From Phycisphaerae bacterium (GTDB taxonomy: Bacteria > Planctomycetota > Phycisphaerae > UBA1845), in assembly GCA_963666835.2 (NCBI GenBank), contig CAXXGO010000001.1, positions 1,760,001 to 1,824,000 of the forward strand: a stretch of DNA of 64,000 bases, given 5' to 3'. Shown here in pieces: positions 1 through 64,000 of this stretch (positions within the stretch are counted from its first letter, which is position 1; every line of letters starts with the position of its first letter). The notes beneath the pieces are model-generated. The model ran no database searches. It worked only from the letters and a program-made list of their open reading frames with translations, and was not told the DNA's origin. The translations under genes were made by a program, and so were the position numbers.

Positions 1-1374
1 CGGACCGTTGCCGATGTAGGTCATCGCCCCCATGAACACCGCTCCCAGCGAGATGGCTACCAGCATGCCCTTCAAGATCATGCCACCGTCGGCCAGGGCC
101 ACCACGTTGGTCGCCCCCTCCGGTGTCATTGTTGTAGCAGTCTCGAAGAAGACCACGTAGGTCGGCGCGTTGTCCAGGAAGCTCGATAAGGCTCCGGTTG
201 CCCAATAGAACCGCATGGGCGAACTCAGCAGCGGTTCCAAGGTCGCCCCGCTGGCCCGGAGAATCTCGATCGGAGCCTGCATGCAGATGAAGATCCCGAT
301 GAACAGCGCCGCGACCTCCAAAATTGCATGGTAGTTGAACTGGTTGTCCTCTCGGATCTTCTTACTGGTCCACTTCAGCGAGAACACGACCAGAAGCAGC
401 ATGAGTAGTTCCCGCATGAATGGGAACACCTTGAAGCCCAGCACGGGGAACTCCTCGCCCGGCTTGACCATTCCGACGCAGAGCACGACGCCGAGCAGCC
501 ATAGGAGGTTCAGCTTGCCGGACAAACGCAGCTTCGTTCGCTCCGTCTCGTCCCGCTGGATGTCTTTGGGCGACTCCTTGCGGTAGGCCGTCGTGTCCCA
601 GACGAAGTAGACGATCAGCAGTACGATGCAGGTGACCGCCCAGGGCGCCCACAGCCCCAACGTCCACAGGAAGGGAACTCCCTTCAGGTAGCCCAAAAAC
701 AGCGGCGGATCTCCGATCGGCAAGAGGCAGCCCCCGATGTTGCTAACCAAAAAGATGAAGAAGATCACCGTATGCTTGACGTGCTTTCGCTCGGAGTTCG
801 TCTGCAACAGCGGGCGGATCAGAAGCATGCTGGCGCCGGTCGTTCCGATGAAGCTGGCAATTCCCGCCCCCACGGCCAAAAACGCTGTGTTCGTGCCCGG
901 GTGGGCCGCGAGGTCACCTTTAAGCGAGATTCCCCCGCTTATCACATACAGCGAGAACAGCAGCACAATGAAGGGAATATATTCCGCCAGAACGGCGTGT
1001 TCGAGGATGCTGACGACCTTGCCCGCGCCGTAGGAGAGCAAGTAGTACGTCAGGGTAATCGCGCCGAAGCAGAGGGCTACGACAAGTCGATTCTGGTTGC
1101 TCTCCCACCAATGCTCGGTAGCTCCGATCAGCGGCAGAATGGCAATCGCCAATAACAGCCCGGCAAACGGGATGATGGACCACATCGCCGGCGCGTGCGC
1201 ATGAGCATGTCCTGCGGCTTCGTGATGGCCACCGCCGTGGCTGGTAAACGAGGTGTGCATCAGCAACGCCAGTCCGATGACTGCCAGGCCGATCGCCGCC
1301 CACTGCAAACCGGAGAGCTTCACCGGATGATGATGAGAATCGTGCATATCAGACATGCTTAAGCTGGCATCCAC
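1..1374 (-). CDS. Putative sodium:proton antiporter / CitMHS_2-type membrane transporter (3' end runs off the window)
   Basis: Not in ORF track. Manual translation is open from GTG 1374 (AAGGAG upstream; alternative ATG 1356) to position 1, with motifs ASFIGTTGASMLLIRP, NIGGCLLPIGDPPLFLG, LSSFLDNAPTY, GAMTYIGNGP, many TM helices and a His-rich N-terminal loop. Confidence 0.85.
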   Translation of the reverse strand, partial: MDASLSMSDMHDSHHHPVKLSGLQWAAIGLAVIGLALLMHTSFTSHGGGHHEAAGHAHAHAPAMWSIIPFAGLLLAIAILPLIGATEHWWESNQNRLVVALCFGAITLTYYLLSYGAGKVVSILEHAVLAEYIPFIVLLFSLYVISGGISLKGDLAAHPGTNTAFLAVGAGIASFIGTTGASMLLIRPLLQTNSERKHVKHTVIFFIFLVSNIGGCLLPIGDPPLFLGYLKGVPFLWTLGLWAPWAVTCIVLLIVYFVWDTTAYRKESPKDIQRDETERTKLRLSGKLNLLWLLGVVLCVGMVKPGEEFPVLGFKVFPFMRELLMLLLVVFSLKWTSKKIREDNQFNYHAILEVAALFIGIFICMQAPIEILRASGATLEPLLSSPMRFYWATGALSSFLDNAPTYVVFFETATTMTPEGATNVVALADGGMILKGMLVAISLGAVFMGAMTYIGNGP

Positions 1375-1843
1375 GCTCGTCTACTCCTTCTCTGCCTGCG
1401 GGAAAGGAGGTGCCGCCGACCCGCCGAGTCGGACCGCGTCATCACGACGAGCAAACTGTTATAGAAGCTGACCTTGCCGCGTCGCTGCCGAGCCGGGCAC
1501 ACCCCGAGATTACCGGTTCATCTGTATCGGCAATCGCGGCGACACACATTCCCACTGTCTTGGCGGCTCTCGATAATCCGCCTTCAAGGCCGACCAAGCC
1601 GCGCATTCTGACCGATCCGTTCGTATAAATCCACGGGGTGAAACGAGAAGTTGGTCTGCTCTGCCGATTTAGAATTCGTCCGCCGTCCGGGTCGGTTGAG
1701 GTTCTGCAGGAGGGATCGGGGCGGAGACCGTTTCCGGTTTGACCGGTCACTTGGCCGGTTAATACTTGGGGCGTTGTCTCGTGGTAGTTGAGCTCGTGGG
1801 CTCGGGAATACCCGAACCGGATATCTCGTTGGAGGACCTTCTG

Positions 1844-4246
1844 ATGTGGCGTTGCGGAATATTGGCGATTGTCGTCCTTCTGGTCCCAGGTTGTTTCATC
1901 TTCCCGTGGCTAATCCCGGACGGATCGGGTGGGGATGCAACCGGATCTCCAGAATTGAAACAATTTGAATCAGAACAGGAACTTGGGGAGTATTTGACGG
2001 GACAGATCAAGGCCCGGAACTCTCAAGTTGATGACCTATCTAGGGCGCAGGGTGATTCCGACGACGCTGTGGAAGCGCTGGATGCCCCGAACGCCGATAC
2101 CGGGGCTGTCGACGGGGCTGGCGGTGAGGCCGCGCCGACTGCCGACGCCGAGTCTTCGGACGAGTCCTACTCGCAGACGACGACCCAGGAGGTCGGCGTG
2201 GATGAGGCGGACGTCGTCAAGACCGACGGTTCGTACATCTACACCATCCAGGATGAGATCCTCAGGATTGTTCAGGTCGATCCGCGGGAGGCGCTTAGCG
2301 TAGTCGCTGAAGAGGAGGTGGAGGGCTACGGGCGCGAGCTGTACCTATACGACGGGAAGGTCGTGGTGATTACCGACACCGGCGGTTACTTCCACTATGT
2401 CGGGAGTGTAAGCAACGCGACCGAGCCGGCGGTGGTCGATACCGAAGTGGTCGAAGATCCGGCTGTTGGCGATAGCGGCGAGGGAAGTGCCACGTCCGGT
2501 GACGATGGTGATGCTGATGACGATGACGCGGACGCTGACGAGGGCGATAGCCCCGCGTCCGGTGACGATGGCGATGCTGATGATGACCAGGATGGTGATG
2601 AGGAAGACGACGCGGAAGACCGTGAAGATGATCCGAAGCCGGACGAGGAGACCCCGGACGGAGCGGAGCCGGCGGTCGATCCATACTTCGATGACTACGT
2701 GTATGAACGGCCGCAGACCGTTGTGACGATCTACGACGTGTCGGTGCCGAGTAGCCCGGTCCGCTTGTCCCAGATTTCTTTTGATGGTACGCAGTCCTCG
2801 AGCCGGATGATCGACGGGGTGCTGCATCTGGTGTTGGCCAACTACCAGTCGTACTACTACGACGTGCTCCCCCGACTGGGCAGCGAGGAGTTGGATGTAA
2901 CCGATATCGAGGTCGAGGAGCTGCTTCCGGGGTATTCCAAGATCGACGCCGACGGCGTTGAGACGAGCGGGCAGGTCCTCGGATGGGAGAACATGTACCG
3001 GCCGACCGACCCGGACGGGTTCGGCGTGGTGGTAGTGGTCAGCCTCGACGTGGCGGAGAGGGATGCGGGATTCAGCGCGGCCGGGATCGTTGCGGAACCC
3101 GGGCTCGTCTACTCCTCGCTGGAGGCGCTCTATCTGACGGATACGCAGTGGGACTACTTCGGCAACGAGCGCACGACCACCGACATCTACAAGCTGGACT
3201 ACGAAGGACGCGGCGCGGTGCCGGTGGCCACGGGTTCGGTCTCAGGTCGAGTGCTGAACCAGTACTCTATGGGCGAGTCCGACGGGTTCTTCCGAGTGGC
3301 GACTACCTCCGGTTCGGACTTCTGGTGGGGCGGTTCGGAACAGTCCAACAACGTCTACGTTCTTGAACAGACGGGGGACAGTCTGGTCGTAGCCGGCCGG
3401 ATTGAGGACATTGCTCCGGGTGAGGAGATCATGTCGGCGCGGTTCATCGGTGACCGGGGCTATCTCGTGACGTTCGAGCAGATTGACCCGTTGTTCACCC
3501 TCGATTTGACGAATCCGCGCAATCCGCAGGTTGTTGGTGAACTGAAGGTGCCGGGCTTCTCGACGTTCATCGTGCCGATGGACGACGATCACGTGCTGAC
3601 CGTAGGGCAATACATCCCGGAGGATGAGTGGAGCTGGGCGTGGGGCGTGCAGCTTTCCATCTTCGACGTTTCCGACTTCGCGAACCCGACCCTCAGCCAT
3701 AAGGTTGTAGTAGGCGAGGATGGCGGTGCCACGTCGGAGGCCCTCTACAATCCGAAGGCGTTTACCTACTATGCCGCGGAAGGACTGATCGCGCTGCCCG
3801 TCCAGTTGTATGGCTATGTGGACATCTTCCTGGACGAGGACGGTGCCGTCACTGATAACGATGTCGCGGTGGACGTTGAGCCGGACGAGGGGCAGGCGGA
3901 TTCCGACGACGATGTTGTCACCGAACCCGCCGTGTCCGTTGATACGATCGCCGCTGAGAATGACGAGTTCATCGGTGTGGTGGTCTATCGAGTATCCGCC
4001 GAGGCCGGGTTTGAAGAGCTTGGCCGGATCGATACGCAGTACTACGACTACTGGTACTACTGGACCCCGTTCACCAGAGGGGTGTTTATCGAGGACGATG
4101 TCTTCGCAGTTACCAGTGAGGGCGTCCGGGGAGCACCGGTGAGCGACATCGCCAGCTTGCCCTACGAGTTGATCTTCGATACGGAAGAGACCGAAGAACC
4201 CGAGGCGGTTTCGCCGGAAGATGAAAGCGTTTCGGATGTGGAATAA
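1844..4246 (+). CDS. Secreted beta-propeller domain protein (Beta_propel-like) with long acidic insertions
   Basis: Motifs SQTTTQEVGVDEADVVKTDG, GRVLNQYSMGE, ARFIGDRGYLVTFEQIDPLF, GELKVPGFS; lipoprotein-like signal ending LVPGC; GGAGGA RBS before ATG 1844. Confidence 0.85.
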   Translation: MWRCGILAIVVLLVPGCFIFPWLIPDGSGGDATGSPELKQFESEQELGEYLTGQIKARNSQVDDLSRAQGDSDDAVEALDAPNADTGAVDGAGGEAAPTADAESSDESYSQTTTQEVGVDEADVVKTDGSYIYTIQDEILRIVQVDPREALSVVAEEEVEGYGRELYLYDGKVVVITDTGGYFHYVGSVSNATEPAVVDTEVVEDPAVGDSGEGSATSGDDGDADDDDADADEGDSPASGDDGDADDDQDGDEEDDAEDREDDPKPDEETPDGAEPAVDPYFDDYVYERPQTVVTIYDVSVPSSPVRLSQISFDGTQSSSRMIDGVLHLVLANYQSYYYDVLPRLGSEELDVTDIEVEELLPGYSKIDADGVETSGQVLGWENMYRPTDPDGFGVVVVVSLDVAERDAGFSAAGIVAEPGLVYSSLEALYLTDTQWDYFGNERTTTDIYKLDYEGRGAVPVATGSVSGRVLNQYSMGESDGFFRVATTSGSDFWWGGSEQSNNVYVLEQTGDSLVVAGRIEDIAPGEEIMSARFIGDRGYLVTFEQIDPLFTLDLTNPRNPQVVGELKVPGFSTFIVPMDDDHVLTVGQYIPEDEWSWAWGVQLSIFDVSDFANPTLSHKVVVGEDGGATSEALYNPKAFTYYAAEGLIALPVQLYGYVDIFLDEDGAVTDNDVAVDVEPDEGQADSDDDVVTEPAVSVDTIAAENDEFIGVVVYRVSAEAGFEELGRIDTQYYDYWYYWTPFTRGVFIEDDVFAVTSEGVRGAPVSDIASLPYELIFDTEETEEPEAVSPEDESVSDVE

Positions 4247-4500
4247 CCTCTGACCTCCTGTGACCGACTGCGCGGTGCTCCCCGACGGCGTCTAAGCGTC
4301 GGGTTGAGCACCGCGTTGTCGTTTGCGGGAATCGCACCCTCCCGGCAAGGGCGAGCGACGTCGTGTCGCCGCCTGCAACGGGACATCCCGGCATTGCCCG
4401 ATTCTTCTCCACACCCCAGATACAAAATGCCCGCCTCAGCGTATCATCGCGGCCGCAGATGGTCTGCAGAGTTCGGTACCTGATGACAGTGTCGCGGACA

Positions 4501-5442
4501 ATGCAAAATAATGCCGACGACGCCTCGACGGCGCGGACCGGAGTGGCGTACGGACTGGCGGCCTTCCTCTGGTGGGGGATGGTCCCCGTCTATTTCAAGG
4601 CGGTTTCCCACGTTCCCCCCGGGGAGGTGCTTGCTCATCGGATCATCTGGTCGGTGGTGCTGCTGGTCCTTATGATGCGGTTCCAGGGTCGACACGGGGC
4701 CGGCCCGGCGGCTCTGCGGGATCGGTCAACTCTGATCACGCTTTTGGTAACAACACTTCTGATTGCCCTGAACTGGTTCGTTTTCATCTGGGCGGTGGAT
4801 AATGGCCAGCTTCTCGAAGCCAGCCTCGGCTATTTCATCAACCCTTTGGTGAATGTGTTGCTCGGGGTCGTCTTTCTGCGAGAGCGTTTGCGCAAATGGC
4901 AGACGATCAGCGTGCTGCTGGCAGCTCTGGCGGTTGGATATCTGACGGTGACTCACGGCCGACTGCCGTTAGTCGCCTTGGTTCTGGCCGGTTCCTTCGG
5001 GTTCTACGGCCTGCTCCGTAAGACCGCCAAAGTTGATGCGCTGGTGGGGCTGACGGTGGAGACAACTCTGTTGTTTCCACTGGCGTTGGCGTATCTGGGC
5101 TTGCAGGCCTGGCGCCACGAGTGCGTGTTCGCAACAGTGTCACGCGGGACGGATCTTCTCCTTATGGCCGGTGGGATCGTGACGGCCGTTCCGTTGTTGT
5201 GGTTCGCGAACGCTGCACGGAGACTCCGGCTGTCGACAATCGGCTTCATGCAGTACATTGCCCCGACCGGACAGTTCCTGTTGGCCGTGATGGCTTTCGG
5301 TGAGAGTTTCACGCGGGCCCACCTGATCAGCTTCGTCGTGATCTGGTCGGCCTTGGTTATCTACTCTGTTGATACCGCGGCGCAAGCACCGGCAAAGCGC
5401 CGACCCAGCGCCGAATCACCGGAGCCTGCGGACGCTCGTTGA
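4501..5442 (+). CDS. rarD: EamA/DMT family transporter RarD
   Basis: EVLAHRIIWS, EASLGYFINPLVNVLLG, GFMQYIAPT motifs; start uncertain (4482-4501). Confidence 0.9.
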   Translation: MQNNADDASTARTGVAYGLAAFLWWGMVPVYFKAVSHVPPGEVLAHRIIWSVVLLVLMMRFQGRHGAGPAALRDRSTLITLLVTTLLIALNWFVFIWAVDNGQLLEASLGYFINPLVNVLLGVVFLRERLRKWQTISVLLAALAVGYLTVTHGRLPLVALVLAGSFGFYGLLRKTAKVDALVGLTVETTLLFPLALAYLGLQAWRHECVFATVSRGTDLLLMAGGIVTAVPLLWFANAARRLRLSTIGFMQYIAPTGQFLLAVMAFGESFTRAHLISFVVIWSALVIYSVDTAAQAPAKRRPSAESPEPADAR

Positions 5443-5475
5443 CCTTGAGACGGTCAGCGGAGCGGCTCGGCTCGG

Positions 5476-7299
5476 TCACTCTACCGTTACGCTTTTGGCC
5501 AGATTACGCGGCTTATCCACGTTGCAGCCGCGTAGGACGGCCGCGTGGTACGCGATAAGCTGTAACGGGATAGCGGTGAGAAGCGGCTGCAGCGGCTCGA
5601 GGGTGTCGGGGACGTACAGCACGTGGTCTGCTACATGGGCTATTTCCGTATCGCCCTCGGTGGCGATGGCGATCACACTTCCGCCCCGGCTGCGAACCTC
5701 GGAGATGTTGTTGAGGATCTTTCCGTACTGGGTCCCCGCGGTCGCGATGACTACGACGGGCATCCCTTCGGTGATCAGCGCGATCGGGCCGTGTTTCATC
5801 TCGGCGGCGGGCAGCCCCTCGGCATGGATGTAGCTGATCTCCTTCAGTTTGAGAGCTCCCTCGAGCGCTACGGGGTAGTTGTACCCCCGGCCGAGATACA
5901 GCCAGTTGTCCCGCTCGACGTACCGCTCGGCAACGGCCTTGGCTTCGTCGGCATGCTTCAAAAGGTGACGCATCTGGTCCGGGATCCGCGAAAGCGCCGT
6001 GATGAACTGGGTTGCCGAGGTCGGAGAAAGGTGCTTTCGCCGCCCCAGATGGCACGCGATTAGACTGAGCACCGCCAATTGTCCCGTGAACGCTTTCGTG
6101 CTGGCTACTCCGATCTCCGGGCCGACGTGCAGGTAGACGCCGGCGTCCGACTCGCGGGCAATGGAAGAGCCGACGACGTTCACCACGCCGAGGGTTAACG
6201 CTCCCCGCTCTTTCGCCTCGGTTAGCGCAGCGTAGGTGTCGGCCGTTTCGCCACTTTGGGAGATGGCGACGACTACGGTTCCGTCGTCGATGATCGGGTT
6301 GCGATATCTGAATTCGCTGGCGTATTCAGTCTCGGTCGGCACTCGGGCCAGTTCTTCGAACAAGTACTCACCGACCAGACCGGCATGCCAGGCGGTGCCG
6401 CACGCAGTCATGATGATGTGCTTGGCCCGGGTCAACTCGCGCGCGCAATCGACGAGTCCGCCCAGATGAACCGCCCCCTCGCGGAGATCGATTCGCCCTC
6501 GCAGGCAAGTCTCCAGGGCCGCCGGTTGCTCGAATATCTCCTTGAGCATGAAATGGTCGTAACCCGCCAGCTCGATCTGCTCGAGGGACCACTCGATCTC
6601 CTGAACGTCACGAGCAACCGGAGCGGCGTCGAGCGTGGTCAGGCGCAGATCGTCGGCTGTCATTCGGACCATTTCCCCGTCCCCGAGGTAGATGACCTGA
6701 GTCGTGTGAGCCAGCACCGCGGCCGCATCGGATGCGAGGAGGTTCTCTCCCTTCCCAACGCCGATGATAAGCGGGCTGCCCTGACGCGCCGCGATGATGA
6801 CGTCCGGCTCGTCCGCCGAGACGACGGCAATCCCATACGTTCCCGTCACCTCGCGCAAAGCCTGCCGAACCGCCAGCTCCAGATCACCGTCATAAAAGTG
6901 GGCGATCAGTTGAGCGAGGACCTCGGTGTCGGTCTCGCTCCGGAACTTCACACCGCGTTGTTCTAAATAAGTACGCAACGCGCGGTCGTTTTCTATGATC
7001 CCGTTGTGGATAACCGCGATCTTCCCTGAGCTGTCCTGATGAGGATGGGCGTTTATGTCCGTCGGGGCGCCATGTGTGGCCCAGCGAGTGTGGCCCAATC
7101 CGCGCGTGTGCTCGTCGCTATAATCCACGATCCGCTCAAGAGCGGAGATCCGCCCAGCGGACTTGGTAACCCTGACGCCGTTCTCGTCGACCAAGGCCAC
7201 GCCGGCGGAATCGTAGCCCCGGTACTCCAGGCGGCGAAGTCCTTCCATGAGGATCGGCAGAGCCGGTTTGCGGCCGATGTACCCGATAATCCCACACAT
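5476..7299 (-). CDS. glmS: Glutamine--fructose-6-phosphate aminotransferase
   Basis: MCGIIG N-terminus, EYRGYDSAG, HTRWATHG, C-terminal DKPRNLAKSVTVE. Confidence 0.98.
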   Translation of the reverse strand: MCGIIGYIGRKPALPILMEGLRRLEYRGYDSAGVALVDENGVRVTKSAGRISALERIVDYSDEHTRGLGHTRWATHGAPTDINAHPHQDSSGKIAVIHNGIIENDRALRTYLEQRGVKFRSETDTEVLAQLIAHFYDGDLELAVRQALREVTGTYGIAVVSADEPDVIIAARQGSPLIIGVGKGENLLASDAAAVLAHTTQVIYLGDGEMVRMTADDLRLTTLDAAPVARDVQEIEWSLEQIELAGYDHFMLKEIFEQPAALETCLRGRIDLREGAVHLGGLVDCARELTRAKHIIMTACGTAWHAGLVGEYLFEELARVPTETEYASEFRYRNPIIDDGTVVVAISQSGETADTYAALTEAKERGALTLGVVNVVGSSIARESDAGVYLHVGPEIGVASTKAFTGQLAVLSLIACHLGRRKHLSPTSATQFITALSRIPDQMRHLLKHADEAKAVAERYVERDNWLYLGRGYNYPVALEGALKLKEISYIHAEGLPAAEMKHGPIALITEGMPVVVIATAGTQYGKILNNISEVRSRGGSVIAIATEGDTEIAHVADHVLYVPDTLEPLQPLLTAIPLQLIAYHAAVLRGCNVDKPRNLAKSVTVE

Positions 7300-7532
7300 A
7301 AGCTGCTCCTCACCGTTGGTTCGCTCCGGACCGAACGGGGCCGGAAGGTCGACGCGTTTCGGCCGGGGTCAGTACGCTCCCCGGTCCTCGGCCCGCACTT
7401 ATTATCGGCACACGGGTGCTCGAACGCAAAGACGGCGATCCAGGGCCTGGAAAGCGGACTGTGGCCGTTCCGGGGCACCCCGCGACGAACGCCGGCCGAA
7501 GTCTTATAATCCCGCTACTAGGGAGCACGAAA

Positions 7533-8867
7533 CTGGACCTTTTTGCCGACCAACGCCGAGATAACCGAAACCGGGCCGAACCGCTGGCCGTGCGTATGCG
7601 GCCCGTGACGCTGGACGAATTCGTCGGGCAAGGGGCGTTTGTCGGCGAAGGGAAGCTCCTGCGGAGGATGCTGGAGGCCGACCGGATCGCCAGCGCGCTG
7701 TTCTATGGCCCGCCCGGTTCAGGCAAGACCACGCTGGCTGGGATCATTGCCGCCACCACCCAGGCGCAGTTTGAGCAGGTGAACGCCGCTTCGGTCGGCG
7801 TGCGAGAGATTCGGGCGGTGCTCGCCGCCGCCCGTGATCGCCTCGAAGTCAGCGGCCGGCGTACCATCCTCTTCGTGGACGAGCTTCATCGTTTCAACCG
7901 CGCCCAGCAAGATGTGCTGCTCAACGATGTGGAGGACGGAGTGGTCATCCTGATCGGGGCCACGACGGAGAATCCGTTCTTTGCGGTCAACACCCCTCTT
8001 ATCTCGCGCAGCCAGATCTTCCGGTTCGAGCCGTTGTCGGAGGACGACATCAAGGCCCTCATGGCTCGGGCGCTCAGTGACGCCGACCGCGGGTTGGGAG
8101 AATTCCGTGCGAAGTTGACCGAGGAGGCGGCCGACCACCTGGCGGTGGTATCGGACGGGGATGCCCGGCGGGCCTTGACGGCCCTGGAGATTGCGGTGCT
8201 TTCTCAGGCGGACCGGGCGGGTGGCGAAGATGTCGTGGTCGATTTGCAGGTGGCGGCGGAGTCCATCCAGAGGAAGGCGCTGGCATACGATTCCGCCGGC
8301 GATTCTCACTACGATTCGATCAGCGCTTTGATCAAGTCCATCCGAGGGAGTGATCCGGACGCGGCGGTGTACTGGTTGGCGAGGATGTTGGAGGCGGGGG
8401 AGGATCCCCGGTTTGTCGCCCGGCGAGTCGTGATCAGCGCGGCCGAAGATATCGGTAATGCCGATCCGCAGGGTCTGGTACTTGCCCAGGCGGCGGCGGA
8501 TGCGACAATGCTGGTGGGTATGCCTGAGTGTCAGATCCTTCTGGCTCAGGCGGTTACCTACTTGGCGTGTGCTCCCAAGTCGAACTCCGCGGCGGCGGCA
8601 ATCTGGGCGGCGGCGGAAGATGTTCGATCGGGGCGAACGGTTCCGGTTCCCCGGCATCTGCGATCGACCGGATACGCCGGTGCGGCGGTGCTCGGATCGG
8701 GCGAGGGGTACCGGTATCCCCACGACGCCAAAGACGCTATAGTGGCCCAGGAGTATCTGGGCGTAGACCGGGAGTATTACACCCCGAGTGATCGTGGTGC
8801 CGAGGCGGCAATGCGAACGTACCTCGATAAGGTGCGTCGGCAACGCCGGGACACGAGCGACGCCTAG
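7533..8867 (+). CDS. rarA: Replication-associated recombination protein A (MgsA/RarA AAA+ ATPase)
   Basis: PLAVRMRP, GPPGSGKTT, DELHRFN, GATTENP, KSIRGSDPDAA; start uncertain (CTG 7533 behind GGGAG, or ATG 7596). Confidence 0.93.
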   Translation: MDLFADQRRDNRNRAEPLAVRMRPVTLDEFVGQGAFVGEGKLLRRMLEADRIASALFYGPPGSGKTTLAGIIAATTQAQFEQVNAASVGVREIRAVLAAARDRLEVSGRRTILFVDELHRFNRAQQDVLLNDVEDGVVILIGATTENPFFAVNTPLISRSQIFRFEPLSEDDIKALMARALSDADRGLGEFRAKLTEEAADHLAVVSDGDARRALTALEIAVLSQADRAGGEDVVVDLQVAAESIQRKALAYDSAGDSHYDSISALIKSIRGSDPDAAVYWLARMLEAGEDPRFVARRVVISAAEDIGNADPQGLVLAQAAADATMLVGMPECQILLAQAVTYLACAPKSNSAAAAIWAAAEDVRSGRTVPVPRHLRSTGYAGAAVLGSGEGYRYPHDAKDAIVAQEYLGVDREYYTPSDRGAEAAMRTYLDKVRRQRRDTSDA

Positions 8868-8899
8868 GGGTCTACCGTAACTGCGCACGGGCGATTGCG

Positions 8900-9472
8900 T
8901 TGGCTGTAAAGAAAGAAACCCGAAACCGCATCCGGGCATTGTTGGCACAGCTCAGCCCGGACGAAATAAGCACGCGGTCACTGAGGGCATGCCACCGGCT
9001 GTTCGAGCAGCCTGAGTATGTCAAGGCGGAAGTGATCATGGTGTTCGTTGCGCTTGCCAACGAGATCGACACCGGCCCGCTGGTTCTGCGCGCCTGGCAA
9101 GACCAGAAACGCGTGTTGGTGCCGAAGGTCAGTTGGAACCAGCACCGGATGCTCCCGATCGAGATCCGCTCTTTGACCGAGGACCTGATGGTATCACCCA
9201 TGGGGATACGCGAGCCGGCCACCGGTATCCCGTTTCCCATCTCGTTGATTGACCTGGTGGTGTTGCCGGGGTTGGGCTTCGACGAGTACGGCAACCGCCT
9301 GGGTCGCGGTCGCGGTCTCTACGATCGGTTCCTGGCCAACGCCGAGTTCAAGGGGACCGCCTGCGCGTTGGCATTCGACCTGCAATTTGTTCCGAACCTC
9401 CCCGTCGGGCCGCTGGATCGCCAAGTCGACATGCTCGTCACCGACGAGCAGGTGCGTCGCTTCGGTTCGTGA
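8900..9472 (+). CDS. ygfA: 5-formyltetrahydrofolate cyclo-ligase
   Basis: GIREP, DLVVLPGLGFD..GNRLGRGRGLYDRFL, D.QVDMLVT motifs. Confidence 0.93.
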   Translation: MAVKKETRNRIRALLAQLSPDEISTRSLRACHRLFEQPEYVKAEVIMVFVALANEIDTGPLVLRAWQDQKRVLVPKVSWNQHRMLPIEIRSLTEDLMVSPMGIREPATGIPFPISLIDLVVLPGLGFDEYGNRLGRGRGLYDRFLANAEFKGTACALAFDLQFVPNLPVGPLDRQVDMLVTDEQVRRFGS

Positions 9473-9524
9473 ACATCGTCTTGGTTTTGATCGCGTTGCT
9501 CTCCCGTTAGACTCAACTCGGGCC

Positions 9525-10155
9525 AAGTGGCCCGTCCTCTTGAATTCGGCGCGTGTTTCAATCCGTCGAGGGCTGGGTGGCCCGGTCCTCTTGAGTTTGG
9601 CGCGTGCTGTGAATCATCGAGGGTTGTCAGAGCAGGGCGCATCGGCCCCGGGGGAGCCCATGATCCGCGCGTGTTGTCGATAGTGACGCGGTGGTGGCGC
9701 CGCCCGAGTAAGGTAGGGCACGGTCGAGGCACGAGACCTGCCGCGAAGGCGCGCGTCGCGCGGAGGTCTGGGAATGAGGGTGTAATCCGATCGCCGAATC
9801 TGTCGCCCGTTGGGCTTGCCGGTTGGCGCGGACCGTTCCCAGGGGCTCGCGCCCCTGGCTACACACCTTGGCCCCCTTCGGGGCAGGAGCTTTGATCATT
9901 CGCTGTACCCTCAATAAACAGGTGACTGTCCCGGGTTTTGTCGAGAACGCATCGCACAGCGACCGGGCTCGCAAACCCGTAGGGCACGGTCGAGGAACGA
10001 GACCTGCCACAACGGCGCGTTGCGCAGTGATCGCGGCAGGTCTCGTTCCTCGACCATGCCCTACAATGGTTGCGACTCGCTCGTGACGGATGGCGCCGGC
10101 CAAGCGGTGACGCAAGAGAGGTCGCGGCAGGTCTCGTTCCTCGACCATGCCCTAC
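9525..10155. repeat. Mosaic REP/REPIN cluster containing several palindrome families
   Basis: GTAGGGCACGGTCGAGG(A/C)ACGAGACCTGCC at 9713(+), 9979(+), ~10033-10064(-), ~10124-10155(-); two GTGGCCCG..TCCTCTTGA units at ~9527 and ~9577; CCAGGGGCTCGCGCCCCTGG..GCCCCCTTCGGGGC at ~9839-9884. Confidence 0.8.
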
Positions 10156-10244
10156 GGCTGCAAGAAACGAGAGAGGGCGTAAGAGACCCAGGTCGCGGCA
10201 TGCGCCCGGGGCTCCACGGCAACCGAGGAACAAATGGTCAAGAG

Positions 10245-11363
10245 CTAATGTGAGTCCAACACCAAGCGGAATCCGAACCGCTCATTCAGATAAACAGGCA
10301 AAGTGGCGTAGCGGCAGGCCGACCGGCACGCCGGCGCAAAATTGTTCCAGCTACCGCCGCGAAGAACTCGATCCTGTCCATTTGCTGGGCCGTGCGGGTT
10401 AACGTAAGGGGAAGCCTCGTAATATGAGGCGTTGTACCAGTCATTGCACCAATCATAGATATTGCCGGCCATGTCGCGCAGGCCGTAGCCGTTCGCTGGA
10501 AAATAGTCCACCGGATTGGTGTAGGCAAATGCTACCATATCGAATTCGGGATGAAAAGTGGCCGAATCTAAGCCGCTGTCGTCGTAGGGAGCCCAACCCG
10601 CGCACGCCACGTAATTCGCATGCGTGTGATTAATCAGGTCGCCCCACGGAAAACGCTGCTCTTCTTCGCCGCCTCGGGCAGCCTTCTCCCATTCCGCCTC
10701 GGTCGGTAATCGGTAGCCACTGCCGAAACTGCATTCCCACGTCGATAGATCGTAAGCCAGGGGCTTGCCCTCCATCCCGCTGCGCCAATTCGCGTACGCC
10801 ACGGCACCGTACCAAGTTACTGTTACCATGGGGTGATCCTCTCTACCGGGAACTACGCCGAACGCGTCTCCATCCCAGGTGATCTGGACGTGGTCGGAGC
10901 CGGATAGCGCGGAACAGTAAGGGTAGTCGGTCCCGCTGTTGGCCCTGAACACTCTGTGACCGATGACAGCAATGAGGTCGCCTTGATCATTGGCCCAGTT
11001 CAGGGCGTCGGCGTATTGCCGGTTGGTCACCTCACACCTGTCCATGTAGAAGGCGTTCACGTACACCGAGTGAACCGGCAGCTCGTCGGGTTCTGCTTCG
11101 TCAAACATACTACCCATCTCGAACTCCCCGGCGGGGATAAGAGCCATACCGACCGGGGGAGCGTCATAAACCAATTGGAACCGGGCAAAGTCGGCGAGAT
11201 CGACATCGGCGTCGCCGTCCATTTGGAACAGGGAACAGCCCGGTCCCAGCTCTCCGCCCGGACCGCCCATGCACTCCGGGAACCGCGAAAAATCGAACTG
11301 AGCGAAACCGGTGCCGGCACACAACAACACCAACATAACCGACATGATCGGACTGTTACGCAT
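10245..11363 (-). CDS. Secreted formylglycine-generating enzyme (SUMF1/FGE-sulfatase) domain protein with N-terminal dockerin-like motif
   Basis: IPAGEFEMG, EVTNRQY, YRLPTEAEWEKAARGG, NGYGLRDMAGN, RVLRGGSW, GFRLV; signal peptide; DGDADVDLADFARFQ. Confidence 0.9.
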   Translation of the reverse strand: MRNSPIMSVMLVLLCAGTGFAQFDFSRFPECMGGPGGELGPGCSLFQMDGDADVDLADFARFQLVYDAPPVGMALIPAGEFEMGSMFDEAEPDELPVHSVYVNAFYMDRCEVTNRQYADALNWANDQGDLIAVIGHRVFRANSGTDYPYCSALSGSDHVQITWDGDAFGVVPGREDHPMVTVTWYGAVAYANWRSGMEGKPLAYDLSTWECSFGSGYRLPTEAEWEKAARGGEEEQRFPWGDLINHTHANYVACAGWAPYDDSGLDSATFHPEFDMVAFAYTNPVDYFPANGYGLRDMAGNIYDWCNDWYNASYYEASPYVNPHGPANGQDRVLRGGSWNNFAPACRSACRYATLPVYLNERFGFRLVLDSH

Positions 11364-11629
11364 GGGACTCGCTCCTTGCTCTACTCTGGATTCAATGCCG
11401 TTTCCTAAGGGGTAGTCGCGTCACGTCCTCCCCTCCTTCGCCAATGCCGAAGATCCCGGCGCGCCGAGAAGGGTTCCCGAGAGGCTCTTCTCCGTCGGAA
11501 TACACCCCCCGGTTCCCCTTGGTAGGGGGGAGGACCTTCGATGACCGGCACGGCCTGCGCGCGTCGTCTCTCCGGTGTTCAGCAGGACGGATTCCGAGCA
11601 TGAGTGGTACCCCGTATTCCACATGACTC

Positions 11630-11658
11630 ATGTTATTGGAACGAAGGCAAGAAGTCAA
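11630..11658 (-). promoter_or_regulatory. Sigma70-like promoter about 260 nt upstream of the FGE gene
   Basis: TTGACT (11658-11653) - 17 nt - TAACAT (11635-11630) on minus strand. Confidence 0.6.
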
Positions 11659-11669
11659 GGAATTCCATT

Positions 11670-11790
11670 GAGAACGCATCGCACGGCGACCGGGCTCGCA
11701 AACCCGTAGGGCACGGTCGAGGTACGAGACCTGCCACAACGGCGCGTCGCGCAGTGATCGCGGCAGGTCTCGTGCCGGGACCTGGTCTAC
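11670..11790. repeat. REPIN (inverted GTAG-REP pair) inside a 104-bp copy of 9943-10046
   Basis: 11670-11773 matches 9943-10046 with 3 mismatches. Confidence 0.85.
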
Positions 11791-11816
11791 GGGAGATGCC
11801 ATCCGGCAGCCGCGGG

Positions 11817-12965
11817 TTACGCTGCGGGGGCCGACCGCGGGTGCGTCAGACGCGCCAGGGCCGCCAGCAGAGTCTCGACGCACAGTTGTGCGTTCGCGTT
11901 AAGATCGAGCTGGCGTTCCGCCGAGACTATTCGGCTGATGGCCTCGACTGCGCGGGCGGGCGGAACGGCTTGGGCGGCCGTGTCGACCTGGGCGACGGAA
12001 TCGGCGTTGACTATGGCAGTTGGTTCACCGCTGCGGTGGCGGAGTATGTCCGCGTACCAGGTGGCCGCGAGCTGGAAGATTGCTTTGAAGCCGCGTCGCG
12101 CCGCCTCGGTGTCCGTAATGTCGGCGTCGCGCTTCCGGTACAGCCCACCCAGCGCTTTTGATTCATCGGTCCACAACTGGGCTGCGTCGGTGCTACGCGT
12201 TTTCCCAAGCGCAACGAGATTCTGCACTACGCGCTGATTCAGGTCGTACCAGCCGTCGTCGGCCCGTTCCACAGCCTGGCCGAGACTGCCATCGGCGCAA
12301 CGGGCGTACCAATCAGCCTGCTCCGACGGCAGGTCGGGCCGGAGTTCGGTGAGTTTCCTGCGCACGAAGTCGCGAGGCAGCGCGTCGAAGCGCACGAGCT
12401 GGCAGCGCGAGAGGGTGGTAGGAAGAAGGCGTTCCAGCGCTCCGACCAGCAAGATGATTACGCTGGCGCCTGGAGGTTCCTCCAAGGTCTTGAGCAAGGC
12501 GTTCTGGGCAGCCGTGGTAATGCGATCCGCTTCGCGAATGATGAAGATCTTCGCATTGCCCCGGCTCGGCGTCAGGCCGATCGTATCGATCACGAAATGC
12601 CGCAGGATATCGACTCCGATTTCCAGTCCTTTTCGACTGCGGACCGCCGGGTTCGGATGAGACCGGTTCAACTGGCGGTAGACCAAGTGCAGATCCGGGT
12701 GGGTAAGCGCCTTAACGGTTTGGCAATCCTCACAGGTTCCGCATCCGGCCCGGAGTGTGTCGAGCCCGATGTGTGTGTCGGGCGCGGGTTGGCACTCGCG
12801 GGCAGAGCTGCAAAGCAGCACCTGGGCGAAACCGCGGGCCAACGCCTCTTTTCCCACGCCCTCGGGACCGTGAAATATGTAGGCGTGAGACACGCGGTCC
12901 TGGGACAGCGCGCGTTGGATCGATACTTGGGCGTGTTGTTGGTACTCGACCTCAAGCAAAGACAC
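11817..12965 (-). CDS. holB: DNA polymerase III subunit delta'
   Basis: HAYIFHGPEGVGK, Zn-binding C..CGTCEDC, HPDL, AQNALLKTLEEPP, LLPTTLSRCQ; directly after tmk; GTG start inferred. Confidence 0.92.
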   Translation of the reverse strand: MSLLEVEYQQHAQVSIQRALSQDRVSHAYIFHGPEGVGKEALARGFAQVLLCSSARECQPAPDTHIGLDTLRAGCGTCEDCQTVKALTHPDLHLVYRQLNRSHPNPAVRSRKGLEIGVDILRHFVIDTIGLTPSRGNAKIFIIREADRITTAAQNALLKTLEEPPGASVIILLVGALERLLPTTLSRCQLVRFDALPRDFVRRKLTELRPDLPSEQADWYARCADGSLGQAVERADDGWYDLNQRVVQNLVALGKTRSTDAAQLWTDESKALGGLYRKRDADITDTEAARRGFKAIFQLAATWYADILRHRSGEPTAIVNADSVAQVDTAAQAVPPARAVEAISRIVSAERQLDLNANAQLCVETLLAALARLTHPRSAPAA

Positions 12966-13659
12966 GTGACAGTTCCTCGACGATTCGTTGGTGAATAGCG
13001 TCCTTGTCGTCGCGACCGTCAACAATCAGGGCCGGACCGGGGTAGTAATCGGGTAGGTCAAGGAACATCTGTCGGACACGCCGGTGATAGTCAATCGAGC
13101 GGGCTTCCATGGCGTCGGGTCCGGCGTCATCGAACAGGGTCTGTTGCCCGTCGTCTTTCCGGTTCTTGCCGGCGTGGTGCGGCTTGCGCCCAATGCGCCC
13201 GAAGCCCTCGTCGGCGCCAACGTCGAGAATCACCGTGGCATCGGGCCAGCAGTCGCCGATGGCGAACCGGGCGAGTTCGAGCACCCGGGTCGGATCCAGC
13301 CCCGCAGCCCCTTGATACGCACAGGTCGAGGAGACGAACCGATCGCAAAGCACAATTGTCCCCGCCTCCAAAGCCGGACGCACGACCTGCGCAATAAGCT
13401 GAGCACGCGATGCCATGAACAGAAGGGCCTCGCAATTAACGTCCATCGCACTCAGGTCGAAATCGAGCAGCACAGACCGGATTCGGTTGCCGATCTCGGT
13501 TCCTCCGGGATCCCGGCAGGAGACGGTTTCCGCGCCGGCGCGACGAAGAGCGGCCTCGAACATCTCTCGCTGTGTTGACTTCCCCGCTCCGTCCGGGCCG
13601 TCGAAGACAAGGAAACGCCCGCGGAGCTTCTCGACGAGGGCAGTTACGTCCGTGTTCAC
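12952..13659 (-). CDS. tmk: Thymidylate kinase
   Basis: FLVFDGPDGAGKSTQ, EALLFMASRAQ, VLCDRF..S..AYQG; GTG start inferred. Confidence 0.95.
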   Translation of the reverse strand: MNTDVTALVEKLRGRFLVFDGPDGAGKSTQREMFEAALRRAGAETVSCRDPGGTEIGNRIRSVLLDFDLSAMDVNCEALLFMASRAQLIAQVVRPALEAGTIVLCDRFVSSTCAYQGAAGLDPTRVLELARFAIGDCWPDATVILDVGADEGFGRIGRKPHHAGKNRKDDGQQTLFDDAGPDAMEARSIDYHRRVRQMFLDLPDYYPGPALIVDGRDDKDAIHQRIVEELSRVFA

Positions 13660-13690
13660 GGTTTCGTTCGTTCCGATAATTCTGATTCGA

Positions 13691-14608
13691 CTAAGCGCGC
13701 CTCTCTTGCGCGATCCGGCGGCGACTTTCCTGGAAGACCTCGAGGGCATTATAGCTCGATCGCACGAACGGTCCCGAGGCTACGCCGAGGAACCCCAGGT
13801 TTCTGGCGAGCTCGGCCAGACTCTCGAACTCCTCCGGCCTGTAGTAGCGATCGACCGCCGCGTGCCCATTCAGAGTCGGAGCTAAGTACTGACCGATGGT
13901 CACCACCTCGCACCCGACACCGCGGAGATCTTCGAGCGTGCGATGAAGCTCATCAACCGTCTCCCCCAAGCCTACCATCAGTCCGGACTTGGTGATAATC
14001 GTAGGGGCGATTTCCTTGACCCGGTGAAGGACGTCGAGCGAGCGGCGGTAGCCGGCTTGCGGCCGGAGAGCGGGGCTCAGCCATTCCACCATCTCGAGGT
14101 TGTGGTTATACAACTCAGGCTTGGCGTCGCAGAGCGTTGCGATGCAATCCGGCCTGGCGTGAAAGTCGGCAGGTAGCACCTCGATTGACGTGTCCGGGCA
14201 TTGCCGGCGCACGGCGGTAACGCATTGTGCGAAATGTCCGGATCCTTCGTCTTCCAGATCATCACGGGCGACGGCCGTGAGCACCACATGACGCAGCTCG
14301 AGTTCGGCGACGGCTTGGGCGACGCGATGTGGTTCGTCTGCCTTAGGCGGCAGGGGCCGACCCGTATCAACGGCACAGAAGCGGCAGCCGCGCGTACAAG
14401 TCTTGCCCAGGATCATGAACGTCGCGTTACGCGCCGACCAGCACTCGGATCGGTTCGGGCAACGGGCTTCGTGGCACACCGTGGCCACGCCGCTACGAGC
14501 GACCACGGCCTTGGTATGGGCGAACCGCCCGGACGGCGGCGGCCTTTTCAGCCAAGGGGGCAAACGGCGGGACAACGCTGAGTCACTGATGCGGGCGGAA
14601 GAACCCAT
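13691..14608 (-). CDS. lipA: Lipoyl synthase
   Basis: TVCHEARCPNRSECW, CTRGCRFC, TKSGLMVGLGET, GPFVRSSY. Confidence 0.97.
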   Translation of the reverse strand: MGSSARISDSALSRRLPPWLKRPPPSGRFAHTKAVVARSGVATVCHEARCPNRSECWSARNATFMILGKTCTRGCRFCAVDTGRPLPPKADEPHRVAQAVAELELRHVVLTAVARDDLEDEGSGHFAQCVTAVRRQCPDTSIEVLPADFHARPDCIATLCDAKPELYNHNLEMVEWLSPALRPQAGYRRSLDVLHRVKEIAPTIITKSGLMVGLGETVDELHRTLEDLRGVGCEVVTIGQYLAPTLNGHAAVDRYYRPEEFESLAELARNLGFLGVASGPFVRSSYNALEVFQESRRRIAQERRA

Positions 14609-14721
14609 TCAAAACCGCTCTTTATTGTCCTGATTGCTGGTTTCCGAGCGTCGTTAGGTTAGGCGGACGCTTTTAATGAGGGAATCATACATCAAAACAC
14701 CGCCTTCGACACCCGTGGGGA

Positions 14722-14750
14722 TTGACGTCTGCGGCTGATTGTGTTAACGT
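14722..14750 (+). promoter_or_regulatory. Sigma70-like promoter of the usp gene
   Basis: TTGACG - 17 nt - TAACGT with extended -10 TG. Confidence 0.5.
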
Positions 14751-14795
14751 ACTGCCGTACAAACAGCGTTCCTAACTAGTAGGACGACCTGTGCC

Positions 14796-15269
14796 ATGTC
14801 AATCGACATTAAGAGGATCTTGTATCCGACCGATTTTTCGGAGCTTGCCCAAGGAGCATTGGGTCACGCGCTAGGGTTGGCCGATTCGTTTGGCGCGCAA
14901 TTGCACTGCATCCACGTAGTTGACGAAGCGTATCAGTATTGGAGTGCGATGGGGCCGGAGAGCATACCCGTCGGGCCGCCGCCCGAGGATATGATCGATC
15001 TGGCCCGCAAACGGTTGGAGAGGTTCCGGGCTGACCACTTGCAGAGTCTCAAGGATGAACCGGTTTTGCACGTTGCGTTCGGACGGCCGTTCTCGGAGAT
15101 AATCGGCTATTCCCGGGCAAACCACGTCGACCTGATTGTGATGGCTACCCATGGCCGCGGGGCCTTCGCGCACATGCTACTCGGCAGTACGACGGAGAAG
15201 GTCGTTCGCAAAGCGGCTTGTGCGGTGCTTACGGTTCGATCCGGGAGTCAGAAGTTCATTATGCCATGA
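14796..15269 (+). CDS. Universal stress protein (UspA family)
   Basis: ILYPTDFSE, DLIVMATHGR, LLGSTTEKVVRKA. Confidence 0.95.
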   Translation: MSIDIKRILYPTDFSELAQGALGHALGLADSFGAQLHCIHVVDEAYQYWSAMGPESIPVGPPPEDMIDLARKRLERFRADHLQSLKDEPVLHVAFGRPFSEIIGYSRANHVDLIVMATHGRGAFAHMLLGSTTEKVVRKAACAVLTVRSGSQKFIMP

Positions 15270-15322
15270 TCGGCCCGCTGGTTGGCGGGATGAGGTTTTA
15301 AAGCTGATCTGTGGGGTGGATT

Positions 15323-16063
15323 ATGCAGTTACGAAAGTCCAACACGGGGCCTTTGGACCTTGAGACCCAGGTTCGTCAGAAGACCGGTGTGGCTGCCTGG
15401 GCGGCGGCGTTGTTGATTTTCTTCGGGTTCTTCTGGTTTGAGGTTGTAGAAGGCGGTGGTTGGGCCGCAGGTCTCTTCGTTTACACGCTCCGCCTCGGCG
15501 GGCTGGCGATGGTCGGGGTGGCAGTGTGCCTGGCCTTGGGGCAGCCGATAGCGCTGGTGGCCGATGCCGTCGTGTCGATACTCATCGGTGTCATCGTGAT
15601 TGTCACGAGCGTTCTTATGGTGGTCTTCGGGGGGTGGGCATGGCCGAGCCTGATCCAGGCCCTGATCAATATTGCGTGTGGTTCAACCCTGGCGTCTTCG
15701 GGTCTGGCGTGCTGGTATTACTATCGTGCTCTCGAACGCGCCCGTGCCTGCAACGGCTTAGTCTCTGCTGACCTTACGGCCTTCGAGGAGTTGGGCCGAG
15801 GCGCGGATATGGGTGGAGTTCTGGCCGAATCCGGCATTGCCGACGGGGTCGAGGATTGCTCCGATTCTGGTGCGCTGCCGGAGCCTATCGGCCTGCCGCC
15901 CGTCGCGCGTCGCCGTTCTCGGTTCAGTGCTACCGATGATGCCCCGCTGGAGCTCGATGGGCTTTCCCCGGGAGGGTCAAAGGGCGGATCCGCCAAGAAG
16001 GGTCAGCAGGACAGCTACCTGGCTGAGCTGGCTCGGCGAGAGCAATCGAAGGGAGACGTCTGA
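15323..16063 (+). CDS. Hypothetical membrane protein (about 4 TM helices plus disordered tail)
   Basis: Hydrophobic N-terminal half; follows usp on the same strand. Confidence 0.65.
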   Translation: MQLRKSNTGPLDLETQVRQKTGVAAWAAALLIFFGFFWFEVVEGGGWAAGLFVYTLRLGGLAMVGVAVCLALGQPIALVADAVVSILIGVIVIVTSVLMVVFGGWAWPSLIQALINIACGSTLASSGLACWYYYRALERARACNGLVSADLTAFEELGRGADMGGVLAESGIADGVEDCSDSGALPEPIGLPPVARRRSRFSATDDAPLELDGLSPGGSKGGSAKKGQQDSYLAELARREQSKGDV

Positions 16064-16285
16064 CACTGCCCCGTCGGCTTGACCGTGGAATAAGGGGAGG
16101 CGGGTTGTCACCCGTCGGCGACCGCGGTCCTCAACCAACACACCTTGGGGGTTCTCGGAGCTTCTGCTGCACATGATTCGCATCGAGAAACGGCGCATTC
16201 TGCTGCGTGTTATAGGACGTAATCGCGGGGTGGCTCGGGCGCTCTTTGGTGGAGGACGTCGATGCGATACCCCGGACGTTAATAA

Positions 16286-16314
16286 TTGACCGGACACGAA
16301 CCGATCCGTATACT
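16286..16314 (+). promoter_or_regulatory. Near-consensus sigma70 promoter
   Basis: TTGACC (16286) - 17 nt - TATACT (16309). Confidence 0.65.
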
Positions 16315-16677
16315 TGAGCGAGCGGTAGTGAGGGTTGAGTACTAGGCGCTGCAATCATACGAATATCTTAATCTTGATACTTGCGCTGGCTTGGCTGCTA
16401 TCATTGACGATAACCTGATACTTCTGTCGATCGTCGTCCCCCCCCCTTTACCGCCGTTGACCGTTTTGTGCGCGGGCTCGCCGTTTGGGCGGTTTTGAAA
16501 GTCCGCGGCCCGTTCGGTTTGTGAGTAATGAGCCGTTCTTAGGGGCGGTTCGGCTTAGGCTGGTGAGGCAGCAACCCAGGTTGCCTCGCGGTCGGGCTTT
16601 TGGTCTGCGGGGATTGTGAGGTCTGCGGGGGCTAGCGGGGTCCCGGAAGCGGATTCCGCGCAAGATGGTGGCAGCCG

Positions 16678-17646
16678 ATGTCAATCGACATTCCGAATTA
16701 CCGCGTCGTTGAGAAGCTCGGGGAAGGGGCTCAAAGCCACATCTATCGGGCTCGTTGTATGCGCACCGGTAAGGACTACGCGGTGAAGGTCGTCAAGATT
16801 CGCCGGCCTGAGGATACGAGCTTCGTCGACCTGCTCCGGTCGGAGCATGTGATTGGTTCCTCGATCAATCACCCGGTGATCCGTCAGGTCTACGAGTTGA
16901 GGATCATGCGCCATCGGCTGCGCCTGCGCGGCGCCATTCTGTTCATGGAGTACGTCCACGGGATCCCGATGTCGGCCCGCGAGTTCAACCGGTCTCTCGT
17001 GGATGTCCTGGGCTTCTTCCGTGAGGTTGCGCAGGGTCTGCATGCTATGCACCTGGCTGGGTTTGTACACGCCGATTTAAAGCCTAACAACATCCTGGTT
17101 ACTGGGGAACAGAAGGTGAAGCTGATCGATCTCGGGCAGAGTTCCAAGATCCGTGAGGCCAAGCCACGCGTCCAGGGCACGATTGATTACATGGCTCCAG
17201 AGCAGGCTCAGCGCGGCATTCTCGATCAGCGGACCGATGTGTTCGGGCTGGGGGCGGCGCTTCATCGGGTAGTGACGGGGGAATGTGTGGCGACGGAGAT
17301 GAACCAGACCGTCACGCTCCATTCTCAGAGTCTTGTCGGCAAGCGTATTGCCAATGCCTCCGAGAAGAAGGCCGTGGAACTTCCTCCGGGGGTCGCGCGC
17401 CTGATCTCCGACTGTTGCCAAGCCAACCCGGACGGCCGGATTTCCGACATGCCAACCCTGATCGAGCGCATCAGCATGGTCCAGGCGATTCTCATCAAGC
17501 AGGGTCTGGGCGGTGGGGTTGCGGCTGAGTCCCCTATGCCGGCGTCGGTGGACAAAGGCGGGGGCGCTGATGGCGGAAGCCTCAAGGATGCAATCGACGC
17601 CGACCTTGATCTGCTGGATTCCGATGGACCGACCACCGAAGCCTGA
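16678..17646 (+). CDS. Hanks-type Ser/Thr protein kinase, soluble
   Basis: LGEGAQSHIY, YAVK, HADLKPNN, DLG, GTIDYMAPE, DVFGLG. Confidence 0.93.
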   Translation: MSIDIPNYRVVEKLGEGAQSHIYRARCMRTGKDYAVKVVKIRRPEDTSFVDLLRSEHVIGSSINHPVIRQVYELRIMRHRLRLRGAILFMEYVHGIPMSAREFNRSLVDVLGFFREVAQGLHAMHLAGFVHADLKPNNILVTGEQKVKLIDLGQSSKIREAKPRVQGTIDYMAPEQAQRGILDQRTDVFGLGAALHRVVTGECVATEMNQTVTLHSQSLVGKRIANASEKKAVELPPGVARLISDCCQANPDGRISDMPTLIERISMVQAILIKQGLGGGVAAESPMPASVDKGGGADGGSLKDAIDADLDLLDSDGPTTEA

Positions 17647-18068
17647 ACCGCACGGCAGTCTCAGCCATTGCGAAACCGCGCGCTTAGCGGTCACGGTAGC
17701 CGGCGCGCCGCTCGGATTGGATTTCTCCGCTAGGTAGAAGTTACCCTGCGCCGGCGCGTGACCTCCCACGCCACCCCGACTAACATGGTCCCATTCCGGT
17801 TGGGTAAGGATGTCGATCGTTGATCGGTTTCGATCACCGGCTCGCGCGATTGCCGTTTCTGGGATAACGACAGGTGTGGTCCGGCATGGGTCCGGGTGCG
17901 GTTCCCGTTTGTTTCGGCGGCGTATCGGCGAAGAGGTGGGTGTCATCTGGTCTCTGGGCCGGGTCGTGGCTACTGGTTTTGTTGCTGCTGAAGGGCGCTC
18001 CTCTACCACCGGGATAGTCGCGGTGTAGGAGTGAGCGACCGGGCGTGGCAGAAAGTCTGGAGTAACTC

Positions 18069-19253
18069 ATGTTGAAGAACGTGTACCTAGCTGGTGGGAT
18101 GCGGACGCCGTTCGGCACGATGAACGGCGCCCTGGCAAGTTGTACGGCGGCCGAACTGGGAAGTGTGGCGATTCGGGCGGCGCTCAAGCGAGCGGGCGTC
18201 GAAGGCAAGGATGCAGACCACGTTCATTTCGGGAACGTCATCGGAGCGGGGCTTGGGCAGAACATCGCGCGGCAGGCGTCCATCGGCGCGGGAGTGCCCA
18301 AGGATGTTGGCGCCATCACGATCAACAAGGTGTGTGGCTCCGCGATGCGGGCGGTGATTATGGCCTCTCAGACCATTCAGTGCGGCGACGCCGGGCTCAT
18401 CATCTGCGGCGGTTGCGAGAGCATGACCAACGCGCCGTACATGCTTCCGAAGGCCCGGGCCGGGTACCGGATGGGGCACGGCAAGCTCGTCGATGCGATG
18501 ATCAACGACGGGCTCTGGGACGTGTATACGGACAAGCACATGGGAACCTGCGGCCATCAGTGCGCCGCTGAATACGGTTTCACTCGCGAAGCCCAGGACG
18601 ACTACGCCATTGAGAGTTTTTCACGAGCGATCAAGGCCTGGAAGGATGGGTTCTTCGATGGGGAAATAGTACCGGTCGAGATCAAGTCGCGTAAGGGTAC
18701 GACCGTATTCGATCGTGACGAGAACCCCGACAAGTTCAGGGGAGCGGAGAAACTTCGGAGTCTGCCGCCGGCGTTCGGAGAGGGTACGACGGTTACGGCT
18801 GGGAACGCCTCGGGCATCAACGACGGAGCCGCGGCCGTGCTCGTGTTCGACGATGAGAAGAAGGACGCTCTGGGGATCAAGCCGGACGCTCGGATTATCG
18901 GTTACGCCAACGCCGCAACCGATCCGGACTGGTTTACCATTGCCCCGGTCGAGGCGGTGCAGAAGCTCTGCGACAAGATCAACGTGAAACCGAGCGATGT
19001 GGACATATACGAGATCAACGAGGCCTTTGCGGTGGTTGCTATGGTGGCGATCAAGCAGCTCAACCTCGATCATTCCACGGTAAATGTCGCCGGCGGAGCG
19101 GTAGCGGTGGGGCACCCGCTGGGGGCAACCGGAGGGCGGATCATCAACACGCTCGTTCGAGCCCTGCATCGCAACAAGAAGAAACTGGGGATCGCCACGC
19201 TCTGCTTGGGCGGCGGCGAGGCGGATGCCATCGCCATTGAGCGATGTGACTAA
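18069..19253 (+). CDS. Acetyl-CoA acetyltransferase (thiolase)
   Basis: INKVCGS, TAGNASGINDGA, EINEAFA, GHPLGATG, LCLGGG. Confidence 0.96.
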   Translation: MLKNVYLAGGMRTPFGTMNGALASCTAAELGSVAIRAALKRAGVEGKDADHVHFGNVIGAGLGQNIARQASIGAGVPKDVGAITINKVCGSAMRAVIMASQTIQCGDAGLIICGGCESMTNAPYMLPKARAGYRMGHGKLVDAMINDGLWDVYTDKHMGTCGHQCAAEYGFTREAQDDYAIESFSRAIKAWKDGFFDGEIVPVEIKSRKGTTVFDRDENPDKFRGAEKLRSLPPAFGEGTTVTAGNASGINDGAAAVLVFDDEKKDALGIKPDARIIGYANAATDPDWFTIAPVEAVQKLCDKINVKPSDVDIYEINEAFAVVAMVAIKQLNLDHSTVNVAGGAVAVGHPLGATGGRIINTLVRALHRNKKKLGIATLCLGGGEADAIAIERCD

Positions 19254-19272
19254 CAACTGGCACAAGCGTACG

Positions 19273-19297
19273 CGCCGGGGAGACTCACTCCCCGGCG
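19273..19297. terminator. Hairpin downstream of the thiolase gene
   Basis: CGCCGGGGAG / CTCCCCGGCG 10-bp stem with 5-nt loop. Confidence 0.55.
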
Positions 19298-19305
19298 TTG
19301 TGCGC

Positions 19306-19405
19306 AAAAAAGAAGCCTCGACAGTGCTCGTAGCGCCGAGTCAATGCGAGGCTTCCCCCGTATAGCAGTCTCGAGAGTTAACTCAAGACTAGGCCCAACG
19401 GCCTT
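19306..19405 (-). ncRNA. Candidate orphan small RNA (~100 nt)
   Basis: Own promoter TTGCTT-17-CATACT (19440-19412), three consecutive hairpins, last one GAAGCCTCG/CGAGGCTTC followed by T6. Confidence 0.55.
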
Positions 19406-19640
19406 ATATCTAGTATGCGCCATAGGGCTCTTGGAAGCAAGGAAAAAACTCAGTTCTTTGCCACTTGCCGAGAGACAATTGGCGTACTTTCTCTCCGGTT
19501 TGGTTCAGGTTTTCCAAGGCGGTGGGACCCGCTGTTGGTAACCTGTTGGGCACAGGGGCCTTACGTTTACGGGTATCGCAGCCGCTTCTGCCGGAAGGCC
19601 CCGCGCGGAGCCGGCGATCCCCCGCCTGACGGAGCGAGCT

Positions 19641-20249
19641 CTAGCCCGGTTCGACATCGGCGGTCGGATCGGAGGCGGCAGGCGGAAGAGACGATGTCGC
19701 CTTGACCTTATCGGCCAGCCACGACTTCATCGCCTTGGGGGCACGCGCCAAGCGCCATTCGTCGTGTTCGCGGACGATCATAAGAATAGTCTGGCGCTGA
19801 GGTTCCTGCTGGATGCCGCTAAGGTCCGGATCGAAGGTGACCTCCGCTAAGATCGTGTAGGCGGGCTGCGGTTTGGCCTCGGTGCCGTCGGAGCCCAGGC
19901 TCACCCGCTCCAGGGCTTTGATTTGGACCCGTTGCACTGCGCGCCAACCTCGTTCGAACTCGTCGCGGGGTAGGGGATCCTCGCGGGCGACCCAGAGCGA
20001 GCGGAACAAGTCGTAGTCGCCGCCGGCGCAGGCGGCCATCGCCCCGGTTACGAATTCATTCACGGTCTCATCTGCGACCCGCAAACTCGGCGGAAAAACC
20101 AGCTCGGCTCCGGCGGGTTCGGGCTCAGGTATTGCCAGGTTGCCGGTTGCGGAGTTGGTAGTGTCATCCCTGCGGCACCCCGGCCCGATGGTCCAGAGAG
20201 CGGCGGCGGATACGACAAGTACGACGAGCCGATTGTGCAATAGCTTCAT
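19641..20249 (-). CDS. Hypothetical lipoprotein
   Basis: Signal peptide ending GPGC; GAGG RBS; C-terminal VREHDEWRL suggests NTF2-like fold (inference). Confidence 0.7.
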   Translation of the reverse strand: MKLLHNRLVVLVVSAAALWTIGPGCRRDDTTNSATGNLAIPEPEPAGAELVFPPSLRVADETVNEFVTGAMAACAGGDYDLFRSLWVAREDPLPRDEFERGWRAVQRVQIKALERVSLGSDGTEAKPQPAYTILAEVTFDPDLSGIQQEPQRQTILMIVREHDEWRLARAPKAMKSWLADKVKATSSLPPAASDPTADVEPG

Positions 20250-20623
20250 AGCGAACCTCGTACGGGAGCTTTCTTCTGCGTCGGATCGTAGTAAGACCGG
20301 GCGGCGGCGCCAACCGAACGCCTAATCCCATGCAGGCCAAGACAGGGCAAAAGCGCCAAGCGACCGGTTACCGGATCAGGGCGTCCGGCCGAGAGGGGGG
20401 GGGTGGTGGAGACGCCAATGCGTGCTCGCAAAGGCCAAACGGAAGCCTTCAGCAAACGGGGACGAGATAACCGTGTTATCGACCTACCGGTAGACTGATT
20501 ACCCGCGAGCCCCTGATGGAATACGACGACGCAGGATTTTGCGGGCGATGAACAGCCAATCCTGACGCCCCCCTGGTGGTGGGAGACGCCGCTATGGCGA
20601 GGATTCCACTACTTAGTGGGCGA

Positions 20624-21169
20624 TCAGCGACTGGGACTGGAGATCTGCTCGCGCAGAATCCGAGCGAGCGTCTCGCGCGCTTGCGGATCGAGAGATCCCT
20701 GGGTCAAGTCGAAACGTTCCACGCGACGCCGCTCTTCGAGGTAGTTGCGGATGTCCGGGACCAGGCGAATCGCGTCTTTGAGGATTCCGCGGAGTTCGCC
20801 GATCGAGAACTGATCGACGGTGTTGACCCGCCGGGATACCTCGTCCAGCAGTCGGCGGAACTCGCCCAGCCAGTCGCGGTAGTTGTTTTCCTGAGCCAGG
20901 TAATGCTCGGCGTCGGAGATCAAGAACGTGCGGATCACGTCCCGGTCGGTCTCGGTGAGCGGTTCATCGCGATCCAGTCGTTTGATGGTCTGTTTGACCT
21001 CGCGGGCCCACATTGATTGCTGCATCTCCCGGAGATGGCTTTCGATTCCGCTGAGCCGTCGTTCGATGTCAATGAAATCCTCGACGGTCGGATTCTCTAG
21101 AGCATAATCTCCCGTCTCCTTGAGTTGCTCCACGGATTCGGTAAGTTGCGTGGTCGCGGCCGTCGCCAT
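20624..21169 (-). CDS. Hypothetical helical protein
   Basis: Charged helical ORF with GGAGG RBS before ATG 21169. Confidence 0.7.
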   Translation of the reverse strand: MATAATTQLTESVEQLKETGDYALENPTVEDFIDIERRLSGIESHLREMQQSMWAREVKQTIKRLDRDEPLTETDRDVIRTFLISDAEHYLAQENNYRDWLGEFRRLLDEVSRRVNTVDQFSIGELRGILKDAIRLVPDIRNYLEERRRVERFDLTQGSLDPQARETLARILREQISSPSR

Positions 21170-21604
21170 GATCGCCTCCATCTTCAGTTGGGGGGTTGTC
21201 CGATAAACGGCGGGCGCCCCGGCAGCCCAACGCCGCCCGACGCTCCTTCAGACCATCGACTCGGTAACGTACGGCCTTGAACAGTGTCCTTTGCGATGCC
21301 GGCGTGGGCCCGAACGCGTGGCATCTTGCGGACTCCCTGCGCCGGTAACGATGTTCGCAGACCTTAGCTATGGTCGGAGGGCACGGGGGGCGGGCACGCT
21401 GTCGATCCCGGTGCCCTTCCAGAGCGAGGCCGAGTTGGTGTCGTTCTGAGCGGGGTTGTTCTCGGGTTGTGCGAGATCTGCCCGAATCGACCGGAAACCT
21501 GAGCGGGTCGCGGAGGGTTCTCTCGAAGTACGTCGCTTCCAGCAATCGCTCCATCCGCCCCGGTTGACTCGCCGGGGGGCGTCGGTAGACTTCCACTAGC
21601 GAAT

Positions 21605-21691
21605 GCCCGGGTGGCGGAATTGGCAGACGCGCAAGCTTGAGGTGCTTGTGTCCAAATATCGGACGTGCTGGTTCGAATCCAGTCCCGGGCA
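21605..21691 (+). tRNA. tRNA-Leu (GAG), long variable arm, CCA not encoded
   Basis: GCCCGGG/CCCGGGC acceptor stem, D loop TGGCGGAATTGGCAGAC, CAAGC-TT GAG GT-GCTTG anticodon arm, GGTTCGAATCC T loop. Confidence 0.97.
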
Positions 21692-21882
21692 GTTTTCCTC
21701 GACGTTGCGCCGCGCGGCGGCTTACCGTGCGACGGTTGAAAGGCGGCCGGATCCTGATCCCCGCCGCAGGTTCGCAGCAGTCTCCGCCGATGTAAACTTC
21801 GGTTGGTCGGGGTGAAAGCCGGATTATCCGGGGTTTGCCGGCGGGGCGCCGCCCGTCGTTCTTCCACGAGGAATGGCAGCCG

Positions 21883-22437
21883 ATGGCCGCGGTCAAGACC
21901 AGGGTGCAACTCAGACTGCAGCTCAGAACGTTCGAGGCAGGCGATGCGTTGCCGATCACTCATTGGGTACGCGATGACGACGAGCTTCGCCGGTTGGCCC
22001 CCGGAACGGAGCCGCCCCTTACCCCGGAGAAGATAATCGGGTGGAAGAAGTCCGGGGGGCGGGCTTTTACGCTCGTGCGGGCCGATGATCGCAGTACCCC
22101 GATCGGCTATGGGGAGCTCAACCCCATGCTACGCGATCGGGACCATCTCTGGCTGGGCCACGCAATTGTGTCTCCGGACGAGCGGGGACGGGGGATCGGT
22201 ACGGCGTTCGTGACGGGGTTGGCTCGGTTAGCCTTTGACCGGTTGGGCGCCCAGAGGATCTCGCTGATTGTCTTCCCCGAGAATGCCGCCGCGATCGAGT
22301 GCTACCGACGGGTGGGGTTTGCCGTCATGGGGGAGGAGTATCATGTCTTCGGCGGTACAAGATACCGCCTGCTGCGTATGCAGATAAGTCCGGTTGACGT
22401 TGCTCCTCTGCGAGGACCGGGTGATTCCTGCGCCTAG
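21883..22437 (+). CDS. GNAT family N-acetyltransferase
   Basis: SPDERGRGIG, VFPENAAAIECYRRVGF. Confidence 0.88.
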   Translation: MAAVKTRVQLRLQLRTFEAGDALPITHWVRDDDELRRLAPGTEPPLTPEKIIGWKKSGGRAFTLVRADDRSTPIGYGELNPMLRDRDHLWLGHAIVSPDERGRGIGTAFVTGLARLAFDRLGAQRISLIVFPENAAAIECYRRVGFAVMGEEYHVFGGTRYRLLRMQISPVDVAPLRGPGDSCA

Positions 22438-22518
22438 TTGCGCAATTTTGGCGCAACCCGTTTTTTCGGTGAGTTGGCGGAATCAGGTTCGCGGAGGTTC
22501 GAGCGCGGCGCTTCTTAA

Positions 22519-22728
22519 TCAGCTATCCGTAGTGGATTCCACCTGAATGGCCGCGAAGACTCCGTCGACAACGCCATCCAAGATCAGATCTAATCCGCTT
22601 TCTATTGCGGGAAGAGCCGCGTCCCGAAACTCCGGACCGTGCAGGCATCCCACCTGCACCGGAAGAACTGCCAATCCCAAGGCAGTGAGTACCGCCCGCC
22701 GTCCAAGGTCGCTTTTTTTCCGTACCAT
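22519..22728 (-). CDS. Small putative Tat-type lipoprotein
   Basis: GGGAG RBS; GRRAVL twin-arginine-like motif, hydrophobic stretch, QVGC lipobox-like site. Confidence 0.6.
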   Translation of the reverse strand: MVRKKSDLGRRAVLTALGLAVLPVQVGCLHGPEFRDAALPAIESGLDLILDGVVDGVFAAIQVESTTDS

Positions 22729-22851
22729 CTGTCAACTCCCCGGGATCACCGAGTAGCCGGTCTTGTCCATCGCGCCGGACTGCCTGGTGTCACCGTAGGC
22801 CGTATCGGTGATCGGGCGAAGAAAAGTTGAGGCGGCGTAGGTGCCGGCCGG

Positions 22852-23763
22852 CTACGCCCGTCCGGTCGCCCAAGGCGAGGGCGCAATTGCTGCCGAGCGG
22901 AGCCCGCCGACCGCATTGACCGCGGGCTGATTGGCTCGGAGCGCTCCACCCATCAGACGTACGGCAGCTACCATCAGGAGAATCCAGAATGCCACCTTCA
23001 CTGTTCGAAGGGGCAACCGATGTGTCAGTTTGCTGCCGAGCGTGCTTCCGATGATTGCTGTTGGAATCAAGATGACGGCCAGTCGAAAGGACTCTAAGGC
23101 TCCGCCATGGTCTGCGAGGTAGGCCCAGTTCTTCACCGTAGCGCCGATCAGGCTCGTGGCCACGATCATCGCGGCGGAGTTGGCGATTGCAGTCCTGATC
23201 GGCGTTCCGAAGAGCTTGCGTTGTAGGGGGACCGCGAGGACTCCACCCCCGACCCCCAGCAGGCCTGCTACCAGACCGGTCGGTATTGCCACCATCGCGG
23301 CACGAGTCCACCCGTTGTTTCCGGCGGGCTGTGCGGGAAGAGCCGTTTCGGCGCGGTTCGATTTATCGCGTCTGTCGGGGCGCAGGGTCTGAAACAGGTC
23401 ATGCCCGGCGACCGCCAGAAGAAACAAGCCGAACGTAGCCCGCAGGTAAGCTTCGCCTTCTCCCGAGAACAACGCGAGTTCGCTGAGGGCAACCCCGACA
23501 ATCACCGCGGCGATGGCCGGCGGGACGAGGCGCTGAACCATTCTGCGGCTTATGGCTTTGGCTCTATAGTGCTGATAGACCGCGGGGACGACCACGAAGA
23601 AGTTGACGATCATGGCAGCGGCTTGATAGAGATGTTGATCCGGTCCCAACAGCTCCGTCATGGCCGGGATCATGACGATGCTGCCACCTACGCCGAGCAT
23701 TCCGCCGACTAAGCCGGCGACGAGCCCGATAGCGACTAGGGCGATTCCTTCCACAGGGTCCAA
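22852..23763 (-). CDS. Sulfite exporter TauE/SafE family protein
   Basis: Duplicated GLxxGxLGVGG motifs and multiple TM helices. Confidence 0.9.
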   Translation of the reverse strand: MDPVEGIALVAIGLVAGLVGGMLGVGGSIVMIPAMTELLGPDQHLYQAAAMIVNFFVVVPAVYQHYRAKAISRRMVQRLVPPAIAAVIVGVALSELALFSGEGEAYLRATFGLFLLAVAGHDLFQTLRPDRRDKSNRAETALPAQPAGNNGWTRAAMVAIPTGLVAGLLGVGGGVLAVPLQRKLFGTPIRTAIANSAAMIVATSLIGATVKNWAYLADHGGALESFRLAVILIPTAIIGSTLGSKLTHRLPLRTVKVAFWILLMVAAVRLMGGALRANQPAVNAVGGLRSAAIAPSPWATGRA

Positions 23764-23795
23764 TCCTCGGATTGTGACGCGGCGATGCTCTTGCG

Positions 23796-24893
23796 TTACT
23801 GGATCAGCATCGCGTCACCGTAGCTGTAGAACCGGTATTTCCGGGCAATGGCGTACTCGTACGCCCGCCGCGTTGTCTCTACCCCGGCGAAGGCCATCAC
23901 CAGCGCCAAGAGTGTACTGCGCGGCAGATGGAAATTCGTCAGCATCACGTCCACTACCTGCAGCGAATGTGGCGGATAGAGAAACAGGTCGGTAGTGCCC
24001 CGCTGCGCCCGCACCAGCCGCTCTGCTCCGGTTTCTACCGAAGATTCGAGCACGCGCACGCTGGTGGTTCCGACTGCGACGACGTGCCCGCTGCGCTCGC
24101 GGCACCTTCGCACCGCTTGAGCAGCTTCCTCGGGTAGCTCGAACGCTTCGGTGTGCATATCGTGCTCGCGCAGGCGATTGACGCTGATGGGTCTGAACGT
24201 GCCTGCCCCGACGTGCAGGGTGACCAGGGTCGTTTCGATGCCTCCTTCGCGAAGGCGGTCGAGGAGATTGCCCGTCAGGTGCAACCCGGCGGTCGGGGCC
24301 GCCACGGCTCCCGGTTTGCACGCGTACACCGTCTGATAACGGGAACGGTCCTGTGGGTCGGATTCGTCCGACCCGGATTGGCGGCGGATATACGGTGGCA
24401 GCGGTGGCCGGCCGACCTGTTCGAGGATTGCCTCGGGCGACCCCGCCGAGTTCACCGAGACTCGCCATTCCCCCGCGCCGCAGTTTTCGAGCAGACACAA
24501 CTCGACAACTTCGGTCCCGGCCCCTTGGACCGGCAGAGTTTCCCCGATCTTGAGTCGCCGTGATCCCTGTAGCATCACACGCCAAACCCCGGGAGTCTCT
24601 TCACTCAGGAAAAGTCCCCCAACGGCGCCTCCGGTGGAGCGTCTGGCTAGAAACCGCGCCGGCAGGACCTTCGTATCGTTGAGCACGAGCAGATCGCCCG
24701 CCCGGAGCACCTGTGGGAGTGCGGCGATACCCAGGTCCGACAGGCTGCCGTCCGCTCGGTTTACCACCAGCATCCGGGCGTCTTCTCTCGCCTTGGGCGG
24801 ATGTTGGGCGATCAGAGACTCCGGCAGGACGTAATCCAGCTTGTCAATGCAGAAGTCCCCGGCATCCGGGGTATCATGGGCGCCGGTGTTCAT
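23796..24893 (-). CDS. queA: S-adenosylmethionine:tRNA ribosyltransferase-isomerase
   Basis: LIAQHP, NDTKVLPAR, PLPPYI, AAPTAGLH, NFHLPRSTL, YRFYSYGDAM. Confidence 0.97.
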   Translation of the reverse strand: MNTGAHDTPDAGDFCIDKLDYVLPESLIAQHPPKAREDARMLVVNRADGSLSDLGIAALPQVLRAGDLLVLNDTKVLPARFLARRSTGGAVGGLFLSEETPGVWRVMLQGSRRLKIGETLPVQGAGTEVVELCLLENCGAGEWRVSVNSAGSPEAILEQVGRPPLPPYIRRQSGSDESDPQDRSRYQTVYACKPGAVAAPTAGLHLTGNLLDRLREGGIETTLVTLHVGAGTFRPISVNRLREHDMHTEAFELPEEAAQAVRRCRERSGHVVAVGTTSVRVLESSVETGAERLVRAQRGTTDLFLYPPHSLQVVDVMLTNFHLPRSTLLALVMAFAGVETTRRAYEYAIARKYRFYSYGDAMLIQ

Positions 24894-24982
24894 GCCTGCC
24901 TGGTATGACTCGGGTTGCTCCCTAGGTCAAGAGGGTTGCGCGCACCGTAGCGTCGTGGTCACGGATTCTGCTCCGTGTTACC

Positions 24983-25921
24983 ATGAGTCCAATGAAGCGA
25001 AAGTCTAACCTCAAAGCCTGGATCCAGTACGTCGCGATCCGCACGGTCTTTGCGGTGATGCAGGCTTTTCCCATCGATTGGAACCTGCGCACCGGACGTT
25101 GGCTTGCGTGGGTGTGGATCCGTCTGCAGCCGCGGTACCGTGATCGGGCCATGACCCATCTGGCGTCGTCGTTCGGTAGGAACCTGACTCCCGCAGAGAT
25201 TCGTAATCTGGCCAACCGATCCCTCGAGTGCCTGGCCATGTGGGCGGTCGAGGTGGCGTGCATGCCGCGCCTGGTCAACCGGTTTACCTGGTCGCGTTAC
25301 ATCAATCTGGTGAATTTCGAAGAGGTGCTCGGGCTGATCGTGGAGGGGCGCGGGGTCATTATGGTGACCGGGCACTACGGCTCCTTCGAGTTAATCGGAC
25401 ATCTTCTGGCGGCGTTCGGCTTCAACATGACGGCGGTAATGCGACCGTTGGATAACGTCTATCTGAACGAGTACCTGGTCTCGACCAGACGGATGCACGG
25501 GTTACGCCTGTTGGACAAGAAGGGCGCGATGCGCGATGCGGAATCCGTTGTTAGAAGCGGCGGGCTGCTGAGTTTCATCGGCGATCAGGATGCCGGCCGT
25601 AAGGGGCTGTTTGTGGATTTCTTCGGTCGGCCGGCGTCTACGTATAAGTCGATCGGCCTGCTCGCGATGACGACCGGCCGACCGATTGTCGTCGGCTATG
25701 CGCGTCGCTACGGTAACGTCGCCCGTTACGATGTCGGCGTGCAGAGGATCATCTACCCGCGCGAGTGGGAGAAGCAGGAGGATCCGCTTCGCTGGATCAC
25801 GGAGAGCTACACCTCGGCCGTTGAGGAGTTCGTCCGCGACGATCCGGAGCAGTACCTTTGGATTCACCGCCGATGGAAGTCGGTTCCGCGAGTGCGCCGC
25901 GGATCTGGCGGGCGAGAATGA
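24983..25921 (+). CDS. Lipid A lauroyl / lysophospholipid acyltransferase family (HtrB/LpxL-like)
   Basis: GHYGSFE, DQD, FVDFFGRPAST, PEQYLWIHRRWK. Confidence 0.9.
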   Translation: MSPMKRKSNLKAWIQYVAIRTVFAVMQAFPIDWNLRTGRWLAWVWIRLQPRYRDRAMTHLASSFGRNLTPAEIRNLANRSLECLAMWAVEVACMPRLVNRFTWSRYINLVNFEEVLGLIVEGRGVIMVTGHYGSFELIGHLLAAFGFNMTAVMRPLDNVYLNEYLVSTRRMHGLRLLDKKGAMRDAESVVRSGGLLSFIGDQDAGRKGLFVDFFGRPASTYKSIGLLAMTTGRPIVVGYARRYGNVARYDVGVQRIIYPREWEKQEDPLRWITESYTSAVEEFVRDDPEQYLWIHRRWKSVPRVRRGSGGRE

Positions 25922-26026
25922 AAGCGTAGCGATGCTCGAGTCGCTCCGCTTTCCGGTTGACCGGTTTGTGGTGTGAACCTAGAATCACGCCGGTCCTATT
26001 ACGTTTTCAAGCTGGAAGGAGCAGTC

Positions 26027-26377
26027 ATGGCAGGCCCCGACACGCTAGTATTCAGCGATAGTAACTTCGATGACGAGGTGCTTAACTCAGATGTGCCAGT
26101 GTTGGTCGATTTTTGGGCTGAGTGGTGTGGCCCGTGCAAGGCGCTGGGGCCTGTGATCGACGAGCTGGCGACCGAGTATGCGGGCAAGGTCAAGATAGGT
26201 AAGGTTGACACGGACGGAAACCGGGAGGTATCGGTTCGTTTCCAGATCAGCTCGATCCCGACGGTTATACTGTTCCACGACGGTGAGATCGTGGAGCGGA
26301 TTGTCGGGCTTCGCGGGGTGAAGGACTTCAGAGTTGCTCTGGACAGCGTGCTACGCACCGGTGGCGTGGCCGATTGA
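26027..26377 (+). CDS. trxA: Thioredoxin
   Basis: VLVDFWAEWCGPCK, SIPT; AAGGAG RBS. Confidence 0.96.
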   Translation: MAGPDTLVFSDSNFDDEVLNSDVPVLVDFWAEWCGPCKALGPVIDELATEYAGKVKIGKVDTDGNREVSVRFQISSIPTVILFHDGEIVERIVGLRGVKDFRVALDSVLRTGGVAD

Positions 26378-26500
26378 GCACCGGGCGAGCAGAAGACTCG
26401 TTCGGGATAGTGGCTCTGCGTGACGTAAGACTGTGCCGTGCTCGCGAGGTAGCTCTCGTTGGAGCACGGCTTATCGTGTGCGCGGCCGAGGGGTACCGCC

Positions 26501-27793
26501 ATGGTACATCCGAATATTGAAGCTGATAGCCCATGGGACAGCGATCCTGAGGATCGTCTGCACACCGGTTGTGGAAGCTGTGGGAGTGATTCCGCTTGTG
26601 CGGAGTCCGCTCAGGCCTCAGGGGCCAAGGGTCTTCCAACGACGGCGGTGCGATACGGCTATATGCAGTATATTGGGGAGTTTGCCTACTCGCCCGAGCT
26701 TCGGTTCACCTACCGCGCGAAGCTGATCATCCAAACCAAACGAGGCATTGAGATTGGCGAACATGTGCCGCTGACGTGCAGCGGGTGCGATAAGGCGGTT
26801 CAGCGGGAACAGGTGCAGGCGTGGGTCGAAGCCTGTGGCCGGGATTCCTACATACTCGACGCCGGGCGCGTGTTGCGTGAGGCCACCGCAGCGGATTTGG
26901 CGGAGCATGTGAGGATCCAAAGCACGTCTCGGGAGAAACGTGAGTATTGCCAGCAGCTTGCCGATGCCCGGAAGCTTCCGTTGAAGATCGTCGAATGCGA
27001 ATGTCCCATCGGGGGTGAACGCATCGTCTATTACTTCACTGCGGCGGAGCGCGTGGACTTCCGGGGGCTGGTGAAGGACCTGGCCAAGGAGTACCGCACC
27101 CGTATCGAGATGCGCCAAGTGGGGGCTCGCGATGAGGCTCGGCTTCTGGCGGATTTCGAGACTTGTGGCCAGGAGGTCTGCTGCAGAGTTTTCCTCAAGA
27201 CGCTTAAGCCGATCAGTATGCGAATGGCCAAGTTGCAGAAGTCCACTTTGGACCCGACGCAGGTTTCGGGGCGGTGTGGGCGCCTCAAGTGCTGCCTGCG
27301 TTACGAGCATGTTGGTTACGAGGAGTTGGACAAGAAGCTGCCGCGGACGGGAACTCGCTTGGATACGGAGTACGGCGAGGGGACCGTCATCGGCCGACAG
27401 GTGATTACCCAGCTTCTGCAGATTAGAACCGAGGCCGACACGGTTGTAACGGTACCGCTCAGTGAGACCTCGGAACCCGGTACTCGGAAGCGATCGGCGC
27501 GGACACCTGAAGTGAAGGAAGCGCGAACCGGCAGTGCGCCGGCGGCCAGACCTCGAAGGGGGAAGCCCGCCGACAAGTCGGGGCGGGGCGGCTCGGCTTC
27601 GAAGTCCGGGCGCCGTCCACCGCGGGTGGCGAGCAGCGGTACCGGCGAAGGCTCGTCCGGCGAGCCTAAGGATGCCGGGCAAGCGGAACGGAAGAAAGGG
27701 CAGCGTACTCGGCGGCGGCGTCCGCGGCGCCGGCGTTCCCGTAGGGAGGGCAATCCCGGAGGTGATTCCCCGGGTCCGGGTAACGCGTCGTGA
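26501..27793 (+). CDS. PSP1 C-terminal domain protein (YaaT/RicT-like) with basic disordered tail
   Basis: RVDFRGLVKDLA, RIEMRQVGARDEA, CGQEVCC, SGRCGRLKCCLRYE. Confidence 0.88.
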   Translation: MVHPNIEADSPWDSDPEDRLHTGCGSCGSDSACAESAQASGAKGLPTTAVRYGYMQYIGEFAYSPELRFTYRAKLIIQTKRGIEIGEHVPLTCSGCDKAVQREQVQAWVEACGRDSYILDAGRVLREATAADLAEHVRIQSTSREKREYCQQLADARKLPLKIVECECPIGGERIVYYFTAAERVDFRGLVKDLAKEYRTRIEMRQVGARDEARLLADFETCGQEVCCRVFLKTLKPISMRMAKLQKSTLDPTQVSGRCGRLKCCLRYEHVGYEELDKKLPRTGTRLDTEYGEGTVIGRQVITQLLQIRTEADTVVTVPLSETSEPGTRKRSARTPEVKEARTGSAPAARPRRGKPADKSGRGGSASKSGRRPPRVASSGTGEGSSGEPKDAGQAERKKGQRTRRRRPRRRRSRREGNPGGDSPGPGNAS

Positions 27794-27832
27794 CTACAGT
27801 CGATCCGGCGACCGGTCGACTCAAACGCTAAG

Positions 27833-28369
27833 ATGGACGAGCACTCGGCGAAATCACTGGACGCTTTGGTTGAACACGTCGGTCGCTATCCGGCCGCTGC
27901 GTTTCTCTTCGTGCGCGAGGCGCTCAGCTATGCGGCGGAGAAAGTCCACGGGCGGGAGACCGAGGCCCACCGCCGGCTCCATCATTACCTTGCCTCGCAC
28001 GAGATGGACTGGAATGACATGATCGCCCAGTATCATGCCGGCGATCTCCCCGAGGGCGTGGTGCAGGCCATCGAGGCGGCCGGCGGCTGCGAGTCCCTGA
28101 ACCGGCATGTCACCGGTCCGGAACTGTGCTGGGGAATCCGGGATTATGCTCTGGAGCGTTGGGGTATGCTCGCTCCGGTGGTGTTGGAGTCGTGGAGTAT
28201 CAAGAGCACGATGGACCTGGGGCGGATTGTGTTCGGGTTTATCGATTTCGAGATGATGCAGCGTCAGGACGACGACAAGATAGAAGATTTCGAGGACGTC
28301 TACTCGTTTGACGAGGCGTTCGACACGAGATTCCCCCCCGCCCCGCCGCGCGATGATACGGGCGATTAA
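27833..28369 (+). CDS. Minf_1886-like protein (PVC superphylum family)
   Basis: RYPAAAFLFVREAL, RHVTGPELCWG, WSIKSTMDLGRIVF, DFEDVYSFDEAF. Confidence 0.75.
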   Translation: MDEHSAKSLDALVEHVGRYPAAAFLFVREALSYAAEKVHGRETEAHRRLHHYLASHEMDWNDMIAQYHAGDLPEGVVQAIEAAGGCESLNRHVTGPELCWGIRDYALERWGMLAPVVLESWSIKSTMDLGRIVFGFIDFEMMQRQDDDKIEDFEDVYSFDEAFDTRFPPAPPRDDTGD

Positions 28370-28400
28370 GCCCGTCGGGTGCGGTCACTTTCAGAGACGA

Positions 28401-28694
28401 CTAACTGGAAGACGCGGTGTCGTCCTTCGTGCTGACTTCGACCTTTGGCGCTGCTTCAGAGGCGGGCGGGGCGCTCTGCTCAAGCTTAGGCTGGGCCGGA
28501 GGCGAGACGCGTGAGTGTGTTTCGACGTCGTCTTTGACCTCTCTGATCCCCTTTTTGAACTCGACGATGCTCTTACCGACCGAGCGCGCAACATCGGGGA
28601 GCCGCCGCCCGAAGATCAGCAGGCCAAGCGCTGCGATAACCAACAGTTCCGGCCAACCGGGCATTCCAAAAGCTATGATTGCTTGGTCCATCAT
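28401..28694 (-). CDS. tatA: Twin-arginine translocase TatA/E subunit
   Basis: GWPELLVI..LLIFG.RLP..RSVGKSIVEFKKG. Confidence 0.93.
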   Translation of the reverse strand: MMDQAIIAFGMPGWPELLVIAALGLLIFGRRLPDVARSVGKSIVEFKKGIREVKDDVETHSRVSPPAQPKLEQSAPPASEAAPKVEVSTKDDTASSS

Positions 28695-29040
28695 TCGTAT
28701 CCTGACCGTTTCCAGGGGCTGCTGAGTTAAGCGTAACCGCCGCATCTAAGTCCGCCGGCGGGCTGCCTGAGGCGCGGGCAGTCGGGCGGATCTGCCGGCC
28801 CGGAACTGCCCCGATTGGACGATCGGGGACGCCGAGGTTCAACTCCCGGGATTATAGCGGCATTGTCCGGAGGACGTCAAAGCACCACAAGGCACCACTA
28901 AGGCTCAGGGTCTATCGGCTCTTGGGCGAGGATAGTCGGGGCTTTTCTTGTCAGCGGGCGCTGCGCGCGTACAATCGCCACGCACGGTATTTCCGCCCGC
29001 TTGGGGCGGGCGGTCCCTGAAAATAACTGCGAAAAGTCCC

Positions 29041-30780
29041 ATGGCGAAGAGACGGTTTCTAGTAACGGCGGCACTTCCCTACTCCAACGGCCGGCTGCAC
29101 GTTGGGCATATTGCGGGCGCTTATCTGCCCGCGGATACGTATGCCCGGTACCTCAGGGCGGTCGGGGCGGAGGTTCGCTTCGTCTGCGGCAGCGATGACA
29201 ACGGCGTAGCAGCACTGAAAACGGCACGCGAGCAGGATCGCAGCGTCGAGGAGCTGACCGCCCATTACAATAAGTCCCAGCGGACGGACTTTGCCGGGTT
29301 GGGGGTTTGTTTCGACATCTTCGGCGGGACCCATCAGCCGGACTACGCCGTCGCCCACGAGCGGTTCAGCCAGGAGTTCTTTCTGAAGATCTTTGAGAAA
29401 GGACTTTTTACGAAGCGCAAGACCCACCAATTGTACGATGCCGAGGCCAAGCAGTTTCTGCCGGACCGGTTCGTGAAGGGTACGTGTCCGAGTTGCGGCA
29501 GCGATAACGCGTACGGCGATCAGTGCGAAGGTTGTGGTCGATCGGTGGATCAAGTTGAGCTGGTTAACCCGATCAGTGTGTTGACCGGATCGCCGCCGGA
29601 GCTGCGCGAGACGACCCACTGGTATCTGCGCTTGGATCAGCTTCAGCAGCGCCTGACGGGGTGGCTGGCGGAGAAGAAAGACGCGGAACGGTGCGGGGCG
29701 ACCTGGCGGCCGACGGTATTGAACCAATCGCTCGGTCGGATTGAGGCGGAAGGGCTGCCCGAGCGGGCGATGACCCGCGATTTGCAGTGGGGCGTGCCCG
29801 TGCCGCTGGACGACCCGGACGCCAAGGGGAAGTCGCTCTACGTTTGGTTCGACGCCCCGATCGGGTATGTCTCGTTTACCGCCGCTCTTTGCAAAGACCG
29901 CGGCGAGGAAGTCGAAGCGTATGAGCGCTGGTGGAAGGACCCGGACTGTAAGATCGTCCATTTCATCGGTGAGGACAACATTGTTTTCCACGCTATTACC
30001 TGGCCGGCGATGCTCTTAGCCACCCACGACAGTGACAACGTTCAAGGGGAAGCCGGCGAGTATCAACTGCCTCACAACGTCGTCTCGAATTCTTTCCTGA
30101 ACATCAAGTTTCCGGGCAAGGACGAAGAGAAGATCAGTAAGAGCCGGGGAACGGCGATTTGGATCGAGGATTACCTCAGGACTTTCGACCCCGATCCGCT
30201 CCGCTACTACCTGACGGCCGTGGCTCCCGAGACGGCCCGGACGACGTTCGACGTCGATGATTTCATTGCCCGCAATAACGGGGAGTTGGTCAACGCCTTC
30301 GGCAACTTCTTCAACCGGACGATGACGTTCGCCCACAAGTACTTTGAAGGGAAAGTGCCTTCACCCGGTCAGCGAGATGGGCAGGACTCGGACCATTTGC
30401 AGAAGTGCCGCGATACGATCGAGCGGGTCTCGGCCCAGTTGGAGCGTCAGCACTTCAAGGCTGCTCTCGCGGAGGTGATGGCTCTGGCGCGGGCCGGCAA
30501 CGGCTACTTCGATGCCACTAAGCCGTTTCTGTCGCGCAAGACCGATATGGACGCCTGTGGCCGGGCGATCAATGTCTGCCTGCAAACCGCGCGTACGCTG
30601 ACCACGCTGGTTGCTCCGTTCTTGCCCTTCACGGCTGAGAAGTGTGCAACGATGTTGCAGCTTGGCGAGGGTTGGCGCACTTGGTCTTCGGCCGGTGACG
30701 AGCTGCCCGGCGGGCATTCCCTGGGCCAGCCGGTAATCCTCGTGAAGAAACTGGATGCCAAGGAGCTGTTCGGCGAATGA
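29041..30780 (+). CDS. metG: Methionine--tRNA ligase
   Basis: LPYSNGRLHVGH, Zn knuckle CPSC..CEGC, YVWFDAPIGY, KISKS. Confidence 0.97.
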   Translation: MAKRRFLVTAALPYSNGRLHVGHIAGAYLPADTYARYLRAVGAEVRFVCGSDDNGVAALKTAREQDRSVEELTAHYNKSQRTDFAGLGVCFDIFGGTHQPDYAVAHERFSQEFFLKIFEKGLFTKRKTHQLYDAEAKQFLPDRFVKGTCPSCGSDNAYGDQCEGCGRSVDQVELVNPISVLTGSPPELRETTHWYLRLDQLQQRLTGWLAEKKDAERCGATWRPTVLNQSLGRIEAEGLPERAMTRDLQWGVPVPLDDPDAKGKSLYVWFDAPIGYVSFTAALCKDRGEEVEAYERWWKDPDCKIVHFIGEDNIVFHAITWPAMLLATHDSDNVQGEAGEYQLPHNVVSNSFLNIKFPGKDEEKISKSRGTAIWIEDYLRTFDPDPLRYYLTAVAPETARTTFDVDDFIARNNGELVNAFGNFFNRTMTFAHKYFEGKVPSPGQRDGQDSDHLQKCRDTIERVSAQLERQHFKAALAEVMALARAGNGYFDATKPFLSRKTDMDACGRAINVCLQTARTLTTLVAPFLPFTAEKCATMLQLGEGWRTWSSAGDELPGGHSLGQPVILVKKLDAKELFGE

Positions 30781-30843
30781 TCTTGCCGGCGGCGCGATGT
30801 TCGTTCAACCTTGTTCTTAAGCAGACGGCGGGAGGCCGTGGAA

Positions 30844-31296
30844 GTGTTCACCGTTAACAAGAACCCCAGTGTTGACGAGCTGCGGAAGTTCGGTTGGGCT
30901 ATGCTCATCGGGTTTGGAGTGATTGGGCTGGTGTTCTGGGCGGCTCCGTGGTGGGAGGCACGCGATGCCGCCGCGCTGGTGTGGTCGGGGAGCGGGCTCC
31001 AGGCGACTGCCATTGTCCTGGTCGGCCTCGGGGTGGTGCTTTGCGTACTCGGCGTTGCCGCTCCCGCGGTGGCTAAGCCGGTCTATGTTGTTTGGATGTC
31101 TATGGCCGCTGGGGTGGGGATCGTTATGTCGCCGGTCCTGTTGACCGTGCTGTATGTGGTCCTGCTGCCGGTTTTCTCGATCGTAGTACGTTTCGGCGAT
31201 CCGTTGCGCAAGAAGATCTCTCCTCACCGCGAAACCTATTGGGAAGACTACAAGCCGCACGAGGCTACTTTGGATCGCGTGGGCCGGCCTTTCTGA
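30844..31296 (+). CDS. SxtJ-like membrane protein
   Basis: ELRKFG, P...KPVYVVWM, DPL...TYW...RPF; adjacent to the carbamoyltransferase; GTG behind GGAGG. Confidence 0.75.
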   Translation: MFTVNKNPSVDELRKFGWAMLIGFGVIGLVFWAAPWWEARDAAALVWSGSGLQATAIVLVGLGVVLCVLGVAAPAVAKPVYVVWMSMAAGVGIVMSPVLLTVLYVVLLPVFSIVVRFGDPLRKKISPHRETYWEDYKPHEATLDRVGRPF

Positions 31297-31343
31297 CGGT
31301 CGAAGGCTCGGGTCCGGCCTGTGCCGGGAGTAGAGATGCACCT

Positions 31344-33128
31344 GTGAACGTACTCGGAATCTCCTGCTATTATCATGACTCCGGCGTGGCTCTGGTCTGT
31401 GATGGGCAGTTGGTCGCGGCCGCGGAAGAGGAACGGTTCAACCGCAAGAAGCACGACAACGGTTTTCCGGAGCTGGCCATCGAGTATTGCCTTCGTCAAG
31501 CGGGCATTACGATCGACCAGGTCGACCACATCGGCTTCTACGAGAAGCCGCTGGTCAAGTTCAATCGCATCCTCGAGACCGTTCTGGCCGAGTGGCCGTG
31601 GACGCTGAAACCCTGGCTCAAAGCGCTACCGCTCTGGCTCACGCAACGCCTGCACATTGGGAGCGAAATCCAGCGCAAGCTCGGCGTGGATAAGGACATT
31701 CTGTATTGCCAGCATCATCTGGCTCATGCGGCCAGTGCCTTTCTCGTGTCGCCGTTTGAGGAGGCGGCGATTCTCACGGCCGACGGGGTCGGTGAATGGA
31801 CGACTACCAGTTGGGGCATCGGGCGCGGTAACCAGATCGAGATGGTCAAGGAAATCCGTTTTCCGCACTCGGTCGGTCTGCTGTTCAGCGCGATCACTTC
31901 GTATCTTGGCTTCCGGGTCAACGACGCCGAGTGGAAGGTCATGGGCTTAGCCCCGTATGGGAAGCCGACGTACGTTGACAAGTTCCGGGAGCTGGTCGAC
32001 ATCAAGGATGACGGCAGCATTCGCCTGAACCTGCGCTACTTCTCTCACACCCGGTCTACGACCCGGACCATTAATGACCGCTGGACCGACCTGTTCGGAC
32101 AGCCACAGCGCCGGCCGGAGGCCGAGCTTACCGATTTCCATCGCGACATCGCTCATTCAGGGCAGAAGATCGTCGAGGAGATCATGGTGAAGACCGCTGC
32201 GCACGTTCACCGGGAGACCGGCATGGACAATCTGTGCCTGGCCGGCGGGGTGGGGCTCAACTGCGTCGCGAACTGGCGCATTCTGCAGGAATCCGGTTTC
32301 AAGGACATCTTCATCCAGCCGGCCGCCGGTGACTCCGGTGGGGCGGTGGGTACGGCGTTCTACATATACAACTCCGTGCTGAAAAACCCGCGTGTCTTCC
32401 GCATGGAGCATGCTTTCTGGGGGCCGTCGTTTGACGATGCGGAAATTCGGAGCACCCTGGAGGCGGAAGGAGCGGCGTACGAGGTTGTCGAAGATGAAGA
32501 CGCTTTGCTGCGGCGGGCGGCCCGGATGATTGCCGAAGGTAAGGTGATCGGTTGGTTTTCGGGGCGGTTGGAATTCGGGCCGCGCGCCTTGGGAGCCCGG
32601 TCGCTTCTGGCCGATCCGCGCAGTCTGCAGATGAAAGACGTGATCAATGCGAAGGTGAAGTTCCGGGAAGCGTTTCGCCCGTTTGCCCCCGCGGTGCTCA
32701 AGGAGCACGCTCACGAGTACTTCGAGATGCCGCCCGGGATGGACGCGCCGTATATGTTGCTGGTTCCGAAGGTGCGCGAGGACAAGCGGGCGGTGATCCC
32801 GGCCGTGACTCACGAGGACGGCACGGGCCGAGTGCAGACGGTTACCGAAGCGCAGCATGGACGTTATTATCGCCTGATTAAGGCCTTTGGAGAGATCACC
32901 GGGGTTCCGGTGGTTATCAACACGTCGTTTAACGTGCGCGGGGAGCCGATTGTGTGTACGCCGAAGGACGCTTACCATACGTTCCTCAATACCGGGATCG
33001 ACGCTCTGGTGATTGGCAATTGTGTAGTCACCGATAAGCCGGGCGAGGTTGATTTCGAGGCGGGCATGAGGCGGAGCGTGGAGTTGGAGGCGGCGCCGGT
33101 TGCGGCGCCCCGGGAAGGTGCCCGCTAG
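31344..33128 (+). CDS. Carbamoyltransferase (NodU/CmcH family)
   Basis: GISCYYHDS, EEERFNRKKHD, HHLAHAASAF, DGVGE, AGGVGLNCVAN, EFGPRALGARS, INTSFNVRGEP. Confidence 0.95.
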   Translation: MNVLGISCYYHDSGVALVCDGQLVAAAEEERFNRKKHDNGFPELAIEYCLRQAGITIDQVDHIGFYEKPLVKFNRILETVLAEWPWTLKPWLKALPLWLTQRLHIGSEIQRKLGVDKDILYCQHHLAHAASAFLVSPFEEAAILTADGVGEWTTTSWGIGRGNQIEMVKEIRFPHSVGLLFSAITSYLGFRVNDAEWKVMGLAPYGKPTYVDKFRELVDIKDDGSIRLNLRYFSHTRSTTRTINDRWTDLFGQPQRRPEAELTDFHRDIAHSGQKIVEEIMVKTAAHVHRETGMDNLCLAGGVGLNCVANWRILQESGFKDIFIQPAAGDSGGAVGTAFYIYNSVLKNPRVFRMEHAFWGPSFDDAEIRSTLEAEGAAYEVVEDEDALLRRAARMIAEGKVIGWFSGRLEFGPRALGARSLLADPRSLQMKDVINAKVKFREAFRPFAPAVLKEHAHEYFEMPPGMDAPYMLLVPKVREDKRAVIPAVTHEDGTGRVQTVTEAQHGRYYRLIKAFGEITGVPVVINTSFNVRGEPIVCTPKDAYHTFLNTGIDALVIGNCVVTDKPGEVDFEAGMRRSVELEAAPVAAPREGAR

Positions 33129-33185
33129 AGAAGCTGCTATGTCGAAAGAGACACCCGTGCGGCACGAGTGCGGAGAGGGCTAGTC

Positions 33186-33344
33186 ATGGCCAAGCAGTCT
33201 TTGTTGAGAGAGTTCTTCCTCTTCATCAAACATGAGAAGAAGTGGTGGCTGGTGCCGCTGATTCTCGTGATTCTGCTCGTGGGGGCGGTGATTCTCTTCG
33301 CCGGTAGCTCGCCGTTGGCTCCGTTCCTGTACCCGTTGTTCTGA
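33186..33344 (+). CDS. DUF5989 / SxtK-like small membrane protein (52 aa)
   Basis: Not in ORF track; MAKQSLLREFFLFIKHEKKWWLVPLILVILLVGAVILFAGSSPLAPFLYPLF has the KKWWL.P...APF.Y.LF signature. Confidence 0.85.
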   Translation: MAKQSLLREFFLFIKHEKKWWLVPLILVILLVGAVILFAGSSPLAPFLYPLF

Positions 33345-33391
33345 CCGCAGATGCCGTGTCGATGGGGTGCTTTGCCGGCCGACTCTTGCGG

Positions 33392-33799
33392 TTAAGGCCC
33401 GACATGGACGAGGCAATGCCGCGCGGAACCACGGCGGCGATGCTCCCAGAGATAGACTCCCTGCCACGTTCCCAAACCGAGCCGGCCACCGATGACGGGG
33501 ATCGACAGCGTGGTGGCCGTCAACGCCGCTTTGATGTGCGAGGGCATGTCATCCGGACCTTCTGCGGTGTGCGTGTAGATTGCGTCGCGCTGCGGCACCA
33601 AACGGTCGAGCCAGTTCTCGAGATCGTGCCTGGCGGAGGGATCGGCGTTTTCCTGGATGGTGAGGCTGGCCGATGTGTGCTGCACCATCACTGTGCACAG
33701 CCCGTCGTCGATCTTGGATTCGCCGACTACGGTCTGCAGCTCCGCGGTGATGTCGACCAGCCCCTTCTTCGTGGTCTGGATCGTGATCCTCTTGGTCAT
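33392..33799 (-). CDS. yjbQ: YjbQ / UPF0047 family protein
   Basis: HTSASLTIQENADP, HTAEGPDDMPSHIKA, LGTWQGVYLWEHR. Confidence 0.92.
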   Translation of the reverse strand: MTKRITIQTTKKGLVDITAELQTVVGESKIDDGLCTVMVQHTSASLTIQENADPSARHDLENWLDRLVPQRDAIYTHTAEGPDDMPSHIKAALTATTLSIPVIGGRLGLGTWQGVYLWEHRRRGSARHCLVHVGP

Positions 33800-34199
33800 T
33801 GACCGTTCCGTTATCTCGATGTCGGTTGGGCGGCACGATACGGGATGAAAGACGTATCCCCCGATGAAACACGCCGGAACGGGTCGACCACGGAGGTTGG
33901 CGCTCCGGTGAACCGGATTAGTGTCGCTCTAAGGCGAATGCCCTGACGCCCCGGGATCAAAAACCTCTAACCCGGTACTTGGGCCCGGTCTGGCCCGTTC
34001 CGGCGGGGCTATTATCCCACGAATCGGCGGCGTGTCCATGCCGCGTTGCGGGCAGTTGATGGTGGATTCCGCACGTTTCATGCGGGATCTTGACCTGGGT
34101 TGTCCGGCGAGTTATCCTATCAGGCTACGTGGGGGTGTTTTGAGAGAGGGCGCCCGCCGCTCGGGTTTCGGGGGAAATCAACTTCTGGAGGGGCAATCC

Positions 34200-35621
34200 A
34201 TGTTCAGGCGATCAGTGAGTGGGGCGGTACGTTCGTTGCCGAGTCTGGCTGTCGTTATAATGGCACTGGTCGGGGGCAGTGGCGAGGTTCGCGGGCAGAT
34301 CATCATCGATCACAACTGTACGGATCTTGACCGGGTTCCGGAGTATTGGATCAATCGGGCGAAGGACGAGTTCCGGATGTCCTATGGGCACACCTCGCAC
34401 GGCAGTCAGATCGTTACCGGAATGAACGGAATCAAGGGCGAGGCCGGTTCTCTCTACTGGTGGGACCGCAACGGAACCGACGGAGGGTTGTCACTGTACG
34501 ATTACACGCCGTCGGGCGATCTGGGGAACCCGAATCGCACGACCTGGGAAGCCCGCACGCGGGCTATGTTGGACGCGTCCGGCAACGATCGTAACGTGGT
34601 GATGTGGTCGTGGTGCGGGCAGGCCGATACCAGTGCGGCCAACATGCAGATTTACCTGGATCTGATGAGCGGCCTGGAAGAGAGCTACTCCGACGTTACG
34701 TTCATCTACATGACCGGGCATCTTGCGGGTACCGGCGATGACGGGAATCTACATCAGCGTAACAACCAGATTCGCGATCACTGCACGGCGGCGAACGCGG
34801 TTTTGTTTGATTTTGCGGACATCGAGAGCTACGACCCGGACGGGAACTACTTCCGCGATCTGGATGCCGAGGACGACTGCGACTACTACATCGATTCGGT
34901 CAAGCACAATTGGGCGGACGAGTGGTGCGCGGCGCACCCGGGGCACGAGTTGTGCGCTTCGTGCAGTTGCGCGCACTCCAGGCCGCTCAACTGCAATCTC
35001 AAAGGCCGGGCGTTCTGGTGGATGATGGCGCGGCTAGCCGGGTGGGACGGCAAAAACCTCGCCGACATTGACGAAGACGGCGACGTCGATCTTGACGACT
35101 ACGGGACGTCGGCGGGATGCATGGCCGGGCCGGGAGCTCCCTATGACGCTGGATGCTCTGCGGCGGATCTCAACGATGACGGCGACGTCGATCTGGCGGA
35201 TTTTGCGATTCTGCAGAATGGCGTCACTTGTCTGATCGAATCATCGAGGCCTCGGGTTGAAGGGTACTCCAACGGTGGATGTGAACGGGCGATTGCCGAC
35301 ACGTCACGCGGTGACTACCCGGACTGCGGCGATGATGAAGTCGTCTTCACGCCTCGGATCGGCTCGCTGGACGTGCAACACGCCAACGCAACGTACAACT
35401 GCTGCCCCGACGACATCGCCGTCGGGTTCATTGCGGACGGCTCGAAGCTGCAGTTCACGGAACGCGAGATCCTGACCACACCATGCGACTGTCTTTGCTG
35501 TTACCGGGTTGGCACCTCCATCGCCAACCTGCCCGGTGGGCTCTATTCGGTCGAGTATTGTTGGGATGACTACGAAACCACGTCACCAGTCTGTCACAGT
35601 GAAGATGTGACGATTCCATAG
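34200..35621 (+). CDS. Secreted protein: possible SGNH-like domain, dockerin-like pair and Cys-rich C-terminal domain
   Basis: Signal peptide; YGHTSHGSQ, MWSWCGQ, YMTGH, LFDFADIES; DIDEDGDVDLDDY / DLNDDGDVDLADF; YNCC..CDCLC. Confidence 0.7.
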   Translation: MFRRSVSGAVRSLPSLAVVIMALVGGSGEVRGQIIIDHNCTDLDRVPEYWINRAKDEFRMSYGHTSHGSQIVTGMNGIKGEAGSLYWWDRNGTDGGLSLYDYTPSGDLGNPNRTTWEARTRAMLDASGNDRNVVMWSWCGQADTSAANMQIYLDLMSGLEESYSDVTFIYMTGHLAGTGDDGNLHQRNNQIRDHCTAANAVLFDFADIESYDPDGNYFRDLDAEDDCDYYIDSVKHNWADEWCAAHPGHELCASCSCAHSRPLNCNLKGRAFWWMMARLAGWDGKNLADIDEDGDVDLDDYGTSAGCMAGPGAPYDAGCSAADLNDDGDVDLADFAILQNGVTCLIESSRPRVEGYSNGGCERAIADTSRGDYPDCGDDEVVFTPRIGSLDVQHANATYNCCPDDIAVGFIADGSKLQFTEREILTTPCDCLCCYRVGTSIANLPGGLYSVEYCWDDYETTSPVCHSEDVTIP

Positions 35622-35723
35622 GATTCGGCGCCGCCTTCCAACAAGGCGCCGGCGTGTGTCCTGTGAAAGGTGCTGGATGGGGGATACGAACCGCTGCTGG
35701 AGGTTGTATTACGCGAAGACCAC

Positions 35724-35753
35724 GGCAGGTCTCGTGCCTCGACCGTGCCCTAC
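35724..35753 (-). repeat. Single GTAG-REP copy
   Basis: GGCAGGTCTCGTGCCTCGACCGTGCCCTAC. Confidence 0.85.
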
Positions 35754-36119
35754 GCGCGAGTGCGCTTGACGCCGATTGGCGCCCGGTTATGCTCTCCGCG
35801 GGTTTCAGCAGCAAGGGGTGCTGCTTGCCCGGGAATGACACCGCTCGGCGCAGTCAGGGCGCGTTGAGACTCCGAGCGAAGGCACACGCCAAGCTGAAGG
35901 TTTCTTGGATGGGACCGGCTTCTGCAAGTTCGGCGGTTGGGCCGGACACGTTCTTCGGAACGCGGCGCCACGCCTTTGCTTCCGCGAGGCAGCCTCAGGT
36001 CTCGCGAAGGTCGGCAAGCACAGCGCTAAGCGGTAGTTGCCGGGCAGCGCTGGATCGCATACCAAGTAGAAACGCAATCGAAGTCAAGTTTCAGGCGACA
36101 TCGATAGGGAGCACGGGGA

Positions 36120-37073
36120 ATGTCCACGCCCAAAACACCACCTGAAGCGGTGGAGGAGAGCACGGTAGTCCCGCAGTTGAGCAAGCGCGGTCTAAGAGTC
36201 GTAGTCCCACGGCGAGTGGTCATTTGGGGCGCAATCGTGCTTGCATTGACCGTCCTGCTGGTTTTGCAGGCGTTGTTCCCCGAGGTCCGCTTCCTCCCGA
36301 AAATCGACGGTACGTTGAGCGATGGGGCGGTGTTGGCAGTGTTCTTCGCCGCGCTAATGTGCGAGTACATCGATTCAAGCCTCGGCATGGGCTACGGGAC
36401 TACGCTAACGCCATTATTGCTGTTATGTGGGTTCGAGCCGCTGGTGATCGTTCCGGCGGTACTGTTAAGCGAGTTCTGCACGGGGCTTGCGGCCGCGCTG
36501 CTGCACCATCGTGACGGAAACGTCGATTTCCTGAAAGACGTTCGAGCCCGCAAGACCGCGGTTTTGCTGTCCGTTCTGAGTGTTGTCGGAGCGGTTAGCG
36601 CGGCAACGATCGCGTTGAGCGTTCCGAAGCTGTGGTTGAAGTCGATTATCGCCATCATCATTCTGTCGGTCGGCTTCGTTATCCTGATGACGATTCGCCG
36701 GCAGTTGAGGTTTCGTTCGAGGCACATTGTCGCACTGGGTGCGGTTGCAGCGTTCAATAAGGGCCTCAGCGGCGGAGGCTATGGGCCCCTGGTCACCGGC
36801 GGGCAGGTGGTTTCCGGAATGTCGGCGAAACACGCCGTCGCAGTTACTTCGCTGGCGGAGAGCCTGACGTGTCTCGCCGGGCTGGTAGCGTACTTGCTCA
36901 TGAACGGTTCGATAGCGTGGGGGATGGCCCTGCCACTCACGCTCGGAGCGATGATGTCGGTACCGATGGCCACGCTCACCATCCGCCGCTTACCCGAGAA
37001 CGCCGTGCGGGCCGGTATCGGCTTCGCTACGTGTGCGCTGGGTGTATTGATGATTATTAAGCTGATCTGGTAA
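36120..37073 (+). CDS. Sulfite exporter TauE/SafE family protein
   Basis: IDSSLGMGYGT, NKGLSGGGYGP, multiple TM helices. Confidence 0.88.
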   Translation: MSTPKTPPEAVEESTVVPQLSKRGLRVVVPRRVVIWGAIVLALTVLLVLQALFPEVRFLPKIDGTLSDGAVLAVFFAALMCEYIDSSLGMGYGTTLTPLLLLCGFEPLVIVPAVLLSEFCTGLAAALLHHRDGNVDFLKDVRARKTAVLLSVLSVVGAVSAATIALSVPKLWLKSIIAIIILSVGFVILMTIRRQLRFRSRHIVALGAVAAFNKGLSGGGYGPLVTGGQVVSGMSAKHAVAVTSLAESLTCLAGLVAYLLMNGSIAWGMALPLTLGAMMSVPMATLTIRRLPENAVRAGIGFATCALGVLMIIKLIW

Positions 37074-37420
37074 CCGCGTGGGAACGAGGGCACATTTCTG
37101 CGGCGGAGGGCGTCGAACGAGCGCCGAGAGGCCGACGCAACGGCTGTTTCGCGGAACTTGAACGTGGGGATTGCGCCAATGTCGGAATCCCGCGATTGCG
37201 AGGTGCGGCTATCGTAGTCGCCGTTGCTTGCACGAAGGCCTATTCGAAGCGGAAGCTGCCGAGGTAGGCGCGGGATGTTGCCGCGCAGAGAGTCGAGCAG
37301 CGCGCTGAACAGGTCGATAAGAAGCGGGATGCCGTGGCGATTGGTTGCAGTCGGATCTGCCTTCCATCCACCCCGCGCTGGATCGGGTACAACCTGTCTA
37401 ATCCGTTCGGGAGAAAAACA

Positions 37421-37843
37421 ATGCGAGCTGTGAGCTTGATTCTGGTGATTATCGTGAGTGCGTTGGCGGCGGGCTGCCCGTCCGTCCCGGCCGCTCAGGC
37501 GGCGCTCGAAGGAACCTGGGCTATCACCCTGTCCGAGCCCGGTGACTGGACGGGCTGGGATCTGGAGGCCACCTTCAACAGCGCAGGGCGTCTGACGGAA
37601 CTCTCCGGCGTCGACGCAACGGGGATTACGATCACCCAACAGATCAGTAACTCTACGACCACCCTCGACGGAGACGGTCTTACTGTGGAAATCCCCCAAC
37701 TGGGCGTAACGACGGTATTCGCCGGCACAATCAGCGAAGACGGCAACACAGTCACCGGAGCGCTGGCCGATGAGATCGCCTTCGGGAGTTTCGGCGCCAG
37801 CCTTCCCCGCGGCGACCTGACCTTAGAGCGGATTACGGAGTAG
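37421..37843 (+). CDS. Hypothetical beta-rich lipoprotein
   Basis: GGGAG RBS, LAAGC lipobox, LEGTW motif. Confidence 0.75.
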   Translation: MRAVSLILVIIVSALAAGCPSVPAAQAALEGTWAITLSEPGDWTGWDLEATFNSAGRLTELSGVDATGITITQQISNSTTTLDGDGLTVEIPQLGVTTVFAGTISEDGNTVTGALADEIAFGSFGASLPRGDLTLERITE

Positions 37844-37897
37844 CAACCCCACCGAACCGGGCGGGTTCTCTATTCTGAATGGGAGCGAGGCGTACGC

Positions 37898-38170
37898 TCA
37901 CGAGTCCTTCCTGGACTTGCCGGATTGGCGCAACCGTCTCTCAAGCTCGGCGCGCCGTTCCCGCCGGAACGCGGGATCGATCGGCAGCGGCTCGCCGCTT
38001 TCGAGGCCTTCCAGAAGCGCCGCCTCAAGCCGGCGCTGAGCGGCCTATTTCTGGGCATTGCGGAGTAGCTCGCGCATGTACTCGCTGGCAGAGCTGTAGC
38101 CACCCTGGGTAATCTGCTCGTCCACGAAGGCCTTCAGCGCATCGGGTAGCGAAATGTCCATCGTAGTCAT
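37898..38170 (-). pseudogene. parD: ParD-like (CC2985-type) antitoxin interrupted by an in-frame TAG
   Basis: MTTMDISLPDALKAFVDEQITQGGYSSASEYMRELLRNAQK-TAG(38047-38045)-AAQRRLEAALLEGLESGEP...KDS-TGA; family-like sequence continues past the stop. Confidence 0.8.
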
Positions 38171-38428
38171 GGTTACTCCCACCTCCTGGCCGGAAGTGCA
38201 GCACTTTTGGCAAGGTCTGTCAAACATTGCCGTCATCCGCCCGAACAACCGATAACTGCTTGGTCCTCGACATCCACCGGCAGCGCCCGCCGGATTGGCC
38301 TATCTGACATGATGTCCTTTTCGCAGGATCATCAAACCGGTGGCGGAGGCTCACGTTGCACGGGTCGGCGATGATGATCGTGTCCGCTTGGTCGCCACAT
38401 GGTGGTGACCAGTGACGCCGACCGGCCG

Positions 38429-41400
38429 TCAATACTCTCCGGTGAACAGGCGCTGGAACACGGCCAGATCCCTTAGATCCACATCACCGTCAGGGATGTC
38501 GTCCAGGTCGAACAGGTCCTCGCACTCCTGGAACGCCGGGGCAACTCCCGGACCTGAAACACTCAGGCAGATTTCCACGAAGAAATAATCGTCCAGATCT
38601 ACATCGTTGTCGCCGTCGAAGTCGGCAAGCAGCCCGACGATTGTAGTCGTTGTATCCGGAATGACGGACCCGTCACCGGGGTCGGTCGGCGGCGCTTCGA
38701 CGTGGCCGACGTGGTCGCGGGCGACGCTGTAGAAGTCGTATGTATGCCCCACGCGGGCGCCGGTAAACCAGGCACATTCGTCCTCGGTAGTCAGCCAGGT
38801 GCTGTAGGATTCTCCGTTATCCGATACGTACACGGTATAGCCTTCCACGCCCGAGCCGCCAGCGTCATCCTCACCTGACCAACACACATCGAAATGGGCA
38901 TATGGTATCTCGACGGGCAGCGCATCCACCGTGCTGGTCGGTGCCACAGCGTCGATGGTGTTGAGCACTTCAGGCGTCTTGATCGCCTCGTTCCAGTCGA
39001 AGACGATCGATGCTTCGTTGGTGATCTCCGTGCCGGTGGGGAGATCAGCCACCGGCGCGACCGAATAGGTGAGGTATCCCTCGCCGGGGTGGATCAGGCG
39101 CGGCGGGTCGTTCGGGTCGTCCGGGTCGGGATAGAAAATGGACTCCTGATTCGGTGGCAGAAATCCCGCAAAGGGGTCTTCGGGAAAGTAGCCGGTGTTG
39201 ACATCGGCACAGACGATCGACCAGTTGACGACTCCGGTATCGAGATCGATCCCTGCTTCGACATCCACCACCAGCGGCACGAGCGGCGTCTCGGTGTCAT
39301 CATACTGTCGCCAACGCTCCTCCTCTTCGTCCCAAGTCCAGCCGTCAAGCTCGACGCGGCCTTCATAATGATCCAAGCCGTCCGGCACGTCGATGACGGT
39401 ACCGGCAAAGCCGATCTCGTCGAGCGTCAGCGTCTCCCACGCCAGGTTCTCGTGAAGCTGATCGGTCACTTCGATCTTGAGCGCCGCGGCTGTGGCCGCG
39501 GCCAGGTTTTCGAACCGGATGGTGTAAGGTATGGCATAGTCTTCCGCCACGAAGCCAACTTCACCATAGCCGTACGGGCTGAGCTTGTCGTTCGGATCCC
39601 TCGGCGCAATCACGATGATCGGCTCATCGTCAGGCAAACCGTCGCCGTCAAAATCGTCGGGCCTACCGTCTCCATCCGTGTCGTATGCGTCCTCTACACC
39701 ATCTCCGTCGGTGTCCCAACCCCACCGCCCATCACCGTTGCTGTCGATTGGATCACCGTAATCAGGGTCGGGAGGATTAGTATCGTCGTCATCATCGTTG
39801 CCTTCAAAATCGGCAAAGTGATAGCCCCTGCCACCATTGACCAGTGTTTGGCACCAGTCCTGGATTGGTGGATTGCCGGAATGCTCTACGCCGACGCCAT
39901 TACCGACATAGAGGACAACATGGCCATCCGTAAAAACTACGTCGCCGGGCTGAAGATTGCCCAAGTCTTCGGGTGTCGCAATGTTGCTGACTTCGTTTTC
40001 TAGAAGACTGCAACCAGGCTGAGAGATATTCAAACCACCCGCAGAGAGACAAGCGGACACGAAATGCGCACAATCGTGGCCATATCCATCATTGCCACAG
40101 GAACTAGCGGGCCCCAGGACTTCACTTAATGGTTGCCCATACGTGGTCGCATGTTTAACCTCGTTGGTTGGCTCCCCGCAGTAGAATACGCCATCATCGC
40201 AGAATTTGTCGCAGAAGATCGTCCCGTATTGTACAGCGTCAGCTGGGTCATATTGATCCACTGTGGCCGACACATAGAGTTCTCTCACCAAGAACGAGCG
40301 TGCACTGCTTCCGCGACTTGACGGCGCTCCTTGCCGCGTCGCCTCGCGCGCGAGCGAGGATATGTAATCACCCGACGCGTTACCCAGCCGGGCGAGGATT
40401 TCCCGCCAGTGCTCCTCCCAATACTCCTCGGGTATCGAACCGGGCCGAATGTCCATGTACATGCTCTCCCAGTCAATCGGTATAGTGCTTGTTGCCATCA
40501 TCCTCCGCAGTGCGATTCGTGTCGGCCCAATACCACGAAATTCGATGCGGTTGGTTGCCCCCGGGCCCAAAATCCCCGCTGGCCCGGAGGAACTCACGGC
40601 AATAAACTGCTCTGTGGTAAACTTGTGGTGTATATCATGCGGAAGCCACATGGAATACTTGTTGCTTTCCACGATAAGCAACGGTGCGATCATGTCCACA
40701 TTTCCGTGGTTCGTGTACTCCAAGGAGAATCCGACCTCCGCCGTGCCACCTATGGTGTGGACCCGCACGGGACCGGGCATCGCAAAGTGAGCATCAAAGG
40801 CGGGTGCTCCACCGGGGACAACGGTGAAGGCGGAGAACAACGTTCTGATAGCACCAGCGTCGTCAAGCCGAACGTCATAGGTTCCCGGCTCAAGATCTCT
40901 GAGGTCAAAAGTCGGCCAGAGGCTGCCGGTGTTCTCAAGATAGATGGGATCGCCTTGGAGCATGACTTCATCGGAGTCAACCAAGTATGCGAGTGTATCC
41001 GGACGGAAGCGAGACCCCGTCAACTCGAGAGTGACATTGCCTGCATTACCCCCGCTCGAGACCCCTATTCCATTGAGCTCAAACGGAAGATACTCCACTC
41101 GGATGTTGAACGCCGCTGAATTGCCGACAAGCATGTCCCCGTATGCCAGTATGTAGTACCAACCGGCCTGCGTCCCCGGCACGCGCACAGTCTGGTCCGG
41201 ATTCGACACGACATCGTACTTCGCGTCAAACGTGGATCGCGTAGCCGGGTAGTCGTAGCGGATGTAGAGTTCGACTATCCCCATCTCAGCCGTAGCGTCC
41301 AGCGTGACGAGCAGGTCTTCGCCCTCGACAGCATCCACCTTATATTGCCGCATACCGGGGATGGAGGGGAATTCGTCATCAAGACCCGGACATTCAGCGG

Positions 41401-44218
41401 GTGTTGACCCGGCTGGACAAACGTTGAGCGCCGGCACATCGACGTGGATCGGCGTGACCGCGACGTTGTCTCCTTCGCCCTCATCTTCTTGGATATCGTT
41501 GTAGACGTCGGTTCGAGCCAGCAAGTAATAATCACCGACCTGCACGGCCGGGATCTGAACCGCGATGCCTGACCGTTCGTAGTCAGCGAGCGCCTCCAGT
41601 GTTCCCACGTACTCCAGGACGCCAAGGTGCCGATCCCAGATATCCCACGTGGCGTCGGTGGATAGATACAGTGCATCCGTCCACTTGGCCGTAAGCGCTC
41701 GACTGCGCTTGTTGCCCACGACCCAGGCCACGTCGACGGTCTCGCCGGTCACTCCCATCGCCGGTGCCGTGATCGAGACAGCCTCGAGATCGCCGGCGGC
41801 TTTGTGCTTATCCTGGTTCAGCAGGACCGAGTATCCAACGGTGCCGTTGACGCCTGCAATGTCCAAGCGCCCGTCGCGGTTGAAGTCCCCGGTGGCAAGA
41901 TCAAATGCGTTGGCTGTGCTCAAGTAGTATCTGGGTTCAGCGAAGCAGCCTTCCTCCTGACCGAGAAGGATGGCAAAGTACGTTCCCAAGCATAGGTCGT
42001 CGATTCCATCACGATTGAAGTCGGCGGCGGTGAGGCCCACACCCGTGCCCGTGGGCACTTCCGCGCATTGGTCGGTTCCTGCAAAGCTGCCGCCCACGTC
42101 TCCCCATACGACTTCGATGGTGCCTGTGTCGCTCGCCAGGTCCCAGTAACCATCGCCGTTGAAGTCACCCACAGCGCATGCCCTGGGGATGGCGCTGAGC
42201 TGGAGTCCCTGCGGATCGGCAAACCCGGTTCCGCCATCATTGAAAGCTACGCCCAACGAACGGCTGTCTTCGCCGAAGCGACCGGCCAGATCCATCCAGC
42301 CATCTCGGTCGAAGTCGACCGCCATGATGTCGCCGCTTACTCCGAACTCGACGGGGTTGGCAAGCGTGCCGTCGGCCTGGCCGAATAGGACGGTGTCTCC
42401 CACCGCAACGTCCACGAGCCTGACCCCGTCCAACTCGTGCTCGTCAAAGTAACCGATCGCCAAGCTCCGGCCGTCGCCGGTGAAGGAGTAGTCGACCGGT
42501 TCCGCGAATACGCGGGAGCCCGTCTGGTGAAAGACACGCAGCACGTCGGCCGATGTGCTGACGATCAAGTCGAGAAGGCCGTTGCCGTTGACGTCAGCCA
42601 GGGCTATGTTGAACGCGGCGGAATCTGTCTGGAACATCGTGGGGTCTTGCTGGAATTTCCCGGTTCCGTTTCCCCAGAGAACGTAGGCACGCATCGCCTC
42701 CCTATCGGCCATTGCAAGGTCGCTGAAACCGTCACCATCGATGTCCCCCGTCGCGATCGCCCTGAGATCCACGCCGAGTTCGATGTCGTCGATCCTTGTG
42801 GCCAACTTGCCCTGCATTCTGTCGTAGTCCACGACACCACCGCCCATAGAAAGTAACTCCGGTCGCCCGTCGCGATCCACGTCCGCGGTTGTGTGTTGGC
42901 CAAGCCATCCTGAACCTCCGGCCCGAAATGTCGTCTGCCGGAAGCTCCAGTCTCCATCGTCACCCGGCCCGTAAAGGGCGGTCAAGGCACTCTGGTTAAC
43001 AATGTACCACTGGCTCCAGGTGAAATCGATCGCAAGATCGTCGCGGCCGTTGCCGTCCAGATCAGCGGCACTCAAGAACTTGGGCACGATCTTGCCACCC
43101 TGGCTGGGGTGAAAAGTGCCGGGGGCAAACTCCGCCCATCCGCCGAGGTAGCGGCGCCTGCCAAACGCGCCGTCCGGTGTGCCGTAGAAGATGTGCAACC
43201 ATTCACAGTCGACATTGCCCGGGCAGTAATAACCGTATTCACCCCCCACGCCCGCGATGTCCTTCAGGCCATCCCCGTCGAAATCGCCAACCGCAAGCCC
43301 TATTGGGGCGCGATTGACGTTGTAACGCTGCGACTCACCGAGACCGACGCCTTGCTCACCGTATTGCACACAGAAGTACATCTGAGTGCTTGGGTAGTCA
43401 CTTCTGAAACCCTGGACGAGATCGTCGATGCCATCCCGGTTGAGATCGGCAACCACGGGCTGCGGCCCGAAGACTTGGCCACAGGTTGTACCACTGGGTG
43501 AGCCAAGCGTGCCGTCGCATTGCCCGTACCGCAGGTTTCCGCGGTCGGTGACCACGTCCGCGCAGCCGTTGCCATCGAAATCGCCCGTGGCGATGAACCA
43601 CCCGCTTGCTGCAAAGGACTCGCCGTACGCGAAACCGCCCCCTGGCTGGCTCAGAAGGAGTTGCAGCCCGCCAGACTCGTAGTTCAGGACCACCAGGTCC
43701 AGCCGCCCATCGAGGTCGAAATGGCCCGCGGCGATCGAGACCGGCCCATTGTGAAAGTCATTGCCGGCTGGGTAGAGTTCAGCTTCTTCGATTGTGCCGA
43801 ACGTGCCGTTTGCTCTCCCGTAGTGGATAGTTATCGCGTGGAGTTCAGGACCCAGGTTCGCCCGACTATGCGCAACGGCGAGGTCGAGCAACCCATCGTC
43901 ATTCAGATCGGCGGCAACGAGCGATATGCCTTCGCCTCCACCAAGACCGAAAGCTCGGCCCGGGAACAGATAGCTGATCGCATCCCGCAGAGGATCAACT
44001 AGTGTAGCCGATTCGTCCAATGCCCTGGTGTAGGGAGCGGATTGGCGGCTGTGTGCAGGGACTCCGACCACCGCACGCGGCGTCAACGGCTGCGGGCGAT
44101 CCACTGGTCGCGGTGACGTCAGAACAGGTACGTCGTGTTCGTCATGTATCCCCGCCGGTTCGTACACAGCGCCGAATAGCGTCGAGACGAGGATAATGGC
44201 AAGAGTGAAGTGCTCCAT
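38429..44218 (-). CDS. Giant secreted protein: FG-GAP/VCBS propellers, CARDB and PPC-like domains, Cys-His amidase-like insert, DPNDK-type domain, FN3-like and dockerin-like C-terminus
   Basis: Many ADLNxDGxxDL repeats, GDLEAVSITAP..YLSTD..D, DCAHFVSACL..GHV, DPNDK..YTIRFEN, DFDGDNDVDLDDY; AGGAGG RBS and signal peptide. Confidence 0.85.
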   Translation of the reverse strand: MEHFTLAIILVSTLFGAVYEPAGIHDEHDVPVLTSPRPVDRPQPLTPRAVVGVPAHSRQSAPYTRALDESATLVDPLRDAISYLFPGRAFGLGGGEGISLVAADLNDDGLLDLAVAHSRANLGPELHAITIHYGRANGTFGTIEEAELYPAGNDFHNGPVSIAAGHFDLDGRLDLVVLNYESGGLQLLLSQPGGGFAYGESFAASGWFIATGDFDGNGCADVVTDRGNLRYGQCDGTLGSPSGTTCGQVFGPQPVVADLNRDGIDDLVQGFRSDYPSTQMYFCVQYGEQGVGLGESQRYNVNRAPIGLAVGDFDGDGLKDIAGVGGEYGYYCPGNVDCEWLHIFYGTPDGAFGRRRYLGGWAEFAPGTFHPSQGGKIVPKFLSAADLDGNGRDDLAIDFTWSQWYIVNQSALTALYGPGDDGDWSFRQTTFRAGGSGWLGQHTTADVDRDGRPELLSMGGGVVDYDRMQGKLATRIDDIELGVDLRAIATGDIDGDGFSDLAMADREAMRAYVLWGNGTGKFQQDPTMFQTDSAAFNIALADVNGNGLLDLIVSTSADVLRVFHQTGSRVFAEPVDYSFTGDGRSLAIGYFDEHELDGVRLVDVAVGDTVLFGQADGTLANPVEFGVSGDIMAVDFDRDGWMDLAGRFGEDSRSLGVAFNDGGTGFADPQGLQLSAIPRACAVGDFNGDGYWDLASDTGTIEVVWGDVGGSFAGTDQCAEVPTGTGVGLTAADFNRDGIDDLCLGTYFAILLGQEEGCFAEPRYYLSTANAFDLATGDFNRDGRLDIAGVNGTVGYSVLLNQDKHKAAGDLEAVSITAPAMGVTGETVDVAWVVGNKRSRALTAKWTDALYLSTDATWDIWDRHLGVLEYVGTLEALADYERSGIAVQIPAVQVGDYYLLARTDVYNDIQEDEGEGDNVAVTPIHVDVPALNVCPAGSTPAECPGLDDEFPSIPGMRQYKVDAVEGEDLLVTLDATAEMGIVELYIRYDYPATRSTFDAKYDVVSNPDQTVRVPGTQAGWYYILAYGDMLVGNSAAFNIRVEYLPFELNGIGVSSGGNAGNVTLELTGSRFRPDTLAYLVDSDEVMLQGDPIYLENTGSLWPTFDLRDLEPGTYDVRLDDAGAIRTLFSAFTVVPGGAPAFDAHFAMPGPVRVHTIGGTAEVGFSLEYTNHGNVDMIAPLLIVESNKYSMWLPHDIHHKFTTEQFIAVSSSGPAGILGPGATNRIEFRGIGPTRIALRRMMATSTIPIDWESMYMDIRPGSIPEEYWEEHWREILARLGNASGDYISSLAREATRQGAPSSRGSSARSFLVRELYVSATVDQYDPADAVQYGTIFCDKFCDDGVFYCGEPTNEVKHATTYGQPLSEVLGPASSCGNDGYGHDCAHFVSACLSAGGLNISQPGCSLLENEVSNIATPEDLGNLQPGDVVFTDGHVVLYVGNGVGVEHSGNPPIQDWCQTLVNGGRGYHFADFEGNDDDDDTNPPDPDYGDPIDSNGDGRWGWDTDGDGVEDAYDTDGDGRPDDFDGDGLPDDEPIIVIAPRDPNDKLSPYGYGEVGFVAEDYAIPYTIRFENLAAATAAALKIEVTDQLHENLAWETLTLDEIGFAGTVIDVPDGLDHYEGRVELDGWTWDEEEERWRQYDDTETPLVPLVVDVEAGIDLDTGVVNWSIVCADVNTGYFPEDPFAGFLPPNQESIFYPDPDDPNDPPRLIHPGEGYLTYSVAPVADLPTGTEITNEASIVFDWNEAIKTPEVLNTIDAVAPTSTVDALPVEIPYAHFDVCWSGEDDAGGSGVEGYTVYVSDNGESYSTWLTTEDECAWFTGARVGHTYDFYSVARDHVGHVEAPPTDPGDGSVIPDTTTTIVGLLADFDGDNDVDLDDYFFVEICLSVSGPGVAPAFQECEDLFDLDDIPDGDVDLRDLAVFQRLFTGEY

Positions 44219-44608
44219 GTTCCGCCTCCTAAAACAGTGCCGGACTCGTCAATCCGATGTTTGAAACGCCATAGTGGCGATTATAGCGATGGCGATGCGG
44301 CTGTGATACACGGGTGGGCGATGCACGTTGGCGGAGGAGCGTGGATTCCGGCGGATGCTGCGGCCTCGACATAATATCGAAAGTCATCCGCGCGCTCGGT
44401 GGTACGCCAGATGACCATCGTCACACAAGCCAGATCCCCGGACAGGAGCAGTTTGGCACGCAACGCCCGAAAAGGGAACCCTCATCCTCTGTTGTTGCTA
44501 GAGCGAGCGCTTGGGGGTATATGGAAAGAGGCTCGGTAGGGAATCGCCTACCCAAGCTCATGTCGGCGGGGTCTGCTCGAAACAGGTCCCTCTTTCCCCA
44601 ACGCCCCC

Positions 44609-46045
44609 CTACGGAGCAACTTCGGCGACGGAGTTCAGTTCGCCATACTCATTGGTTTCCACCAGCGGGTTGTGGTGGTCGTGGGACCAGCGGCCGTCGA
44701 CGACCAGGCGGTAACGGTATCGCCCGCTCGGCAAGCGGAGGCTGGTCTCGAAGTCGCCGTTGACCAAGCGGCGCATCGGCGTGGCGTGCGGCATCCAATC
44801 GTTGAAGTCCCCGGCCAACTGAACCTCGTTAGCCTCCGGGTTGCGCGTCCGGAACACGATGATCTCGCCGTCCTGGCGCACTCCATAGACCTCTTCGATC
44901 TTCCGACTGATCTCCTCGGGCGTGGCCGGCCTTTGCGCCGGGCGGGGAGCGGGCGCGACCGGGCGTTGTACTAGATCCGCTACGGCCGAAATCGCCGCCT
45001 TGCTACCGGCGGAAGCCGGAATAATCTCCGGCGGCACGTCCGGAGCTACCGCAGACCGTCCGCTGATCGCGACATCCATGGCCGGGGACGACGCCGGTAC
45101 ATTCGTCGGAGGAGCCGGCGAGGCTGACTTCCCGTTCGTCTTGGGCTGGGCGGTTACCGCGGTCTTCGTCGAGGCGGTCCGCGTGTCAATCAACGTGGCC
45201 GTGGTAGCCAGCAGTCGATCCGCATCCGCAGCGAGCTTCTCAACGTGTTGGAGGATATCGGTTTTGGATGTTCTGACCGGCTCGGTAGCGAGAATCTCGC
45301 GGGCGAGCTTCTGGAAATCGCGAGCCCCCATACTGGTAGGCGCAAACTCGGTAATGGGCTGGCCGAAACTGGCTCCCTCTTTGAGCTTCGTATTGAAGTT
45401 GATAATCGTATCGAAGATGACGCCTTTGAAACGGTCCCTCAACTCGGCGAGGATCTCCCGGGCCAGCTTCGTGCGTACGTCGTACTGATTCGGCAGCACC
45501 CGCACGGACGGCTTGGCCCCGACGCGCTCGCAGATCTGGTCGATCGTGGTTAGCTGCTGGGTCAACCCATGAAGCGAGAAGAAGCCGGTATCAACCGGAA
45601 TGATGATCTCGTCCGCAGCGCAGAGCCCGTTGCGCATCAACAGGCCCAGGTGCGGTGGACAGTCGACCACGCAATAGTCGTACCGCGATGAATTCGCCGC
45701 GAGCACATCGCGCAGAGGAGTGTCGGCATCGTCTTGGATGCCCAACTTAGGCTCCAACAAGGCAAGGTTCGAACGCGACGGCGCCACATCGAGGGTGGGC
45801 GCAATCTGCCAGGTGATCTGCGACAACTCGATCGGCTCGCCTTCGAGCTTGGCCATGAGACAATCGAAGATGGACAGATCGATCTGCTCGTCCGGCACGG
45901 CCATTCCCAGGGCGCAGTGGCCTTGCGGATCCAGATCTACCAGGAGAACTCGCCGCCCTTCGCGGGCTATTGACGCTGAAAGATTGATAGCGACGGTGGT
46001 CTTTCCACAGCCGCCCTTCTGATTGGCAATAGTGATCGTGCGCAC
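44609..46045 (-). CDS. ParA/Soj-family ATPase fused to a C-terminal AMPK-beta-type glycogen-binding domain (CBM48-like)
   Basis: ANQKGGCGKTT, DLDPQG, DCPP; Pro/Ala linker; VQLAGDFNDW..GRYRYRLVVDGRW..D..N..NS; start GTG 46045 (alternative ATG 46069). Confidence 0.9.
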   Translation of the reverse strand: MRTITIANQKGGCGKTTVAINLSASIAREGRRVLLVDLDPQGHCALGMAVPDEQIDLSIFDCLMAKLEGEPIELSQITWQIAPTLDVAPSRSNLALLEPKLGIQDDADTPLRDVLAANSSRYDYCVVDCPPHLGLLMRNGLCAADEIIIPVDTGFFSLHGLTQQLTTIDQICERVGAKPSVRVLPNQYDVRTKLAREILAELRDRFKGVIFDTIINFNTKLKEGASFGQPITEFAPTSMGARDFQKLAREILATEPVRTSKTDILQHVEKLAADADRLLATTATLIDTRTASTKTAVTAQPKTNGKSASPAPPTNVPASSPAMDVAISGRSAVAPDVPPEIIPASAGSKAAISAVADLVQRPVAPAPRPAQRPATPEEISRKIEEVYGVRQDGEIIVFRTRNPEANEVQLAGDFNDWMPHATPMRRLVNGDFETSLRLPSGRYRYRLVVDGRWSHDHHNPLVETNEYGELNSVAEVAP

Positions 46046-46447
46046 GGGAATAACCCTCACGTTGACCATGAGGGAGGCGAGCTAATACACCCGCGTCGAG
46101 GGGTCGCCTCCTGCTGCCCTACGAAGCGGCATACGCGAGAGGGCCTGGTCACTACCGGGCAACGACCATGCAGCCATCCTGCCGCCGCCTCCGGCGACCA
46201 GCGCGGATGGCGCGCTGCTCCAACCAAGTCCTCTCGCCGGAAATATCGGATGTCAGCATTGAGAAACTTGAAGATATTATTGGACTTAACACGGAAATCA
46301 GTACTGACAACCCGCTTTCTCGACCCTGGCAACGCCGAAATCGGCCCGGACGGAACCGAGTTGCAGGCGGCACAATAAACGGACGATGCATCGGTGTTAC
46401 GTCCGTTTTGCAGTAGATTTCTGCGCGTTGCACGGAGCCGCTACGAC

Positions 46448-48115
46448 ATGGTCGATCGAATGACAGCCCAACCGCGGCTTCCCGGCCGGCTTTCAAAGAG
46501 CCGAGGAGGCATCGTCCGGAGCGAGACTTCCGCACTCAGTATTGAAGACCGAGCCGATGCGGCGTTCATCAGGCATGCAACAAAGGTCGCGCTCCTGCCG
46601 GCCTTGCTCGTCATTGTCCTCCCGTTCGTCCTCCCCGCGGGCTGCGGGTTGGGGTACATCGATATTGTCCCCGAAGAGACCATGACTCTCCGCGTGGAAA
46701 ACGGCACCCCAGACGGGGTCAGCATAACGGTCACAGTCGAGGGGCCGGAGATAACGGAATCCGAGGACACCGACGCAGACAAGACCTCATCGGACACCGT
46801 AATATACGTACTCGGCGGCAACACCTCCGTCGGAAGCGTTCCGTGCGACGAGACAATCACTATCGCGGCGGTCATGTCGGATTCGTCGTCCACGGCCGTG
46901 GCGTTCAGCGGGGATGGGACAGGCACCCCGGGATTCGATTCGGGGAGCGTTGGTGCTTCAGGGCAAAGACATCTCATTCGCGACACGCATTTTACGTGCG
47001 CGGACTCGATTTTGATCCAGTTGTCCAGCTCGGGATCCGGAACCGTCGTGGTTGTAGAGGAGGGCGAATCGTTCCCCGATCCGGTCACCACTTCTGACGA
47101 GACTGATCCTACTGAAGGTTCCGAGCCGGCGACAGTAAGGCTCCAACTGGAGAACGCGACCGCAACGGCCGCCGACGTCACTATCGCGACGGGAACAAGT
47201 GAGGAAGAAGGCGAAACCACCACTGGCCAGCCGGTGCGGGTGCCGGCCGGACAGTACACGACCGGTGAAGTGGCGTGCGGGGCGGACTACGTCATTTCGG
47301 GCACGATGGCGGGAGATGACTCGGCGGCACTGTTGTTCTCAGGAGATGGGACCGGCACGGCCGGCTTCGACAGTGCGAGCGTTGGCTTGGACGGTGAGCG
47401 ACTTCTTGCGTTCCTAGAGCATTACGCATGCGGGGAGACTGTGGTGATCCGCATCGAGGACGACGGAAGTGGCATCGGCAGCAGCACGAGCGAGACCCCG
47501 CTGGGTACGGTGGCGGTGTATGCCGCAAACGAGACCGTCCCGGAGCCTGATCTCCCCGACCCGGATGACGAGACTCCCGTGACCGACGCAGCCGACGAGG
47601 TGACCCTGGTGATTGTCAACGCTGTAGAGAGCACTATCCAGATTAACTTCGCAACGGGTAACGGATCACTGGCTGACACCGGTGGTACGGACATCTCCAG
47701 CTCGACTGATGTGCGGGTGCCGCCCGGTTCAACCTCTTTTGGAACCGGGTCCTGTGCGCAGGAGTACATGATCGCCGGGGCTCATCTCGAAACGACCGGA
47801 ACGACCTACTCCGAAGGCGGCGGGGACATTTTCGAGGGCGGCGGCAGCGTGAACTTCCATGGAATCGTCTTCACCGGTGACGGGACCGGCACCGAAGGGT
47901 TCGACGGAAACTCGATTGCGGTCTCGCGCGGACGGCTCTTTCAGCTCGGCACCCACTTCGAATGCGGCGATACGATCACCGTCACCGTCACGGCCACGAA
48001 CAACCAAGTCAAGGTCGACGAAGATGGAGTAGCGGAGGTTGATGAGTACGGCGAACCGACGATCGGCTACGGTGTCGGGACCGGTACGGTCTCTGTTACC
48101 GCAGGAGGTAGCTGA
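46448..48115 (+). CDS. Acidic lipoprotein with three internal ~110-aa repeats
   Basis: LPAGC lipobox; three copies of F(S/T)GDGTGTxGFD with conserved Cys pairs; start codon uncertain. Confidence 0.7.
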   Translation: MVDRMTAQPRLPGRLSKSRGGIVRSETSALSIEDRADAAFIRHATKVALLPALLVIVLPFVLPAGCGLGYIDIVPEETMTLRVENGTPDGVSITVTVEGPEITESEDTDADKTSSDTVIYVLGGNTSVGSVPCDETITIAAVMSDSSSTAVAFSGDGTGTPGFDSGSVGASGQRHLIRDTHFTCADSILIQLSSSGSGTVVVVEEGESFPDPVTTSDETDPTEGSEPATVRLQLENATATAADVTIATGTSEEEGETTTGQPVRVPAGQYTTGEVACGADYVISGTMAGDDSAALLFSGDGTGTAGFDSASVGLDGERLLAFLEHYACGETVVIRIEDDGSGIGSSTSETPLGTVAVYAANETVPEPDLPDPDDETPVTDAADEVTLVIVNAVESTIQINFATGNGSLADTGGTDISSSTDVRVPPGSTSFGTGSCAQEYMIAGAHLETTGTTYSEGGGDIFEGGGSVNFHGIVFTGDGTGTEGFDGNSIAVSRGRLFQLGTHFECGDTITVTVTATNNQVKVDEDGVAEVDEYGEPTIGYGVGTGTVSVTAGGS

Positions 48116-48181
48116 ACCGGTGCCGGAGAACGCGCCCCTTGGATCCGCCCGCGGTAACCGCTGACGGATCCGTCTATCCGA

Positions 48182-49531
48182 ATGACGCTAATCGTGAGTG
48201 ATGGACAACTCAAATCGGTGAGTGTCGGGTTCCTGGCCGTCACACGGCGTCTGGTTATCTGCGCTACGGCTGCGGTCGCCCTGGTCTTCGCGGTTGGGAC
48301 GCACGTATTGCTCGACCGGCAGACTCGTCTGGCGGTTGTGGCTGAGGCCCGGCTGTGCGCTTCAGCTCTCACCCCCGGTCCGAACGGGGATCTGACCGAA
48401 TCCGTCGAACGGTTGCGTTCCCGGCACGGTCGTCTCGTCGCTGTCGCATCGCTGGGGCCTACCGGGCGGGTCGAAGCCGCCTATCCCTCTGCAGATCGAG
48501 GTTTCCGCGAGGCCGCGAACACGGCGGCGGAAGCCCGGTCGGAAGCCGTGGCCGTCACCGCCGCCGGCGGAGGGGCACGGCACGAATTGTGGGGCGTGAA
48601 TCTCCCACTGAACGGGACAGAAAGCCCGGCGTCGTGGCGAGTGGTCATCCTGTTGACGCGAGATCGCGGCTACAGCGTATGGCTGGTCGCGACAGGTGTG
48701 GTTGCGGCCCTCGCCGCCGTGGGTCTCGGTCTTGGAGCTTGGGGACTGAGTCGCTGGTTCGAGGGCAACGTGACCCAGCCGTTGCGGCGAATCGCTACGT
48801 CTGCTCGCAATACGCGGTCTACGGGTGGAGTCCGGCCGAGTTTACGGGGCAACGTCTGGCGCGAGACCGAGGATATCGCAGAGTGTTTGCGCCGTCACGT
48901 CGAGCAGGGGCAAGAGACTCAGGCATATACCAAGCAAGTCGAGTACGAAGCTCAGCAACAAGTTCGGCTGCACCAGAAACGCCTCGATAATCGCCTGCGC
49001 CGGGCAGAGGACCGAGCGACGATGGACGCCCTGACCGGGTTGCGGAACCGCCACTTCCTGGAGAGCGAACTTGGTCCGTTGTTTGATCGCCAGCGGGGGG
49101 CACGGCGCGACCTCGCGGCAGTCGTATTCGATGTGGACAATTTCAAGCCGCTCAATGATACGCGGGGACACGAGGCCGGGGACGACATCCTCAGGTTTCT
49201 TGGTGAGCTACTCCGGGCCGCGATTCGCCCGACCGATTTCGCCGTTCGGATGGGCGGAGACGAGTTCCTTCTCCTTCTGCCCGACGTCAACACGAGACAG
49301 GCGAACAGTATCGCCGAGCGGATTGTCAGGCTCTTTGCCCAATACGCCGGGCGGCTGGGCCAGTCCCCGGCGGTGTCACTCAGCGCGGGCATAGCCACGC
49401 TCAGATCGACCGAAGGCGCAGACGGTGGGGAGCTGCTCGCCGCAGCGGACGCTGCGCTCTACCGGGCCAAAGGGCAGGGTAAGAACTCAGTCAGCACTGC
49501 CGAAGACGCTCCAATCGGCCCCGGCCGGTGA
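48182..49531 (+). CDS. Membrane-anchored diguanylate cyclase
   Basis: Two TM segments, DALTGLRNR, DVDNFKPLNDTRGH, RPTD I-site, intact GGDEF. Confidence 0.92.
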   Translation: MTLIVSDGQLKSVSVGFLAVTRRLVICATAAVALVFAVGTHVLLDRQTRLAVVAEARLCASALTPGPNGDLTESVERLRSRHGRLVAVASLGPTGRVEAAYPSADRGFREAANTAAEARSEAVAVTAAGGGARHELWGVNLPLNGTESPASWRVVILLTRDRGYSVWLVATGVVAALAAVGLGLGAWGLSRWFEGNVTQPLRRIATSARNTRSTGGVRPSLRGNVWRETEDIAECLRRHVEQGQETQAYTKQVEYEAQQQVRLHQKRLDNRLRRAEDRATMDALTGLRNRHFLESELGPLFDRQRGARRDLAAVVFDVDNFKPLNDTRGHEAGDDILRFLGELLRAAIRPTDFAVRMGGDEFLLLLPDVNTRQANSIAERIVRLFAQYAGRLGQSPAVSLSAGIATLRSTEGADGGELLAAADAALYRAKGQGKNSVSTAEDAPIGPGR

Positions 49532-49795
49532 CTCGCTCGGGCAGGACGCCGGCGTTCGGACAATCCCGTACGTGACAACTACCGTCTCTCTCGCAACACC
49601 CGTTCCAGGGGGGCGAGATTGGGAATCGTAGCGGCGGGCATCCGATGTCGCTAACATGAGGAAGAGGTGCCGGGCCTAACGCTAAGCCGGCGCCGGTCGG
49701 TCGGGTCGCGGCGGCGGCGAAGACGCTACGGAACAGCCCTGACCAACTTGTTTTGACGTTACGGTCGGATCGAAACGACCCGGGAATATCAAACC

Positions 49796-51499
49796 ATGAG
49801 TACAGACGAGGCCAAGCCATCCCTGAACTTCATTCAGGAAATCGTCGAGGATGATCTCAAGACGGGCAAATGGGACGGGCGCGTTCACACGCGTTTTCCG
49901 CCCGAACCGAACGGGTACCTGCACATCGGACACGCCAAGTCCATCTGTCTGAATTTCGGGCTCGCGGCCGCGTACCCCGGCGGACTGTGCAACCTGCGGT
50001 TCGACGACACCAATCCCATCAAGGAAGAGGACGAGTACGTCAACTCGATCATCGAGGACGTCCGCTGGCTGGGCTTCGATTGGGGAGACCGGCTCTGCTA
50101 CGGATCGGGGTACTTCGAGCAGATGTACGAGTGGGCCGTGCAACTAATCAAGGCCGGGCTGGCATACGTATGTGATCTGAACGCGGAGGAGACCCGACAG
50201 TATCGTGGCACGCTGACCACGCCGGGGCGGAACAGTCCGTATCGCGATCGAAGCGTCGAGGAGAACCTCGATCTGTTCACCCGCATGCGGGCGGGCGAGT
50301 TCCCCGATGGCTCGCGCACCCTCCGGGCCAAGATCGACATGGCATCTGCGAACCTGAATATGCGTGATCCGGTGATGTATCGAATCCTGCGGGCCCACCA
50401 CCATCGCACCGGTGATGAATGGTGCGTCTACCCGATGTACGACTGGGCACACGGGCTGGAGGATTCGATCGAGGGGATCACGCACTCGATCTGTACGTTG
50501 GAATTCGAGAACCACCGCCCGCTGTACGATTGGTTTATTGACCAATTGGGCATTTACCATCCCCAGCAGATCGAATTCGCCCGCCTCGAGTTGACTTACA
50601 CCGTGATGAGCAAGCGGAGGCTGCTCGAGCTGGTTAGTGACAGGCACGTTTCAGGTTGGGATGACCCACGGATGCCGACGTTGTCGGGCCTCCGTCGCCG
50701 CGGCTTTACGCCTGAGTCCATCCGTACATTTTGCCAGCGGATCGGCGTGGCGAAGTTCAACAGCGTGATCGACATCGCTCGCCTGGAGCATGCTATCCGC
50801 GAGGAACTGAACATAAGCGCGCCGCGGACGATGGCCGTGCTTCGCCCGTTGCGCGTGGTTATCGAAAACTACCCGGAGCAGCAGGTCGAGGAGCTGGACG
50901 CCGTTAACAACCCCGAGGACGCGAGCATGGGCACGCGCAAAGTGCCGTTCTCCCGCGTGCTGTACATCGAACGTGACGACTTCCACGAAGATCCGCCGCG
51001 GAAGTTCTTCCGACTTGCGCCCGGGCGGGAAGTCCGCTTACGCTATGCATACTTCATCACTTGCAATCAGGTCGTCAAAGACGGGAACACCGGCGAGGTC
51101 GTCGAATTGCGGTGTACCTACGATCCCGCCACGCGCGGCGGAGATGCTCCGGACGGGCGCAAGGTGAAAGCAACCTTGCATTGGGTTTCGGCGGAACATG
51201 CCCACGAGGCCGAGGTGCGCCTTTACGATCACCTGTTTACCAAGGAAGATCCCAATGACGTCGAACAGGGCGCGGATTACAGGTCGAACCTCAACCCGGA
51301 CTCGTTGGAGGTTCTGCAATCGGCCCTCGTCGAGCCCGGGCTGGCCAAGGCGACTCCGGGAGATCGGTTCCAGTTCGAACGTCAGGGCTACTTCTGCGTC
51401 GACCCGGATTCGTCCGCAGAGAAACTGGTATTCAATCGAACGGTCACTTTGAAAGACACTTGGGCAAAGATCCAGAAGCAGCAATCGCAGAAGAAGTAG
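49796..51499 (+). CDS. glnS: Glutamine--tRNA ligase
   Basis: [33 protein letters not shown]. Confidence 0.97.
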
Positions 51500-51608
51500 T
51501 AGGTCGGGGTATCCGAATAGCCTGCTCGCGGTGAGCGAGGCACTGGTTCTACCTTTCATGTGTGGACTTGCCATGCCACGGGCAGAGTCCGCAGCCGGAG
51601 AGGCCAAC

Positions 51609-53486
51609 ATGGATACTCATCAGAAGGTGCTACTTGTCGATGCCGGAACGGCGTTCTATCGGGTCGATCGTTTCAACGTCGGTGAGCCTTTCTTCGGCCC
51701 GGTTGATCTCGGGCTTCACCTGGCCGGGAAGTTCAACTCGCTGAACGTCGGCGCGGGGCTGCTGGCCGGCTCGATCTTCCCCGGGTCCAATCGGTTGATA
51801 GTCACCGGCTTCTCGCCGTGTTGGGGTGGATTCTACATCTCGACAATGGGCGGGGCGGCGTTGGTTTTCGACAACCTGGGGGTCAATATGCTCTCGATTG
51901 TCGGGCGTGCGTCCACGCCTTCGATCCTGTATTTGAACCGAACCGGCGGTGAGGAAGTTCACGTGCGAATCGTCCCCGTTGATGTCCACGCCGTCTGGAA
52001 CGGCGGGCGCCGCGGCGTATATTCAATGATGGACCATGCCTTTGAACGGTTCGGAAGCGAGTACCCGAACGATCCGCGCATCCTGGCCGTGGGACCCGCG
52101 GCGGAGGCTACCGACTTCGGCGCCATCGCGTCGGTTCCTATCACGCGCGGTACGCTGACGCATGTTGACACCTGGGCCGGCCGCGGTGGGTTCGGATCGA
52201 AGCTCTTTCAGGAGCACAACCTCGCGGCCATCATCTACGGCGGCACGTTCGTGGATGAGGACTTCCGTGATCGAAGAGTGGCGGACGAGTGGTTCGTAGA
52301 CAAATACCAGAAGAAACTCAAGGCCAAGGACCTCGAAGCGACTACGAAATACCGGTTCGATCCGCGGTTCGAAACCGGAGGGACGTTCGGCGTCAACTAC
52401 ACCACGCTGGCCGGCAACATGCTTTCCTTCAACTACCGAAGCGTGTTCGCGAGCGAGGACGAACGGCTGGACCTGCACCGCAAGTTCATCGTCGACCACT
52501 ATCTCAAGCAGTTCAACGAAGAGACCATTCAACCGCGCAAACAGCAGACCTGCGGCGAGCCCTGCGCGGCGGTCTGCAAGAAGATGCACGGCGAGTACAA
52601 GAAGGACTATGAGCCGTATCAAACGCTCGGACCTCTGTCCGGAGTATTCGATCAACGCGCCGCCGAGAAGATCGTTCGGCACGCCGACATGTACGGGTTC
52701 GACGCCATCTCCGCCGGGGGAGTGGTTTCGTGGCTGATGGAATGCCTTTCTGAAAACCTGCTCGCTCCGGAGGAACTCGGGGTGACCGAGCGGCCGGTGT
52801 TCTCTCCAGAGGGCTTTGACGTCGTATCCGATTCGATGCACAACGCCACGCTGGGAATGGGCTTGCTGGACTCGATCATCGAGAAACGCGGCATTCTAGA
52901 TCTTGCAGAAGGCCCGCGCAAGCTTGCCCGGCAGCTCGCCCGCCGGCGTGGGCGAGAAGTCCTCGATCCGTTCGTCTACACCGCTTATGCCCGCCGCGGG
53001 TGGATGGTACCCAACCAATACTGGACTCCGGGGGCATTTGCGCCCATGGCGATCATGGGCAAGTACTACATGTACTATGGCTACGATTTTCTGCCCCCGC
53101 GCGAGCTGGGCCGACGCTGCGCTACTCAGATGAAGACGGAGCTGGTCCTGGATAACACCGGAATGTGTCGGTTCCATCGGGGGTGGGCGGAGGGGATGAT
53201 CCCGGAAGTCATCGGAGCCCTGTACGGCCTGCAGAAGGAGTTCCGCAAGACCACGGCCATCACGGCCGGGCGGATTAATGCCAGAAACTCGTCACTGTTC
53301 TGGGAGTCGGGCCGCAATATCGACATCATCCACAACTTTCTGAAGAGGAAACACACGGCAGACGGCGTAAACGATGCCGAGTTGCTCGAGTGGATCGATC
53401 GTTTCGAGGCCGACCGGCACGAGGCCGCCCTCGGTTTCTGGTACGACATCCACAAGGGTATTCTGGAATCCTTGCGGGAGTTCTGA
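51609..53486 (+). CDS. Tungsten/molybdenum AOR-family oxidoreductase, GAPOR-like
   Basis: GSIFPGSNRL, STMGGA, WAGRGGFGS, TKYRFDP..TGGTFG.NY, TCGEPCAAVCKK, DYEPY, CRFHRGWAE resemble archaeal GAPOR as recalled. Confidence 0.75.
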   Translation: MDTHQKVLLVDAGTAFYRVDRFNVGEPFFGPVDLGLHLAGKFNSLNVGAGLLAGSIFPGSNRLIVTGFSPCWGGFYISTMGGAALVFDNLGVNMLSIVGRASTPSILYLNRTGGEEVHVRIVPVDVHAVWNGGRRGVYSMMDHAFERFGSEYPNDPRILAVGPAAEATDFGAIASVPITRGTLTHVDTWAGRGGFGSKLFQEHNLAAIIYGGTFVDEDFRDRRVADEWFVDKYQKKLKAKDLEATTKYRFDPRFETGGTFGVNYTTLAGNMLSFNYRSVFASEDERLDLHRKFIVDHYLKQFNEETIQPRKQQTCGEPCAAVCKKMHGEYKKDYEPYQTLGPLSGVFDQRAAEKIVRHADMYGFDAISAGGVVSWLMECLSENLLAPEELGVTERPVFSPEGFDVVSDSMHNATLGMGLLDSIIEKRGILDLAEGPRKLARQLARRRGREVLDPFVYTAYARRGWMVPNQYWTPGAFAPMAIMGKYYMYYGYDFLPPRELGRRCATQMKTELVLDNTGMCRFHRGWAEGMIPEVIGALYGLQKEFRKTTAITAGRINARNSSLFWESGRNIDIIHNFLKRKHTADGVNDAELLEWIDRFEADRHEAALGFWYDIHKGILESLREF

Positions 53487-53520
53487 CCGGCAACGGTGCC
53501 CTGCAAGTGATGACAACGTG

Positions 53521-54276
53521 GTGGCATGGGTCAACTTGTTGACCCATGGGGCGTCCGGGTGGCCCATCTGCTCAGTTGGGTGGCCCATCTCTTTAGAGGT
53601 GGCGTATCCGGCATCCGAAGCGCAGGCATCCTGCCTGCGGCATGTCGGACAAAGCCGTGCGTAACGCAGGTATCCTGCCTGCAGAGTATGTCGAAAAACG
53701 CCGGCGGCGTCGGCAGGGCAGCGTCGGCGGATGTAGGGCAGGTCGAGGTAGGAGACCTGCCGCAATGACGCGCGACGCGCGAAGACTATGGCAGGTCTCG
53801 TTCCTCGACCGTGCCCTACGAATGATGCCAACGTGGTGTCATGGGTCAACTTGTTGACCCGTGGAATGCCCAGCATCTGTAGCGCAGGCATTCTGCCTGC
53901 AGCATGTCGGACAAAGCCGTGCGTAACGCAGGCATCCTGCCTGCAGAGTATGTCGAACAACGCCGGCGGCGTCGGCGGATGTAGGGCAGGTCGAGGCACG
54001 AGACCTGCCGCAATGACGCGCGACGCGCCAAGACCATGGCAGGTCTCGTTCCTCGACCGTGCCCTACGAATGATGCCAGACGGGTGGCATGAGTCAACTT
54101 GTTGACCCGTGGAATGCCCAGCATCTGTAGCGCAGGCATCCTGCCTGCAGTATGTCGAATAACGCGGTGCGTAACGCAGGCATCCTGCCTGCAGCATGTC
54201 GGACAAAGCTGTGCGTAACGCAGGCATTCTGCCTGCGGCATGTCGGACAAAGCCGTGCGTAACGCAGACATCCTGC
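53521..54276. repeat. BIME-like mosaic array of several REP families
   Basis: CATG(G/A)GTCAACTTGTTGACCC palindromes at ~53521, 53836, 54085; 44-bp units GTA(A/G)CGCAGGCATCCTGCCTGC.. at 53617, 53661, 53879, 53923, 54127, 54171, 54215, 54259; GTAGGGCAGGTCGAGG REPIN pairs. Confidence 0.9.
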
Positions 54277-55813
54277 CAATAATGTCCGGAACCCGTTGAT
54301 TTCACGGCGGATCCGGGCTCGCTGGCGTGAGCCGCGAGCTGAGGCGGTGCGCGGGCGGCGCAGGCCCCGTGGAGCGACGGGCGCAAGCTGCCTTACTCGG
54401 CGCATACCGATAGCCGCGCTGGTCGGGCTGCGGACCGGCGCGGAACGCTACTTCCTGTTTTTTTCGCGTTGCCGTTCGGCGGCGCGGCGGCGTTCACGAC
54501 GCCGTCGCTCAGCAATCTCGAACGATCCTTGCCGCGGCATTAACCCGGAAACTACGGCTGAGACAATCACAAAGTCGTATTTCGATGGCCGCGAGCCAGT
54601 CTCGACCGCGATCAGCAGCAACGCCACCATCATCACGTAGACCTGCACGGTCATCCCGGATTCGTCTTCCGAGAAGAAATGCTGGAAACTCGCAGAACTC
54701 TTCAGCCATCGGAAGAACAGCTCTACTTGCCACCGGTGCTGGTAGATCAGCGCGATCATCCAGGCCGGGATGTCCAACAAGTCCGTAAGCAAACGCATCC
54801 GCTTCTGTTTACCTTCGCGGTCGGTGAACTCGACCACTACCTCACGTAAACGCGGTAAGTCGTGCGCCTCGGGATCAACGCCCAAGGTAACCTCGGTGTC
54901 GATCGCAACACCTGCGGCCACATCCTCATCGCTGAGCGGTTTGACCCTTACGGAATTGGTATGCACGTTCTTACGCAAACGCACGACGAAGGAACTCTTG
55001 ACCTTAATGATTTCCTCGAGGAGGCCATACGATTGAAAACCGCGGTCCATGACGTACAGGCAATCGGGCTCAAGATGCGTTCCGAGCACCTTGGCTTCAC
55101 GCATCTGTCCATCCGTGACCGTGCAACATTCGGGAACGCCCTTGAGGACATCGAAATCGACGTGCACGCGGATCTGGCCCTTACGGACCCCCTTCTTCTC
55201 GGATTGGTTGTACAACGCCCAGGCGATTCGCGGAGCCACCGCGAAGAAGGTGCCGTCGACGGCCAGGAGCTTCTGTGTCAGGCTACCCAGGCGGTTGTCA
55301 TGTGGTTGGATGTCGGCACGCTCCACAAGCGAGTCGATCAACGGCAGCAGTAGGGCCGGGTCGAAGACCTTCTGGGCGTCGGAGACTGTGCTCTTGGGCA
55401 TCCGAGGGATTCCATACCGCTTTCGAATCCGAGGATGTTCGAAGAGATCCTCGATGCTGCGCAGGCCTGTAACCGACGGGTTGAAGAAGGCCAACAGGTG
55501 AGCCACCACCAGTTGATCGTAGAACACGTCCCGGTTGGCGTGGGCCGGCTGGTCATGGAGGTGTTCGAGGTAGTCTTCGATCAGTCGTGTGTAGCGGATT
55601 CCGATCAAATCGGGCGGCAACTTGGCCCGGCGCGCACGCCTTTTGCGCTTCTCCTCTGCTTTCTGGGCTTTCTTTCGCCTGCGCGTCATCGTGCCCAGAG
55701 TAGAGCACAAAGTGAGGCTGGGCGCAAGTTTGGTTTATGTTAGGTTGGCTGCACGCCTTCTGAGGGCCCGCGCCCACCGCCCCGAACTCCCCCGAGAATC
55801 CCGGACACTATTG
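54277..55813 (-). mobile_element. IS4-family insertion sequence (~1.54 kb)
   Basis: Terminal inverted repeats CAATAATGTCCGGA / CAATAGTGTCCGGG; flanking duplication (a/g)CATCCTGC; encloses a DDE transposase. Confidence 0.9.
54448..55689 (-). CDS. IS4-family DDE transposase
   Basis: AVDGT, VMDRGF, YQHRWQVELFFRWLK (YREK-like signature). Confidence 0.93.
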   Translation of the reverse strand: MTRRRKKAQKAEEKRKRRARRAKLPPDLIGIRYTRLIEDYLEHLHDQPAHANRDVFYDQLVVAHLLAFFNPSVTGLRSIEDLFEHPRIRKRYGIPRMPKSTVSDAQKVFDPALLLPLIDSLVERADIQPHDNRLGSLTQKLLAVDGTFFAVAPRIAWALYNQSEKKGVRKGQIRVHVDFDVLKGVPECCTVTDGQMREAKVLGTHLEPDCLYVMDRGFQSYGLLEEIIKVKSSFVVRLRKNVHTNSVRVKPLSDEDVAAGVAIDTEVTLGVDPEAHDLPRLREVVVEFTDREGKQKRMRLLTDLLDIPAWMIALIYQHRWQVELFFRWLKSSASFQHFFSEDESGMTVQVYVMMVALLLIAVETGSRPSKYDFVIVSAVVSGLMPRQGSFEIAERRRRERRRAAERQREKNRK

Positions 55814-56030
55814 GCATCCTGCCTGCAGCATGTCGGACAAAGCTGTGCGTAACGCAGGCATTCTGCCTGCGGCATGTCGGACAAAGCCGTGCGTAGCGCA
55901 GGCATTCTGCCTGCAGAGTATGTCGAAAAACGCCGGCGGCGTCGGCGGATGTAGGGCAGGTCGAGGTACGAGACCTGCCGCAATGACGCGCGAAGACCAT
56001 GGCAGGTCTCGTTCCTCGACCGTGCCCTAC
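55814..56030. repeat. Continuation of the REP mosaic after the IS
   Basis: 44-bp units at 55849 and 55893, then a GTAG-REP inverted pair at ~55951-56030. Confidence 0.9.
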
Positions 56031-56095
56031 GAGGAGCCCATTCGAATCGACAGATCCTGCAGCCGCACGACGTCAGCCCGGGGGATCGTTGAGGA

Positions 56096-56839
56096 TCACT
56101 CCCGCCGTTTCTTCACGGGCAGGCCTTGTCCCTTGTGAAGCACCTTGAGCGGGGTTCCTCCCGGCAGTTTCAGGACGAAGCGCGACGAGTTGATGTCGAT
56201 GTCCAATTCGATCTTGCTCAGCTCGATCGCGCTGGACGTGTTGCCGTCCTTGTCGTAACGAACCTCTTTCAGCAGTATCCCGTCCGGCCGGTAGGTCAGC
56301 AGAATCCTGGCGTCGGTACCTGTTTGCGTGGCGTCTTTTGCGACGGCTTCGACTACCAAGGTCGGTTCGGCGGCAGAGTCGGCCGACGGCAGCACCTTGA
56401 GTTCATACCGTCTGCGGAGAGACTCAAGGCGTTCTCGCGGATCATCCCCGCCGCAATTCACCCATTGTGCGGCCTTGTCCGTCCCGACGGTGTAGGAGAA
56501 CGTATGTTGCCCATCATCGATCCAAACGCGCTTCTCGACTGCCTTGGCAGTCTCGCTGCCGCTGACCGTTGTGATCTCATATTCTGCAGTGTCCAGCCGT
56601 GACATGATCGTGTTGTCGACCACCGCCTGCTGCAGGGTACCGCGACTGATCGTTTTGACCGTGCCGTCCGCCCGCCGTTGCTCGACAACGCGCTTAAACG
56701 TCGCCGTCATGGACTTGTGATTGCGCCAAGTGTCGGCAATACGTTTTTCCAGATCCTCCAGATCATTCGCAACGCACAAATGCGATGACGCACAGACGAC
56801 AGACACCGCCATTAAGATGATGGTCGACGTTCTTTCCAT
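56096..56839 (-). CDS. Secreted LolA-like fold protein
   Basis: Signal peptide; SMTATF, WIDDG..F.Y, C-terminal IELDIDINSSRFVLKLPGG resemble the LolA/LolB-like family. Confidence 0.6.
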   Translation of the reverse strand: MERTSTIILMAVSVVCASSHLCVANDLEDLEKRIADTWRNHKSMTATFKRVVEQRRADGTVKTISRGTLQQAVVDNTIMSRLDTAEYEITTVSGSETAKAVEKRVWIDDGQHTFSYTVGTDKAAQWVNCGGDDPRERLESLRRRYELKVLPSADSAAEPTLVVEAVAKDATQTGTDARILLTYRPDGILLKEVRYDKDGNTSSAIELSKIELDIDINSSRFVLKLPGGTPLKVLHKGQGLPVKKRRE

Positions 56840-57114
56840 TGTTTCGAACTCCGTGGTGAACAGCATGCGCAGACCCGGCAGCCGCGACTGCTACGTTCCG
56901 ATGACGTGAGCATACCGCGTCGGTTCCATCTCGGTCAACGGGTTTATATACCAAGTTCTCGGTACGACGACCCGCGTCGGTGGGCTCGGCCGCCCGATTG
57001 CCGCGTCGGTGTCGCCCTCGTTTGAGTAGTCGCCAAGCGCTCGCAGGCATCCTGTATTTACATATACCCGCCATCGCCGGCCCGGTTGCCGGAGTCGTCG
57101 AAATCGGCAAAGCG

Positions 57115-57195
57115 GCAGGGCAGGTCGAGGAACGCGACCTGCCGCAATGGCGAGCGAAGACCACGGCAGGTCTTGTTCCTCGACCATGCCCTGCG
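57115..57195. repeat. Degenerate REPIN with GCAG instead of GTAG ends
   Basis: GCAGGGCAGGTCGAGGAACGCGACCTGCC ... GGCAGGTCTTGTTCCTCGACCATGCCCTGC. Confidence 0.8.
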
Positions 57196-57260
57196 AGGGG
57201 CTTCGCGTGAAACGCGGAACGATTCCCCGATGTTCCGAGCCCGACGAGCCGGCGATAGCG

Positions 57261-57494
57261 TCACGTTTCAGCTTTCCGGTCATTGTTGGCTACGTGGGGG
57301 ACCAGTTGCCGGTCCGGTTGTCGCTGCCAGGTTCGGCCGCAACGACAGCACTCCAGGACGATTTGTCCCGCCGCCGTTTCGGCGTAGAACAACGCGCAAC
57401 CGCAAATGCAAAACTCTCTATCGGGTGATTTCATTCCGGGTTGACCTCCCGTAGCACGGGGTGCGGTTTGAGCGTTTAGTTTCATGACTCTCAT
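57261..57494 (-). CDS. Small Cys-rich Zn-ribbon-like protein (77 aa)
   Basis: GGAGGT RBS 6 nt before ATG; FCICGC...LECCRCGRTW. Confidence 0.6.
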   Translation of the reverse strand: MRVMKLNAQTAPRATGGQPGMKSPDREFCICGCALFYAETAAGQIVLECCRCGRTWQRQPDRQLVPHVANNDRKAET

Positions 57495-57563
57495 GTTGTC
57501 ACCTCCGCAGACTCTCCGCCGGCCGTCGCCTTTCCAAAGGCGAGCCCGGTCAGCGGCGATTGC

Positions 57564-57631
57564 AGCCTACACCGGGCGAGCGACAGATGAGGTCGGACCT
57601 AACATCCAAAGGGGCCCGACAGAGTAGGTCG
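57564..57631 (-). promoter_or_regulatory. Candidate WYL-activator-dependent promoter with two CGAC-N7-GTCG operators
   Basis: CGAC-agatgag-GTCG 57581-57595; CGAC-agagtag-GTCG 57617-57631; minus strand TGTCGC-N10-TAGGCT. Confidence 0.6.
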
Positions 57632-57810
57632 AGCCCCCGGGGTGTGGGGCGTGCCGGATGCTGCCGGTGGGATATCTTGGGGGCCGGGAGTTACGAAAAA
57701 AATCCGGATCGCCGGGATGTTAGGCTCGAAGACACGGTCCTTGCGGACGGTGTTCGGCGCGTCGCAGTCACGTGGAAAGGTACAGAAGTTCCCGGCTCGG
57801 GCGGCGTGTC

Positions 57811-58833
57811 TCAACCGTGCAACTCGGCGGCGGCGAGAAGTTCCTCGCGCATTTCGCGGCGTAGGTCGGCGGGGTGGAGAATCTCGGCCTGATCGCCGAA
57901 GCCTTTGATCCAGCGTTTGAATTCGATGACCCCGGACAGGCGATACTTGGCAATCAGCGTGTCGGACTCGTCTCCGGGGGGTTCAAAAAGGGTCTGCTCG
58001 ACAGGTTGCCAGGTGGTTTGCTGGCTCTCGTGCCAGATACGCTCTTCAACCAGAGTGGCGGCCGCCCCGGTGAACTTCACGCGAATCTCAATCGGCTCGC
58101 CTCGAGACTGGAAGATGCCGAAGCTGCTGCGAAACTGGTTCTCGAGATTGAAGTCGGCAGGGCGCTCGAACCGGTCTCCGGTTGTGGCAGCCTCGGCAAT
58201 GCGTGTTACCTTGAACATCCGCACGGCGTCTGCCCGGTGAGACCGGCCGATAGCAAAGAGATCTCCATCGTAATAGACGATTCCGTACGTATCGAACCGC
58301 GTGGTGTATTCACTCGCGCGCCAGAGCCCGCGATATCGAACGTCAATAGTCTTTTCCGATCGGGCCGCGTCAGTTAGGGTCTCGATCGTATTCGCATGCT
58401 CCTGGTAGTCGGTGACTCCCATCCGGCGGACATAGACGGTCTCGTCAAGCTCGGCGAAATAATCCAACGCCTGTGCCGGGAGAAGGCTGCGGATCTTCTT
58501 GAGGATGCTCTCGAGCCCGGCGGCGAGGTTCGTGCCCGCGAGCGGGGTGAGCAGTCGTTCAGCCAGGTGCAGTGAGATGGCCTCAGTCATTCCCAGGAAC
58601 AGGGGACTGGTATCGACGAACCTGTGCGGAAGTCGCCAGAACCGTTTGCCGAACTCGTTGTCGTCATGTTCGATGGGGAAGCCGACTTGCGTGAGTAGCT
58701 TGAGATCTCGCTGGATTGTGCGATCGCTGCCGCCGAGATGGCGGGCCAGTTCCGCAAGCGACATTCCAACTCCCCGCGTCTGCAGGATCTTCAACAGGTT
58801 CCAATGCCGGAGAATCTGCTCGCCGCGTGCCAT
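57811..58833 (-). CDS. HTH-WYL-WCX transcriptional regulator (PafBC/DriD-like)
   Basis: LAELARHLGGSDRTIQRDL HTH; YGIVYYDGDLFAIG..VRMFKVTRI WYL domain; WIKGFGDQAEILHP..LR WCX domain; GGAGG RBS. Confidence 0.93.
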   Translation of the reverse strand: MARGEQILRHWNLLKILQTRGVGMSLAELARHLGGSDRTIQRDLKLLTQVGFPIEHDDNEFGKRFWRLPHRFVDTSPLFLGMTEAISLHLAERLLTPLAGTNLAAGLESILKKIRSLLPAQALDYFAELDETVYVRRMGVTDYQEHANTIETLTDAARSEKTIDVRYRGLWRASEYTTRFDTYGIVYYDGDLFAIGRSHRADAVRMFKVTRIAEAATTGDRFERPADFNLENQFRSSFGIFQSRGEPIEIRVKFTGAAATLVEERIWHESQQTTWQPVEQTLFEPPGDESDTLIAKYRLSGVIEFKRWIKGFGDQAEILHPADLRREMREELLAAAELHG

Positions 58834-59013
58834 TGTGTGTGGACCTCCTAAGGCGATCTACCCTTAATGAACAGCAGCATAGCAAGTTCAGCGGTGTTGA
58901 GGAAGCAGGTAGTACAGGTCGTTGACCGGCCTTTATCATCTTGGCTGATATGGGTCTCGTGACCGCATGGAGATTCCGTTGAAGGCAGGTGAATCACGTG
59001 ATCTACCCCTGAT

Positions 59014-59211
59014 CCGCCACGCCCCCCGCAGGGCTGCACTCCATCGCAGGTGGACGTACGATCAGAACCGCAAGCGTCAGAGCCCGGCCTTCGCTTCACA
59101 TAGGCCGCATACCGGGTGCCAATTCACCGGCACCCCCGACTGCTCCCTGATGGTCGTGGTTCTGATTCGCCCCGCCAAGCGGGCATTCCGCAGGGTCTGA
59201 TAGGGTGGCGG
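59014..59211 (+). ncRNA. Candidate multi-branched structured RNA (~200 nt)
   Basis: Nested stems of 7, 11, 6, 6 and 7 bp; G-U pairs favour the plus strand; no convincing ORF. Confidence 0.35.
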
Positions 59212-59425
59212 TGGCTCGTCAGTAACTCGGCGGTCCGCAGAGTGGCCCGTACGGCTCCGCACGAGGGCAGGCTACGGCGCGGGTGAGCCGCGAATGCTCC
59301 CCGGCCCGCCAACCGATCCACTCTCCACCAGGAAAACGAACTAGCCTGATAATCGCGTCCCGGTTGTGTGACACTGAACTGCACCTCGCAGGATTACCCT
59401 CAAGGGAAATATTCTGCGCATTTGC

Positions 59426-59454
59426 TTGACGTGCGGCTATATAAAGCGTAGAAT
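59426..59454 (+). promoter_or_regulatory. Sigma70-like promoter for the Cys-rich secreted pair
   Basis: TTGACG - 17 nt - TAGAAT. Confidence 0.65.
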
Positions 59455-59601
59455 CTGCCGATAGCATATGCTGGGCAACTGTAAGGTTGTCATTCTTGCC
59501 TCGGTGGGAATTGGCCGGCCCGCCCGGAATGTTGGGGCACTTCCTCGCGCTAGAGGGGTGTTGTGGAGCTTTCTGAGTGCTTGCATATCTGGAGAAAAGC
59601 G

Positions 59602-60120
59602 ATGAAGAAGCTGCTAACGGGGTTAATGGTATTGGGGCTCTGTGCGGGGCTGTTCGGCTTATCGTCACTTCTGTACGCCGCCGACCCTGAACCGGTTGAG
59701 TCGACCGACGCGCAGGCAGAGCAAGAGGAGGAGGCCGCTTGGGAGGCTTGGGAGGCAGACCTCGAGGCCTTGCTGATCGTCGATGACGAGTACGCCGAAG
59801 CCGTGGAGTCCTTGGCTGATTATCTCGGCGACGACGTCGAGGAGTATGCGATTCTCAAGGATGCGCGTTCCCAGAGGTATTTCGAAATAGCCTTGATTGT
59901 ATACGAAGAGCATTTCGGTGAGTGGACGGGCACGACGGAGGACTTCGAAGCACGCATGGAGGAGATTCCCGTCAATCCCAACATTGAGAGCTGTAGCGCA
60001 GCGGCCGTTCTCGGTTGCGGGAAGGGGAAGGTGTGTTCAATGACGTCGTCGCCGGACGGCACTTGCTCTTACACGTGCGCGGGCAAGAACGGGGTTTGCG
60101 GAGGCTCATCGGGCATGTAG
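59602..60120 (+). CDS. Secreted protein with acidic helical region and C-terminal six-Cys domain (paralog 1)
   Basis: GGAG RBS, signal peptide ..LLYA-A, C-x7-C-x5-C-x9-C-x3-C-x6-C. Confidence 0.8.
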   Translation: MKKLLTGLMVLGLCAGLFGLSSLLYAADPEPVESTDAQAEQEEEAAWEAWEADLEALLIVDDEYAEAVESLADYLGDDVEEYAILKDARSQRYFEIALIVYEEHFGEWTGTTEDFEARMEEIPVNPNIESCSAAAVLGCGKGKVCSMTSSPDGTCSYTCAGKNGVCGGSSGM

Positions 60121-60192
60121 TAGTGGGGCCGACTTCGAAACTCGGTATCACCGCGATTCCACGGGGGCGGCCGGGAACCGTGACCGGGGGCA

Positions 60193-60222
60193 GGGGAGCC
60201 GGGTTCGACCGGTTCCCCCTTT
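60193..60222 (+). terminator. Hairpin between the two paralogs
   Basis: GGGGAGCCGG / CCGGTTCCCC stem followed by a short T run. Confidence 0.45.
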
Positions 60223-60303
60223 ACGGGGATTGTGTCGGGCAGTTGGTCGAAGCGAGTAGAACACCTGGCTCGTGGTGATTAACACACCTTGGGGAGAAGA
60301 ACC

Positions 60304-61149
60304 ATGAAGAGACTATTGATGGTATTGGGGCTCTGTGGCGGGTTGCTCGGCGTATCGTCACTTCTGTACGCCGCCGACGCTGAACCGGGGCGAACACAAG
60401 TACAGGAAGAGAAGCACCTGGTCTTGCTGGGCTGCGATGACCTGAGGCAAACGGAGCCGGGAATCTACTATTACCTGCTTTCGGTGGCCGAGCAAGCCGA
60501 AGCTCGTCGGAAGCAAGGTCAAAGCTCCGTACTTGATGAAGACGGGCCTCTGTCGCTCTCGGTTGACCTGACCGGCGATTGCCTGGTTTGCGTGTTGACC
60601 GACCGCAGCGCGGGCAGCACGGATGACGAATCGCAGGCCGTTACCGTGGCGCTTGCCGAGCGGAATGAGAGTGGCCAATACATAACCGGTCCGACGCTTA
60701 CGTTCACTCCTCTGACCGAGGCGCAGGTCGCAGAAGAACAGAAGGAAGCTGCTTGGGATGCCTGGCAAACGGACTTCAAAGCCCGGTTGGCTGCGGACGA
60801 GAAGTACCTCGCGGCCGAGAAGGCGTTGTCGGGCTGGGCCGGTGACGACGACGAGGAGTACGCGATTTTCGAGGACGCACGTGCCCGGCGATATCGAGAA
60901 GTAGCCCTGATGGTATACCAAGAGCATTTCGGCGAATGGACCGGCACCGTGGACGAGTTCGATAAACTCATGGCGGACATCTCGATCATAGCCAACATCG
61001 AAAGTTGCGGCGCCGCGGCCGTTCTCGGTTGCGGCAAGGGCAAGGTGTGCTGGGTGAGATCGTCCGGAGAAGGGTGTTGCACCTTCGCCTGCTACGATGG
61101 AAAGGGCGAGTGCCCGGACTATCCGGCCCCTAGCGTGTCGACTGAATAG
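60304..61149 (+). CDS. Secreted protein, paralog 2, with an extra ~105-aa insertion
   Basis: Shares the signal peptide, EAAW.AW, EEYAI..DAR..RY, EHFGEWTGT, NIESC.AAAVLGCGKGKVC and Cys spacing with paralog 1. Confidence 0.8.
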   Translation: MKRLLMVLGLCGGLLGVSSLLYAADAEPGRTQVQEEKHLVLLGCDDLRQTEPGIYYYLLSVAEQAEARRKQGQSSVLDEDGPLSLSVDLTGDCLVCVLTDRSAGSTDDESQAVTVALAERNESGQYITGPTLTFTPLTEAQVAEEQKEAAWDAWQTDFKARLAADEKYLAAEKALSGWAGDDDEEYAIFEDARARRYREVALMVYQEHFGEWTGTVDEFDKLMADISIIANIESCGAAAVLGCGKGKVCWVRSSGEGCCTFACYDGKGECPDYPAPSVSTE

Positions 61150-61295
61150 CTGACGCGGCAATACGGTGCGTTGCCCGGAAGAAGAGAACAGCAAGGGGGG
61201 AGCCGAGCTTGACCGCCCTCCCTTTCGGTTGTCCGCTGTCCGTTTCGCCCGCAGATCCGCTATACCATCGCCCTGCCTGCCGGTACCCTGCCAAG

Positions 61296-61396
61296 GTAAC
61301 GCAGGCTTCCAGCCTGCCTCTTGGATTCTGCGGATACCCTGCGAAGGTCAGGTACGTGCAGGTAACGCAGGCTTCCAGCCTGCCTCTTGGATTCTG
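61296..61396. repeat. Two copies of GTAACGCAGGCTTCCAGCCTGCCTCTTGGATTCTG (66-bp period)
   Basis: Copies at 61296 and 61362; variant of the REP in the 44-bp units. Confidence 0.85.
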
Positions 61397-61455
61397 TGCG
61401 GACCCTGCAAAGGTCGGGTATGGGCAGGAGATGTCAGCTAGCGAGAGTGACAGCG

Positions 61456-62385
61456 ATGCAACGAGTACTGTTTCTCCAGAGCTTGGGCGTCGAGCGCGAG
61501 TTCATTCAGGGGTTGGTTTCGCAGGCCGGGCTGCCGGTTTCGATCGAGTGGGGGAAGTGGCAGGATGTTCAATCCCCTGCGGAGGTGGTGGGGATCGTCA
61601 CCGTGCAGGCCCGGGTTGATGAGGAGACTCTCGACCGTTTCCCGAACCTCCGCGTGATTGCGGTGGCTTTTACCGGCTACGACTGTCTTGACTTGGCGGC
61701 CTGTCGGCGGCGTGGGGTGGCGGTATACAACGTGCCGGCCTACTCCACCGACTCTGTTGCCGAGCTTACGCTTGCCCTGACGATTGGCCTGCTCCGTGAG
61801 ATCCCCCGGGCGGATCGGAGTATCCGAACGGGCGGGTGGAAGCTCGATCGCCACGGAACCGAGCTGGCCGGTAAGACGGTGGGGATCGTCGGAACCGGAG
61901 CGATCGGGCTACGCGTCGCAAGCCTGTTCAAGGCGTTTCGATGCGAGCTGATCGGCTGGTCGCGAACCGAGCGGGGGGAGTTCGTCGAACTCGGTGGGGC
62001 GTATCAGCCCTTGGACCGAGTGCTGTCCACGGCGGACGTCGTGTCGCTGCACGTGGCCTTGACCGAAGAGACCGCCGGTCTGGTCGGGGAACGGGAGCTC
62101 GGCTTGATGAAGCCGGGAGCCTGCCTGATTAACAGCTCGCGCGGACGGGTAGTGGATCAGGCGGCGCTGATTCGGGCTTGCGATTCGGGGCGGATCCGGG
62201 CCGCCCTGGATGTGTTCGATCCGGAGCCCGTTTTGCCCGATGACGCCGTCAGAGTTATGGACAATGCGATCCTCACACCGCATCTGGCCTTTCAGACGCA
62301 CGAAGCGCTGGCTCGGCGCGCGCGAGTGACGATTGCGAACATCCAGGCGTGTTTCGACGGGAGCGATCGGAATCGAGTGGCGTAG
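61456..62385 (+). CDS. D-isomer-specific 2-hydroxyacid dehydrogenase
   Basis: NVPAYSTDSVAE, GIVGTGAIG, INSSRG, ALDVF..EP, LTPHLA. Confidence 0.93.
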   Translation: MQRVLFLQSLGVEREFIQGLVSQAGLPVSIEWGKWQDVQSPAEVVGIVTVQARVDEETLDRFPNLRVIAVAFTGYDCLDLAACRRRGVAVYNVPAYSTDSVAELTLALTIGLLREIPRADRSIRTGGWKLDRHGTELAGKTVGIVGTGAIGLRVASLFKAFRCELIGWSRTERGEFVELGGAYQPLDRVLSTADVVSLHVALTEETAGLVGERELGLMKPGACLINSSRGRVVDQAALIRACDSGRIRAALDVFDPEPVLPDDAVRVMDNAILTPHLAFQTHEALARRARVTIANIQACFDGSDRNRVA

Positions 62386-62412
62386 GCGGCGGGGGGATAT
62401 AGCGGATGCGCT

Positions 62413-62772
62413 AGACGTTGTGGCAGGTCTCGTTCCTCGACCGTGCCCTACAAGTCTGGGTGGCCCATCGCTTTGACGGTGGGGGGCGCAAACGGTTGTG
62501 ACGCGCGCAGACGTTGTGGCAGGTCTCGTTCCTCGACCGTGCCCTACAAGTCTGGGTGGCCCATCGCTCTCGCGGTGGGGGACACAAACGGCCGCGACGC
62601 GCGCAGACGTTGCGGCAGGTCTCGTTCCTCGACCGTGCCCTACAAGTCTGGGTGGCCCAGCGCTTTGACGGTGGGGGGCGCAAACGGTTGTGACGCGCGC
62701 AGACGTTGCGGCAGGTCTCGTTCCTCGACCGTGCCCTACAAGTCTGGGTGGCCCATCGCTTTGACGGTGGGG
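62413..62772. repeat. Tandem array of a 96-bp REP-containing unit (3.75 copies)
   Basis: AGACGTTG.GGCAGGTCTCGTTCCTCGACCGTGCCCTACAAGTCTGGGTGGCCCA.. starts at 62413, 62509, 62605, 62701. Confidence 0.95.
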
Positions 62773-62813
62773 ACGCACCCAAGGGTATGACATCAAGTTG
62801 GCATTTGAAGGAA

Positions 62814-63419
62814 TCAGCAGGTTTCGTCTTCGAAGCGTACGTTCAGGAAACCGGCCAGGGCGCGGGCGATCTCGGATGTCGGGTGGACTTTGTGCCCGGC
62901 GGCCAGTACCAGGCGACGGCTGGGGCTTGTCAGCGTGATCGGGTAGCAGGTTCGCAGCAGATCGTCCCAAAGGTCGACCTGTTTTCCGACATGCACGGAG
63001 CTGCACGACAGCGGCCGGCTCGTCTGATGAAGCGGAATGCTCAGAATGCCCCACCACAGCGTCACCACGTTATCGCGCCGATTCACCACGGCGCCCTTGC
63101 GGCCCAGGAGGATGCACAATCCTATCAGCACCGCCACCATGGCGCCGAACCCGGTGAGAGACTCCGGCATGAGGCTCGCAGCGCTTTCGCAGAACAGTCC
63201 GAACAGGCCTATTGTGGTCAGACCAATGCCGCCGATGGCGGCCGACCCGCGGATAGTCGTTCGCAAGGCGAATTGATCCGGATTGGATGTCGCTCGTCGT
63301 AACATCAGCCTAGTTCGTGATTCACCTGAGCCCGGTACGAACACAAACAGTATACCAGCGGGATTACACCCGGTTAAGTATAAGATACGCCGCGGGCCGA
63401 TAACGCGGGGCAAGTGCAT
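62814..63419 (-). CDS. Hypothetical membrane protein (2 TM helices plus soluble C-terminus)
   Basis: Two hydrophobic segments followed by RKGAVVNRRDNVVTLWWG; start uncertain (possibly 63305). Confidence 0.55.
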   Translation of the reverse strand: MHLPRVIGPRRILYLTGCNPAGILFVFVPGSGESRTRLMLRRATSNPDQFALRTTIRGSAAIGGIGLTTIGLFGLFCESAASLMPESLTGFGAMVAVLIGLCILLGRKGAVVNRRDNVVTLWWGILSIPLHQTSRPLSCSSVHVGKQVDLWDDLLRTCYPITLTSPSRRLVLAAGHKVHPTSEIARALAGFLNVRFEDETC

Positions 63420-63697
63420 GGCAACTTCATTCGTTGTTTCGGGTGTGGTTTCTCCAGCCGAACAGCAGGTTGGATGCCTGTGCTACAGGTGCTTTCGCTA
63501 CGATGATAGCGGCTTCGTTTGGCCACTTCACTAATTCGAGCCGCGGCGCGGCTACGCGCTAGTCCGGCGCGAATGTGCCACCGATAATGTTGCCTACCTT
63601 CAAGCGGGGTTGCATTCTTGTGTGGTCCGTGGAGAATCAGATCGGACGTGGCGAAGTCAAACTCCACTGGCACCCGAGCAGGGCGAGGTTGCAGAAG

Positions 63698-64000
63698 TTG
63701 ACTGCATTTCAATTGAGACCGTTGGACGGAAACGACCGACCCTGGGTGGTCGATCTGTTGACCGAGCGCTGGGGGACTCCGGAGATAGTCACGCGGGGGC
63801 GTGTGCATTGTGCCGATCGACTGCCGGGATTCGTTGCCGAGCAGGACGGGCAGCGTTGGGGGCTGGTGACGTTTCGGATAGACGGCGCCGATTGCGAAGT
63901 TGTCTCGTTGGACAGCCTTCGGGAACGCACCGGTGTTGGCACGGCGTTGCTTAACGCCGTACGCGACGCGGCTTTGGAGGCGGGATGCACGCGAATCTGG
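63698..64000 (+). CDS. GNAT family N-acetyltransferase (partial, runs off the window)
   Basis: Not in ORF track; manual translation MTAFQLRPLDGNDRPWV..RWG..IVTRG..LPGFVA..EVVSLDSL..TGVGTALL..GCTRIW. Confidence 0.8.
   Translation, partial: MTAFQLRPLDGNDRPWVVDLLTERWGTPEIVTRGRVHCADRLPGFVAEQDGQRWGLVTFRIDGADCEVVSLDSLRERTGVGTALLNAVRDAALEAGCTRIW

Follow-up and report, generated by a model that had tools for sequence, protein, structure and literature searches.

The WYL-domain regulator encoded in the window (the whole 64,000-nucleotide stretch of DNA analysed here) is, by analogy with characterised regulators, likely to be a homodimeric DriD-type activator that would act in trans on defence loci and in cis on an exchangeable cargo. 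The comparative evidence makes a DriD-type, DdaA-like defence regulon the most likely reading. The two HTH domains of the WYL homodimer would read both halves of a YGAC-N7-GT/AC-R site that covers the -35 position and is separated by 11 nt from a housekeeping -10 hexamer downstream. As in DriD, ssDNA from damage or from phage or plasmid entry would bind the WYL domains, and the dimer would then recruit RNA polymerase; operator binding, ssDNA sensing and activation are thus ascribed to the WYL protein from its relatives. For trans action the dimer would use single sites in front of defence loci, which in this genome are a type I-C cas operon and an AbiE pair. Cis action would proceed from a tandem-operator promoter behind the regulator's own gene, with a putative zinc-ribbon microprotein as cargo here, the commoner home of which is beside ECF sigma and Ser/Thr kinase genes. 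The design of such a regulon is already known; the microprotein family is new. The features of the regulator gene and of the promoter behind it are as follows.

58843..58848, minus strand: GGAGGT ribosome-binding site of the WYL gene
57811..58833, minus strand: WYL regulator gene, 340 aa, HTH_11/HTH_PafC + WYL + WCX (Pfam)
57718..57724, no strand: far arm of an inverted repeat, ~129 nt upstream of the promoter-side operator
57617..57631, no strand: operator 1, upstream copy of the tandem pair, CGAC-N7-GTCG, with no -10 behind it; conserved in the alignment of relatives
57598..57604, minus strand: near arm of the inverted repeat, a conserved motif between both operators
57581..57595, no strand: operator 2, promoter-side copy, CGAC-N7-GTCG, at ~-38 to -24 and straddling the -35 position
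57564..57569, minus strand: predicted -10 hexamer TAGGCT (YA-N3-T), exactly 11 nt behind operator 2
57526..57543, minus strand: hairpin in the predicted 5' leader, without a U tract

An earlier note on this DNA had described the HTH-WYL-WCX gene, two palindromes 36 bp apart with spacers agatgag and agagtag, a minus-strand TGTCGC-N10-TAGGCT, a GGAGGT and a 77-aa ORF with CICGC...CCRC, and all of these proved exact. A contig from a second study covers 56005-59684 with 46 substitutions, which shows that the arrangement did not arise in assembly.

Pfam and the predicted structure gave the WYL regulator a one-chain layout of wHTH, helical linker, WYL and WCX, and its gene was the single PF13280 match in a search of its own genome (92% complete). 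In sequence and in the structural model the protein is nearer the DriD/PafBC activators than the CapW/BrxR repressors, which bears out the activator subfamily proposed earlier. A profile of 13 orthologues searched against the PDB matched PafBC, PafC, DriD and PafB with E values of 3e-15 to 4e-10, in contrast to 0.007 for BrxR and 0.011 for CapW, and a fold search with the predicted structure ranked DriD at the top (~20% identity). R38 and R42, invariant in 13/13 orthologues, align with R37/R41 of DriD, the base-reading arginines of its recognition helix as described in PMC10853764. The pocket residues Y167, R205, K208 and R211 of the WYL domain were also invariant in the 13 orthologues, K208 occupying the position of an arginine in DriD and PafB. 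Orthologues (E < 1e-50) were found in 70/279 genomes of the order with a patchy distribution, and relatives carrying the gene were labelled Phycisphaerae or Planctomycetota, in keeping with the planctomycete host that had been suggested. The WCX domain contains an inserted loop (WYL residues 279-283, ~57985-57999) with an invariant L282-F283 in an E-x-T-L-F context. Speculatively, this loop may resemble sliding-clamp binding motifs.

The bare CGAC-N7-GTCG palindrome was common in this genome (302 copies in 6.0 Mb, only 2 pairs of them within 100 bp) and the loose PafBC-like pattern TGTCG-N11-TA-N3-T was not enriched (85 matches versus 57-105 at other spacings); significance therefore had to be drawn from comparison. 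A loose operator pattern run on five genomes returned 20 matches against 20 in the control, and an extended pattern was used instead. With a matrix derived from 21 sites in other genomes, the extended site of this locus scored 27.8 and, judged by its sequence, is beyond chance. A consensus promoter scan did not detect the promoter behind the WYL gene, and the operator spacer holds no -35 consensus. An Rfam search gave one match only, attributable to chance, and the whole predicted 5' leader folded no better than shuffles (z -1.1).

Comparison between genomes showed conserved sequence, a fixed spacing, co-occurrence of motif and WYL gene, and the gene contexts, together with a bias of the putative targets towards defence. 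The tandem operator recurred behind orthologous WYL genes, its copies 33-36 bp apart and its flanks divergent. Among 47 distinct WYL loci compared, 7 of which were reached via motif search and are hence biased, a downstream operator was found in 35 and a tandem pair in 26; the other 12 had no downstream operator (two of these loci being incomplete). Spacing was examined in 22 WYL loci obtained by protein search and lying outside the training set, with a score computed on the operator only. YA-N3-T occurred at exactly 11 nt behind 15/20 terminal operators; no other offset between 6 and 15 had it more than once, and none of the 7 first-of-pair operators had a -10 at 11 nt. Because the -10 is fixed in this way, operator 2 would occupy the interval from ~-38 to -24, and a transcription start is predicted near 57557. 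The upstream and downstream half-sites were equally conserved, and the central spacer columns of the matrix carried little information. Many WYL loci of relatives also had a single divergent operator upstream of the WYL gene, a position at which this genome has none. In 6 genomes this divergent site precedes a DEDDh exonuclease with a C-terminal WYL domain (Pfam-confirmed), a fusion that is thereby the divergent target seen most often.

Three sites stood out as outliers when this genome was scanned with the matrix (27.8, 29.4 and 30.4; next best 15.4). Besides the one behind the WYL gene, the site at C1:619224 precedes an AbiEi/AbiEii pair with a serine recombinase nearby, and that at C2:3699 precedes a gene remnant and then type I-C cas3-5-8c-7-4-1. 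A module with one gene as its output, as the earlier note had pictured it, does not fit two further sites that head defence loci, and neither is the regulon one of repair genes, before which the note had proposed to test for enrichment. Both recA and lexA are present, LexA scoring above the NCBIfam cut-off, and their upstream regions contained no site (best matrix scores -7.8 and 2.4 versus 27.8-30.4 at the three outliers). The proposal that the circuit is independent of LexA fared unevenly, in that the recA and lexA promoters indeed lack the motif but a LexA is encoded and a conserved inverted repeat lies in the intergenic region. Since LexA is encoded, the WYL regulon would run beside the SOS response; for both reasons, its independence from LexA is presumed. 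LexA-box patterns known from other phyla gave nothing clear upstream of either lexA or recA, so LexA may or may not act at the inverted repeat. The short arms of the inverted repeat are kept at fixed spacing in most relatives in the alignment. Its identity as an attC site or an RNA stem was rejected, as the inner arms are unpaired and three relatives mismatch at a variable position.

Some further observations were made at the two distal loci. Additional sigma70-like hexamer pairs, read by eye, lie between both distal sites and the first gene. The two sites (C1:619030-619230, C2:3693-3891) share a 205-nt leader of 70% identity, which includes a second sigma70-like hexamer pair, and the defence genes downstream differ. 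Between the C2 site and cas3, at 3918-4140, are a 60-codon gene remnant and a degenerate second operator; we take the remnant to resemble the start of SNF2-type defence helicases. A CRISPR-like array is located at the end of contig C1.

Across the order, the exact IUPAC motif gave 85 matches in 60/279 genomes versus 3 for a reversed control. It was present in 46/70 genomes with a WYL orthologue (24/70 having no exact match) versus 14/209 without, a co-occurrence whose odds are overstated because the genomes are kin rather than independent. Outside the order it was found in 11/300 genomes of the phylum versus 3 for the control. The genes downstream of 35 motif sites away from any WYL gene were inspected, and 16 of these sites precede defence genes. 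The CRISPR and restriction targets comprised Cas3, Cas9, Cas1 fusions, Cas8e and type I, IIG and III restriction genes, and the other defence targets were HKD-Snf2 helicase, Pbe/Dnd-like, sacsin-like, PDC and AbiE genes. The remaining 19 sites either have unknown or unrelated genes behind them or look fortuitous, some lying inside ORFs, and none of the 35 was placed before a recA-, uvr- or ssb-like gene. Exact sites would predict defence switching in about a quarter of the genomes of one Phycisphaerae order, with CRISPR types I-C, I-E, I-G-like and II, restriction and AbiE systems under one mobile sensor. The motif also flags candidate defence genes of unknown family.

An unannotated family of 260-330 aa, with no Pfam or PADLOC match, was seen behind the motif at three loci and, in similar-looking form, at two more; it is a candidate defence or stress gene. 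Four restriction/helicase operon loci share a leader containing the WYL site and a second promoter-like element, and a small HTH_17 gene was present in both of the loci that were scanned. The shared leader, second element and HTH_17 gene suggest two-layer control of these operons.

Among characterised systems, DriD of Caulobacter crescentus (PMC9186387, PMC10853764, PMC13004042) shares with the regulator, in the features those texts describe, its domain order, recognition arginines and CGAC-N7-GTCG operator geometry. DriD sites are reported to overlie the -35 position, with a constant distance to the -10, and by our count two of three printed DriD promoter oligonucleotides have 11 nt to YA-N3-T (PMC13004042). 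Given the shared -35 coverage and 11-nt spacing, the promoter design here would be that of DriD. Beyond the low identity, the present system differs in its tandem operators behind the gene and its G+C-rich operator spacer, and where the DriD regulon contains recA and a division inhibitor, we found defence loci, variable regulators and a recA without a site. DdaA of Moraxellaceae has, according to the descriptions in PMC12392091 and PMC13010146, nearly the same operator (CGWCA-N5-TGWCG), and one activator acts in trans on CRISPR-Cas and restriction systems (PMC12392091). As those two accounts describe it, DdaA has replaced LexA, runs core repair genes and uses sites ~50 bp upstream of the start; the present genome, in contrast, retains LexA and has no site at recA, the WYL gene is patchily distributed and the centre of the site falls near -31. 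A regulon of this kind that keeps LexA could be an intermediate between DriD and DdaA. In literature searches of main texts, neither the regulator nor the microprotein was found described in Phycisphaerae, and the DdaA homologue tables could include the subfamily.

Three further WYL systems bear on how the promoter might work. Mycobacterial PafBC, as presented in PMC8635444 and PMC11804915, shares a GTC at -26 and the lack of a -35, but is a heterodimer from two WYL genes that reads one half-site, unlike the single WYL gene here. The homodimer SiwR resembles the regulator in its palindrome between -35 and -10 and in R38/R42, and differs in reading a GGA triplet and controlling adjacent dinB-like genes, as far as PMC10693628 describes it. 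CapW/BrxR have in common with it the wHTH-WYL-WCX order, the control of defence systems and ssDNA sensing in the account of PMC11662680; they are repressors encoded inside the system they control, with a weak sequence match to the regulator here. The PafBC/DriD-type promoter claimed in the earlier note was thus correct in geometry, and the better model is DriD, a homodimer using both half-sites, not PafBC.

Adaptation of sigma in the style of PafBC, with the promoter-side half-site alone being read and the other HTH contacting sigma region 4, would agree with the TGTC at -28 to -25, which is the PafBC position tGTCgg(N10)tA(N3)T in PMC8635444, and with the requirement of homodimeric SiwR for its -26 region (reported in PMC10693628). 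We nevertheless regard it as unlikely, as the upstream half-site is conserved as much as the downstream one, there is one WYL gene and no pafB/pafC pair, and the same geometry occurs in DriD promoters, for which PMC13004042 describes the use of both HTHs. A CapW/BrxR-like repressor seated on the -35 region and released by ssDNA seems very unlikely. Coverage of the -35 position by the operator and a tandem arrangement suited to cooperative repression would be expected of it, and defence loci are targeted as they are by CapW/BrxR (PMC11662680). Against this, release alone should yield a weak promoter, as the operator spacer lacks a -35 consensus, and the -10 spacing is fixed at 11 nt in a system whose regulator is far nearer the activators in sequence and fold. 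The homodimeric DriD-type activator remains our preferred explanation of the promoter, behind which lies the microprotein ORF.

57501..57506, minus strand: GGAGGT before the first ATG (77-aa reading)
57261..57494, minus strand: cysteine-rich microprotein ORF, 77 aa, CICGC...CCRC
57444..57449, minus strand: second GGAGGT, before an in-frame ATG at 57434 (57-aa reading)

From the -10 hexamer to the first ATG there are 69 nt. Conservation begins after the second ATG, and a 57-aa product covers everything conserved in relatives; by this comparison, the start is probably the second ATG at 57434. A word-index search with the 77-aa protein gave no match and tblastn in its own genome missed a paralogue. 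HMMER recovered 13 small relatives (E 5e-6 to 8e-4), and it was by HMMER alone that the family was found. Profile searches, in which 21 candidates per genome were scored and misses are possible, brought the total to 20 copies in 14/279 genomes, all within this family of the order and including the second copy in this genome. In metagenomes a degenerate DNA pattern gave 0 matches, while a tighter DNA alignment gave 7 loci, 4 of them real; one class-level match and three loci were dropped as false. The conservation of the small ORF that the note had looked for is thus borne out, and on sequence grounds the ORF is real and of an undescribed family. Pfam and NCBIfam contained no family for the window copy, and matches of the relatives to Pfam were scattered and weak.

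The family consensus, C-C/x-G/C-x-L-F ... L-E-C-C-x-C-G-x-x-W, and a predicted model of a four-stranded beta meander (pLDDT 72) make a zinc ribbon probable, zinc binding being suggested by the four cysteines. Fold searches gave a best Z of 4.4 and no Foldseek E < 0.09, values that do not imply a new fold, and known zinc-ribbon microproteins (Cys_rich_KTR, DUF7836, YmcF) scored 0.90-0.91 in the Atlas comparison with few shared features. Zinc-binding anti-sigma domains are helical and carry H-x3-C-x2-C. This identity was rejected for the microprotein, which has no conserved His and an all-beta model.

The genomic contexts of the 20 copies fell largely into two kinds: 12 adjoin ECF sigma and/or Ser/Thr kinase genes, and 6, from six genomes of different genera, lie behind a WYL operator (5 adjoining the WYL gene). 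One of the remaining copies is sigma-adjacent by eye only and one is at a contig end. Among the 4 real metagenome copies, three are preceded by an ECF gene. At the paralogue's locus the sigma is TIGR02984-like, falling under that model's cut-off. These usual neighbours may correspond to the kinase-linked Planctomycetes ECF groups (ECF59-62, ECF217; PMC7826278) and TIGR02984-like sigmas; the text of PMC7826278 dealing with these groups mentions no such small gene. An ECF-like upstream motif accompanied 10/16 ECF-context copies and 0/6 WYL-context copies, in a pattern drawn after the copies had been seen. A GCG...GTTT-type motif occurs 80-175 nt upstream of ECF-context copies and may be a promoter of TIGR02984-like sigmas. 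A tree in which the WYL-context copies form one clade was rejected (AU p 0.016; 58 columns, long branches), which suggests repeated recruitment; the window copy itself sits on a long branch.

The slot behind WYL was occupied variously. Of the 35 operator-bearing loci, 10 had a LuxR-type or ECF regulator as cargo, three of these loci being from a single genus; 5 had the microprotein, 3 had Cas3, 2 had an ARPP-1 protein, and the rest had other or unknown genes or no clear ORF. One ECF cargo shares its sigma type with the microprotein's usual neighbour. Since slot contents vary, the microprotein is one cargo among several. The linkage to WYL genes anticipated in the earlier note is therefore seen in 5/35 operator-bearing loci, but not as a fixed partnership, 12/20 copies residing by ECF sigma or kinase genes.

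What the microprotein does is best considered with this context in view. As the commonest alternative cargo is a transcription regulator, it could tentatively be read as a second-tier transcription modulator. About as probable, from gene context, is a neutral passenger, in which case the promoter would be real and the gene an ECF/kinase orphan without a role, stranded behind the outward promoter of a mobile WYL cassette. Such a passenger would accord with the widely variable cargo, the position of 12/20 copies by ECF/kinase genes, the patchiness of the WYL gene (70/279 genomes) and the long branch of the window copy. It accords less well with six copies behind the operator in six genomes of different genera, apparently from several lineages, with an intact frame and cysteines, and with the loss of the ECF-type upstream motif in all six WYL-context copies, a post hoc pattern. 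Rather less probable is the more specific idea of a zinc-ribbon modulator of sigma or RNA polymerase, an ECF/kinase feedback element recruited several times to the WYL promoter. The microprotein's tie to RNA polymerase or a sigma factor is one of gene context. The family connects two regulatory systems, for neither of which an anti-sigma or feedback part is known, and such a modulator, if real, would couple the sensing of phage or damage to envelope-signalling sigma cascades, next to the trans-acting CRISPR/restriction regulon.

Quite unlikely, in our view, is a dedicated ssDNA-triggered module with the microprotein as toxin, division inhibitor or direct defence effector. Small division inhibitors are switched on by DriD and DdaA, according to the regulon descriptions in PMC9186387 and PMC13010146, the regulon is defence-centred, and the microprotein gene of one relative lies near a CBASS-type cyclase. 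Yet there is no partner antitoxin, the sequence has no PADLOC or Pfam match and no transmembrane stretch, and the family mostly accompanies ECF/kinase signalling genes. To our knowledge Planctomycetes lack FtsZ, so a SulA-like target would be missing, which counts against a division inhibitor. For the toxin or division inhibitor that the note had imagined, nothing was found in support.

Two other features of the window were noted. A REP-like inverted repeat occurs at 57123-57185, at 55950-56035 and in many other places, its 22-nt core giving 777 matches in the genome with up to 3 mismatches. At 59563-61149, two genes encode acidic proteins that begin in a signal-like manner and end in a cysteine-rich C-terminus; they have no Pfam match and have further paralogues on contigs C6 and C7.
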